From: Yuukianura sp. NJ FZ-2021
Taxonomy: Eukaryota
DNA: 64,000 nt
NCBI GenBank assembly: GCA_046563655.1
Contig: CM102287.1
Location: 7,812,001 to 7,876,000, forward strand
Direction: 5' to 3'
Position 1 is the first letter of the stretch, and each line of letters begins with the position of its first letter. The notes under the pieces were generated by a model. The model worked only from the letters and a program-made list of their open reading frames with translations. It had not been told where the DNA came from and ran no database searches. The translations under genes and the position numbers were made by a program. Below are positions 1 to 64,000 of the stretch, in pieces.

Positions 1-3000
1 GTTTGAATGTAAATTTGATCGAGGAGGAATCGATCCGCAGCCACTAATCAACCAAGTTGAACAACAAACGAAGAAGAAGGGGTCCAAGGCAGCTCCAGTA
101 CCATCTCCCGGTTCCTCCAATTCCCAAGACTCATTTCCTGGTCCAAACTCAAGTAACAATACTGGCTCCATGGACAGTTTTCCAGGATATCCAAGTCCGT
201 ATGGAGGTGGACAACCGGACTACAACTCTGCAACGCCACCAGGAGCTCCGCCTCAGCAGCAACAGAGGCCACCGCCAGCACAGGGACCACCACAACCTCC
301 GCCAGGACAAACGAATCCACCACCTCATCCTGGTAAATTGAATGAAATTGAAAATTTAGTCTGTTCTTCTACTTGGCTGCCTTTGAATTGCTGCTTCGTA
401 GAAGACTGCGATGAACGACGACTTTTTTGAAAATGCATTTCCAACTTGCGGCTGAAAGGGATTTTAAACCTGAAAAGATTTGCACGATGTAGTTGCAGTT
501 TCAAAAAATCTTGTTCCTTCTTTAAATTTTTATTCTAGGAGCTTTAATTTTTGGTTTTTTGAAAGTTTTTGAGTTGGACTGTTTCATAGTAGGAGATTTT
601 TCCTAAGAGTTTCTTGTTTTTAAATTTTAACTTTTTGCTAATACAAATTTTGAAAATTTGTATAATTCTATACATCAGGTGAGGATAACAATGTGAGTGT
701 TTCAAATCCTTTCGATGACATTCCCGCGCCGTCGCTTGTACAGTCTGGATCACATCCGCCATCATACTTGTACCACCAGGGTATGTGCAACAGCCCAAAA
801 CAACTTCCGTCACTTAATCATTGTCGTTCGTCCCGTCATCGTCTCTTCGTGTCAACTTTCGCTGCCAAATCACTTTTACTTTAGTTTTTACTTGGGTGTC
901 AACTGCATGACCTTTTTAAAAAGAATACTAACGCTAGCAAGCATCGTGGCTTTGAACGTGTTTGTTAAGATTTTGTATTTGTGTTTGAGCACTGCTTTAA
1001 TTCTTTATTATCAAGCAGTAACCGGCAAAGATATGACTGATTGTTCTTTTGTTATGAATAGGCTATCAACCAGTTCCTGGGAATTATCCGCCGTATCCAC
1101 CTCCGCCTGGTAGTGATCATTATGGCAGAGGACCACCGCCACCAGGACATGATCAGTACGGACAGCAGTATCCTGGATATCCTCCTCCTGGGAGGCAAAT
1201 GTATCCGAGTTATCCTGGCAGTATGCCGGAACCTCCGCCAAACTCCCAGCCACCGTCTCAGCAACCGCCACCGACCGGTCCACCACCAGGAGCCGAAGAT
1301 TCACATCAACGATATGCCATGGGGCCACCACCAGCAGGAGGAAGTCCGCAAACGGGTGGGTATCCACCAAGAACACCAAATTACCCGCCAAGTTCTGTTC
1401 CACCGATGAACGGCTACTCTGACTACTATCAACAACACTCCAACGATCAGGTAACGTTTTGACATTCACGGTCGATTTTTCGACGTTTGAATTAGGATCT
1501 CTGAGCTTTTTAGTAGCAATTAGCAGGGATGTCGAAAATATTTAGTCTCCATGCCCGTGATGTTAACAAAAATATTGGAAGGGTTTTTTGTTACCAAATA
1601 TTTATTTATTTTACTAAATTATTTACTTATTTGCCCATTCGCTTAATGTTAAATGGGTAAATATTTGGGCGATATTTTCAGAAAATATTTTTTTGGTGAA
1701 TATTTCGGGGGTGTTGAGAATATATTTTTGACAACCCTGATAATTAGTCTTTGCACTTTCGTTTCTTTACTTTTCTAACATTTCTGATTTAGTTTGTGTT
1801 CGCGGATTCAGATGAGTCCTCTGATCTTTCTTCGCTTAAACCCTCTTTAACACACGTAACACAAAAATCTTTTAAGTTTGAGCTCCATTTTAAATTTGTG
1901 CAGTTCTGATTGGTGGAGGCGAATTTGTTTCGTTTTTTGGCAACTTTTTCTTATTTTGGTTTTTTGTTGTTCAATCTTGTTTTTAGAGAAACTCGTTGGG
2001 TTCTGTTGGCCCTGCGGAGCTCTTAGACTTACTGCTTTGTTCTAACTCTCCGCAAGTATGTTTCTACTTTTTTCTTTTGTTTCACTTTATTTTCATGATT
2101 TTTAGGTTAGTTACGGTTGATTTTTGCAAAATATTGACTGGATTAAGGAAATTGTTAACTGATTTGAGTTAGTTTTTGGAAATTCTGACCTGGTTTTACT
2201 TTTTATTTGCAGAGTTATCCTCCACTGGCTGGATCTCCACCGCAGGGTGCCCCGTCTCCAAGTGCTGGGAAGCACATGCCACCTCCGCATTCCAGTCATC
2301 CCAGGGGAATGAATTATCCACCACAATCAGGAGGGCAGAAGGACAGTCCGCATGCGCAAGGACAGCAGCAGCCTTACCAAAACTCATACCCGCCGCAGGG
2401 ACAACCTCAACAACATCATTCAAGGATACCGCAATACGGTCAGTTTTAGATGACTTATTAGATTTCTGTGAATTAACTGTGTCGTACTTTACTAACTGAC
2501 TAACTAACAAGTAACATTGGTGGATTGTTGGGTAGATCAAAATCAAGGACCAAGGCATGGGAATTACAACATGTATCCTCCACCTCCGGGACCTGGAGGA
2601 AGAGAGCCACAACCAAATAGATCGTCACCGTCGCCTTCCTCTAATATACCGGCTCCAGCGTCTCATAGCCAAACGGCTAAGCAGTGGATCCCACCCGAAG
2701 GACAAGGTTTCCCAAGCTTATTTTATTGTGCTAACCAAAACAAATTTAAAAATTTAACGCTTCGGAGGCTGTAACATGCTGTACATAGTCTGATTTTGTG
2801 TAAAAATTGTCTCTAATGTTGTTTCTTTTTATGTTTGAAGGTTGGCCGCCAAATGCAAGTAACCAGTATCCACCAAGGCCGTACTTACCGCCCGGTGGAA
2901 ATGTACCTCCTCACCAACAACAGCCTCACGGTCATCCAGGAAGTCCAGCTACAACACCAATTCCTCCTTCACAGTCACCCGTAACACAAGGAGGACCACA

Positions 3001-6000
3001 TCCAAACCAGTCACCTTCGCCACAACCTTGGCCAAACAGTGGACCTCCTCCAGGAGCCGTCCCACCAACGTCACGTCCAAATGCTGGTCAAATGGGAACT
3101 CCACCAACAGTACCTTGGGGCTCACATTCTGGTGGAACTGTAATGTCTCCGCAAGCTTCGGCACCTCCAGCCTCTTCTCCTCCTTGGACACAGCAGCAAC
3201 CCCATCCAAGGCTTCCGACGAGACCGCCGTTTCCACCATCAAGTGGAAAAGGATCTGAAATGTACAAGGCAGGATACCCGCAAATGCCACCAGCAGGGTC
3301 CACGTCTCCGCAGTCTCCTGGTCCCAAGGGCTCTCAACACAGTCAAATTACACCAATCAATCAGCTGAGCTCCATGTCTCCGCTACAGCCAACTCATCCT
3401 CCAAGTCCAGGCGTTTTCAATGCACCACAACCAGCTCAGTTTTCTCAGTTACCGATGGTACCTCCGCCAGTTCCGATTAAAAAGGAAATCGTTTTCCCGC
3501 CAGACGTTGTTGAAAGTATTCAGCCAGTAGTTTCAAGAAGAAGAAAGCTCCAAAAGGTAGCAATTGAATGTTGAGAACTTGAACATAATTTATTGTAAAT
3601 TGCAATTTGTACTTTGTGTCTTGTTATTACTTTGATGACAACGACTGACAGTAATAACCGGTTTTTTTTGACAATTTGCAGAGTGATGTTTCTCCGTTGG
3701 AGCCTTGGCGAATTATGATGAGTCTCAAGTCTGGATTGTTGGCAGAAACTACATGGGCCTTGGATGTACTCAATGTTCTACTTTATGATGACTTTTCCAT
3801 TACCTACTTCTCTCTCAACTATTTACCAGGACTACTAGACGTTATCCTAGAACATCTAAGAAGGTCACTGGTACTGATATTTGGCCAAAGCGTTGGAATT
3901 GATCTCGCTGGAGAGGTTAAGAGTGAAGAGTCAACGGAAAACAGCAAGGTAAGCTTATTCTTTACATGATTTAGATGAAATCGAGGTTGTAACATAATTT
4001 TTCTTTTGTGTATTTTAGGCTGACAGGAAGTGGTATGAATTGAGTTCAAAAAAGTCTGAAGACGAGGCAATTGACCTTGGTATGCCGTTGGAAAAGTTGA
4101 CTCCATCACCAAATGCGAGAACTGTTATTTTGACTGGTACAAACTATACATTGAAGACGCGTAACTCCAAACCCACAAAAGTTGTGTCTCGAGATGACGA
4201 TCTCTTTGTACTTCCGGGACCGCGTGACTGGGATGTTGACGAAAAGGCACGACTGTCCGGAGATGTAGAAACTGCAAACTCAAGTCTAATGGATGTTACG
4301 AAACATTTAGTAACCAACTTTACTTCTGATTTGAACATTGTCCCTATCATTCGCGTCCTGAGTGAGCCCGAAGAGAAGAAGGCCAGAACGGAAGAAGAGA
4401 GTGATGTAAAGACAGAAGAAGTTAAAGTTAAGGTTGAGCCAGTCGACTGTGATTCCTTCAAGGTAGTACCGTTGAACGGTATTCACAACGAAAACCACGG
4501 CTCCTCGGAACTCAAAAAGTCTATACCCCGAGTGCCACCGAAAAAAGTTCCATTTCCTGTGCCGAACGGTGTAGAAGACTCATCTAGTAACTCTTCCACA
4601 AGTCGAACGCCAATCTCCAACTTTGTTGTGAAAAAGAAGGAGAAGAGCCGGATTCATTCCAGTTCAGTTGAAATGGAAGTTGAGGAGAATACACTAATTG
4701 AACCACCTCCCTGCAGTCGATCCGAGAAAACAACTGCGGAGTTCCTGAGTGATAATGCGGTGATGATGAATGGACTGGAGAATAATGAGAGTTCGAATCA
4801 ATCCCTAACGAGTACGACCGAGAACTCTTCCTCTGACTTCTGTGATAGTAATACCACGAACAGCAAACAGTGTACGCCAATTCAAAGTGAGTCCCAAAAT
4901 CAGTCCAGTTCACAGCCACAAGAGTCCAGCAATTCAAATCCTTCAATTCAGTCTATAATTGTCAAAGAGGGAGTTGGAAAGAGGAAACGAATTGACGACT
5001 TTGAAGATGAATGTTTTACGAGAGATGAAGCCAGTTTGGGAGTTGTAACTGAAACGCATGATTCACTTGCCAGAAGATGCGTAGCCACTTTGAATATCCT
5101 GAGAAGTCTTACGTTCGTTCCTGGCAATGACATTGAGTTGGGAAAGAGTCAAACATTCCTTAGTCTTCTGGGAAAATTAATTCTGCTCCATCATGATCAT
5201 CCACTAAAAACTAATTCAAAATCAACTTCGACGAGAAGAAAACGAAACAAATTGGAAGATGAAGAAAGTGGCACTGGAGGTGGAGAGACGCTGTTGATGG
5301 GCGTGGGAGAAGATGAAGAAGGGCTTGATCCCTCAGAAGATGAGACTGATGAGAACATCATGGCCATTGCCACGGCAGCGGCAGCAGCAGCAGCTACAAT
5401 TGACTCTGAGTCATGTACAAGTCTTAACGTTGAGAACCATTGGTGGTGGGACTATTTACATCATATTCGAGAGCATGTACTTGTGATGCTGGCGAACATC
5501 TCAGGACAGTTGGATCTGAGTCAATATTCAGAAGAGATCTCGAGACCGATTCTGGACGGTTTACTACATTGGGCGGTCTGCCCTGCAGCGTATGGCCAAG
5601 ATCCATTCCCAACAGTGGGACAGCATGCGAGCTCCAGCCTTAGTCCGCGACGGCTTGCCGTAGAAGCCTTATGTAAATTGAGTGTGACACAGAGTAATGT
5701 GGATCTCTTGCTAGCTACACCGCCGTACTCCAGAATAGAGAGGCTTTGTCATCTACTAAGCAGAGGGCTTTGTCGAACAGAAGATCAAGTAGTGAGAGAA
5801 TTCTCAATCAATCTTCTGTCTTACCTGTCTGGTGCGGATGCAGGAGTGTCCAGGACAATCGCTCTTCAAAATCCTTGTATTTCGCTACTCATCGCGTTCA
5901 TTGAGCAGGTACTACTTTGTTGTTGTTAGCAATTGTTGACAAATGAAGGTAAATAAATCGTGAGTGAAGATTTTGATAAACTTTTGTTGTATACTTCCAG

Positions 6001-6420
6001 GCGGAGTCGAATGCTCGGAACATTGTAGAGAACCATGGATTTTCGGTGCTACGCGAGAATCCGGAATCAATGGGTACAAGTTTGGATATGCTGCGAAGAG
6101 CTGCGACGACGTTGCATAACTTGGCCAAACATCCTGACAACCGCCCGCTCTTTGTTCAGCATGAACCCCGTCTTTTACAGCTCGTCATGAGTCAAATCCT
6201 AGAACAGAAAGTGGCGGCAATCGTTGCTCAAGTATTATTTACTTTTTCAATGGCGGATGGTTCAGCACATTGGAAGAATCAGTCTCAAGACACTGCTGAC
6301 ATTTTTTATACGCCGTCGCTGAGTAGGAGTCGCCTTCCCGTAGCACCGCCAGTAACATACCATCAACCTCCGCAGCAGCCCCACATGGGCCACGCCCAAG
6401 GACCCACGTACCCTTATTGA
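1..6420 (+). CDS. osa: Trithorax group protein Osa / ARID1 (BAF250) SWI/SNF subunit, 5'-truncated by window edge
   Basis: Starts with the end of the ARID domain ([20 protein letters not shown]), then P/Q/G/Y-rich exons and the BAF250_C region ([66 protein letters not shown]). In-frame GT-AG exons: <1-332, 679-780, 1062-1450, 2213-2438, 2536-~2706 (weak donor), 2841-3556, 3682-3948, 4019-5908, 6001-6420. Confidence 0.96.
1524..1739. mobile_element. Non-autonomous hAT-like MITE in an osa intron
   Basis: Terminal inverted repeats CAGGGATGTCGAAAATAT / ATATTTTTGACAACCCTG match at 16/18. Flanking 8-mers GCAATTAG (1516-1523) and ATAATTAG (1740-1747) look like a degenerate 8-bp target-site duplication. 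The interior has additional inverted AT-rich segments and no ORF. Confidence 0.7.
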
Positions 6421-8155
6421 ATTTACGTTGATGGTGGCATGTTTATTTAAAAAGTAAGAAAAAAGCATGGTGATCTTTGTTAATTTAAATAAGATAAGAT
6501 TTAAATTATATTATAACTTATATAACTTAGGGTTTAGAGTTTGTGAGCCAAAACTATTCCTTATTATGTCATTTTTACCTAAATGATTTCAGTTTTCAAA
6601 GTTTCAGTGGTTTTCATAATGAAACTTTACCAAGGACGCTTAGAATTTCTGTTTTTTGTGTTATTTGAATGGAAACAGGAGAAAATGGGAAGGTTTCCTG
6701 CTCTCCTGTTGTACAAAACGTTTGTAGCGACTTACGAAAAAAAAAACTAAGTTTTAGGGACATTCTAAAGCGTAAAAAGTTCAGGGAAGGAGTCTATGCT
6801 AAAAGAATTATAGTTGGATTTTTAGAGTGTGGTGACCCCGTGATTTAAAATTCATGGACAAGATTTTTAGTAACAAGATGAATCGTATTCTGTACATTTT
6901 ATATATATAAGAGACTTTTAGTTTTAATTACAACTAATTCCTGTTGCTCTAATTTTTAGATTTTCCCCCCAGTCACACTCCCCGTAACTCCCATGTTATA
7001 AAAATTGAAACGAGGATAAGGAGCCGCTTTAAGGTTCAAACAAGCCTCTTGTTGTGCAGAATTATTGTCAAACTATGGCTAATTCTTAATTAATTATTCA
7101 ATTTTCTTGATATTTAATTATTGTTGTTAAGTATATTATTAATATAACACTTTTAAGTATAATTATTCTAAAAAGTATTTACATTTAGGATTTACAATTG
7201 ACTTTTACTATACTTAAATTAATTTAAAATCCAAACTGAATTGAGAACAAAATGTGAACCTCCTACCCAGGCGAGAGCTGAGGGGAGAATTAAAAAATAC
7301 CCAGAGTGAAAATAAAAAGAGTATTTACCTGAAATGATGGCGTTAGTTGGGATTTTGAATTAATTATTTTAATTATGATTAATTAAAATAATAAAAATGA
7401 TTCGTTGGTATGTATTTAACAAAATTCTGCGTGTTTTATACAGGTTCGTGCTGCAAGGGAGTGGAAAAGCCGCCCCCGGGAGACAAAAAGAAGGGATTTT
7501 CACTCATTTACAATTTCACGTAACACACTTTTATTTTATTTGATGTATTTGATTAAATTATATTATATTATTCGTTTACATAATATTATATTATGTATGT
7601 TATTACAACTAATTCTAAATCTATACTTTTAGGTTCTCGTTGCAGGGGAGACGCCGGGAGAGCTTTCACCGTGTGGAAGGAGATGACTTTGGAAGAAGAT
7701 GGACAGAGTTGATCTCATCTCTCTCCATGTCAGTCCTCCACAAACGCTCGTCTGTGGCGGACGAAGAAAAAGTGTTCAATCAAGTATAAAATCACAGTCA
7801 CTGCCATTGTCACTGTCACTTTTTAGAAAAAGGAATGGTTGTTTACTGTTTACAAAGTAGTACTAAATTAATTAACTAATCTAGTTTATTGACTTTGCAG
7901 TTCTACAGAAGCTGTGGACTTAACGGGTTCCGCCGAAAACACAAAATGTAGTGACAATATTACTTTCTTGACTTGAAGTTTCCTCTCTGCACCAGTTCCA
8001 GCGTCTTAAAGCTGCTAATGCACCAAGACTGTTTTGGACACGCGAAGATGCTGGAAAACGAAGAAGCAGATCTTAATCTGGAAATGATTCCACTTGACTC
8101 TTGACTTTGTGAGAAGTGTGAAGTGATTTATTAGAAGACGAGTGAGGTTGTGACG

Positions 8156-11100
8156 ATGTCCAAAGTGATCGTGACCATCCTCTCCGTTCTGTTGATTCTG
8201 TTGACTCTACTGTTTTTAACTTGGGCAGCTCTGTCCTTTACGTTCTATCAAATTCCGTCACCCGAAACGACTGCCAGTAGCAACGCACCAGCACGAGCGG
8301 CGGAAGAAGCAGAACGGGGTCAGTTTGAGCTTGTGTCACCGCCAGGTCATGTCAATGACCCCAACAAACCAATTCCATCCAACTTTCCTACTGGTAAGAC
8401 ATCAACTCGTAATTTACACATCATTTTCCAAACTACTTTTTCATTTTGTGCAAAAAAGTGTAAGATACGCAAAGTTTGGTTTCTGAGTAGTTACGCGAGG
8501 TGCTTTGAACCAAAAACGCCAAGCTTCATTAACTTTTTCTTCACTTTTTTTTCTCGCTCAGAATGTAATTGATGTGAAACCTGGTGGGTCACCATGTCAC
8601 ACCAGAAGGTCATGAGGGCACTGACAGACGAAGCGATTTAAGTGCTAATCACAAATTTTCAACTTTTCCATTAGGCCATGTAGGGATGCTTTCCTTCTCC
8701 TCCGAAATCCCTAAACAAATAGACGTCGCAGTTCTGTCTGTAATTACACCGTAGTCTGATCCCTCACACCCACATTCGTTTTTACTTAACGTTAGTTTTC
8801 CCTTGGGGTGAAGTACCGCCGTGGTACCCTAATCTTCAAATCCAGATCGACCCGTGTGCCCCACCCTAATGACCACTCTAAAAACAAGGCCAGACTCAAA
8901 ATACCACTTTCTGTTTGTTTAATAGTCAGCCCCACACACAGTTTGTCACTTCTTTTTTGGAAATTCGGATGTTTTTAGAGGTATTTTGGAGATATTCACA
9001 CGAATTTTTTTCATCTTGCGAGATTTTTGCGATTTTCGGGAGATACCCCAAGAATTTCGTTGATTTTGCGAAATTTTTCTGGTTTTCACTTTTAGGAAAT
9101 ACCTCCAGTAAATTATTTGCTTTTGAGAGATTTTTGTGAGTTTCAAGAGATATACATTCAGGAAATTTTTCGATTTTGCAAGATTTTTGTGATTTTCGAG
9201 AGATACCTTCCAGAAATTTTTGGATTTTGCGAGATTTTTGTGATTTTCATGGAGATACCCCAACAATTTTTCTTGAAGTTGCGAGATTCTTGCGATTTTG
9301 AGGAAGTTCGAAGTTTTTTTTTTTTCATGTTTGCGTTGAGTTTTTGAAAAACTTGGAAATTTTGGAGGTCAGCAGTTTTTGGCTGTCAGAGGTCAACGCC
9401 AAAGCATAGCTATTTATGATTTTGGTGGTGTAATTGTTTTTTATTTTTTTGCAAGTTCATTCATTCCAAATTTGGCAAAATGGGAGTAGTGAAGGGCTGT
9501 AGTAGAATTTTTAAAGTGGAGAACAATAGGAAAAATAGGATGATGGCATTATGGAAGCAAAGCGTTTTTTGGACACGAAGAAATAAACACGGACCAGTCG
9601 TACGCATCTTTTCACAGATCCAATTTACACAGGTCCTATGTATTTCCATTCTCCAAAATTTACATTTTTACACAGTTCACACTGCATGTATTATTAAATT
9701 TTAAGGCCTTTTGTTTAGCACAGATCGGCTGTTCTTTTTAGCACTAAAAAGTGCATCTGTGAGCCAAAAAAGTGCTTTGTCTGGAACTTTTATTTTGGCT
9801 TCAACTTAAAACTTCTTTGTTAGTGCAGTTTTTCAATGGTTTAATTCCCTTGAGATCTCTTATTTCAATTTCAAGTCCCATAGGTTAGGTTAAACTCAAA
9901 ACCTAACTTAATACGTTGGTGAGTAATGAGATTTTGAAATGGAAAGGAAAGTCCTGAGGTTGCATTCTAATCAGAACTCGTATAAGCTCATTTACAACTT
10001 GTAAAGTTCATTGTGTTGTGTAGACGGTTTGCAAAAACTAATTTGCGAATTTGTCAGGTCATAAAGAGTGACATGGTTTGTAAAGCGCCTTTTGTTTCAT
10101 GCTTTTCTGCTTTGCTAATTTGGCGCGTAAGATTCGCAGACAATGTTAAAGTTGGCAGACGAGGTTCATTACGGTAGATTTTACGTTGAGATTGAAAATT
10201 GAATTGGTGTGTTGGTGGTTTTTGGAAATTTAGAGCAGGCGGTTTTCCAATTTGGAAAGAAATGGCTTCTGAAGTATCAATTATGAAAAAATCATGATTT
10301 TTATGACCAAGGGAGTCCATGTTAAGAAAAACGCATAAAGACAAATAACGATGAATTGAAGTTAAGGGTGTAGTCTTTATATTTTTTGAGATCTTATGAG
10401 GATAAAGCACCCCCTTAAAAACACGTCCATTACAAGTTTAATTGAATTGTTCAAATGGACACTTCAAATTGATTCTAATTTATGACCAAATTATGAAAAT
10501 GGGAGAAACACAATGTGGTAAGATTAGAAAAAAATTGAAACTTTAAATCATGTTTTCATTAATGAACTAAAATGTTGTTCTTCACCTTCCTTGTTCTTGA
10601 GAGTCAAAAAATGTTTGAATTGGAGTGTCAATTAATTTGTGTTTTTTGCTGAAAAAAGTCTAAAGTGAAAAAAAGTGGCAAAGCGATTAATTTTGCAGAT
10701 GCTGACCAAAATTTCTGGTTTGAAATTGACAATTTCTGTTAAGAGGTTTTTTCAAAGTTTCAACTTTCAAAGTGAAATTGAATTTTTGAAGAAAATTGTA
10801 AATTCTGTGCACGTAGGACACACTGAAGGAAGTTACAAACGGACACTTGGAATGGATTTGACTTATGGATAGAGTATCCTCTGTATCTTGTTCCGCAGTT
10901 GACACTTTTATGACTTGAATGAAGCTGGAAATTAGCTTTTTTCTGGAAGTACTTCAGTACTTGTACAGTTTAGGAGTGTCCGCGTTCAAGTGGTCGGCCT
11001 TTCTCTACAGGGGAACTCACGAAATCACTTCCAGCTTCGTTTTTTATGAGCGGAGAACATGGAATTAGTCATAGACTGTTTTTTCATAAGTCTCGTTACG

Positions 11101-14100
11101 ACAGGATTCTGTAAAACTACTCGAAAAGCCAAAAATGCTGTTAAACTTTGACGTGATTTTGGAGAAAGTACTTTGTTAACTTCTCAGAAATTTTCATGTT
11201 TTAAGACAATCACCAAACATTCGTTGTTTCGAAATACAGCAAAAACAAAAGGAATTGCTGCATTCCCGCTTTTTCTGGCGGTCATGTCGAAATTTTTCTC
11301 CAATTTTTCGAATTTGGCACAGTTTGAATTTTTGGAATTCGGCGTTTATATATTTTGGAGTTCGAGAAAGAAATTCGAATTTTTGGAATTCAGGATCGGA
11401 AACTTTTTTATTGAATTTGAAATGGTTGGTGGAATTCGAAATGGACAAAAGTTGTGGTTTTACGGTAAAAGTTAAAGTGAAAGGTGACTCAAAGACTTTC
11501 ACTTCTGACGTGTCCTTGCAAAACTTTTATCTTTATGGTTCAATAACTTTTTCTTCCAAAAAGTAAAATTTTACTAGACTTTGGGCAGATAGGTGGTCGA
11601 ATTTGTGGTAAAAGTTCACGGGTTTGGAATTTCCAAAAAGTTGAACATTTCCAGAACCTTGTTAGGAAGATTTTGAAACAGTAGTTTTGTCATCTCCTTG
11701 TTCCATTTCAGAATCATTGTCATTTTGTGTTCTTTTGAAACGAAGACAAAAGGCTTCAGTTTTGGTTTCCCGTGGCGCCATGTGGTAACGAAGCGATCTT
11801 CTGATCTCGTCGTCGCCCTTACTCTCTTAACACCTCCTAAACAATAAAATTTATATTTTATTTTTATCTTTATTGTGTACTTTAACGTTAGTACGTGCCC
11901 TAGCTGTACGCTAAGGCCAAGAGACGCTTGAGTGAGCCCAAAATTGGCCTCGGTTTGGCTCAAAAACATTTAAAAACCATAGAATCAGTTTTCTCCTTGA
12001 CTTCCTGGCACAATTTTTTAGAACAAGGAAGCGTGACAAGATGCGTTGTTTCAATTGTTTCCAGTGTCACAGACGCACTGGAACCATTTGCTCAAAAGTG
12101 TAATTTGTTGGCTCGATGAGTTCATTTTTGCAAAACATTCGTCGAAAGATCTTTTCCAAAACATTTTTAGTGCAAAAAGCATTCCAAACAATTTGCTCAG
12201 AAGATTTTAAAAACATTTTGTGCAGAATACTACATATACCAAGCGTTTTTTTGCGAAAAGTGTTTTTTTTTCGTAAAATATGTTGAGGAAAACATTTTGA
12301 AGGAAAACAAAATAAACCTTGGTTTGAGATTTCGCGAAAAAATAACTGAAAGTGCATTTGAAATGAAATTCTCAGTTTTAGGATTTTTTTTTTCTATAAA
12401 AATAAAGCGATAGTCGATTTAGATGTTTTTCGCAATAAATTGAAATGGTTCGGCGAAACTTCTGATTTTATGGGACGGTTTGGCAAATTTTGAAATTTTT
12501 TTAGCACTTCGTTGGATCCTCCCATTTTCATTGGAGGAGAGAAAGATACACACTTCGATCTTTGCCAAAAACTATCAAGAATCGTTATAATTTTTGCACA
12601 TTTTTTCTCATTGCTAAAAATAAAGGTTTTGACAGCCCGTCTGTAAGAATTTTAGAACACTTCTGAATTTCCTAACCTTCGGTTCAGCGTACAATTCAGA
12701 ATTCGGTTCAAGTTTTTCATCGACGTCTGGATTAAAATTTTTGACAAAAAGCGAAAAAGAAAATAGTCTGACAATGTTAAGTAAATGTTGTCTGTCTCTG
12801 TCGCTGATGGCAAAAGTACGTTAACATTCCCGCCGTTTTCTTAACAAGTCTAAACTTAAAAAGCAGCGTCCGTACTTTTTGTTATTCTTTCTTCCGCTTC
12901 TGCTGCTTTCTAAAAAGCTAAAATTTTGCCAGGCGAAAGGTTTAAGCCACACACCGTGTAAAAGCTACCCGGGTAGTTTTCGGTGCAGACTTTGCACATA
13001 GTTTTTGTCTGCTTCTGGAGACATGTTGGGGCTTCTGCAATTTTTTTTCTAAAAATACTCGTAGTAGTATTATCCAAGAGAAACCGAATTCAGGAAACGA
13101 AGCGATGTTGTGCTTGTATAAGTTGAAGTATAAAAGTCGTTTTTCACTAGATTTTGACTTGTGCAAATAAATCCGGAGGTCCAGAGAAGAGCTTGAGTCG
13201 ATTGAAGTTGAAGTTTCTTAATGGCCTACTTCCAAAAATCTCTTAATCTTTTCAAAAAACTGTTCTTCACCAAGATTTTATCAGGCTAGAAACCTACAAA
13301 TTTCACATGCCTTAATTTCCTCCGTAGAGGTCAATGTTGAGCACTCCCGAAGGTCAAATCGTGTAGCACTTTTCATCAAGTGAACTTTTCCCGTGACGCT
13401 CTGATCTTATTTTAGATTTCTTGAATTTTTTTTTGGAAATTCACCTTCGCTTTTAGTGAGGTTATGAAAAAGCGAAAGAACTTTGAACAAATCCTTGAAA
13501 TCGTGCATTTCATGACTCGTTTCCTTGAATTTTGAACTTGGACAGGTGAATCCAGACAATTATGGTTATTAGGCCCATGAATTATGAACATGGAATTGGT
13601 CAAGAGACGAACAACTTATCCAGAAACGCTTGTTCCGACGTAACCTAACTACTTCGAGTTATTATTCAAAAGGAAATTGGGAAAGTGTCTTGTTTTGTGG
13701 CGGTGACCTTTGACCTCCCGTCGCCTTTACACCTTTAATCACTTGTAACCATCCACCATTGTACCTGTACGGCTATAATTAACTTCCAACTTCGATTCTT
13801 TTATGCGAGATATTCAGCTTCAGCAGCAGACGTCATTGAAGCCTCGTAACCTTAACAAACGCTTTACTGATGAAAGGAGGCGTCGAAAGTTTTTAAGTTG
13901 GCGTTTTGCTTTACATTTCAGAAGTTGGTTTTTCTTTAACGTGTAGTGAGTACCGTTGCATTTTTTTTGAATTTGCAAATTGAAAATCAGTGTTGGCAAT
14001 TATGAAGTAAGATGAATTATGAGCTGGAGGCATAAGTCAATATATCATAATTTCATCGACTCTCATTTGGACTGCGTTAGATTCAGTCCATCCTAGGAAG

Positions 14101-17100
14101 GCGTTGGTTCAAAAATTGGATTGACCCCCTACGGTATTTACTTTAGTTGAGAAATGAATTTGATGATGGTCATCAATCGCCCAAATGTACTCCTATTCTA
14201 TCATAAGCTAATGTTAGGTTAGTTAACAAACTTGATTTAAATGGTACGTTTACTACTGTTAAACTACTTTTAATCACTAGGTTCAGTTTTCAATTGCCCC
14301 GACCCCAGGAGACACCCTTATTCAATTTCAGCGTCAGTTTTACCATTGTCTTACGAAGACGTGGGCGGACTCTGAAATCAAAACTAAAACGTAACATAAT
14401 GCGAGTCTAACTTAAGTTAACTTTTAGCATAACATTGAGTTTCGCGTTTAGAACATAACTGTTTTGAAACAGACGAAAACATAGAAATTCTGAAAAAAAA
14501 GTTAGACGAACCACTTGAAATTGCTGCAAAAGTTAGACGAAACAAGTGAAGTTGTGAAAAACTTGGACCAAACAATTGAAATTGCTGAAAAAGTTTTAGA
14601 CGAAAAAATCAAAATTGGTGAAGAGGTTAAAAGGACAATAGAATTTATTCTTAATTGAGTCCAGCCATACTTGGTTAAACCAAATTAAAGGAAATGAAAA
14701 TTTAACTAATCAGAGTGAGTGCGCAGTCAAAACAATTGATTTAAGACCCCGGTAGTTCAAGTTATGTTGAACTCTGGTAGTAATGCTCTCCATAACTCTC
14801 CAAACTGGATTCTTTTGTTGTTACTAAATGAACCAACACCATCAGGAGAAGAAGAAGGTGGGCGAAGACGGATTGAAAAATTGTTTTGTGAGACTTACGA
14901 CTTCTACTCTGCGAACTCTGCGTTTAAGCAATTTATGTAACTGAAAAGTAGTCCAAGAGATTTTGAAAAAAATGAACTGCAAGCAGATGGTTAGCACTTT
15001 AGAGCTCTAATTATTAGAAAAAATACAAAAATGGTGCTCCTTGTCTTAGAAAAATCTTCCGCTTTTTTCATTTTCTAACTTTTGTGAATTTCTTTTCATA
15101 AAGAATTGGCCTAGTTTTCAAAACAAAAATTAGCTTGAAAGCTATTTTGAAAATGAAATGACAACAAATAACAGGCTTCTACTAAAGAAGTTTTTTTGAA
15201 AAAAAACGAAAAAAGTAGGCCCAACATGATTCTGTTTTCAAAATTTTTGCTGTTTTCTGTAGTTGTTGCAGCTTCTTTGCGACAGGCTAAACTTGTCTGC
15301 ATTTGAAGTTGTTGTTGAAGCGAAAAGCCAATGTTTAATTGCTCTTTTTTTAATTTTGTAGGAGTTCCTGACTTGCCGAGAAGGGAAACCGTGATTCCCG
15401 TAAAACTGCCGCCGTCTTCGGCAGACTCCTCGGCAGAATCCCTGGATAATTTATGGTTTGATGGGCCTGAGGAAGAAAACCGGTTTCGACGACGCAACTT
15501 GTCCAGTGACAACCGACAACCCGCGACCAACTTTCGGCTAGACGAGGCCGGTTCTTCTGGACGAAGAGCTCACTATGACTCCGGGCACTTCAGAGACCGT
15601 GGAGCTCCCATCTGGGATCCACATCCGCAGTACCGATTCGGCGCCTTTGGTCAAGTCTTCCATCTCGTCCTGACTCCAGCGGATGACTTTGTCAGTCCCG
15701 TCCTAAGGACGACGACCCATGAAGGGAACTTTACGTGGAGGGAAGACGCTGTGACTGGTGCTAGGGGCAACAAGTGCTTCTACCGCGGCTTTGTCCGTGG
15801 GGACACTGACTCCTCAGTTGCAGTTTCCCTCTGCCATGGCATGGTAAGTCAACTTTTCATTACCGCTGATCGATTCTCGGAAATTTGTGGACGGTCACTT
15901 GCACACCAGACGCATTAACGACGATCGCGTATCGACGAAACCACTGAAACAGACGAAACCTTCCAGGAATGTTCGAAATCGATCTTATAAAAGGCTATTG
16001 TGCGTCCAGAAGTGACCGTCCATGATGATTCTGTCACAGAGTCACCGTACATAAGTGTTCGGTTATGTCGTCGGGCTGTCAGGGTCCCGCCAAAGTTCAT
16101 AGCCATTTCATCTTTGCATCACCGCTAGACCAAAAGTCATTTTCGTGCAGTGCAGATTAATTAATGGACACAAAACACGTCAGCACAAAAGCCGTTTTTT
16201 TCAGACACGAACTCAATAAGTCAAGATTTCAATTTCAATGCAGTTCTTAGCGTCTTCCCAAGTGTCTTTATGTTGTCATGAATTCAATTCAATCCAAAAA
16301 TCTTGTGCCATTTTGAATCTTCCATTACTTTGAAAATTCTAAACTCACTTCCACGCTATTCAAAATTTTCCTGGCTTTTGTCTTACCATAACATTCCTTC
16401 TTTTCAGTTGGTTTGGTTTTGTATTCTGTTCTGCAATTTCGGTGTTTGAATTTTTTGTACTTTATTTGAATTGTTTAATTTCAACAATAGAAATGACTTC
16501 GTCATTCGCTAAAGCATTTTGGCACGATTTTATGAAATCATAGTCAAAATGACTCGTAATGCTACCCAAAGTGTCGTGAACTTACATTTTGGCAAGAATA
16601 TTCAACAATTTTCCAAAATTTGCAAATTATTTTTAGCCAAAAAATGTTTACTAAATTCAAAAATTTGCAAAGAATGTGTCATCGCTTGGCGGCTTGTGCA
16701 GGTCACAACTCCTGTGACACTCATATCGACAGACACATAAAACGGAATTGGCCAATTCAGAATTAGCGATGATCAAATCATTTCAAAATATGAAAACATA
16801 TTTTTGGCAAGATATCCTTGAAAATGTTACGCAAAAGTGTCTGTCCATGCCCCTCTATGACTTTGTTGACATGGACGAGCGATGCGGAAGAGCCGTCCGC
16901 ATGTCTCCACCATGTCTCGAGTTTCAACTAACCAAAACCTCATCTCCATTCAATTGATTCAACTTTAGACAAAACATTAAGACAAAGAGGTTTTTGGCGT
17001 GTCAGGTTGGAAGTCATTTTGCAGTCATGTCACTTCTCCTTTTAAATGCATAATGACCATTTAATGCTCGTCTAATAAACTTCATCATCATCTCCTCTAA

Positions 17101-20100
17101 ATGGCCGTAAGCAAAACGGCTACAAGTTCCAAACGGCTCATCTTCTGCCATTTCAGCTCATCTTCTTCCATTGTTTTCAGCGTCTGTCTCGCTCCTTATC
17201 CACAAATCGATTAGTCGGTGGCATAACCTAACCTAAAGGCAGGCACAAATGGACAATTCATGTTGACTAGAAATAACAATCGGAATTTGATCTTCTGGAA
17301 ACTTTAGTAGGGGAGTGATTAATTGACATGAGAGATCAATTTCAATTGAAACCTAGGTCTAATCTAACGGTATCCTAGGCAGTGTTGATGTCAAAGGAGC
17401 CGGGGGTACTTCAAATCTGTCTGGATTTGAAAGAGGACACGGGGGTACTTGAGTATTTTCCTCCTGCTGTACTGGAAGATGAACGACGAAATAGACGTGC
17501 TTGAAAGTATCGCTGGAAGACAGATGAGTGGATAGGGGGTACTTGAAGGGATGCTGGAATACTTTCTTTTTCTAGTTTGAGAAAAAATAGGTTGGTGCTG
17601 CTCACTATTGTCACCAAGGGTGGTGAGGATACGTAGATTTATGTGTTTGCGTTCAGAGATCACTACTTTGTCAACGGGAGGAGGAAGAGGAGGCATAAAT
17701 TCACGTCTGTTAGGAACAAGATTCCAGCGGGATTATTTCTGCTCATTGTTTCATCTTGAGCAAAGATCTGTTCCGGCCTCCGCAGTTTCTTATCCTGTTC
17801 CTGACAGAGACAAAAGGAATTGGAAGGCATGGAGAGATGGGAAGATGGAATGTTTTCCTATTTGGACACTCCGGTAATTGAAAAGTGTCATCTCCCCATC
17901 CCTCTTTTTGCAAAGATCTCAGAACTAAAACAGAATTAACTTGTTTAGATAAATGAACATTCTTCAACCTCAGCGTCACTCAATTTTACTCAAAAATTCA
18001 TCTAGGGAAATTTTTTACAAATTCCAAAGTTCCAATATTGATGCGGATGTCGACAGAGAAAAAATTCCAAATTGCTAGATTTTTATTTTAACATTTCAAT
18101 TTGATTTAAGAAGTATTTATAAAACGAAGCGTTCTGATTCTTCTCAATTTTCCGAATATTTGAATTAGTCGATGATTCAAGAATTTCCTATACCAATTTG
18201 ATTTTTTAGTCCTAGATTTTGATTTTGAGAATTTAGTTCCGTGAATTTTCCCTTATGATTTCGGATTCAATTTTCAGTCCTTAATTTTCAGATTCAGGTT
18301 CAACTGTCAGAATTTTTCTTAGGTTAGCTTGTAGACTCGATTTTTGAATTTGGAGGTCGTAAATCGTGTTTAGTTTTGTTAAATTGTGTGTTTTCTAAAT
18401 TTTAAAAGGATTTTGGAGCTTCAAGGAAGCATGTGCTGCTGACAATTTGGAAATTCAAATGATTTATCGAAATCTGAAGAATTTGGATGAGGGTTATCCT
18501 GTGTTTGAGGGAGTGTTTGGTAGTTCTTTTGGCCTCATTAATTCTAATGGAGAGACGTGCGTGATAATTAGATCTCTGAATGAAGGATGGAGTCTGGATA
18601 ATGAACTTTAAGAACAAGATGAAGTTTAAGAAGAGGAGGATTTAAGACGAATGAACTCTATCGACTTTTAGTATTACTTGTAACTACTTCTTTCCCATGT
18701 CCAAGTACCAGTAGGAAACAAAAAGCAATCATCAAAATCCAAACATCAATCTTAATTGCTCCAAGTTTTACCTGGTAATTAACGAAATTCAAGTATTTTG
18801 ACACCCTGCTGGTCAGATGAGATGAGGGTGAAAGGAAACAGGATTTAGCGAAATTGAAAATTGGATTTTTGAAAGTGATTTTCCAAGTTTTACACACCCT
18901 CCTATGAAAAACTATGAAAGTTGTCATGTTCTTTGAAATATTTAAATTTTTCAAAAAAGTATAATGTTTAGGCACAAGTTAGGGAAGTAAGGTGATCTTG
19001 CCGTGATTTTCCTAATGATCTCTGATTGGAGGTGATAGAGGATGGGAAGGGCGTGGTACTTTTTTCTGCCCAAACAACACATGTATGCCTGTCAAAAATC
19101 TGTGTGCCAACATAACAAATGGACTGGAGGGATTCAATCCACGTCCGAAGAGAGGCAAAACCACAAAATGATGAATGGACCAGTCTTCAGACTTGGTTGA
19201 GTGCAATGTGCGGAGTGTCGAGACTTCAAATTATTTGCAATTTGAATTCCTCTGATAGATTTCTGTGCGAAAATTAAAGAATTAAATCTTGGCAAGAGCA
19301 ATAATTAAGTCATCATCATACAAGTCTTCAACTTTTTTTATACAACCGCTATAAACATTTTTGCAAATTCGTTAATCCCCTTAACCCAGCTCACCTTCAT
19401 CATTGGCTCTTTTCAAAGTTGTTGATCTGAACATTGTTTTGAAGATTAACACCAAATTGATTGATTTCCTTACATTTTTAGCAATTACCAGCACTGGCAA
19501 ACTTGCATTTTCATACCTTAACATTCTTGTATCAAATTTCCTGTTCCTAGCCTAACCTGATTGCTTTTGCATGTTCATTTTCTTTCACATCACTGGAAAT
19601 AATTACGCCAATTTAGTTTGTCCACTTCTCATGTCAGTTTTCAAGAAAAAAAAAGTGTTTCGTGTTGCTAATTACGCATCCTCAATGTCATGTCAAGAAA
19701 ACACAAAATTGAAAACAGAAAATTTAAATTTGAAACCAGAAATTCAGAAGAAAAAAAACACCATAGTTAATCCGTTTCTCTTAAGGAATACTAATTCTAC
19801 GAACCCGGAATGAATTAGTTCAAAATTCGAAAGAAGACTTTTTCGAAAAGGTCAAATTTTGTTTTTTTTTTTGGTGGCAACTTGAACTCTAAAGTGACTG
19901 GCAAAATTAATGTGTCTTTTGAGTCTACGTGACAAGGATTTAATTGATGGTTTGACGCCTTTATTTGGTAAAATCAAAGGTTTTTAGAATGTGCTCAAAT
20001 AGGAGATGCTGGATTGACAATTTTTTAAATTCAATGGTTGTCACAAGGCATTTGAAAAAGAAAATGTCTATGTCACTTCTGCTTTTTCTCTTTAGTGAAA

Positions 20101-23100
20101 AGAAAATTTTGAACCACCTTGTACTTCAAAGTAAAGTAAAACCTAAGTGGGTAGAAGAAAAGAATAAGTTATTGTATAAGTTTTTTGGCGCGTGATGGGA
20201 TTAAGGGATTAGAGGCTATTAATTTTGGAAAGAATTTGCAAAAATGGATTTTTGATTTTTCTTAATCTGCGCACTTTTTACTCACAGGAGATTTTGTTGA
20301 AGCGTTTTAGTCCAAAGTAACCAAAAGCGGCTGGTAGACTTTTGATGTTATTGAAATAATTAGGATTTGGCGGTGACCTCCGAGGGTGTGACACAAAAGA
20401 TTTGCGTCCTACGCTTTCATCGTTTAAGTTTCTGCGAAAAACAACTCCCCTTAACACTTAACGTCTGTGAGTCACTCGTCTTGATTTATGACTGTTTCGT
20501 ACTTTTCATAATCCTTGCCATTTTTACAATGACAAGTAATGCTTGGGCTCGCTTTTTGATGTTTTTGCACAAAAAGTAACATTTTGCGTAGCTTACTTTT
20601 TTTCAATTGGCAAACTTGTTGATTTCGAGCATCTCCGCCGGATAATTTTAATTTCAAAAATTCCACCAACTTTTTTTTTCGGATTTCCTAGTTTTCTGCA
20701 TCTTCTGTTGGCATCTGTGTTCTTCACATAACGTTCTTTAGGTAGTTTAGATTGGCGAAGCTGATTCGTTCTGCAACTTTCACATGAAATGCTAGGAAGA
20801 TACAAAATTATAGTAATTGTGCTAAATACTGTTTTTAATAGATTTAATTACTAACTGGATTGTGTGAAATTTCGAGTCAAAGGGGAGGAAAAATTGGTAC
20901 TGTCGTGTGAAAATTTGAGACAACAGCGCTTCCTTTTTCCCTCTTTTTAGTAGTTGGAGGGCGTTGGCTTTAGGCGCTTTTATGTTTTGGCCAATTTTCC
21001 GGAGATGCACTGAAGTGAATTAACTGCCAAGTCGTGTAGACGGAAGATCCTTCTTTTGTTTCTTCTTACAGAAGCGATTTGTGGCAGTGTTAATAGGTTT
21101 AACACCAATGGAGGAATTGGCAGACGAGGCAGGATTTGTCTCATTCACGTTTCCAGACACTTTGCGAAATTGAATTGACCTTTCGGCTGAACAGTACATC
21201 GACTTCACAACTAAGCTGGGAGAGAAAATTTGAAGTTGACCTTTGACCTTTACCAACCGGGTCCTCATTTTTTCCGTACACAAATTTCAAATGCCATCCG
21301 CGGACGGCTAAGTTATGCGGTTCTATCTCGTCCCAGAAGATTCATGCTCGCGGCTTTTTCGCATCAATGAATAAATTTTCTACTTCAAAACATTGGAACT
21401 GGAGCGAAACAACGCTAGGCTCTCTGATTCAACATGAAACTGGGGAAAATTTTTTTTTAAACTTAAAAACATTCATAAAAAATAAATTTAAATAAATTTT
21501 AAAAATTCTGGAACTACTCGGCTTTAAATTTCCAAGGCTTGATGGAATTTTTAAATTCTGGAATGAATTTGCCTCAGAATTTTCAAAAAATTTTAATTTA
21601 AGTATTAGGTATTATTCAACGTAGTGTTGGCTGGTACTACTTAAATTGAAATTTTTGTAACCGTTTGGATATACATTTTCAAAGAAATTTTGAGCCTAAC
21701 TGAGGAGGCAGTTGGATTACCTTAAAGAATTTGAAATTTTGGAAAAATTTGAATCTTTTCCAAAAAAAATTGGTTTTCAAAAATTTCCAGCTCCCTAGAG
21801 TCTGCACAAGCCTAAAAATTTGGGATAATGATCTTTATTAGCAAAATTGAGACTACGGAAGTAGATTTTCTGGGAAGTTAAAAGTTATTCTGGATAAGGG
21901 AGACATGTGTTGACTGAATACTGAGAACATCCTTCCTCCTGTTCTGTGTTTTGTTTAAAACAGAAAAAAAGTACGATGATGTGTGTACTAGTATTTGTAA
22001 AAGAGGAAGTTCTGGAGGATCTCTGTGTGTCTGGTCCAAGTTACCGCTACTGTTATTCGGAAAGACGCTCGCGCAAAGTCAATTGCCCAAATGGAGGGCA
22101 GACAGGGATTATTTATGCAAAAAGTTAAGTTAGGGCCATCGGCCCCGAATTCTCGTTTCCGCCAAAGCAATTGAAGCTTTTTAAGCAGAAGAGGTCAACT
22201 AGGCACGATGATCGCCTAATAGTTGCACATTTCTGCAGATCTTTCAGGAAACTTAAAAAAAAAACAGACGCGGTTGCTGCAGCGTCTGACTAGACACGCT
22301 GGCAGCCGCTTTTCCCGTCAAAATTTTCTTCCCAAAAGTTAATTTCGTTAATGTTTTTGTCGTTTTGGTTTTTTACAGACCGGGCACATTAGAACTCAAA
22401 ACGGAAGCTTCTTTATCGAACCAATCGGAGCCTGGAAGGGCCCCCATACGCCCTTGGCGCATACTTTTTTCCAAACAGGCCCTTTGCCATTTGTCAACCA
22501 TCGTGACCCTGCATCAAAGGACCACGAAGACGAAGTGACCCCTTACACAGGTCACCCGGAACTGAATCTGCAACGGGTCAAACCAGAAACAAAGTCTGGA
22601 AATGGTAAGACTTTAGAAATAGACATTACAGTTTAGTGTAAAGGCGAAAGTGATGATGAGAAAGTTGTAAAAATCAAAACTGTTTACGCTACAAAAAATC
22701 TACTTTCCAGATTTGCACGCTCCCCGAAAAACTACCGCTTGTTACATTTGACGTTTTACTGCTTTGCTATTTTATTGCAAGTCTCTGCACTTTTTTTAGC
22801 TGAAGGCTGAACAAACTTCTAAAAAGTTCCATAATGAGCCCAACTCTTTTTAGCATTTTTTGACAACCTAACGTTTCAGCTGCAGTTTTGAACTGCAGTA
22901 AAATCTACTCTTATGTTAGAAAAGGAATATTTATTATTGGTTGTACTTTTTTGTTGTAAAATGGATCAATAGCCTCCAGTGTTCTATTTTTGCATTTGAA
23001 AAGAGGATGAGATGGGGTTCTTGACCCTGAAGACTCCCAAACTCTCGTCTTCTCCTGTCTTGTGCAAAAATTGTTTGGGAAAGAGTTGAGTAACTCTTGT

Positions 23101-26100
23101 GACTAGCCAAGCCTCAGACATTTGGACGAAAGAGAAAAGTTTATCCAGCTTTTGCGAATATTTTTTTTGCACAGAAAGTGAGTAAGGACTTTGCAGAAGA
23201 GAGACAAGTTTAAGTGGGATTTCGCTGGGGATGTCTTTCCATTTTGGCACTAATCCAGATAGATTCGCAAATTGAGGAAACGATCCTCCTTGTGCCCTAA
23301 TGAGACTAAAGGAACATCCAGACACAATAATAAGCTCTCAAGAACTCACAAGGTTTTTGCACACAAAAAATCAGGGCAATCCTACTTTTTGTTTTTGTTG
23401 TTCGAAATTTCAAGTATTTCCCACCTCTTCTCAAGTGGAGAGCTCTAATTGACATATTTTTTTCTTCAAAGAAGTTATGATTTTTCGAGGTTATACGAAA
23501 ACACTTTCTTGCAAAAAAAAAACTGAAAACATCTTTGATTTTTTTAGAGAAACGTAGACAGAATGTTACATGTTTTTTACCCATTTTGGTTTCGCTTTTT
23601 AACAAAACTTTTGAAAAGATCGCACACACAAAGTTAAATGGAGATGTTGGACCAGTGCTATGTTTGTGGTTTTTGTTGATTTAAGTAAATTCATAAATTC
23701 AATGTGACTTTCCGTTAGTCGGTTGTGAGTGTGACTCTGAGGATTGTTGTCCTGTGGAGTCATTCATTCTAGAAGATCCAATTTATGTTAATGATGCTTA
23801 GCCGGTTTTTTGAGGGCTCAGCTTGCACCTCGCACCTTTTCCATGTCAGAACTAATCAAAGTCAGTTTTTCTAAACAGCTTTTCACATGTAAAACGGTTT
23901 GAACACTACAATTATGTTCAAAGTGACAGCTTGAAGTCAGGTCAGGGTTCAAATTTACATCCAGGAAACGATATACTGAATGCACTTGGACCTCAGTCTC
24001 AAGCACTAACTTTCAAATTCATCCTGAATTTAAAATTTTGAAACAACGTTTTCTATTTTTCATGAGTGTGCATGTGAAACTTTGCTCTTTCCGAATACCG
24101 AATCAAATACTCGAGTTTTTTTTTGTTCTGAACTTATCTATGCCGGTTTTTGAAATATTATTATTATTATTATTAATTGATAAATCAATAAAACTAATAA
24201 CTAGTAGTTTATATAATATAATTAATTAAACTTGAACCAGAGAATCGACAATGTAAAGACTTCCATCGGAGAATGAAGAAATTTATTTATCTAAATCCAA
24301 AAGCGAGTCATATGTATGAAACATATTGGGAAAAAATCGGAAAGCGTCTTGCCGTGTCATAACTCATTTTGTCATTTTGAAGTTTTTTTGAAATTTCAAT
24401 TATGCGTCTTTGGCCTTTGTTTTTGGGCCAAGTTCGACAGGGTCGTAGATCGTTAAATCCAATTCAAAAAAGTAGATCACAGGTTTGGAAATGAGCAAGA
24501 AAGCGATACAAACTCTTTATTTTGAAACCTCAAAAACATTTTCATTCACATGTAGAAAATCTGGAACTGTCACATAAATCATAGGTTTAACACGAGTTTT
24601 CAAAGGCAAAAGAGTTTCTGATTAGGATGGGCTAAGAAAAAACTACTCTCTTTAACCATTTTTGGTGCATAAGGAGTTACGCCTAAAAGCGTCAGGTCAA
24701 GAGGTCAGGTCAACAGAAAGTTTTTTACCAGACGCTCAGTCGCTAGGTTCGTAATTCATACAAAACCAGTGATAGGGTGAGAAACTGACAGCTTCAAGGT
24801 ATTCAGTCAAATTAAAAATAGGCGTATGCTTCTTTTTCAAAAAAGAAATTCAAACAACTCACTTTAAAAAAAAAGTTAAAAAATTTCGAACAAGGCAGTT
24901 TTAACCAAACGAGAGGAGAAGGGTGTGTAGGTTTCATTGAAAAAAATTGAACAAAATGAAAACTTCGAGATGAAAATCTTAAAAAATGTTGATCTTCCGG
25001 ATCTACATCTTGGGAAGAAAGATGCTCAGGAGAGATTCTCCTCCAGAAAACGTGACTAGAGTGGCTTAGAAGGGGGGCCCTTGAAGGGCTTCAAAAGTTT
25101 TGAATTTTAAAAGCCCCTAAAGCATAAGGGCTTTGGTTTCAGGCTAACCTTAATTTAGTTCGTGATGTCTCTTCTGGACTGAACTTGACATCATTACTGT
25201 GATTGATGGTACAAGATTGTAATCTTGTTTGTCTTGATGCGTCTCAGGTGAGGCTACTTCTGGAAGGCGAAGGAAACGATCCATGTCGAAGGAACGCTAC
25301 GTTGAGCTTATGGTGGTCACTGATTCGACCATGGGTGCCTACCATGGAGAAAACCTCAAGCACTACGTACTCACGCTCCTGTCAATTGTAAATTCCAATT
25401 TTTCAATTTTGTTATTTTAATTTTCCATTAGTTGTGTCAACTCGAGCGGGGATTAATGTCAACATTAACTTTATCCTTGGATGGATTGACAGGTTGCTTT
25501 GGTTTACAAAGACGCAAGTATTGGAAATCCAGTCAATATTGCTCTTGTGAAGTTCCATGTTCTGAGAGACAAGGACTTTACTTGGAAGAATAGAGGAACG
25601 AATCCGGAAGGAGGACGGGGAACGAGAGCTGATGGCAGTACATTTGGAATTAGCGCGTCTGAGATGCTGCGCAATTTCTGCAAATGGCAAAAGGAACATA
25701 ACAACATGGACGATTCGTCACCAGACCATCATGACACGGCACTTCTCCTTACAAGGTAAGTCCAAGTTTACCAAAAATGTTTTTATAACAGTGAGTCCCA
25801 TTGTTTGACATGGACGATTAATTTTAAGTGTGTGATTTGAATTTCAGAGAAACAATTTGCAGAAATCCGTGGCTGTACAAATGTGACACGTTGGGATTGG
25901 CAGAACTGGGGACAATGTGTGACTTGTATGCGTCTTGTGCAATCGTCCAGGACAATGGACTCTCGGCAGCATTCACAATTGCGCATGAGCTGGGGCACGT
26001 GTAAGACAGCATACATTAATTACATTAAAACATAATGGATGCATCTTCATTTGTCAAAAGTAATGTTTTCACAGTCATTTCCTAGAGGAATGTTTTGATT

Positions 26101-29100
26101 TCAGGTTGAATATGCCGCATGACGATGACGCCAAATGTCATTCGTTCAAAAACGGACTTTTGCCGAATGTTCAAGCACATTACGTTATGTCAAGGATGCT
26201 GGATCACAACACGTATCCCTGGGCTTGGTCAAAGTGTTCAAGACATTACCTTACAGAATTTCTCGAGTAGGTTATGACGCATTGTTGATGTTTAATTAGT
26301 AAATTGATGAGTAAGTTGACAATTTTTAGTCAAATTTTGAAAATCGTGACTAATTTTTTTTTAGTGCTGGACATGGGTACTGCCTAGAAGATACTCCGCG
26401 TGACAACTTGTTGGAAGCCGAAACGTCTTTGGTTTCTGGTCGAAATCGTCCACAACCCGGTGAAATATTTTCGGAAGATCGTCAATGCGAGCTTGTTTTT
26501 GGACCTCATTCACAATTGTGTTCCTATATGGTAAACTTTTCAAAAAAATTCAAAAAGAAAAGTTTTTAGATCATAATTTTACTCCCAAATTCTCGATTTG
26601 AACAGCCAGTATGTCGGAGACTGTGGTGCACCACTGGGGATTCCGGGGAAGAAGAAGGTTGCAGAACTCAGCACATGCCTTGGGCCGACGGTACGCCCTG
26701 TGCTAGCGACAAATGGTGTCAACGCGGTGCTTGCGTCATGCGCGACTTGGAAAAACTAAGAAAAGTTGATGGCGGGTGGGGACTTTGGCAGCCGTAAGTG
26801 ATGGATGGAACTGCGTATTAATTTTTAGGATTCAAAAATCATTATGTGAGATTTGCTTTAAAATGAACTAAATTGTAAATCTATAATTCGTTTCTTTGAA
26901 ACTACACAGTTTTGGTGAGTGCTCCCGAAGTTGTGGAGGAGGTGTTCGAAGGTCAATTCGGGAATGTGATCATCCTTCGCCAGCCAACGGGGGGAAGTAA
27001 GCATAGTTCTTTTCAAGTCGGATACAGTGATGCTAATACCCGGGTCTTTTTAGGTACTGTGTTGGTCATCGAGTTCGCTATGAATCGTGTAGCACTCATG
27101 AATGTTCCAATGACCATCGAGACTTTCGAGCTGACCAATGCGGAGAGTTCAATCAGGACAACTTTAACATCCAAGGCCTTCCGAAAAACGTGGAGTGGGT
27201 TCCAAAATATGCTGGCAGTAAGTAGTCAATTCTCGGAGTCCGAAGTTTTATTATAAATAACTTTTTTTTCCTATGCAGTAAGTGCCAAAGATCGATGCAA
27301 ACTGTTCTGCCGAGTCCACGGGTCAAGTGCTTACTACTTACTAAAAGAGAAGGTCATTGACGGAACGCCGTGTGGTCCAGATACGTTTGACATTTGCGTC
27401 AATGGGGAATGCCGCGTTGCGGGGTGCGATCGGAAGCTGAGTTCAACGAAAACTCTTGGTAAGTTTTTCAAGAACGTTAAATTCAAACTTTTTCTTGACT
27501 TTTTCCAACACTTTTATGTTAAACGATTCTTGCTTAGATATCTGCGGTGTATGCGGAGGTGACAACGGTAAGCCCAACGGCAATATTTTAATGACACTTC
27601 CTTCATGTTTCATTCTCACGAAACTACAATTTAATTAACAATAATGTTCGTGTTCAGGGAGTTGTCAGATGCAGTCTGGATCTTACAATGAATCAAAATA
27701 CGGGTATAATCCGGTCGTTCGAATCCCCGCTGGGGCATCAAGTGTCGACATTCGACAAACTGGTTTCAATGGCTCTGCACGAGATGACAACTACTTGGGT
27801 AAAAAAAATGAAATTCAAGAGGCAAACTTCTGAAGCCTCAAAAAATTTAACACGAAACCCAAAAAAAATTAGTCAGTCTCTTGCTCTGCTGAGTTATGAA
27901 TATAAAATGCTATTAACAAAATGTACTCAAAACGATTGAATGTTTTCAGCCATTTTGGATCCTGCAACGAAAGAGCAGTATGTTCTAAATGGTAATGCTT
28001 CAACACTATTTTTTTTAATAAATGAGCAAAGAAACAAAAAAATTTCAATAAAGAATTTTTTTTTCTGTATTTAGGACACTTCATTGTGTCTATGTTTCGA
28101 AAAACTGTTCATGCTGCTGGAACTGTGCTGGAATATTCCGGCTCTGACTCTCCGGTAGAACGAATCAACTCGTCGCGTCCTTTGAAATCTGATTTGGTAA
28201 TTAAAATTTTCATAACCTGACAATAGAATTTTCTCTAATAATTGTCATAAATTTCATCTTGTTGAAAGTTTTTAATCCTTTCATTGTAGGTAATTCAGGT
28301 CCTATCTGTTGGAAAACTTTATCCACCGGATATCCGTTACCAGTATGTGATCTCTCTCAACCGAAGCCAAACTTATCAATGGGCAGATTCGGATCGGTGG
28401 TCACCCTGCAGCAGTTTGTGTCACGGAACGCGACACAGGGAACATATTTGCCTCAGAAACAGAATCCAGGAAGTGGACCCTAGGCACTGTCCAGGATCAC
28501 CGCCTCAGGCTGCAGCAGCTCCATGCAATGACAACTGTGACCTTCGCTGGAAAGTCGTCGATTCGTCACCCTGCTCAGTCTCTTGCGGAACTGGTAGAAG
28601 AGATCTCACGGTTCGATGCATCCGTCAATTCAGTGGAAACTATACTCTAGTTTCCGACAGTTTCTGCTTGGACGACGAAAAGCCGCCTGAAGTCGAAGCC
28701 TGTACTGAAACGTGTAACAAGCCAAAATGGAAGTACTCTGCTTGGTCGGACTGTTCGAGCCGTTGTGGTGACGGAACGCAGAGTCGTCAGGCGACATGTG
28801 TTGACTCCTTTGACAACGTCGTGGATTCTGGACACTGTGAACTACTGGGAGATCCACAGACGACGAAGAAGTGTTCAAAAAATCCGCCGTGTGGAAAATG
28901 GCGCGTGGAACAATGGAGTCCGTGCTCGGTTTCTTGTGGTCAAGGGGTCACGAAGGCCCTTTACGCATGCTACCAAGGACATACTGGCGGAACTATACTA
29001 CCGCGTGACTTTTGTCTCAACGACGCTACGCCAGAGGTAGAACGCATGTGTGAAGGACCTCCTTGTGTCCAGTGGGACGTCGAAGATTGGTCACCGGTTA

Positions 29101-31976
29101 GTTAACCAAAATTGTATAAAAATATTAAGAATTATGTAAAATTACGACGCCAAATCATTGAATTTTTGCTTTTAGTGTTCCAAGACTTGCGGCCTGGGAA
29201 CAATGACACGACGCGTCTTCTGTGTTGGCGAGAAAGATCGTGAAGTGGTGGACGAATCGTTTTGTATTCTCAGTCATTTGCTGAAACCCGAAGGTCAAAA
29301 GGCTTGTCAGGTCATGGAATGTCCAATTTTAACGACCACAACTACAACAACTACAACTACGGTAGTCTTTAAAAACTAAATGCAATTCATAATTTTTTTA
29401 AAAGTGGAACAATTTTAAGTAATTTTTTTTATTTTTAGACACCCGCAGCACCTACCACAAGAAGTAAGAACGCAATTCCCCAAAGTGGCAAATACTCAAA
29501 ATATGGACACGTTTCTTTTGGACATTCACGCTTTCGAAATGGAGAAGTGGACAACGCTATTGACGCATTGGCTTACGACTTCGACCTTCCGCAGAGCAGC
29601 CCCCTTGTAGCTGAAGCAACAAATCGATTCAAATGGAAGCCAGAAGCGTGGACAGAGGTTTTTGTTGACACAATTTCAAAATGTTTTGAACAAGAGTTGG
29701 GTGTTTCCTAAATCGCTTCGAAATCTTTTTAGTGTTACGTGGACCACCTCGGAAAGCGAGTACGCAGGCGTCGTGTAACTTGCGTCTTAGGAAATCAGCC
29801 CGTTGATGACAGCCAGTGTACAAGAGCAAAGCCTCCAGTATCACAGGATTGCCGGAACCAAACTTTTTGGCACACTGGAAACTGGAGCAAATGTAATTCA
29901 ACTATTTGCGGCGAAGTGAGGACAATTTGCAGAAAATTTTAACAGAATATTAAACTAATTGGATCTGAGATGGTTGATTTTTATATCTGCAGGGGTTCGA
30001 GAACAGAGTTGTGGAATGTCGAACATTGGCTGACCAGCGGAGGGTGCCAGACGACGGTTGTCGCGGAGAAGTTCCACTTCGGTTCAAACCTTGTACAGCA
30101 AAATGTGTCATTTCTGGAAACGTCAGTCCAAGATCTCGTTCAAATCGTGGCTTTGGATCTGCCAGTATCTGGAGAACAGGATCTTGGAGTAAATGTTCTC
30201 AACTTTGTGGTGGAGGTTTCAAGCTACGTCAAGTCATTTGCCAATTTGAAAATGGAACTGCCAGTAGCTTCTGTGAGAATCGCTTGAAACCACCAAACAA
30301 CACTACTTGTGGAACCGAACCGTGTCCAATTTGGCACACGGGTTCTTGGTCTGAATGTACTGCAGAGTGTGGCGGAGGACTTCAAGACCGACGCGTTCAG
30401 TGTCGGGATTCAACTGGTCAGAACTTTCCGGATCATGTTTGCAGCAATGCCGTCAAGCCTCCGGCGACTCAACACTGTAACGACGAACCATGCGCAGATG
30501 AGAATGAAATGAGAGTTAGTATCAGACATCGGTGGGTGACCGGTACATGGACAAATGTAAGTGATTTCGTCTATTTAAATTTAACTTTGGCTATGTTCTA
30601 ATTTTTTTTTCTCCAATTCTGATTCCAGTGTTCGAAACACTGCGGAAAAGGTGTTAAGAAGCGGACGGTGGACTGCATGGAAGTAGTTTTTGAACTTCAA
30701 CAACGTACACAATCGATTGTTAATGCGACGCAGTGCAGCAAAATTCCAAAACCGAAGGCGGAGCGAGCATGTGCCAAATTTCCATGTCCCCATCAATGGG
30801 TCACGACGCATTGGTCAGAGGTAAAAAGCATTTTTGCAAGAATTTGTAATGAAAGTTTTAAAATACAACTTTTCTCAAAATTTTGAAAATATTTCAGTGC
30901 TCAACTTCTTGTGGATTTGGAATTCAAGGGCGCAGTGTCAGTTGTCATCGTGTGAACAAGTTTGGTTGGATTGACCCCGATGTTCTAACTTCCGGTTGCG
31001 AAGGAATTGAAAAACCGAAAGAGTATTCATATTGCTATCACTCCGATTGCAATTCCCCTTACAAGTGGCACACCGAACCCTGGAGTGCTTGTCCAACCAA
31101 TCGCTGCGGGAAACAAGTTCGGCAAAGACGCCGAGTCTACTGTGCTAGAAAAACGGATGGATGGAGAGTAGGCGGCCACTTTTGTCCAAAAAATCACAAA
31201 CCAAATAGAAAACGAAAGTGTGATGTCAAATCCTGTCTTCCAACGACATGTGCCGAATACAAAGCCACAAATCTCAGAGCTGTCGCTGATGGTAACGTGA
31301 CACTATTTGTAGGCGGAGCTAACATTACGATCTTCTGTAGCGGAATGAGCACTTCTGAGCCACTGGAGTACCTAACACTTCCGGAAGACAACTTTTCAGA
31401 AATCTACTCAAAACGGCTCATTCGTCCAGAAACTTGTCCAGAAAATGGGCGGAGAGTGGAGTCATGTGCTTGTATTGAAGATTCAAACAGGAGGTCGGGC
31501 TACACCAAGTTTCATAAAGTCCGTCTAAATGTCACCAGTCTAAAAGTCGACAGTAAGTGGACTAAAATTTCGTGTTCAAAAATGTTTTTCAAAATTTTGA
31601 TTTTTTGGATTTCTAGCTGAAGATTTTCGTTTTACAACGCAAATTAGCGGAAGTCCAATAGGATTTGGTGACAGCGGTGATTGTTACAGCAGTGTGAGCT
31701 GTCCTCAGGGACGTTTCAGTATTAATTTGCAGGGAACCAACTTCACAGTGTCCCCTGCAACCACATGGATCAGCCAAGGTCACAAGGCAGCCATGTGGAT
31801 CAACAAGTCAGAGGTCAGAAACCAATTTTTCAAAATTTTTGAACTCAAAAATTCAAAATTTCGAAATTCGTTGTTTACAGGACAGTGTCCGTGTCACTGG
31901 TAAATGTGGCGGCTACTGTGGAACATGCTCTCCAAACAGATCCATAGGTCTTAAACTTCAAGTGGCCGTTACTTAA
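8156..31976 (+). CDS. ADAMTS9: ADAMTS9/20-like (AdamTS-A / GON-1) secreted metalloprotease with TSP1 repeats and C-terminal GON domain
   Basis: Hydrophobic N-terminus in exon 8156-8393; prodomain exons 15362-15843 and 22379-22604; furin site RRKR|S then YVELMVV (25248-25387). The Zn motif HELGHVLNMPHD spans exons 25848-26000 and 26105-26266. Then disintegrin-like, TSP1, Cys-rich ([10 protein letters not shown]) and spacer regions, many WSxCS TSP1 repeats (28290-31250), and a GON domain ending CGGYCGTC...VAVT* at 31976. All junctions are GT-AG and phase-compatible. Confidence 0.95.
8960..9300. repeat. Degenerate minisatellite, ~51-55 bp unit, about 6 copies
   Basis: Recurring unit resembling TTTTGCGAGATTTTTGTGATTTTC..GAGATACC; GAGATA/GAAATA anchors near 8990, 9040, 9097, 9148, 9201 and 9252. 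Confidence 0.8.
13704..13716. promoter_or_regulatory. Perfect DR1 nuclear-receptor-type element (TGACCTTTGACCT)
   Basis: Exact AGGTCAaAGGTCA on the minus strand, in ADAMTS intron 1. Function is inferred. Confidence 0.45.
14470..14625. repeat. Degenerate tandem repeat, ~30 bp unit, about 5 copies
   Basis: Recurring unit like AAAAGTTAGACGAAACAATTGAAATTGCTG in ADAMTS intron 1. Confidence 0.7.
21237..21249. promoter_or_regulatory. Perfect DR1 element (TGACCTTTGACCT)
   Basis: Exact match in ADAMTS intron 2. Function is inferred. Confidence 0.45.
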
Positions 31977-33395
31977 CAAGTGAAAGCTACAAATTAATCC
32001 AGGGGAAAACTTTGATTTCCTTTTCAGTATTTTTGTATTGTTAGCAAAAAATTTAAACTCAGTTTTTGTTGTTTTTGAAACGTTATTACAAAAAGTAACG
32101 CTACTCCGCTACATTTGTACTGCCATGAAACACAGTTTCCTCACAGCAGCAACCGGAAATGTGTGAAATGTTCTGCAAATCCTGCCAAAAAATCCAAATT
32201 TACAAAATTTCCATTGCCAATTTCCTGTATTCTTCAAGAACAGATTAGCTAAGAATGTTTTTTGATTTTGACTAGAGAAGGACAGAGGGAATTATGAACA
32301 AGTTCAAAATGGTGCAATAATTTTAAGCCAACAGAACGCTAACTCAACATTTCTAATCGTTGAATTAATGACTATTTGTTAAGTTTTATTAATTTTTACT
32401 TTGCCAATTATTAATTGCAAATCAACTGCCACTACTACTTACTCTCTCCATACTCTCCAAACTACTGTCGAGTGTTGTATTTAGCTAGTCATTTTTGTAA
32501 CAAAAGTTAATAGTGAAATACTCATTTACACTAAATTACTAAAAAAAAAAGTTGGGATAATTTGAAAATTTAATTCGCAATTTGGATCAAAACGTAATCT
32601 AGCGTTACGATACAAATCCATAACTAAAGACTATTGGTTAAAATTATTGTTTTCACATGCATGTTGCAATTTTAATTTCACTGCCGATTTTTGCTAAATA
32701 AGTATTATTTGTTACTCACAATGGAAATGGCCATTTCGAAATTTCTTTGGCACGAATTAAGAATTTGGCTAGCGATTCTGGAAAAGATTCATTTGAAATT
32801 TTTTGACTCAGCATATACTGGCTAATGGTCAGCAATAGTTTTGAAGTGACATTTCCAAAAGGTCAATTCCATCGAGAACGAGCTCTGTAAGTTAACAATT
32901 TCCGTACAACTACTTGTCAGCTTTGAACGAAGCAAATTACGGTAAATAAAAGTCACAAATCCAGAAGCAGTACTCAAAGAACTGGTATGTTCTTTTTGAG
33001 TAAAAAATTTGATCATTAAAAAAATTTTCGTGGCTTTTATTGAGGGACACACGTCTCTCGTGTTACCTAGTTTTTGCTAAAAATATAAGAGTTTCTGAAA
33101 TTCGCCAAGCAAAAATTTAAACGGACTTGCAATCGGCAACCTTAAAAAGAAAGTAAAATTGACCACTTCAGCATAAAAATTATTGTGATGATCATTTTCA
33201 AAAAGAAATGACAATAGTTTCTAAGCGACCTACGTTTCGATTGCTATGAAGCAGAGGAAAGCATCTTCCTTTTATAATTCCATTTTCTCCTGTTTAGAAA
33301 CTTTTTCTGGTTTGGAGTTCTGGATATTTCCGGACAAATCAAATGCAAATGCAAAGTCACAGGTTTTCCCGATGAAATGGAATTCAAGCTCCTGT

Positions 33396-33408
33396 TGACC
33401 TTTGACCT
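33396..33408. promoter_or_regulatory. Perfect DR1 element (TGACCTTTGACCT)
   Basis: Exact match between ADAMTS and the BTB-ZF gene. Function is inferred. Confidence 0.45.
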
Positions 33409-35696
33409 CGTACTTTTTAGTCCTCATTCTCTACGAAATTGTTTTGTTAACCTAAAACATCTTAAAGCCGCTTTCCCCAAGAAATTTCTCCAGGGTCAGT
33501 CATTTCTAGTAGAGATTTTTCCAGAAATCAACAGTCCACACCCACCGTCCAGAAAATTTTGGCCAAACTTTGGGCCTGAGCAGCACATACGACTTCTTTT
33601 CCCGGATTCCGAGTGAACATTGTTCCTGGAAGGCACGCAACGGTTATTGAACACAACCTTAGGCTTTTTTCAACGTAAGCTTCAATAAGCTTTCCCAACG
33701 GCCAGGGAAAGGGACAACCTGCGACACAAGTAAGTTTTTTGGCCTCTCCTTTCGCCTGTCTACCCCGCACAAAATCCAAGACCAACCAGGAGAACCGTCG
33801 TCAGTCGACACCGTGTAACCCAACCTAGCCAAGCCAGGAACTTTGGCTCTCCGCTTGGAAAACCTTTGGACTTCAAGTCCAAAACTTGCATTCCCCGTCC
33901 AAACACTGAAACTCTTGTGGTTTCTCCTTCCAGAACCACGGATACATCCAACAGAACTCCAAAACCTTCAGTTTAGTTGTCGAGATAAAGGATATTCAAC
34001 CGTCACTAGCACTTTTTGCTAAAGCTCAAAGCCAACTAAAACTCGCCAACCTCCCCAAGTGCCGCCATTCTACTCCCAGCAGCCTCTCGGGGCAGAGTCT
34101 CTTGACCTCAATTCAGTTTCTCCAAACATCTCAAATCAATTTTTCCACACGTAAGCAACACAGCAGCGCAGATATCCAGGAAAAACTAAACTTTTCTTGA
34201 AGAATACGCCGTAAGTAATACTGAACAGGGAGTCAACCTTCCAGAAAAGTTGTACCATCAAGAAACACTTCTTTCTGAGAAGTAATTGGACTTGAGATTC
34301 ATCGCAATAGGAAGGAATTGGTAAGTTCAGATTTTCTGGTTCTGTGGCCTTCACTCCTTCGTCCTCTTTTTGGGGCCTCTCATTTCTATTGTTTCGTTCT
34401 TCTCTCTCCTTGGTTTGGGTATTCGTTGCAAAGCTGACTATTTTCTGCTGCTTGCTGTGCTGATGTAGTACTGTAGGCTGGTCGTTACGTAATCTTCATC
34501 GCATGAGTTTCTTTCTCAAGGACATTTTACAATTTACTCAGGGACTTGACGACCAGCCAGCCTCCCAGTTTAGTTTTCCAAGTCCAAACTGCTGAATCAT
34601 TGGCGCTGAGCTGTCTCTGCTGCTACTCGGCTTAGATTTCATAAACGGAAGTCGTTTCATAAACGTTGAAATTTTAACTTACTCTAAAGTTAGTGGTGGC
34701 ATTTTGTAGTTTTGAGTGAAGTGCTTGGAATCACGGCTTAATTTTGTCGGAAAAGGTAAACAAAGAATAGTAGCCGCCATTTTTGTTTTGTTTTGAGACG
34801 GGTGTTTAAAAACGCGGGGTTTAAATTAATTCAAAAATTCAAAATTCCCGCCAAATTAAAACCCGTGGGACCCGAAAGGAGGCCCCAAATAAATCAGGGA
34901 TTTCATCAGGATCAAGATAAGAGTTTATTATTCAAGGAATGTTCTGCGAGAGTTATTCCTATCCGACAGCTTAACGTTTTTCGAATAATTATTGGGAAAA
35001 CGTTTTTCGGCATTTCGCTTGTAACTAGCGAGTGAAATTCGGTTTACCCGAATCTTCTCTTTTGTACTCCCTAGCTAAATTGGTAAGTTGTAAAAGTAGT
35101 GCTTATTCTTGGCGCCGATCATCGTACCCTAGGAAACAGGAAGGACAAAGGGTCCCTTGAAGGGTTCCTTTTTGGACAGTAGTAGGGGAATTGCGCATCA
35201 TCTCCCCAAGCAAGCCTGTTTTCTGAGCAGGAATAAGCCATGGGTTTTGGTTCTTCTACGCCCTACGCTTTAGTGCAGTCAGCCAGCCAACCAGAGGATG
35301 TTGGTTGGTGATGATGTTTTAGTTGAGTAGTTCATGGCTCTTTGGTTTGGTTGGTTGTTGGGAGCGGAGATAGAGAAATACCTCGTCGACGTCGTCCGAA
35401 GGACACTCACACAACCAACCAAGCTAACCAGCACCAGCACTAGTACCAACGCCTGCCACGAGCATTTTATATCACGAGTGGATCCTACAGAAGTGCTTGA
35501 ATACTACACAGTCTTTCTTTCACTTCTCTGCAGAACAGAAGGCGCTCTCCGTTGCTCGCTACTTCTTCAACCGCTGCGGAACCTCGTCACCAACATCGAT
35601 CCAACGTCCAAGAAACAAGTCAAGGTGAAACACGAACTCTGACGAACAGATCGGAACAGAGTTACGCTGCGAAGTCTTGGGTTGATTCCCAAGAAA

Positions 35697-38600
35697 ATGC
35701 AGCATTTCAAGGCGTCACTTGCTGGATCCCCGGCTCCAAGTCTCCAGCAAATGTTGAGTACTCCAGCTGTACTAAGGAAAAAACCGATTCCGCAACTTCT
35801 GCAGTCACATCAAGCAATGTCGGGGAATCAGCGCAATGAACCCAGAGAAAAGTGTAAGTTTTATCTATTGGAGTAGGAGATAACATGGTTATTGCGCAGG
35901 CGCGGTGCTTTATTAATACTTTTTTATTTGATTCCAGATATGCGTTTGCGTGGAAAAATGCGGATACTCCAGAATGCATACCTTCAAGCCGGTGACATCG
36001 CTGATCGTGATGCTGATGTCGTTTTTGTTTGTGCTGATGGGAAAGTCCGGGCACACAAAGTGGTCCTCGTGACTGCTACGCCTTTCTTCAATGACATTTT
36101 CAATGGCCAGGTAAATTCTAAAATAAGAAAGAACGAAGAATTGACCAAAACTTTCAATTTTTGTATTTCTAATCCAAAATTCGGTCGTTTTTGTTTTCTA
36201 CAGAAAGCTGGATCCATGTCATCAGTTATTGTTCCGGATATCTCAGCAGGTAATTCGCTGTCTTCGGTAATTTGCTAATTTTTACGTTACAATATCTAAG
36301 GCCTAGGCGCCAAGGGCTCCAATGCAGTGAACTATTCGTGATTTTAATACACTTTTCCTTGTTGTGAATTTATCAGCTACCATGAAGATAATCCTGCTAT
36401 TGGCATACAAAGATAATTTGACGTTGACCAAAAAACAGATGCGGGATGTGGCTTTGCATCTTCCAATGTTTGGAATGGACCTCAAAAGCTTTGTCTTTGA
36501 CGAGAATAATTTAGCCGATCAGTCAGGAACTCCTGCACCCACAATAAGAAAACCTCCACCAATGATCAGTAGACCAAACCAGGGCCAGTTTCAACAAGGA
36601 CATAAAATTCAGAGACAAATCGGTAAGATATGCAGAATACAAAGTGTCACATGAATCTTAGTTGATAACGAATCCAAACCTTAACTTAAGATGAATCACG
36701 ATTCACGAATGGACTTTCGAAATTCCTTAGGAAGTATCACAATTTCTGGTACTGGCGGAATGGGGCCGCTGAGCATGACCAGAGCTGGAGTGACACCTTC
36801 ATCCAGTGGCGATGACGACGACTTCAAGGCCCAATTCCAAGGGTACGATGGCGCCAATCCACCACCGCTGAAACAAATTCGAATTTCCACGAATGCACAA
36901 GGTCAAACTCAAATTGTCAAGAAGAAGCCGGTTGCTGTTCCGGCTGCCAACTTTCGACGTATTGCACCGAAACCAACAGATGACATGCTTCCAATTCAAC
37001 CTGCCATGGACATGACGGTGGGGAATCAGGAAATTCAGTTTGAGGATAATGGCGGTGACGATGGACAAGTTCTGGATCCAGAAAGTAAGTTCAACACAGT
37101 CTTAATTTTTAAGTTACCAATTACTTCAAATTGTTTTGTTTTACTTTGCGGTTTTGTTACAGAAGGCAGGCTTATGATTCAGGAATGGATGAAAAATGTA
37201 TCACAACCAGATGAAGATGAAGACGGGGAAGGTTCGGCACAAGCAGGAACAGGATCCGCTAATAACCAGCAGCCAAGGAATCAATGTCTCATCTGCAACA
37301 ACATTTTTGATAACCCTGAGAAATGGCGGTGGCACGAATCCCATGTAAGACGATAAACTATAAAAACGTACTTTCGACGTTAATTTTGACTTAATTTGGG
37401 AATTGTTTTTTAGCATGTCGGTTTGGGAATCTTCAAATGCGCTTTCTGTGACGAACTGTTCAGTACATCCAGAAAAGTTTACCAGCACGAAATGATGGAG
37501 CACGGAGTTTCCGGTTCTGGGACCGCACCATTAGATGAACCGCCTGGAATTCCATCAGATTTTCAAATTGTTCAAGGGCGAAAGCGACGGTTTCAAGATG
37601 ATCATCAACCGCAGGAAGAAGGACAAGAGGGGCAGGGAGAAGCGCCTCCCAGAATGACACTTGTTAGAACTGCCAATGGTTCTCACTACAGACGTATTCC
37701 TGGACAGATTACGAAGAAAGTTTTGTCAAAGCTCAGTAGGAAGTCTGGATCACCGGCATTGAGCGGTGGAACAGTTGTTAGAGCCAGTGCTACTCCAAAT
37801 ATTGCTTGTGGAAGTACCCCAGTGGAAATCGAAGATCGAAAAATGAAACAGCTTCATTGGGTAAGTAAATCTTGATGAATAATTTTTTATGAATTTTGGT
37901 ACTCAAGCGTGAAATTCTGAATACTTTCAGGTATATGTTTGCAACAAATGTCAAACATGTTCGGATTCTATGGGTAAGTTTTGTTCGATAAATCTCAATT
38001 CGAAAATCTTCAAGAATTCAATCAATGATGTTGCATTTTTCGTTTTTAGGAAAAGCACAGGCCCACTTCACCAAATGCTTCACCGACAAGTCCATTCTGT
38101 TTGAAAACTCTGTAATGAAGTACAGACAAGGATTCTATGGAAGATGTCGATGTCCTTTGTGCCCCAGAAGATACACCACAAATCATGGATTTACTATCCA
38201 CTGTGGTCACATGCACAACGACTTCCGGTAAGTGGCTTTCTCAAAAGTATCTTTGAGGTAGAAATGTAACCTTATCATGAAAATTGTATTTTTAGGCGCA
38301 AGTTCCAACATTGCAGTGCTAATGACACCGTGTCTTGCATTTCCTGCCGTAAACAATTTGAACTACCATTCCAATTTCATGCTCATTTGGGAGACGATGG
38401 AGAATGTAATGCTGCTCCAGAATATTCTGCCCATGATACATCCACAAAGTGGATTGGAACTGAAATGCCTGGAGAAAAGAACACAAGCACCACTACCAAA
38501 AAAGAATCCAAAGTCAATTCAAAGCCGCCGAAGCTTACTCCTCAAAACAGTACAATTGCCCATGGACGAACAGTGTTAGAATCCCAAGCCAGATCAACTC

Positions 38601-39784
38601 GACTTGCCAACCGACGAACAATGACAACTGAAGCGGGAGTTCCAGAAGAAGAGTTCGAACCAGCAGAATGTCCAGTCTGTGGTGACATGGAGAACAAAAT
38701 CGTGGAGCATCTCGGTACAGCTCACAAGGAAATGGAGCTCAGCGTCAGCCGAATCAGCAACTCTGCTCTGCGATGTCTCAAGTGTGCCATTAGTTTTGGC
38801 ATTGGAGACTTGGTGTCTCACGACACTTACTGCTGCATCAGAAGTAAACAGTTTCAGCATGTGAAGGAACGGAAACTGCATCATCCCAAAGAGCCAGCAG
38901 TTGAGAAGAGTTCTGCCAATGGATTGAATGCTACACGGACAATTCCAGAAGGCATTGGAACTTCGCCAGTGGACACAATGGAGTTTTTTGACCAACTCAA
39001 TTCCAAGGAATTCCTTAGAAAAGCCATGAGATGTGGAGTCTGCGGCAGAATCAATTCCAAACTGGGCATCATTGCCGACTGTCTCCGATCCCACGGAATC
39101 TACCGATGTGCCCTTTGCTTAAATTCGTATTCTGACAAGAATCTTTACTCAACTCATCTTCGGACAGTACACACAGGGGAGAAGGGAAGACTCAAGTGTC
39201 CACTGTGTGACCGAGCCCAGTTTGTCAATGCTGGACAAGTAGCTGGTCACTTGCTGAATGCTCACTGGCTAAAACTTATTCAAGAGATCTACAGAGATGA
39301 CCGTGAAACTAATCAGAGTCAGGATACGAAGCCGAGAGTTTCGACGCCGCCAGTATCCACATCAAAGGCAGATGAATCTTCAGATGACAAGAAAAGTATT
39401 GTAGATCCAAAAGTAGAGATTCCGGATGAGGACAGCAAAGATGATGATTCTGATGACAGAAATGAAGAAGCGGCTGATGATGCTGATGCTGGTGACAGCG
39501 ACGTCTCTATGAAGAAAACTGAACAGCAAGAACAAGCAGAGGACGGAGATGATGAGCCAGAGGATCCTGAGGAAGAAACTAATGAAGCTGATGCTGAAGA
39601 TGACAATGACGCTGAAGATGATGAGGACATTGACGATGTCAATGGCAACCCTAAAGATGACGAAGACGCTAACGATGTCAATGAAGATGAGCCAGCAGAC
39701 GAAGATGACATGGCAGACATTCCAGAGCAAACGGCTGAAGATGAAGAAGGGTCTAACAGTCCAACGGACGACAAAAATGATTAA
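35697..39784 (+). CDS. BTB/POZ domain and C2H2 zinc-finger transcription factor with acidic C-terminal tail
   Basis: BTB signature DVVFVCADGKVRAHKVVLVTATPFFNDIF; several C2H2 fingers (CAFCDELF..HEMMEH, CALCLNSY..HLRTVHTGEK, CPLCDR..HLLNAH); D/E-rich tail. Exons: 35697-35853, 35938-36110, 36204-36249, 36377-36622, 36731-37084, 37163-37344, 37414-37860, 37931-37973, 38050-38227, 38296-39784. Confidence 0.88.
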
Positions 39785-40062
39785 GTCACGCCAGACTTTA
39801 AATATTTACGTAAAACTTTTTTCAAGTACAGACTTTTAAGAATGTTCCGCTTTCGCCTTCTTCTGCAATTGCGTAAATGCAACTGCAGCTAAACCTTGGA
39901 AATTTTCTGTACACATTGGCTACAGTTCCAACTTATCTATGCTGAATCCTTAATTTTTGTTTTAAACATTAACCTTCCAGGATTTCAAAAACAGAGAGGA
40001 GTCAACTATACTTATTTAAATTGTAAAGTTTCATTATATTAAAAATCAAGAGTAGAATTTTA

Positions 40063-40075
40063 AATAAACTTTATT
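40063..40075. terminator. Palindromic paired poly(A) signals AATAAA-C-TTTATT between convergent genes
   Basis: AATAAA on + at 40063-40068 and AATAAA on - at 40075-40070, lying between the BTB-ZF stop (39784) and the DEGS1 stop (40262). Confidence 0.6.
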
Positions 40076-40261
40076 GTTCAGTGAGTAATTTTGCCTTTTC
40101 TGCATCAAACGAAGCCTTCAAGGCTGTTTCTAGTTTGAAAGTTAAATTAAATAACATGGCGATTTACCGGTTACTTTAAGCAGTGAGCCAATGGTCCAAA
40201 GAGTGAGTGAGCAGAGAAAGCGCGACGTCTGCTAAATGCTGTTTGCTAGTCAAATCGTTGC

Positions 40262-41712
40262 TTAGTCCTCTTTGCCTGTGATTTTTTCCGAAGAAATGCT
40301 ACCGTTTTGGTTTTTCTCGGACATTTCCAGATTTCGCCGCTTAATTCGGGCATAAGGCCCGATGTCTGGATCAGTTATGAAGTCCCAGATGACTCTTGAC
40401 CACGAGTCATGATGCGGTAGGTTATCGTAATACTCCCGAGCAATTTCACGAACCTAACGAAGGAATCAAGTAATTAGTCACAACTAACTAATCCAGGCAC
40501 AATTTTAGTCCTAAACGCTGAATAAGAATCGTAATCTGCATAATTAGAAATGCAGTCGTACCTTAGGTAGGTTGCAGCCCGGGACGGCTGGAAAGTCGTG
40601 ATGCTCGTTATGGTAGCCAACGTTAAACGTGATGGCATTCAGAATTCCGTAGTATGAATACGTTTCAAATCCTTTACGGAACATGTAATGCTCGGAAATG
40701 AAGTGACCAGCTACAGGGTGAAAGCCTGAAAAAGGAAACCAAAAAAGTTATGCTTATGCAACTGAAAAGTCGATTACATACTGTAATACTGTATTTAAAA
40801 CAAAATACTTCCAATTGTGTACTTACCCATCGCAAGAAGGGATCCAGCGACCATGTAGACTAGAGATTTGACTCCACATGTGTACAGAACGAAGGCATCA
40901 AATGTTAGTTGTAGAACAACATTGAAAAGTTCCATTTTTGAAGGCGGCTTCGGGTTCATAAGAAGTGGTCGGATGCTGTAAAATAGCGGTTGAAGGAACA
41001 CCCAAATGAGCTTTGTAAAAGTATTGCTAAACAGTTTAGCTTCCAGTGCCGTGGGAATATCCGTGTCGTAATATTCGTCTCCTTGATACTGCAAGCATTA
41101 TCATGGTTAGCAAGCTAGAAGCTAGTTCTTCAACTTCCAATATTCAAAAATCCTACAATCAATTATACGTACACGATGATGTTCCAAGTGGTATTTTTTG
41201 AAGGCAATCGAAAAAGGAATTCCAATTGGCAAATTGGCCACAAATCCCAGAATCCGGTTCGCCAGAGGTCGACTGTGTCCAAATGCCAAGTTGTGGGCAA
41301 TTTCATGGATTGCTGAGAAAAACAACGGTCAAAGTAAGTTTTCACTGAAAACATACGAAATACCGTGCTGGCAAACTTACAAAGCATGAGGGAATGGTTG
41401 ATGACTCCGCCAAAGCAGTATGCGACGAGAAACATGAGTTTCCAACTTAGGTCTTGAATAAGGTAGATCATCACAAATTGAGTTAGAACCATCATCATCA
41501 CGATCCATTTGAACCGAGTGTCAAATCCAAACAGCTTCTTGATTTCTGGGTATTTCTCTGAAATCAAAATAATAAAATTTTAGTTACAGTTTTAATTGAT
41601 ATAAGGCTTAAGGAAAGAATGCAATTTTACTTAGGATTTCCTTCCTTCTGCTGGCATGGGGTTCCTCTTGATCAGTCCACTCAAAGTCTGTTCTCGATAC
41701 ACGTTGACCCAT
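40262..41712 (-). CDS. DEGS1: Sphingolipid delta(4)-desaturase DES1 (infertile crescent)
   Basis: N-terminus [27 protein letters not shown]; His boxes HEIAH, HLEHH and HNEHH; D..DTDIPT. Exons: 41712-41631, 41557-41381, 41312-41173, 41088-40827, 40725-40562, 40453-40262. Confidence 0.97.
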
Positions 41713-43706
41713 TCTATATCGGTTTCAGGATGTTAGCTGGAGATCCGCTGTCCTGGAACACAAAATCATATTTGAGGGTAAAAATTAAGAATTCACCTGA
41801 GAAGTTTCTTCCTGAGCAGGAAGTTTAGTTTCAAAAAACTAAAGTAAATATTTTCCTGATTTCTTAATCGTAAATAACACCGAGTTCATTGGAATTGTCA
41901 AATTGGGACAAAGAAATACAGAATGAGGAAAACTCTATTAATTGGAATTTGCCAAGCCTCTCTACTGATGAATTCATCTTTCGAAGAAAAAACTGTGTAC
42001 TAGGTATGTAAGTTAATCCTTTCTTAATATGACAACAAAAGATGAACAGATTAGTTCACGCGTTCTGTCTCTTATGGCAAGCACTAATTACATAATTCTG
42101 TGAAAAATCCATCCTTCATTTGGAAAAACAGGTTTTTGTGTTTACAGAACTGCTAGGCATAAACTATAAACAGCACCGCGCCGGACTTGTCCACGTTATA
42201 AGCCGTCAAGCTTAGCCTACGCGTGGTCACTGGTCGCCGGACAGAGGCTCTACATCCAATGTCCGTATTTCCCCATCGTAGACTCGTAGTCGTAACAAAG
42301 CAATACTTCAATGGATGTTGAATTGAGTGACGCTCTGTTAGGCTTTCCGTAACTGGTTGACTAACTAACTTAATTGTAATGAAATCAGCTTCCAAGATGT
42401 TATTTTAAGCAAGACTTACCCTGATTGACTGTGTTTAACTTGAGCTCCTGAGCGAAATGGACTTCGGATAAACCCTACGGTGAGTATTCCAGACGAATTA
42501 CTTTCCAGGTTCGTGTTTGCGATGACGATGGAGATGAGATGTGTTGTGTTAACTGCTCAAGTTCGTGTCAAATATTCTGAAATAAAAATAAAATTGATTT
42601 ACTTATAATTCATGATATCTAGATCAAGTTTAGCTTTGATACGATTAGTACTATTGTACTACTTTATCGCTAATCACGATGACGCAAGAAGGCGAAGCTC
42701 AATCTGCCATTAACCTACTACCTAACCACGCTTGACTCAATGAATTAATACTACCGAAGTACCCAATCTATTAGAACTCAATCCATGTACTAAACCGCTC
42801 GGTCAGCAAGTTGCTGACAGCAACTGTATCTAGGAACCCCATGACCCGTATGATATCGGCGTCGATATCACCCTGTCAACGTTTGCACAACATTTGGATT
42901 CCTCTGTGGCCTGGCCCTAACCTAACGTGAAATGAAAATGATTGCAGAGGTATTAGCTGCAATACTGCAAAGCCAAGCAGTTGTCCTGTCCAGTCCAGCA
43001 GTCCAGCGTATTCAGTCACATAAAAATAAGGAAGACATAACTTGACTTCGACGATTTTGTTGGATCTCGTAAAGGGAGACACGCCTTTAAAACCTGAGAA
43101 AGCACTGATAATCCTTCCATACCACACCTAAGAAAAGCACACACAACTCATTAATTAAAGATCTTACCTCTTTAACTCGTAGTTAGTAATTCAAAAACTT
43201 GTTGTGAAAATTGGACTATCTAACGTATTAGACTCTAAACTTAACCTTAACTTATGTAAATTGAATGATGAATCCTCAAGGGAATCGCTATTTACCTCAC
43301 CTTCACGAAACCACCACCACCGGTGCAATGGTGTTAACCTTGCGAGTGAGCGAATTCTACTTCTGCAAAAGCACGTTATCTTGAGACATGACGATGTCCA
43401 ATTATCGAGGTAATGCCTGGTACTGAGGTAATGGAATTCTGCACTATTCACATTCGCACGAGCGTGTGAATTCTTTGGAAGTGGGTAGATAACTCTTTTA
43501 ATTTTGCTCATCACTTTCTCGTCTCCTTTCGTCGTCCTCCTCACATTTTCATTAACAACAGCTGTTCATGTTCTGTCTGTGTAAAGTGTAATCTGTCATT
43601 CCAGTACACAGGGTTTTCCGGTCCGTACTATCTATAAAACTTAAGGAATTTAGCACATTTCTCCAACACCAGTAGTAGTAGCTGCCAGTTAATTAATTTC
43701 GCCACA

Positions 43707-44483
43707 ATGGTTGATGAAGCTACAAGAAAAACGCTCAGTGGAATTCCTCTGCTGAAAACCAAAGCCGGGCCAAAGGACGATCCGAAGCAGTGGATTCAGC
43801 GACTCAAGGAAGAATACCAAGCACTTATCAAGGTAACTGAAAAAACCTATTTAACAAACAGAAACAGTGGATTAAGTAAATGTGGAGCTAATTGACGATT
43901 TTTAAAAGTATGTAGAAAATAATAAAGGAGCTGATAACGACTGGTTTCGTTTGGAATCAAACAAGGAAGGAACAAGATGGTTTGGGAAATGCTGGTACGT
44001 ACAGGATATGCTCAAATACGAATTCGACGTAGAATTTGATGTAAGACAATCGCTTTTGTTTCTCGATCTTCCTCTATTAGTGCTTTTGATTATTTAAATT
44101 TTATTTTGTTGAATTAATCATTGGTGTTGGTGTTTGCTTCCATTTTAGATTCCTGTAACTTATCCAGTCACGGCTCCTGAAATCGCATTACCGGAACTGG
44201 ACGGTAAAACTGCCAAGATGTATCGCGGTGGCAAAATTTGTCTAACTGATCACTTCAAGCCGCTTTGGGGAAAGAATGCTCCGCGGTTTGGTATAGCCCA
44301 TGCATTTGCTCTAGGCGTAAGTTGTTATTTCGTCCAGCTAAAAAAAAAGTCCTCTGTAGAAACCAATTTCAGATTCATCAATCGTAATTATATTTTTCAT
44401 TTCAGTTAGCTCCATGGCTAGCCGTTGAGATTCCAGAAATGATAGAACGCGGAGTAGTTGTGTACAAGGATAAGGAATCGTGA
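43707..44483 (+). CDS. UFC1: Ubiquitin-fold modifier-conjugating enzyme 1 (UFM1 E2)
   Basis: [54 protein letters not shown] (catalytic Cys). Exons: 43707-43832, 43909-44040, 44149-44316, 44406-44483. Confidence 0.98.
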
Positions 44484-44661
44484 AGGTGACGCATTTGACG
44501 CAAGGTGCTGGATGCAGTTTTCGCTGTTTTAATAAAAACAATTTACAATTTATTTTGCAATTCTGAAATATTTTTAAATACTCTAATATTTCCACATTCT
44601 AACAAAATTAAAAATAAATTAATGTGCTTAACAAAAGATATCGTTGTCACATTCCACTGAT

Positions 44662-47618
44662 TCAAAGCGGCAGTAGCGGAAGTTGATTGTAAGGCAAATT
44701 TTTCGTCGGTGCTGGAAAGTTCAAACTTTGTTTTGTTTTGAAATTCTGAGCAATGAATCCATGACTTTCCTCAGAAAATAGAAGTCCCAATGTCAACTGA
44801 AAATGAACACAACAACATCATGACCCTGAACGATTAGTATTCTATATTCTAAAAGCTAATTGATTTTTTAACAAATTGTCTTACATGATTCTCGAACAAG
44901 AATCGCTTCAAGTTGGACGTCATCCGGGTATTGACAATGTCCCAGTCGAAAGGATCAATCAAATCCTTGAGCTTCAGTATAACCGAGTCCGCTGTCCCGC
45001 GTAAACTTGAGTGAAGCCATTGTATAAACTTGAGGTCAAACACAAACTGGAGTGCCATTTGCGGTGTTATTGGTTGCTGTCCTTCCTCGGCTTCCAATTC
45101 GGACAGCTTCTCGTAAAACGAAATTATGTTCTTGGCAAGTGTAACGCGTAGAGAGTCCTTCATGGTTTTCGGAATACATTGTGGTCCCATTTTTGACAGT
45201 TCCAAGCATATCGAAAACAGCGAAGAGTGGAGTGTATATGTCAATTCAACTGGGACACGGACGGACGGCACAAAATTTTCACCATTTTCTCCAGTCTCAG
45301 CTTCATAGACTTCTCCCATCTTAAAAAACAAAAGTTAAAAATGCTAACTGATCTTTAAAGAAAACCGTCAGGTGATGAGACAATTGTTTAGCAAGATTCT
45401 TACCGGCATAAAACTAGTGATGGATACCGGTGAGAGAGAACCCATGCCTTTGGTTAACTGAAGATTGAACTTATCAACGAGCAGTTGATTCCAATTCTCC
45501 CAGCATTTTTCACTAAAACTTGACAAGTCCTGTTTCAGCTTATTTCTGTCCTAAAATGTTGAATAATCAAAATAATTGAAAAATAATAAGAACACTGCAC
45601 TTCAAATCTCAAACATAAAGCTGATTTTTCTTACGTTTGTCTCCAAAAGTTTCCAGAGGGTCGGGCATAAGTCCAGGAGTCCAATAGTGAATCGACCAAA
45701 TGCTGAATTACTCTTCTCTGGATTCGATTCTTCCGTGTTTTCGACAAGTGACAGTAGATAGGTCTGGAACGATTGAAGTACGCTAGCTGACAGGAATTCT
45801 TTCACTGACTGATCTCCCAGCGTCTGGAAATCCACTAGAAGTTCAGAAAGGCGAAATTCCAAATCGTCGCAGAGTTGGGATAAGCTTGGCGTGATGCACT
45901 TCATTTTCAAATTGTCATCAGCAGCAGCAGTATCCGTATTGGTCACAGGACTTGGTTTCCAAACGTATCCAACCATATCAAAGTTCTCGTCAGTCCTGGC
46001 AAAGATAATGTAAATGAGTAAAACCACATTATTTATTTTATAACATTTGAAACTGTATTGAATTACTGACGTTCTGAATTTCGGATAGCCAGTTGTACCA
46101 AGAAAAACGATTATCTCATTTACAGCACCGTTTACAACAGCTTCAGCTCGACGTTGAAAAACGGAGTCAAAGACGTACATCCAGAGGGAAGTTGATGGAC
46201 CAAGTATGATTCGTATCAAATCTTCGCAGCATTTAAATAGTTTCAAAGACTTCTGCCGGTATTCCTGAAGTTGTGCAAGGGATCTAAACTGCGACAGGTA
46301 TTTCTCGTCTTCTTGTAGTATATTCTTCAGTGGCACGATAAAATCCTTGAGGACAATTTCAGACAAGGTATCAGCGTGTAGCGATTCCGAAATCAATAGC
46401 TTGCTGTTGTTGTAGTCCACGATTAATTTCGGCTTGAGCCGCAAACCGAAAGTTGCAGGGTCAATTTTATAGCTCTGAATTGTTCTTGTGGTGTTGTTAT
46501 ATAAGTTCGGATCTAAATAAATAATTTCAAACAGTTAAAGTCGGTTTACATGCTAAATTCAATTGGACTACTACTTTGTGGTTATACCAATAAATATGGA
46601 GTAGACCGCCTTTAATGATGAAGTCACCATACTAAGCACATCGTCTGAATTCATTCCAAGAGCTTGTCGACATGATTCCACTTTAGCAGAAAGCCAGCCA
46701 GATAAAATCTTGTCAACCGAGGTTTGTATCAGGATATGTTTTGCCTGTATACATTCTGCAAGCATCTGTGTTAATCGAATCATTCCAATAACTTTAACCT
46801 TTTGATGTCATAAATGAGTTTTTGTGAATAAAAGCTACTAAAAAGTATTCGAAAACTCACTTGATCGGACGAGTCAACGGCATTTAATTGGGTGTCGCAA
46901 TATTCACAAATATTGTGCAAAATTACATTAGACGAATCCATGAGTGTCCCTCTCGTTGAATGTAAAAATGTCCATTTGAACTTCTGCTCATTGGGAACCA
47001 GCCACTTCGAGAATAGCAGTGCTATGTGAACGGCCGGAATTACTTCATCTTTCTCTAAAAAGTTCTGAACTGCTCCGGGAATATCCAGGGATAACTTCAA
47101 GGCGAGTGATGCTTCCAGTTCCTCTTCAGTTAACTTTTTACTGTAAACACAAAAAAAAAATTCCAGCATAATCTAAAATAATAGACTAATATCAAGATTT
47201 CTTGGAAAAATTACCCTCGCCTTTGATCTGCACTGCTCTTCTCAACCGGAATCGTCAATTCAGAAGAAAGACCATTGAACTCAGTCCGAAGCATATGAAG
47301 CTTTTGCGAGATGTTTAGCGAGCTTGTTCTCATTGTCCCAATTGTGTCAGCAGCATCTATCAGATCTCTGTACCGTTCCCTGTAAGAGTGTAACCCAAGG
47401 TAATAATTTACTGTTTACTCAAAACGTTTAACGTCGTTTTATATATAATCTCAGTCAAACGTTACTCACCCCACCAGCATTCTAAGCTCCTCTCTCTTCC
47501 TTTCGATTTCATAATTTATCTTCCTGTGAATATCCCGTGCTTCATCAACGGTGTGGTTCTCAAAAACTTCTCTGACATCCGTATCAACATATGACCTTCC
47601 AAATTGCTGTTGTGGCAT
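44662..47618 (-). CDS. COG1: Conserved oligomeric Golgi complex subunit 1
   Basis: N-terminal Vps51-type motif IERKREELRMLVGERYRDLIDAADTI; C-terminal ALQFVFDLKF and IDPFDW. Exons: 47618-47470, 47379-47215, 47140-46861, 46798-46587, 46512-46071, 45995-45635, 45550-45404, 45319-44885, ~44796-44662. Confidence 0.88.
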
Positions 47619-48981
47619 CTTCGTCCCTCCTCGTCGTGTCGTTAGCGAGCGACACTTGCCTTAACCCTGTAAGTTTATCTTCAATAAAAACACATTCAAC
47701 CATAAATTAATTAAAATTAATCAACAAAACGTACCGATCCTCCTGAACGCATGTAGCCGGAAAATTCCTCTGCCAAGTCACAAGTCATCAATAACAAATG
47801 AAAAATGTGAAATTCCAGTTTACCAAACTAGCAACACAAAATCAGCTGTTAATTTGCTGGAATTTAATGTAAACTATCCTGTAACACTACCCCTGTCACC
47901 AGCGTCCATTTGTTGGGCAAAAACTGAACTGAAGCGATATGGTTGTTCTAACCGGCTACATAACACAAAAATATTATTCTATGCTATAATCTAAATTAAA
48001 TAAAGAACTACAAATTAATTGATATTCATAATTACATTTATGGTAAATTAATCTAATTAAATTAATTGACATTATTTGTAATTTGCCCATGGTTGGAGTG
48101 GCGCAGGGGGATGCTTAGTCAAGGCCGTTTGACCAATAAAATTAAAAACCCGTTATACATTTTTTCTAAAACGCACTCAATTGAGATACGAGTGAAAGAG
48201 ATAGCAAAAGGCGTGTTGAAACGCGTGCATTTTGAAATTAGAGATACAGGTGTTTGGAGGGTGTGGGGCGGGGTGGGGTGGGTGGAGACAGCAAGTGGGG
48301 AAAATGAGATAAGATAAGACTTTACATTGGTCACTTTCTCTCTCTCTTGGAATTTGTTGACATAATTTGCATAATTTTAGGATTCCCGTAATTTGGTAAT
48401 TGTTTAGTGTCCTTCCTTCATTACTAACTTCCTTGTCCATTCGAATTACTACACGAATCAGCTGTGGGAACATCTACGAGGTCACTGTTCATTCACTTCA
48501 CACAGAACGAAGTTACCGCTTCACGTTAAATACTGGACCTGAGGACGTTAATGGCTAACCATTCATTTCCACGAAATTGCAACAGGTAAGGCAAGATAAA
48601 CCTTCCAAAAGTAATTGACTTGTGCAAACCAACACAAATATCGATTTGTATCGTTTTTGGAAAGGTTAGACGAAAAAGCGGATAGGTTTAACAGTTTAGT
48701 TGATGGTAACGTAAGGCGAACGTTTTGTATGGGTATGGGTCACGCGAGAAGTGATACACCGTACTCTTGCTCAGATAAATGGTTTAAGTACTAAGTTCAT
48801 GAATTTTACTAATCTACATTTTGTTTAGTATTGCGTAGGTGAACCAGCGGACAGAGATGTAAATTCCTCCAAATTCAAGACAGAACGTGGAAGACGAACG
48901 AGGTTAGCAGTACCGTGATCATTGGAGTAACTTGCCCTGTTACTACTTGCATTTGAACAATGAGATGATTGTCGCTCCGTA

Positions 48982-51900
48982 ATGATGGCCAAAGCTTTAG
49001 AAATGGAGGGCGGGGAAGCGCAAATTGGTGGTGTAGGGGACGCAAGTAACATGAACGGGACACACGCCTTGCCAGCCGAACTTGGAACTTACCCTCCATG
49101 TGTCGATCCGGAGTCCCTGTCACCAATTGCTGAAACACGGGTGGCTAAACGCAGTTGCCTATGTTGCAGTAGTTCTAAGAACGACAAGGGCAAGAATACG
49201 AAAGACGGACTTCCTAGCACAGAACCTGGAGTGACTGATTCTGGAGACGACAAGTGGACAGGGAAGAGGAAGTGGCAATATTTTCCAGGTAAGGTGCATA
49301 CAGTAATTAAAATTAATATAAAGTTAGAACAACTGGTCAGGTTTTTTAACTCTTGTTTGTAATTATTATAGGAAACAATCATTTTTATTGCGATGGAAGA
49401 ATCATGACTGCACCAAGTATAAGATATTTTTCGTTGAGTTTTGCCCTTATAACTATTACCTTCGGACTCTTTATCGTATTCGAGTAAGCCCTTATTAGAG
49501 AAAACGTTTATAGAAAATAGGATTACCGATATTATGATGAAAATCAACTATTTTTGTGATTCCAGTTCTCCGTTTCTGACTCAAAGACTTTCAATCGCCA
49601 TTCCAATAGTTAGTTCCGTTCTATTCGTACTCGTAGTATCAAATATGCTACGAACTAGCTGCAGTGACCCTGGAATTATTCCAAGGTAAGTTATAAAATA
49701 TTCAAATAGCTAATATGACAGTCAATTCAATGTGTGATGGCATGATCTTTGTTTTTTTAGGGCGTCGGCTGCTGAAGTAGAGCAGATGGAAAGAAGTTAC
49801 GGAACCACCGCAGCCACATATCGTCCACCTCCTAGAACCAAAGACGTCATTGTCAATGGCCAAGTCATAAAGTCCAAATACTGCTTTACTTGTCGTAAGT
49901 GCCGTTTACACTGGAAGATCATGCTGGGCAGCTGGGCTATTACTAATATGAACTTTGCAGGAATGTTCCGCCCGCCTCGAGCTTCTCATTGTTCCGTATG
50001 TGATAATTGTGTGGGTAAGTGACAATTTGGGTAATTCATTTAATTAACTCGTTTTCTTTTATCTTAATTGTGAATTCTATCTTGCCAGAACGATTTGATC
50101 ATCATTGCCCATTTCTTGGCAATTGCATCGGCCGAAGGAACTACCGCAGTTTTTATTTTTTCGTCGTATCGTTAAGTCTTCTCGCAATTTATATTCTTTC
50201 TTTTTCTATCGCCCATTTAGCCATGCGTAAGCCTAAAATCAAAACAAAACTGCTCAATATTTGTCTAAATCCTTATGCAATTTTGATATCAATGACTCTT
50301 CTACTTCATTTTCAGTTGCTAAAGAAAGAGGAGATTTCCTAGAGGCCCTCAGAGATACGCCAACGAGTGCGGTTGTGATTCTAATTAGTTTCTTTGGGAT
50401 GTGGACCGTGATTGGGCTAGCGGGATTCCACACGTACTTGGTAAGTTTCTGTATGAATTGCGTGGGTGACTTGCTTCATAGTTGATTACGACTAACTCAT
50501 TTGCTTCTTAATTCCAGATTGCAGTTGAACAAACTACAAATGAAGATATCAAGGGCCTGTTTGGCCGGCCAAACTCAAAGAATCCTTACTCCAGAGGCAG
50601 TACTTGCAGAAATTGTTGCTACATTCTTTGCGGTCCGTTTTCTACATCGTTACTCGGTAATAAAATCAAATGTTAAAAATCACAGACCGCAACAAGTCAA
50701 TGTGAGTATTATGATTGCATAGATCCAAGGGGACATGCGACAGCAGAATACTGTGAGGCACTCCAAAAGCCAAAGGCTGCACAAGGACCTGGCACCCCTG
50801 GCCCTCTACATCAACAACCTACTAGACCCCCTGTTTCAAATGTAGTAGCAGCATCCTATGGATTGTCACAAGTAAGTGTCCTATCTCGGTACGGCTTTCA
50901 GAATGCTGGAAACGTTTACTAATCGTTTATTCGTTTTCTTTAGTTTCCGTATACTCAACCTGGTCCTGGTTCTCCTGGAGTCGACATTTCTCATCTAGCT
51001 TCAAAAGACCAGCAAACTCTTCCATCAAGACAACTTATGCCAACTAATCCGCATGTACGAACAAACGGAGTTATAGCGCAAGATCAAGCGAAGGCAGGCA
51101 CATTTCCTGGTAAGTCGTTTCCTCAGTCACTTCGTTCCACAGCTACGCACTCGACGTTTGTTGAGAATTTAATTACTGGAGCTGGAAAAGAGTTCTTGAG
51201 TCTCCGTCGAGAATCAAAGCCGGGAATTCCTTTTGAGCCGGTTGTCCTCGGGCAATCGGCTTTGAAAGATGACCACTTTTACCACATCCACCAACTTCCG
51301 CTTAAAAAACTCGGCTCATCGTCTTCATCTTCAACAACTCCATCTCCGCGTAGGAAATCAGTTGGCGGTGTTCATATCAATCCTGAAATTAGGTTCGTGC
51401 CAGAGCAGCAAGTTGGATTTCAGAGGAGCGCTCGGCTGATACATGCGAATTCCGCTAAACCGAGCTCCATTTTACGACTGGTAGAGAGAGATACAGTGTC
51501 AAGTTCAAATGTTGTCAGTGTTGGTCATGCGGCTGAGTCACGAAAAACTAGTGGTAGAACGGGATATAAGTTGGCTCCGTGTGAGGAAACAACTTATGGC
51601 AACTGGATGAGGCCAGTGAGTTAATTGGGGTTCTAAAATTTTAGTTTTTTATGAACAAAGACAGTGTGACCGACCAAGATTTTTGAATTTTGGTTGTTCT
51701 AATTTTCCAGTTATTTTTATTACGTACAGTTGATCCTGAAATTTTATATTTCTGAACAGATAGGTAATACTTGGTGTGTAAAAATACTAATTATTGCTTA
51801 CTTATACTTTGTATTTTAATTGTGAGTTAATATAATGTATGTACATAACATAATTTGTAATTTTCATGCTTAACCTGTATAATAATACGGAGGGCATTAA

Positions 51901-52351
51901 TATGGTAAGCTCAAGCTGGCAATTAGATTGACATTTTTTGGTGATTAGTGATTTTCATGTCGTTTTAAGTTAATTTTCAGTTTTTTGTGGTAGATTTTCT
52001 AATTTCCAAAAGATTAACGCATGAATTTGGTTTGTCTTTTCAGATAATATGACGACAAGATTTTCGGGAATTGGCGTCACCGAGCAGCCTAATGGCGGAT
52101 TAAATCGGAATCAACTCAATGCAAATCCTGACGCTGGAAAACAATCGTCCAGTTCAATTACTCCTTCGCCAAATGAAGTAATCGTGGAGAGCATGTCCAT
52201 GGTCCATTTACAACCGAGAGTGAAGTCAGGGCAACGCTTATCAGAAGATACTAAAGTAGCGACCACAAGTCTACGACCGTCTCCCTCTGCTGCTTCGTTA
52301 GAACGTCTGACTATGATCAATTCTCCGCTTCATCTTGACCCAATCACGTAG
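48982..52351 (+). CDS. DHHC palmitoyltransferase of the ZDHHC9/14/18 (approximated) group
   Basis: [90 protein letters not shown]. Exons: 48982-49288, 49372-49483, 49566-49685, 49761-49894, 49961-50014, 50089-50227, 50316-50440, 50518-50656, 50723-50870, 50944-51109, 52044-52351 (or read-through to the stop at 51624). Confidence 0.93.
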
Positions 52352-52915
52352 GTTACTTGTTAAAACACTTTAACATTCGAAGTGGCCATTGTTCAATAAT
52401 ATGTTTTTCAAATTGGTGGTATAAGCAATGCATGTGGTTCAAATTGCAACGACTGTGTTATCGACCTCGTCGTCTTCCAGGGCAAGACGACGAGGTTGTT
52501 AACTTGGTTGGCTTTTCTTAAGTTTTAAACCACGCAGTCCCGTGTTAATTAATCATTTATGTTGTGGTATCTAGATACTCAATTGCAGAACGATTGTTTT
52601 CTGACATTTGGAATCATGTAACTGAAAAGTATTTGTAAAACTGTAAGAACTAAGAAATGGGAAACAATAAATTTAAGTTAACGCAACCGAAATCAACCAG
52701 CTCGTTACTGTTACATTTTCGAAATTGTGTCAAATACAATTTTGAAAATGTAATTTATGATTTTATGTTCAAAATTTATTCAAACAGAAATTGAAAAGTT
52801 AATGACAAGCGTATACGATTAGAGCAAAAAATGGTAAGATTTGACACTTTAAAATTCTTCTGGCTTTTCTACAAAATGTGATTATAAATTGATGTACTCT
52901 GTGTTTGCAGGTCTC

Positions 52916-55083
52916 TTAATCTTGATGTTCTTGGTAAGCACTTAGGAAAATCTTCTGGACGGTGACGGTAACTCTTTTGGATAAAATTTTGATGAAATTT
53001 GGCCTCCTTTGCCACCAAATGAAGACGAAGTAGATGGGAATTCCAGTACATGTAATTAGAATTCCCATTCCAACTTCAAATGGTCGGACATAAATTGGGA
53101 GAAAGACGAGGAACGCACAGACGATCAGAAACACGATTGGCAGAATCAATGGAACCTAATTGGGTATGAAAATTGTAAGAATTTTGACTAATTTTTATCA
53201 AAATTTTAAAAATGCTCATAACTTACTTTGATAGGTCTTGCTAAATGTGGTCGCTTGTAACGAAGCCAGAGCAGACCACTGACAGATAAGAGGATAAAGG
53301 AACTCTCCACGAACGACGCATACTCAATGAGCAGGAAGATGTCGGATGTGCACAAGTACAGTAAGGATAGAACACACTATAAAAAGAGCGCGAAAGTTTT
53401 AATTTAACATCCATTTTACTTCAGATGTTGTTTTTGTTTTCAGGCTTACGAGAAATCCCAAAGCGGGAGTCGGAGTGTATCGATTGATTGAGATGAGTGA
53501 CAGTGCTTGTGGAAAGTGACTATTCCGGGCTCCTACGAACAGCAGTCTACAAACGAAACACAAAACAACGATCATCCAACATGCAGTTACAGAACGTTGT
53601 TGAAGTGCGAATAGTGTCACCTTGAAGATGTCATGATATGAACCGAGAGTCCTCCGAATGTACTCAACGCAACAAATACTGGCATAACCCATGCGAAGTT
53701 GCCCAGAATCTTGTTACCGAATGTCTGGAATGCAAAATAAGCTATGTGTTAACCCAAATATTGGATTTGCGGAGAGTTACACTGCTTACCACTCCAATTG
53801 CATCGCTCATCAGCATCTCTTCCTTGGTAAGGACAGCCAAGTATCCTACGTTTGCGAGGACATAGACTGTAGTGACGAGTGGTAAGGAAATGTAAATCGC
53901 TCTAGGAAGATTTCTAGTGGAACAAGATAAAATTTATGTGTATGTTAAGAATACCCGGGTAAATTGGTTTTTTTTTTCGTTTCAGGATTGCTAACTTGTA
54001 TGGATCTTTCAATTCTTCTGTCATGAAGTTCAAGTAGTTCCAGCCAGCGTATGAAAATATTCCACTGTAGAAGCTCACAGCGATTGACCCTGGATAAGCA
54101 AATCTCTACTTCAAAAGACGCAACGAATGTAATGTGAATTTGGAAATTCAGTGGAAACCTTACCTGGATCAGTTTGAGTTCCTTCCCAAGGATTGGCAAA
54201 GTTTTCAGTGTTTCCACTGCAGAGGTAAACAGTTCCAGCCAAAATGACGGTAAGCAACCCACACACTTTTGCTATGAGAAAAACGTTTTGAACCCTGGTA
54301 GTGGCTTTGACATTGTAGCAGTTGAGCCATGTTAGAAAAATGATGCTGCCTCCAGCAACAAGTCGAACGGCGGCATCAGGAATTTCACAGCCAACAGGAA
54401 AAAATGGCTGAATGACGTATTTGGAAAAGGTGAGACTCATGATTGCATTTGTAGTCGGCCTATGTCACATTTATCATTAGGTTAAAGTAGCGTCAATTGA
54501 TTCATACGGTAATTGTTATTAACTAAACTGAACTTACACAAAAACTATGTTTGCATCCCACAGGAACAGAAAAGCTGGGAATGGACCGAATGCCTCTTTG
54601 ATGTACGCATAATCTCCACCAGAGACGGCCAGCATCGTTCCTGGAAAACATTACGGAATATGAGTTGCAAAATATCGTATGCTTAAATTGCATATATTGC
54701 ATCGCTATTGTTACTATTAGTTGTTAACTAATTGCAAATCGTAGTTACCTAATTCTGAGTAGCATACTGCACCAATCATGGACAGAAGACCGGTACAAAT
54801 CCATACGACAAGCGTCAGTCCAACGCTTCCAGCTTCTGTGAACACTCCCTTTGGCGTCAAGAAAATTCCTAAAGGTATCAGTATAGAAAATTAAAAGTTT
54901 TCAAAATTCACACATATTCATAAATGAAAATTCTTTTTTTAATTTCAGATTCATACCACTGCCGATGATGATTCCACAAATAATTGCAACACCTTCAAAC
55001 AGGCCCACCTCCTTCTTGAGCCGAATCGTTGCACTTCCGGAGTCAGACGAAGAACCACTTCTAATTTTGTGTCCTCCGCCCAT
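52916..55083 (-). CDS. L-type amino acid transporter light chain (SLC7A5-8 / minidiscs / JhI-21 family)
   Basis: [84 protein letters not shown]; about 10 GT-AG exons with multiple TM segments. Confidence 0.93.
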
Positions 55084-56371
55084 TGTTAGCGTTAGCTCGG
55101 AAAAACTACTTTGAAGTTACAACTTTAAGAAGATGCCGCTGCCGCTACAATGAAACTGCTATTTCAACCACTCCAGAAACACTGAAGATCTGCTAATCCT
55201 GAACGCGTGGGGTGTCTAAAGTGGCATCACGCAAAGAAGCTTATTTGCAACTCACAAATCATAACGGTTGTTACAATTGTCTGTTGTTGGTAACACTAAC
55301 AGTGCAAAAAATGCACTTCTCGCCTCTCAAGTAGGAGCTCAAGCACTTTCCGGTAGGGCTGGAATGGAACAAGCTTTTAACACTTTCGACTTATCGAAAG
55401 TATAAAGATGAGCGATGCTCTTTTCGGTGTCAAAATGTCTTATCAACTTCTAATTGCATATTTCGTCATCCCCTGACGACGCTTGCGGGAGACTTTCATG
55501 TGCATAATATGCTACGTCTAGAGATTCCGTATTTAGAATCAGAATTAGACTTGCACTTGAGGTGTCATGTCAATGTCAGTGTGTCAACACTTAAGAAAAC
55601 TCTGGATCTGTGGTCTCTGGAGTGCTAAATTGGACTGGAACATGAACTGTCGAGATGATTTGGTAAACTAAAGTAGTTTGTCACTTATCACTTTAACAAG
55701 GAACTCATTAAATTCTGTTTGAGTAATTATGGACTAAATGATTTCAAGTAAACAGCACCACCAAGTATACGGAAAAATACTTGCCTACAAGTTTCTTTCC
55801 ACAACCTAAGCTTAACGATTTGTTTAAAAGTAATTTTCAATTAGTATTAGTGTTAGGTTAGTATTAGCACCATCACCAAACTACGACTGCGCAACAACAC
55901 GAGTTCTCAGTAAACTGTGCACCTTAATTTGTTTAAATGCTAATTAAAATTTGCAATTGTTTACCAAATTGCGAAAAATACATTTCGTAAACACAAGGCA
56001 CTTTTTATACACACAGAAAGAGAAGCAGGTTTGTTGTGAAATGGATTTTGGCACAAGAAAAAGAGCAGCGTGGTGATATGCGTAAAACGGAGACTAAAAA
56101 AACCGAAAGTTTTGTGTAGGATGATGCAATTCCCGCTTTTCGGTTTCGCTTCCGGGTTTTGCAGAAGCCAAAATCGTGAGACATGCTGTGACGCTGACGA
56201 CGCTTTTATTACTAAACGCGTGACGCTTCCAGGAAATTTTCTTGTTCACATGGGGTTTCCCTACTGGAAACAATAAAGTAAACACCAAATGGACCAATAG
56301 CGATTCAACATTTTTCCAAATTAGAAAAAAGAAGATTATGAATTTGTTTTTGACTGCAACTGATTTTTGCA

Positions 56372-57585
56372 ATGTATTTTTACGTTTCTTTTGATATCGT
56401 TTTCTTTGCACTGCTTTTAGCAGCCAGGACATGTTTGGCCCAGCTTGTTTGTCCCAAGGGCACAACACTTCAAAATTCGAAATGCCGAATTCTGGCTCTA
56501 CATGATTGTGACCTCATCAGAAACTACTTTTCGCTGCCCTGCGTAAAATATGCGAAGTGTGTAAGTTATAACAGTGAACCTGATGCCGAGAAAGGATTTT
56601 GTAAATGCGACGTAGAAACGTTTGGCTATGGGAGGTCAATCTGTCCACGGCCTTCTACGTTGAATCCTGGTGATGAAATTACTGATCCTCCGCAGTACGA
56701 TTATCCTGGCACGGACGGTAACTAATGAAAACGTTTTTTGAACGTTTTTCAATGAATTTTGTTAATTTTATTAAATCTTAACTTGGTTTTACAGGTACAG
56801 AGCCAGAGAACCCGAAGCATCCAGTGTCGCGAGTTCCTTGTCCAAGTAGTACTACGACGGAAACAGGAGAATTAATAGACCCTGGACAAACGACAAAACC
56901 AGGACAAACGACGAAACCAAGACAAACGACGAAACCAGGACAAACGACGAAACCAAAACAACCACGAACAGGAGGTGGCGGACACCATACCCACCGCAAC
57001 GAAATGCACGAACATCTTATCGAAATGGCTGTTCACCGGGGATCTGCATATGGAGAACACTGTAACATTAAGGACAATGCCAAATTTCGGGAAATCGCTG
57101 AGTACTTCTCCGACGCCAACAAATTCCATCGAGACATCAGTTCTGACGAGCTGAATAACTTAACTGGAGTTTTGCACTATCTTCGGGCAAAAGGAAACCA
57201 TTTCTGTGACATCCAGAAGCATCTGATGTGTTCCAGTTTGTCTTCAACTTGTCAATGTCTCCATGACCTCTACCCAGATAGTGACAACGAATGTCGCATT
57301 CCGGAACGGAGAGTGTGTGACCCTAATGCTACCAATTGGATGCCGAGAGATTTGGCCACCGAATTCATCTTGCCGTCACCACAGTGTGTCCAAGGCTCCG
57401 GTTGTACTTCGAATTCTACTTCGAGGGTATCCAAGTGTACCAAAGGCACAGGACTATCCGTTCGCAGGAGCTTGAAAGCCGGTCATAGTTCGGCATCGGC
57501 TATCGTTGCTGTAATGTTTTCTAATGCTCTGTGGCTTTTCCTATCACGCTTCACGTTATCAATTTCGTTGTACCTTTATGCTTGA
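56372..57585 (+). CDS. Secreted, probably GPI-anchored Cys-rich protein with PGQTTK repeats (uncharacterised)
   Basis: Signal-peptide-like start; two exons 56372-56717 and 56795-57585 (phase 1); two Cys-rich regions flanking a Pro/Thr linker; ends with small residues followed by a hydrophobic tail. Confidence 0.8.
56881..56960 (+). repeat. Coding 18-bp tandem repeat x4 (P[G/R]QTTK)
   Basis: CCAGGACAAACGACGAAA-like unit repeated four times. Confidence 0.9.
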
Positions 57586-57917
57586 ATTTCTGGAGCATAC
57601 CGCGAAGTATCATTTTATGATGATAAATTTTATTAAAGTATCAATCAATGCATTAAAAAAAGTAATTGATTTCAACTAATAAATCAAGGAGTGTGATAGA
57701 ATGTGTCGTACAAAGACAAAGAATGAGAAAGCATCCGCGCCATTAGCATAAATTTTTATTTGAATTTGCCGTCACGGTAAACCATCAGCTCAACACGATT
57801 TCTAGGAAGCGGCGATTTTAATTTACAGAAGTTTTAACTTGTCAAAAATTCGAAACAGCGAGAACGGTTTTTCATTTCCTATGTAATTTTCCAATTTTCT
57901 TTCGCTTCAAATATACT

Positions 57918-57930
57918 TGACCTTTGACCT
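57918..57930. promoter_or_regulatory. Perfect DR1 element (TGACCTTTGACCT)
   Basis: Exact match upstream of the 58906 secreted-protein gene. Function is inferred. Confidence 0.45.
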
Positions 57931-58905
57931 GGGAAGTCACGATTTGTGTTTTATTTTTTGCCTGATCTTGCTTGTATGCTGGAGGTGGAACTTGAAGTTT
58001 AACTGTTCGGTGAATTGACGTGAAGACTTTATTTGAATTATTAGGTTAATTTTTTTTCGTTGTTTTTAATCTAATCGACATCAGTGTCCGTCCATCCATT
58101 TCACTGTTCACGTTTGTTTTTGCAGGATGATAAAGCTGATAGATGCGACGGTGACCTTCTCCTGGTGCAAACTTTTCGTTGTCTCGTCGTCTGCGTCAAC
58201 AAAACCACAACAATAATTTCTCAGCAGCGACAACTTGTCGCTGGCAAGTACCAGCAGTGACAGCGTTTCTTCAAGCATTCAATAAGGAAGAAAGGTAACC
58301 TTATTATAACCGCGATTTAGCAATTTCTATACAAATTATTATTGACATTGACATTACGAAACATCATTATTTCCTAGAAGTGTTCATGCTGTCGATTGTC
58401 TTTGGATTCATCGGCAGTCTTCTTATGGTTGCTGCTGCCAACTTATCCAGAACTACCGCTTACACCATTGGAAACTAAAAAGCTACAAAGTAATCCTCGT
58501 GAATAAGTAGAAACTAAACCAGAATGCATGACGCTGCTAATAATAATTTATTGTGTGTTTTCAGTATGCAGGGGCATATCTGCCAAACTTAACTTAACTT
58601 CCCATTAACACAATTTATCTCTTACAGCCAGGCACAAGGGCCTTCTGTCGCATATTGTGTGGCTTGGATTAAACCACAGTTGTCAAGTTAATCACCACCA
58701 CACATTAGAAAACAATTAATACATCCATGGCACGAACCCAAAGGACTTGAGGCCAGAGTACCTGCCTGCCCCAGTTGTCGCTCATCATAAACAGAGTTGT
58801 CACAGCCAAAAGTTTCATTTTCATTGACATTCTAATAAGCCAAAACAAGCGGTTTTGGTAGTTTCAACTAATTTTTGGTGTTTGTTTATGAATTGCAGCT
58901 CTGCA

Positions 58906-59484
58906 ATGAATTCCCTGGTGCTTGTGGTTGTGTTTATCATCTTACTGCTCCAGAATTTCCTGAACGCTGACGCTCACTTCTTTCGGTTCTGTTTGAATCA
59001 TGAAGATTGTATTTTCTACAATGAGACGCTAGGAAGTACGTCACCGTTCAATGACCCCTCAATAAGTTTGGCATGCGACGTCGACCACGTCAGTGGAATT
59101 GGAACATGCGCGTGTCGCTCAGCCGTTTTCGTCGGGGACCAACCAGAGTGGGCCCTTGAATGGACTGATGAGTGCAAAATTGACGGAGATGCGTCTAATG
59201 CCTCCAACAAATGTCGCTGTGCGATTGGACCGAATGGACTTTGTGGAGTTAACAATGGACTACAACTTCATTGTTCTGCGGGATTCGAATGTCTGGAAGG
59301 TCGATGTCGACAAGCCGAAGATCTCCACAAAATTCCTCAAGGTTCCCTGTGTCATGACACTATCGAGTGTCAACACGGACTGTCGTGCCAAATGACCAAA
59401 TGGAACTACTTTTACAGTGAATCCAAATGTCTTCCGACGAACAGTTCTTCCGTGGTTAACGCTTCTGACCATTCCGTGTTTTAA
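58906..59484 (+). CDS. Small secreted Cys-rich protein (uncharacterised)
   Basis: Signal peptide MNSLVLVVVFIILLLQNFLNADA; many Cys including CAC and CRC; single coding exon preceded by a TGCAG acceptor near 58898. Confidence 0.82.
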   Translation: MNSLVLVVVFIILLLQNFLNADAHFFRFCLNHEDCIFYNETLGSTSPFNDPSISLACDVDHVSGIGTCACRSAVFVGDQPEWALEWTDECKIDGDASNASNKCRCAIGPNGLCGVNNGLQLHCSAGFECLEGRCRQAEDLHKIPQGSLCHDTIECQHGLSCQMTKWNYFYSESKCLPTNSSSVVNASDHSVF

Positions 59485-59780
59485 AGTTTCGAAATTACGA
59501 AATTTTGGCACTTTCAATGTCAACTTCTTTATATTCTTGATGATCTCGTCACAAAGAAATAATTCTTTACTGTTTCTTTTTACAAACCTTGAACATTGAA
59601 TGATTTCGACATTCCAGTGTTTTTGGAAGTGTCGTAAACAGCCTGAATCAATTAAAAACGTTAATCAAGAAGACAAAAGGACATTGTGTTAATGTTGTAA
59701 AGTGAAATTGTGTCCGGAACCATTTAATAACTCAAAAGCCCTAACTTTCACTTCTTCTTCAGTTCGTTCCTTCTGTAAAG

Positions 59781-62308
59781 ATGCGTGGATCCATATTTCC
59801 ATGTTTACTAATTTTAATTACATTTTATCCGTTTCCATCTAGAACTACTGCAGGATGGCTACGGTTTTGTGCAAGTGGAGCAACGTTTCGAGCTTCTGCA
59901 GTCGACTGTACCGGTGGCTATTGGCTCAAGAAAACTGCTACTCCACAGTGCGTCTGCGCTCATGGCATGTAAGTCTGCATTTTCTTCACAAATTTTGAAT
60001 TTCTCACGAATTTCCACAAATTTTCAAAATTCTGATTAATTCTGGAGCGTTTTCGAATGTTTGACCTTGACACCAATTTTTTTCAACTCATGTCAACAGA
60101 TGGATCCTGTCTAAAGGATATTGTGACCCCAATTTCGCAATTGTCGTAGGCGTTGAAGGTACATGCTTTGCATTCAGCACTGAGGTGAGTCGCTAATCAA
60201 AATCCAACGTTATTTGCTGATTGATGCTCAGATTAATCTATGAAAGTTAAGCTAAAAGTTTACTTTGTCACATTAGGTTCGATGGATTCGTATGGTTGGA
60301 ATACCGGATAATCCATTTGCTCCGTACTACTTCATTTCAAATAAAGGTTTTGATAAAGTTGAAGCCGTCGCTTCGTCAGCCACCAGCAAACAACTAACTG
60401 GAAGATCAATATATGCTGCAGCAATCAATCCCTCCAGATCACTTCAAAGTACAGATGGAACTGTGTGTCTAAAGCCAAAACGTGTAGAACTGTCGCTAGG
60501 CAACGGAAGTCAATCTATGAATGATATTTCGGAAGACGCAGTTCGTGAAGTACGTCCAGACGGATTTAGTTTTGGTCCTATCGAAGCTGAGGAAAAGTCA
60601 TGGTCATTTCAACAATTGTCAGTATGTGAACCACATGCCAATGAATTCGCATACGTTTATGGAGTCAAGCCGAACCAATTTTACCATAGTAAGAAAATCG
60701 AGAAAGTTTTTTTGAAATGGTTTTGTAAAACAATGTTCAATGCCAAAGTTTTTGAATTTTTTCAGACAATGAGCTAGTCAATTCCAGTGCCATTCCGAAT
60801 ACCTGTAACACTACATGTATTGCCGATAATGAGCCGATTCCGGGTGACGATGATGATTTGACTACAGAAAAACCGGGTAACGGAACAGTAGATGATGGTG
60901 ATGAACCGTCGGATGAAGTTGAGCGTCCAGAAGCTGAATTTGAAAAGCCCTGTGTTGCTTGGGATCCAAAATGGAATGCAATTCCGAATAGAACTGAAAT
61001 GGAAATAAGGGAACAGTCGAAGCGATTGGCCATAACTCAAATTAATTACTCGTTGTTCAAACATACAGCGCCGGTAGTGAACTTAACTGAATACAAGATG
61101 TTTCAAAAGGCACGCCGAGTCATGGAAAAAGTTTGTCCGAAAGATGAAGTACCACCGCTGTTTTTACGCGGTGTTTTACGAATGTTCCGGCATGCTTTGA
61201 ACGAAAGTCATGAAAGTTATCCATATCGAACGACTGGAGATGAACTGGAAACTACGAGAATCATGGATGCGCTGACGAAATGTTACGAAGATCCACAAAC
61301 TCAACCGATGAAGTTCATTTACAACGAAACTGTGTGTCCCAAGAAGGTATTCCAGTAAAGAACAAAAATTTTCAAAATTTTAAAAACCATGTTGTATTTT
61401 TGGAATTTTGCAGTTTTCGGTGGTTGTCGTAGTTGGAGCGGATCAGAAGCCGAAAAAAGTTGCCAGTGCTACGGCTTGTTTGGACAGATTCAACTACACT
61501 GGGCTGGATTACATTGTTGAGGTGGCTTGGAAAGTTGTGCTCTTCTCACACTACTTTTGTGCACGCCACTTCAATTCAACCAGTTACGATCACAGTCGGT
61601 TCATGGAAAAATTATCACTGTTCTTCAATAGAGAAATTCAACATCGCTGGTACGTCTGAACACAACATTCGGCAAAAAATTTGGCGATTTTTTAAAATAT
61701 GAATTTAGTTGAGATAACGTTTAACTATCGTCATTGTAGCCGTTGCCACTTTGGTGGTACAATATGTGGCTACGCTGTACGGCTACATATGTTGCGACAT
61801 TAGGGTGGCTTTGGTTAGGTTACAGTGGCTACAAATGTTGCCATGAATTTTGTTTTACCTTAGGTTTCATCCAGGAAAATCGTTGGATGTAATGAACTAC
61901 GTTTTTCGGACGTATGACCTTCAAAAAATTGCTTTCGGACTCGATCGATGTGTTGGAGCCGCTCGATCCTCTTCACCTTACCGGAAATGGGTTTTGCGAC
62001 CGAAATTTGAGCAATATTGTTGGGCAGACAATGAGTAAGTATGATGAAAAGCAACTAAAACTTTGTATTTTTTACTTTTATTGCCTACTGATTAATTAAT
62101 ATTTGTTCTTAGCTACAATGGAAATGATCCAGCCAATAATAAGAATGCGAATTCATCGTTGACCCCTTACCTTCAAACTACTGTAACTTGGGAAGGAACT
62201 GCTTACTGTCTCAATAGTTGGAAGGATCCCATTACAATTATGTCCGGGTACAAAGCAGATGCAAAGAGCGCGTGTGACAAAGAAGGAAGTGCTAACATTT
62301 TTGTCTGA
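59781..62308 (+). CDS. Secreted protein of unknown family, 7 exons
   Basis: Signal peptide; phase-compatible GT-AG exons 59781-59968, 60100-60184, 60277-60688, 60766-61346, 61414-61649, 61864-62034, 62113-62308 give one open frame ending ...CDKEGSANIFV*. Confidence 0.8.
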
Positions 62309-62439
62309 TTTTTTAAAAATTGTCATAATTTCACATTTTTCAATTTAAGTTTTCAACCACTCAGTTTTTATTGTAAGCCAATTCGCATAGTCTATAAATT
62401 AACCTTTTGTTAGTTTAGTATACAGTTTGTGCATGTACT

Positions 62440-63180
62440 TCATCCTTGAACTTGGTTGATCATAAGTGGAGGCGGGGCAAGGTGGGGTAAAAATCCGGCC
62501 TGTTGCATTTGAAATGTACGTAGCGGTGGAATTTGTGGTGGAGCAGCCACCGGTGGAGCCTGTCTTGGCTGGTCTTCATGTGCTGCCGTTCCGGCCATTT
62601 CAACATGAACGGTCATAGGTTGCACTTCTTCGTCAGCTTCATCCGACTTGGCGACATTCACCTCGGAAGATGCTGGGTGTAGCGCATGCGTAGCAGGATG
62701 GACGTCAAAAAGTTCGTCAAAAGCTGTTGACTTGTTGACGCCCGGCTCTCCATCAATTTGAGTCCGTTCCTCAATGTGACCTTGGTAGTGAATTTTGGGG
62801 TTCGAATTTTCCAGTTCTTTTGATTTGGCTGACCTCGGATCCTCTGTTTGAGTTACGAAAAGCAAAACGAGCTTATCAGCGTCTTCTCCATCCGTTTCAG
62901 GTTCAGCTTCGGCTGGAATCGGTGCTGGATGACCTTGAGTTGGAACTGGAGGTGCCCCGTGTACTTGGGCTTCAATTTTTTGAAAATTTGTTTGTTGAGC
63001 AAAGTTTTGCATTTTGACAAAATCTGGAATTGGCTGGAACAAACTTCCAGGAGGAAATTGACCAGGTTGCTGACCGCCATTTCTGCCAAACTGTCCAGCA
63101 ATTTCTGGGAGGGCGCTGGAAATTGGAAATTCGAAACTCACTATTCCTAAAATCACCACTGACAGTATTGCTGGACTCAT
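62440..63180 (-). CDS. Single-exon secreted Pro/Gln/Glu-rich, largely disordered protein (uncharacterised)
   Basis: 246-aa ORF with signal peptide MSPAILSVVILGIVSFEFPISSA; no Cys; minus-strand AATAAA at 62372-62367. Confidence 0.8.
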   Translation of the reverse strand: MSPAILSVVILGIVSFEFPISSALPEIAGQFGRNGGQQPGQFPPGSLFQPIPDFVKMQNFAQQTNFQKIEAQVHGAPPVPTQGHPAPIPAEAEPETDGEDADKLVLLFVTQTEDPRSAKSKELENSNPKIHYQGHIEERTQIDGEPGVNKSTAFDELFDVHPATHALHPASSEVNVAKSDEADEEVQPMTVHVEMAGTAAHEDQPRQAPPVAAPPQIPPLRTFQMQQAGFLPHLAPPPLMINQVQG

Positions 63181-63493
63181 TTTCTCACTTGAAAGCCACT
63201 AGAATGAGAACGCTACTAGAATAAGTCTAGTTCTTTTCAGGCCAACGAGCTACAGATTTTAATTGCTGTCATTAATTTTGTTTACATTTCAATTCGTAAC
63301 AAAGACAATTAATCTTAAACAAAACTGTTCAATTGGATAACAAATGCCAACACTCAGAAACCATCAAACTTTTATTGAAAATTGACGAAAATCGCCTCCA
63401 GCTTTCTCCAAACTTTTTTTTACACCATTTGCTGCTAATTTTTGCTAAATTATGATCAATTTTTGAACTTTCTCGGGCACTAGATATTGAACT

Positions 63494-63944
63494 TTAGTTG
63501 TAGAGATCATCCGTATCCTCTTCGGAGATTTGGGCTTGCGGAACGTAGGAGTCGCCAGCGCCGTCTTCCCCAGTTTTTTCGTTTTGTGTGACCTTCTTAA
63601 CGATTGGTGCGACGTCACAAAAGAGTTTCACGTTAAGAATTTGTTCAACTTTTTGGAGAACAACAGCGTTCAGTTTGAAATCGGGACAGTCACGAGCACT
63701 AATTTCACGAAGATTCTTAAAAACTGAAGTGTCTCCAAGTCGGCGATTGTCCGCCGCGGTGCCGATGCCAAAGAAAGACACCTTCCAAAATAAAAATAGT
63801 CAGAGGTCAAAATTTTCAATGCTAAGCGTAGTTTCACCTGAGTTTCATTGATCCACAATACTTGGAGATTTGGTATGTACAGCAAATGACCTAGCAAGGT
63901 ATCGTCCCCAATCAGCGTTTGCGACAAGTTCAAAAACACCAGGC
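63494..63944 (-). CDS. 3' end of a leucine-rich-repeat protein (upstream exons outside window)
   Basis: Exons 63944-63838 and 63781-63494 join in frame: LVFLNLSQTLIGDDTL..PNLQVLWINETQVS..KNLREISARDCP, an LxxLxL pattern resembling F-box/RNI-like LRRs. Confidence 0.65.
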
Positions 63945-64000
63945 CTGAAAGCACCAAAAAAATCGGCTGAAATAAAATTTTCTGGGTTTTGGAACTGTCG

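What the first reader, a model, noticed from the sequence alone, without database searches (positions are those of the whole stretch)
35083..35533. Helix-dense GC island inside a 5'-UTR intron of the BTB-ZF gene: candidate intron-encoded structured RNA
Seen: the interval between a strong donor (GTAAGT, 35083) and the acceptor at 35533 is more GC-rich than other introns and is tiled with complementary segments. These are GCTTATTCTT 35101-10 : AGGAATAAGC 35229-38; hairpin 35147-71; GGGGA 35185-89 : TCCCC 35203-07; AGCCATGG 35236-43 : TCATGGCT 35332-39; GCCAGCCAAC 35282-91 : GTTGGTTGGT 35300-09; TTGGTTGGTTGT 35347-58 : ACAACCAACCAA 35411-22; and AGCATTTT 35461-68 : GAAGTGCT 35490-97. Many pairs are G-U wobbles, which suggests RNA-level structure on the + strand. 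A box-C-like GTGATGA lies at 35308. Known: insect and crustacean RNase P RNAs, and sno/scaRNAs, reside in Pol II host introns. However, I could not find the RNase P/MRP CR-I motif or a CCTAA telomerase template. Inference: an unclassified ~400 nt intronic ncRNA or a splicing-regulatory structure.
Basis: partly seen in the sequence, partly recalled or inferred. Interest (0 to 1): 0.7.

Follow-up and report, generated by a model that had tools for sequence, protein, structure and literature searches.

The report
Structured leader intron, springtail BTB gene
A long intron in the untranslated leader of a springtail zinc-finger gene holds one strong hairpin and an odd splicing branch site, and probably helps regulate that gene's own splicing and translation, but it matches no known RNA family and nothing yet shows that it is a separate RNA.

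Summary
The listed helices are real and the interval is single-copy. The whole 451 nt folds little better than shuffles (z -1.55). Only 35337-35432 is exceptional (z -4.5; lowest energy of 532 tiles). Two listed helices are improbable in the ensemble. GC is high against coding-region introns but not against the other leader introns.

Rfam finds nothing. RNase P, MRP and U3 lie elsewhere in the genome. The telomerase template match is only 6 nt. No 7SK was found anywhere (inconclusive).

New here: the branch region is a 9-bp perfect complement of this genome's U2 with no bulged A. A competing hairpin covers the pyrimidine tract. Retention would add five upstream AUGs. A second sample is invariant over 244 nt, like the rest of the leader.

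Best reading (0.42): a cis-acting, retention-prone leader intron. An ordinary constrained leader scores 0.30 and a discrete ncRNA 0.18. There are no RNA data or orthologous introns, so covariation is untested. The scan had no earlier look-alike.

The parts
33496..33501 (+). Initiator-like TCAGTC, putative start of a ~2.2-kb leader
   Evidence: one of 6 Inr-like words in 33400-35700; no ATG on + between 33500 and 34462; Inr consensus recalled; inferred
35075..35082 (+). Candidate 8-nt micro-exon between a pyrimidine tract/TAG acceptor (35074) and the donor
   Evidence: sequence; inferred, no RNA data
35083..35533 (+). Putative last 5'-leader intron (GTAAGT ... CTGCAG), 451 nt, GC 0.48
   Evidence: splicing not shown
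35101..35238 (+). Domain I: closing helix 35101-11:35228-38, inner helix 35130-40:35215-25, hairpin 35185-35207
   Evidence: pair probabilities 0.6-1.0 but z only -1.6 and -1.1 to -1.3 in block shuffles
35282..35309 (+). 10-bp hairpin GCCAGCCAAC:GTTGGTTGGT; context-dependent
   Evidence: P about 0.96 in the intron alone, about 0.02 with flanking exons
35337..35432 (+). Core hairpin: 17-bp helix 35342-58:35411-27 capped by a three-way junction; the only clearly non-random structure
   Evidence: z -4.46, 0 of 200 shuffles; 0 of 200 block shuffles; lowest MFE and second-lowest z of 532 tiles; P about 1.0 in every context
35424..35428 (+). The only CTAA/yTAAC word in the intron, 105 nt from the 3' end, buried in the core helix
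   Evidence: unpaired probability 0.00-0.14 for CUAA; use as a branch point is doubtful because several AGs lie downstream (sequence)
35459..35499 (+). Alternative helix CGAGCATTTT:GAAGTGCTTG, mutually exclusive with the pyrimidine-tract hairpin
   Evidence: P 0.17 or less; forced folds -19.0 versus -22.8 kcal/mol
35489..35527 (+). Hairpin AGAAGTG:CACTTCT covering the branch region and pyrimidine tract
   Evidence: P 0.82-0.99; weak alone (-9.8 kcal/mol, z -1.4 to -1.8)
35501..35509 (+). ATACTACAC: 9-bp perfect complement of U2 nt 32-40 with no bulged A, 25-33 nt before the 3' end
   Evidence: using U2 from this genome; strongest U2 duplex of 14 acceptors; 1 copy in the window on both strands
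35240..35311 (+). uORF of 23 aa (GCC ATG G), present only if the intron is retained
35334..35642 (+). uORF of 102 aa starting in the intron and ending 54 nt before the main AUG; no credible homolog
35666..35703 (+). Hairpin that includes the main start codon (35697)
   Evidence: 35600-35730 z -2.94, 1 of 200 shuffles
35697..39784 (+). Host gene CDS: BTB plus C2H2 zinc fingers, single-copy, with relatives in other springtails

Best explanation
The interval is the last intron of a long, AUG-poor 5' leader of a springtail BTB-zinc-finger gene, and it works in cis as a brake on that gene's expression. Shown in the sequence or by computation: the splice signals, the stable core hairpin, the U2 complement, the 3' hairpin and the uAUGs. 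Inferred: the 3' splice region is poorly usable, because its branch sequence pairs with U2 over 9 bp without the bulged adenosine needed for branching, and because AGAAGUG (35489-95) can pair with the pyrimidine tract. The same segment can instead pair upstream (35459-68) and free the tract. Splicing would therefore be slow or conditional. Transcripts that retain the intron carry five upstream AUGs and a -44 kcal/mol hairpin ahead of the main AUG, so they would be held in the nucleus, poorly translated or degraded. The core hairpin would act as a protein-binding or scanning-blocking element. The trigger is unknown.
For: U2 complement: strongest of 14 acceptors (-12.1 versus -0.6 to -9.0 kcal/mol) and at the usual branch distance (21-34 nt in human introns per PMC2367711 passages). 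Chance is about 1e-4 per intron before multiple testing. This bulge-less word is not a common branch motif here (4 versus 4 control before TTTCAG), whereas TACTAAC is enriched (204 versus 121). The pyrimidine-tract hairpin has P 0.82-0.99 in 5 of 5 contexts. The spliced leader from the micro-exon has 0 uAUGs and the retained one has 5. Structure extends beyond the intron to the main AUG. A second sample shows 0 substitutions in 244 intron nt versus 7 listed in 230 nt of coding-region introns (p 0.006, sites not independent).
Against: No RNA data: neither splicing nor retention is shown. The 3' hairpin is weak alone (z -1.4 to -1.8) and pyrimidine-tract accessibility (0.32) lies within the range of the 13 other acceptors (0.18-0.65). 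The U2 word was noticed after looking at many features. The invariance does not differ from the rest of the leader (0/244 versus 3/466, p 0.55) and is only borderline against all other shown records (0/244 versus 29/1968, p 0.067). A switch between the (TTGG)/(CCAA) arms is not supported: the alternatives cost 11-21 kcal/mol. No role is shown for the core hairpin, which lies about 70 nt from the branch region.
Confidence: 0.42

Rival explanations
1. An ordinary, constrained 5'-leader intron of a transcription-factor gene. It is GC-rich and slowly evolving because of promoter-proximal or DNA-level regulatory elements. The helices are mostly chance, and the main hairpin arises from (TTGG)/(CCAA)-rich low-complexity arms.
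For: Whole-interval z -1.55. Other leader introns have similar GC and similar invariance. 3 of 532 tiles reach z -4 or lower, and 5 helices of 17 bp or more occur in the window. The arms recur in 34 unrelated metagenome palindromes.
Against: The hairpin survives shuffles that keep local composition (0 of 200 at block sizes 28 and 40) and has the lowest MFE of all 532 tiles. The other four helices of 17 bp or more hold only 1-4 G-C pairs against 6 here. The U2 word is rare.
Confidence: 0.3
2. A discrete, stable intron-encoded ncRNA of no known family (sisRNA-like or new), released after splicing, with domain I, the 10-bp hairpin and the three-way-junction hairpin as its domains.
For: Single copy. 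Ordered multi-domain fold with high pair probabilities in domain I and the core hairpin. Invariant over 244 nt in a second sample. This genome does host RNase P RNA in an intron.
Against: There are no end-protecting motifs: no 5' box C, no 3' box D, no H box before a terminal hairpin. The 5' and 3' ends do not pair. A rare haplotype in run X1 differs by 7 letters and 8 gap letters over 35060-35179. Structure is not bounded by the intron.
Confidence: 0.18
3. A diverged member of a known family moved into an intron, with 7SK the only open case; RNase P, MRP, U3, telomerase RNA, sno/scaRNA and miRNA are the others.
For: Neither 7SK model finds a gene anywhere in the genome (both say that this does not show absence). 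The length is close to the 444-nt Drosophila 7SK (PMC8406779 passage).
Against: No Rfam hit even at E up to 10. RNase P, MRP and U3 are found elsewhere. The two GAUC words lie 364 nt apart and unpaired with each other. No match to this genome's snRNA promoter core upstream. The template match is 6 nt and buried.
Confidence: 0.06
4. The constraint is on the 102-aa ORF at 35334-35642, translated from a retained-intron or alternative-start transcript.
For: Open frame of 102 codons with a fair start context.
Against: No homolog at E 1 or lower among 2 candidates. The 2 hits in the 50% library are long repetitive Thr-rich proteins with 7-9 stretches. Only a weak Pfam match (E 0.12, below cut-off).
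Confidence: 0.04

Closest known systems
Leader (5'-UTR) introns combined with uORFs that lower translation (PMC5961209; abstract and passages seen)
   Same: Intron in the mRNA leader of a regulatory gene, uAUGs next to it, structured leader.
   Different: That study concerns spliced leaders in five model species. Here the uAUGs lie inside the intron and appear only on retention, and none of this is shown experimentally.
Detained or retained introns whose branch point or pyrimidine tract is hidden by RNA structure (general mechanism, recalled; search listed one review only, PMC8150589, listing seen)
   Same: Strong donor, structured 3' splice region, long GC-rich intron among short AT-rich ones.
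   Different: The bulge-less 9-bp U2 complement is not a feature I found described: 0 papers held all five terms. Retention is not shown.
Fungal NMT1-type TPP riboswitch in a 5'-UTR intron (recalled, no call)
   Same: Architecture only: a structured leader intron, mutually exclusive pairings near a splice site, uORFs in the unspliced form.
   Different: No riboswitch family matches in Rfam, and no ligand or switching is shown.
Intron-embedded RNase P RNA of insects and crustaceans (PMC4287351; passages seen)
   Same: Structured, single-copy sequence in the sense orientation in a Pol II intron.
   Different: The signature words are missing, and the real RNase P RNA of this genome lies in another intron on C4.
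Intronic H/ACA telomerase RNA of Caenorhabditis (PMC12921731; passages seen)
   Same: Intron of similar size, with an ACA near the 3' end.
   Different: The template match is 6 nt (repeat plus 1), lies near the 3' end and is paired. That paper required repeat plus 2 or more, near the 5' end, with H/ACA boxes.

Membership tests
Nuclear RNase P RNA | Match to RF00009; CR-I/CR-V words forming P4 | tested here: not met
   No hit; 3 mismatches to each of this genome's own words; true gene at C4:7471756-7472059, 139 bits
RNase MRP RNA | Match to RF00030; mCR-I/mCR-V | tested here: not met
   two matches over the cut-off on C3
Telomerase RNA | Single-stranded template of at least one repeat plus 2 nt for the genome's TTAGG repeat, near the 5' end | tested here: not met
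   Telomeres are TTAGG at 3 of 16 contig ends read; the longest match is CTAACC, 6 nt, at 35424 and paired
Telomerase RNA | Pseudoknot with triple helix after the template; CR4/5 | not tested
   No pseudoknot-aware folding was run; the three-way junction lies before the 6-nt word, not after it
Box H/ACA sno/scaRNA | Hairpin - H box (ANANNA) - hairpin - ACA | tested here: not met
   ACA at 35506/35508 follows a hairpin, but none of the 9 ANANNA words lies in a hinge before it; the ACA overlaps the branch region
Box C/D sno/scaRNA and U3 | 5' box C and 3' box D (CUGA) with a guide upstream of D or D' | tested here: not met
   The only RUGAUGA is at 35308 and the only CUGA at 35223, upstream of it; U3 is found twice on C7; the U2 complement is not followed by a D box
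Box C/D and H/ACA guides | Antisense element to rRNA | not tested
   rRNA genes of this genome were not fetched; only U2, U3, RNase P and MRP were tested
7SK snRNA | Match to RF01052 or RF00100 | tested here: inconclusive
   No hit here and none genome-wide, with no positive control
7SK snRNA | 5'-3' closing stem, paired GAUC stem, 3' hairpin with oligo-U end, PSE promoter | tested here: not met
   No end-to-end pairing; GAUC at 35117 and 35481 only; no T4 run after 35468 and no PSE core in 33400-35540 on +; features from PMC8406779 passages and recall
miRNA precursor | About 33-bp unbranched stem and 22-nt reads with precise ends | tested here: inconclusive
   The stem is about 21-24 bp with a branched top and low-complexity arms; no small-RNA data; stem criterion recalled
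Structure-regulated retained or detained leader intron | Intron retained in part of the transcripts | not testable with these tools
   No RNA run listed
Structure-regulated retained or detained leader intron | Structure overlapping a splice signal | tested here: inconclusive
   Predicted at P 0.82-0.99, but accessibility is not exceptional among 14 acceptors
Structure-regulated retained or detained leader intron | Covariation of the helices in orthologs | not testable with these tools
   Orthologous proteins were found but no DNA for them; the one covering sample has no substitution to score
Dispersed repeat or transposon | Many genomic copies | tested here: not met
   1 match in the genome for each of two queries

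The most novel reading that the evidence does not exclude
The intron is a self-contained RNA switch in an animal leader. A bulge-less, fully U2-complementary branch site traps the spliceosome, and a two-state pairing at the 3' splice site, controlled by a ligand or protein that binds the three-way-junction hairpin, decides release. Alternatively the intron is released as a new class of stable ncRNA, possibly standing in for the 7SK that could not be found in this genome.
Probability: 0.1. Interest if true: 0.75.

Novelty: new member of a known kind. Interest (0 to 1): 0.3.

Why it matters
Under the best reading it is one more structured, retention-prone leader intron controlling a lineage-specific transcription factor, of modest interest. 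The one unusual trait is a natural branch region that pairs with U2 over 9 bp without a bulged adenosine, which would offer a natural test of the bulged-duplex model of branching. If the intron proved to be a stable RNA or a ligand-controlled splice switch, it would be a new kind of element in hexapods. Springtail 7SK also remains unfound here.

Tried and rejected
Rfam: 0 hits at gathering score in 64 kb; 2 chance hits at E 5-7, both outside the intron.

Sequencing runs: no RNA holder listed, which says nothing about expression. X5 does not cover 35083-35205 or 35450-35522; this is not read as divergence.

Run X1: one contig spans 35184-35753 at full depth while rare haplotypes diverge in 34737-35179. 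I did not count this as constraint, because 36245-37162, which includes ordinary introns, is also one contig.

Orthologous DNA: the protein scan of metagenomes confirmed 0 of 102 candidate stretches. The helix pattern gave 34 loci, all unrelated palindromes matched only in the arms. Model R1 was built from two identical copies of the hairpin and finds only itself in the window.

Four-arm conformational switch (35280-95, 35299-309, 35342-58, 35411-33): rejected, the alternatives have P about 0 and cost 11-21 kcal/mol.

Distal branch point CTAAC at 35424 as the working site: not favoured, because several AGs follow it and a better U2 match lies at 35501.

U2-modification guide: no box geometry fits.

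Repeated GCATTTT...GAAGTGCT motif: 16 genome matches versus 6 control, 4 of them one repeated sequence, so no clear family.

Telomere variants (TTAG followed by AAG runs) do not match anything in the intron.

Literature: 8 searches listed no paper on this gene or element, and none was aimed at springtail ncRNA catalogues. No supplements were read; such catalogues could bear on novelty.

Full report
Setting. The window lies on contig C5 of a 98.7-Mb eukaryotic assembly. The gene downstream of the finding starts at ATG 35697 and encodes a BTB domain (Pfam PF00651, 30 bits, above the cut-off) followed by C2H2 zinc fingers. Its zinc-finger part found one relative, named by the source as Orchesella dallaii, at 33% identity. 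That protein found five more, including Orchesella cincta and Allacma fusca, and all 6 of 6 align to the window gene. The BTB exon has one match in the genome. The host is therefore a single-copy BTB-zinc-finger gene with springtail relatives, and the organism is inferred to be a springtail. Upstream lies about 2.2 kb with an initiator-like word at 33496, no ATG for the first 960 nt and several GTAAG donors. I read this as a long multi-intron leader; no RNA confirms it.

Observation check. All six listed helices are complementary as written, but only 6 of their 53 pairs are G-U. The intron has GC 0.48 against 0.25-0.38 in ten coding-region introns, yet the other three leader introns are 0.50, 0.44 and 0.38. 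The whole interval folds to -140.1 kcal/mol, z -1.55, with 8 of 100 shuffles as good. The signal is concentrated in 35337-35432: z -4.46 with 0 of 200 shuffles, 0 of 200 in two block-shuffle controls that keep local composition, and the lowest energy and second-lowest z among 532 non-overlapping 120-nt tiles (the tiling was anchored on this hairpin, which favours it). Domain I (35101-35238) is well-defined in the ensemble but not significant. Structure of similar strength continues outside the intron, at 34940-35082 and over the main AUG. The interval is single-copy.

Known families. Rfam gives nothing at gathering score and nothing in the intron at E up to 10. RNase P RNA is on C4 (139 bits), inside a 531-nt GT-AG interval, as described for insects and crustaceans (PMC4287351, passages). 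MRP has two matches on C3 and U3 two on C7. Telomeres are TTAGG at 3 of the 16 contig ends read. The intron offers only CTAACC, 6 nt, near its 3' end and inside the core helix. That is below the repeat-plus-2 criterion of PMC12921731 (passages), and it lies at the wrong end compared with the layouts in that paper and in PMC11892584 (passages). An earlier scan note proposes a telomerase RNA elsewhere in this genome (e1-7468907); I did not check it. The C/D boxes are in the wrong order and no H box precedes the terminal hairpin. Neither 7SK model rings anywhere in the genome, without a positive control. The interval lacks end-to-end pairing, a paired GAUC stem, an oligo-U end and the snRNA promoter core seen upstream of this genome's U2 and U3 genes (features from PMC8406779 passages, and recall).

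Variation. Five DNA runs were listed, none RNA; I laid 2 of the 5. X5, labelled as another organism and of depth about 3, gave 10 records, of which 8 are shown. One covers 35206-35449 with 0 differences. The seven others carry 29 substitutions in 1968 nt (Fisher p 0.067). Coding-region introns carry 7 listed substitutions in 230 nt (p 0.006; 24 rows of the table were not shown, and sites are not independent). Other leader DNA carries 3 in 466 nt (p 0.55). So the intron varies less than ordinary introns but no less than the rest of the leader. In X1, rare haplotypes (depth 9 and 26 beside 156) diverge strongly in 34737-35179, including 7 letters and 8 gap letters over 35060-35179, while one contig covers 35184-35753. 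The first ~100 nt of the interval therefore seem to tolerate change. No substitution fell in a helix of the covered part, so covariation could not be scored. Both metagenome scans failed to give orthologous DNA.

New features at the 3' end. Using this genome's U2, the only perfect complement of 8 nt or more in the intron is ATACTACAC at 35501-35509, pairing U2 nt 32-40, 25-33 nt before the intron end. It is the strongest U2 duplex among 14 acceptors examined and occurs once in the window on either strand. It lacks the adenosine that normally bulges out of the branch duplex (PMC2367711, passages; Query et al. 1994 was seen only as a title in that reference list, and its content is recalled). 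No ordinary yUrAy word lies in the last 50 nt. Genome-wide the word is not enriched before TTTCAG (4 versus 4), while TACTAAC is (204 versus 121). Against this, the hairpin is weak alone and the tract is no less accessible than at several other acceptors. The spliced leader from the micro-exon has no upstream AUG; the retained form has five, including a 102-codon frame with no credible homolog.

Mechanism. Shown by sequence or computation: splice signals, one stable hairpin with a three-way junction, the bulge-less U2 complement, the competing 3' pairings, the intron-borne uAUGs, single copy, low variation. Inferred: that the interval is spliced, that splicing is slow or conditional, and that the retained form is unproductive (general support for leader introns plus uORFs lowering translation: PMC5961209, passages). 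Unknown: the trigger and the role of the core hairpin. I give this cis-regulatory reading 0.42, an ordinary constrained leader 0.30, a discrete new ncRNA 0.18 (background on intron-derived RNAs: PMC5054931, passages), a diverged known family 0.06 and a coding uORF 0.04.

Novelty and verdict. It works most like a structure-regulated, retained leader intron, a known kind; membership is untested because retention and covariation could not be examined. Eight literature searches listed nothing on this element, and the scan's notes hold no look-alike. Interest 0.3. The boldest reading not excluded, a self-contained splice switch or a new stable RNA, has probability about 0.1.

Noticed in passing
L002 (G000:C4:7471756-7472059, - strand): RNase P RNA lies in a 531-nt GT-AG interval between coding-looking exons. 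This extends the intron-embedded type to a probable springtail; PMC4287351 says Entognatha could not be examined then.
   Followed up: partly
L019, L020 (G000:C3:12367871-12370260): Two RNase MRP matches 2.1 kb apart (82.5 and 52.2 bits).
   Followed up: no
L006 1-300 (C4 start) and L017 (C7 end): TTAGG telomere arrays are interrupted by many TTAG/TTG plus (AAG)n units, next to a short tandem satellite shared by both ends; the C8 start array is almost pure TTAGG. This could be template slippage or a basecalling artefact.
   Followed up: no
G000 whole genome: No 7SK was found with RF01052 or RF00100 (no positive control).
   Followed up: partly
window 61721-61840: Long unbranched hairpin (-45.6 kcal/mol, z -3.9, 0 of 200 shuffles) with no Rfam match; miRNA-like or hairpin-RNA-like.
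   Followed up: partly
window 34699-34727 and 35462-35499: GCATTTT followed by GAAGTGCTTG occurs twice in this leader; these are the only two GAAGTGCTTG on the + strand of the window. No clear genome-wide family (16 versus 6 control).
   Followed up: partly
window 34737-35179: Short block with strongly divergent rare haplotypes in run X1 (29 letters and 17 gap letters in 207 nt; 116 nt replaced by 118 others), although 34940-35082 folds into three neat hairpins.
   Followed up: partly
window 35075-35082: Possible 8-nt micro-exon or recursive-splice-like site directly before the donor.
   Followed up: no
window 34476-34558: 12-bp long-range helix in the upstream leader (z about -2).
   Followed up: partly
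L072-L075 upstream regions: U2 and U3 genes share an upstream word (AATT...GTGTATGG), a likely snRNA promoter element that could guide a search for 7SK.
   Followed up: partly
L043, L044, L047, L049, L050, L053-L055, L057, L059, L061, L064, L066, L068: Two families of long perfect palindromes with TGGTTGGTTGT arms recur in related metagenome contigs; unrelated to this finding.
   Followed up: no
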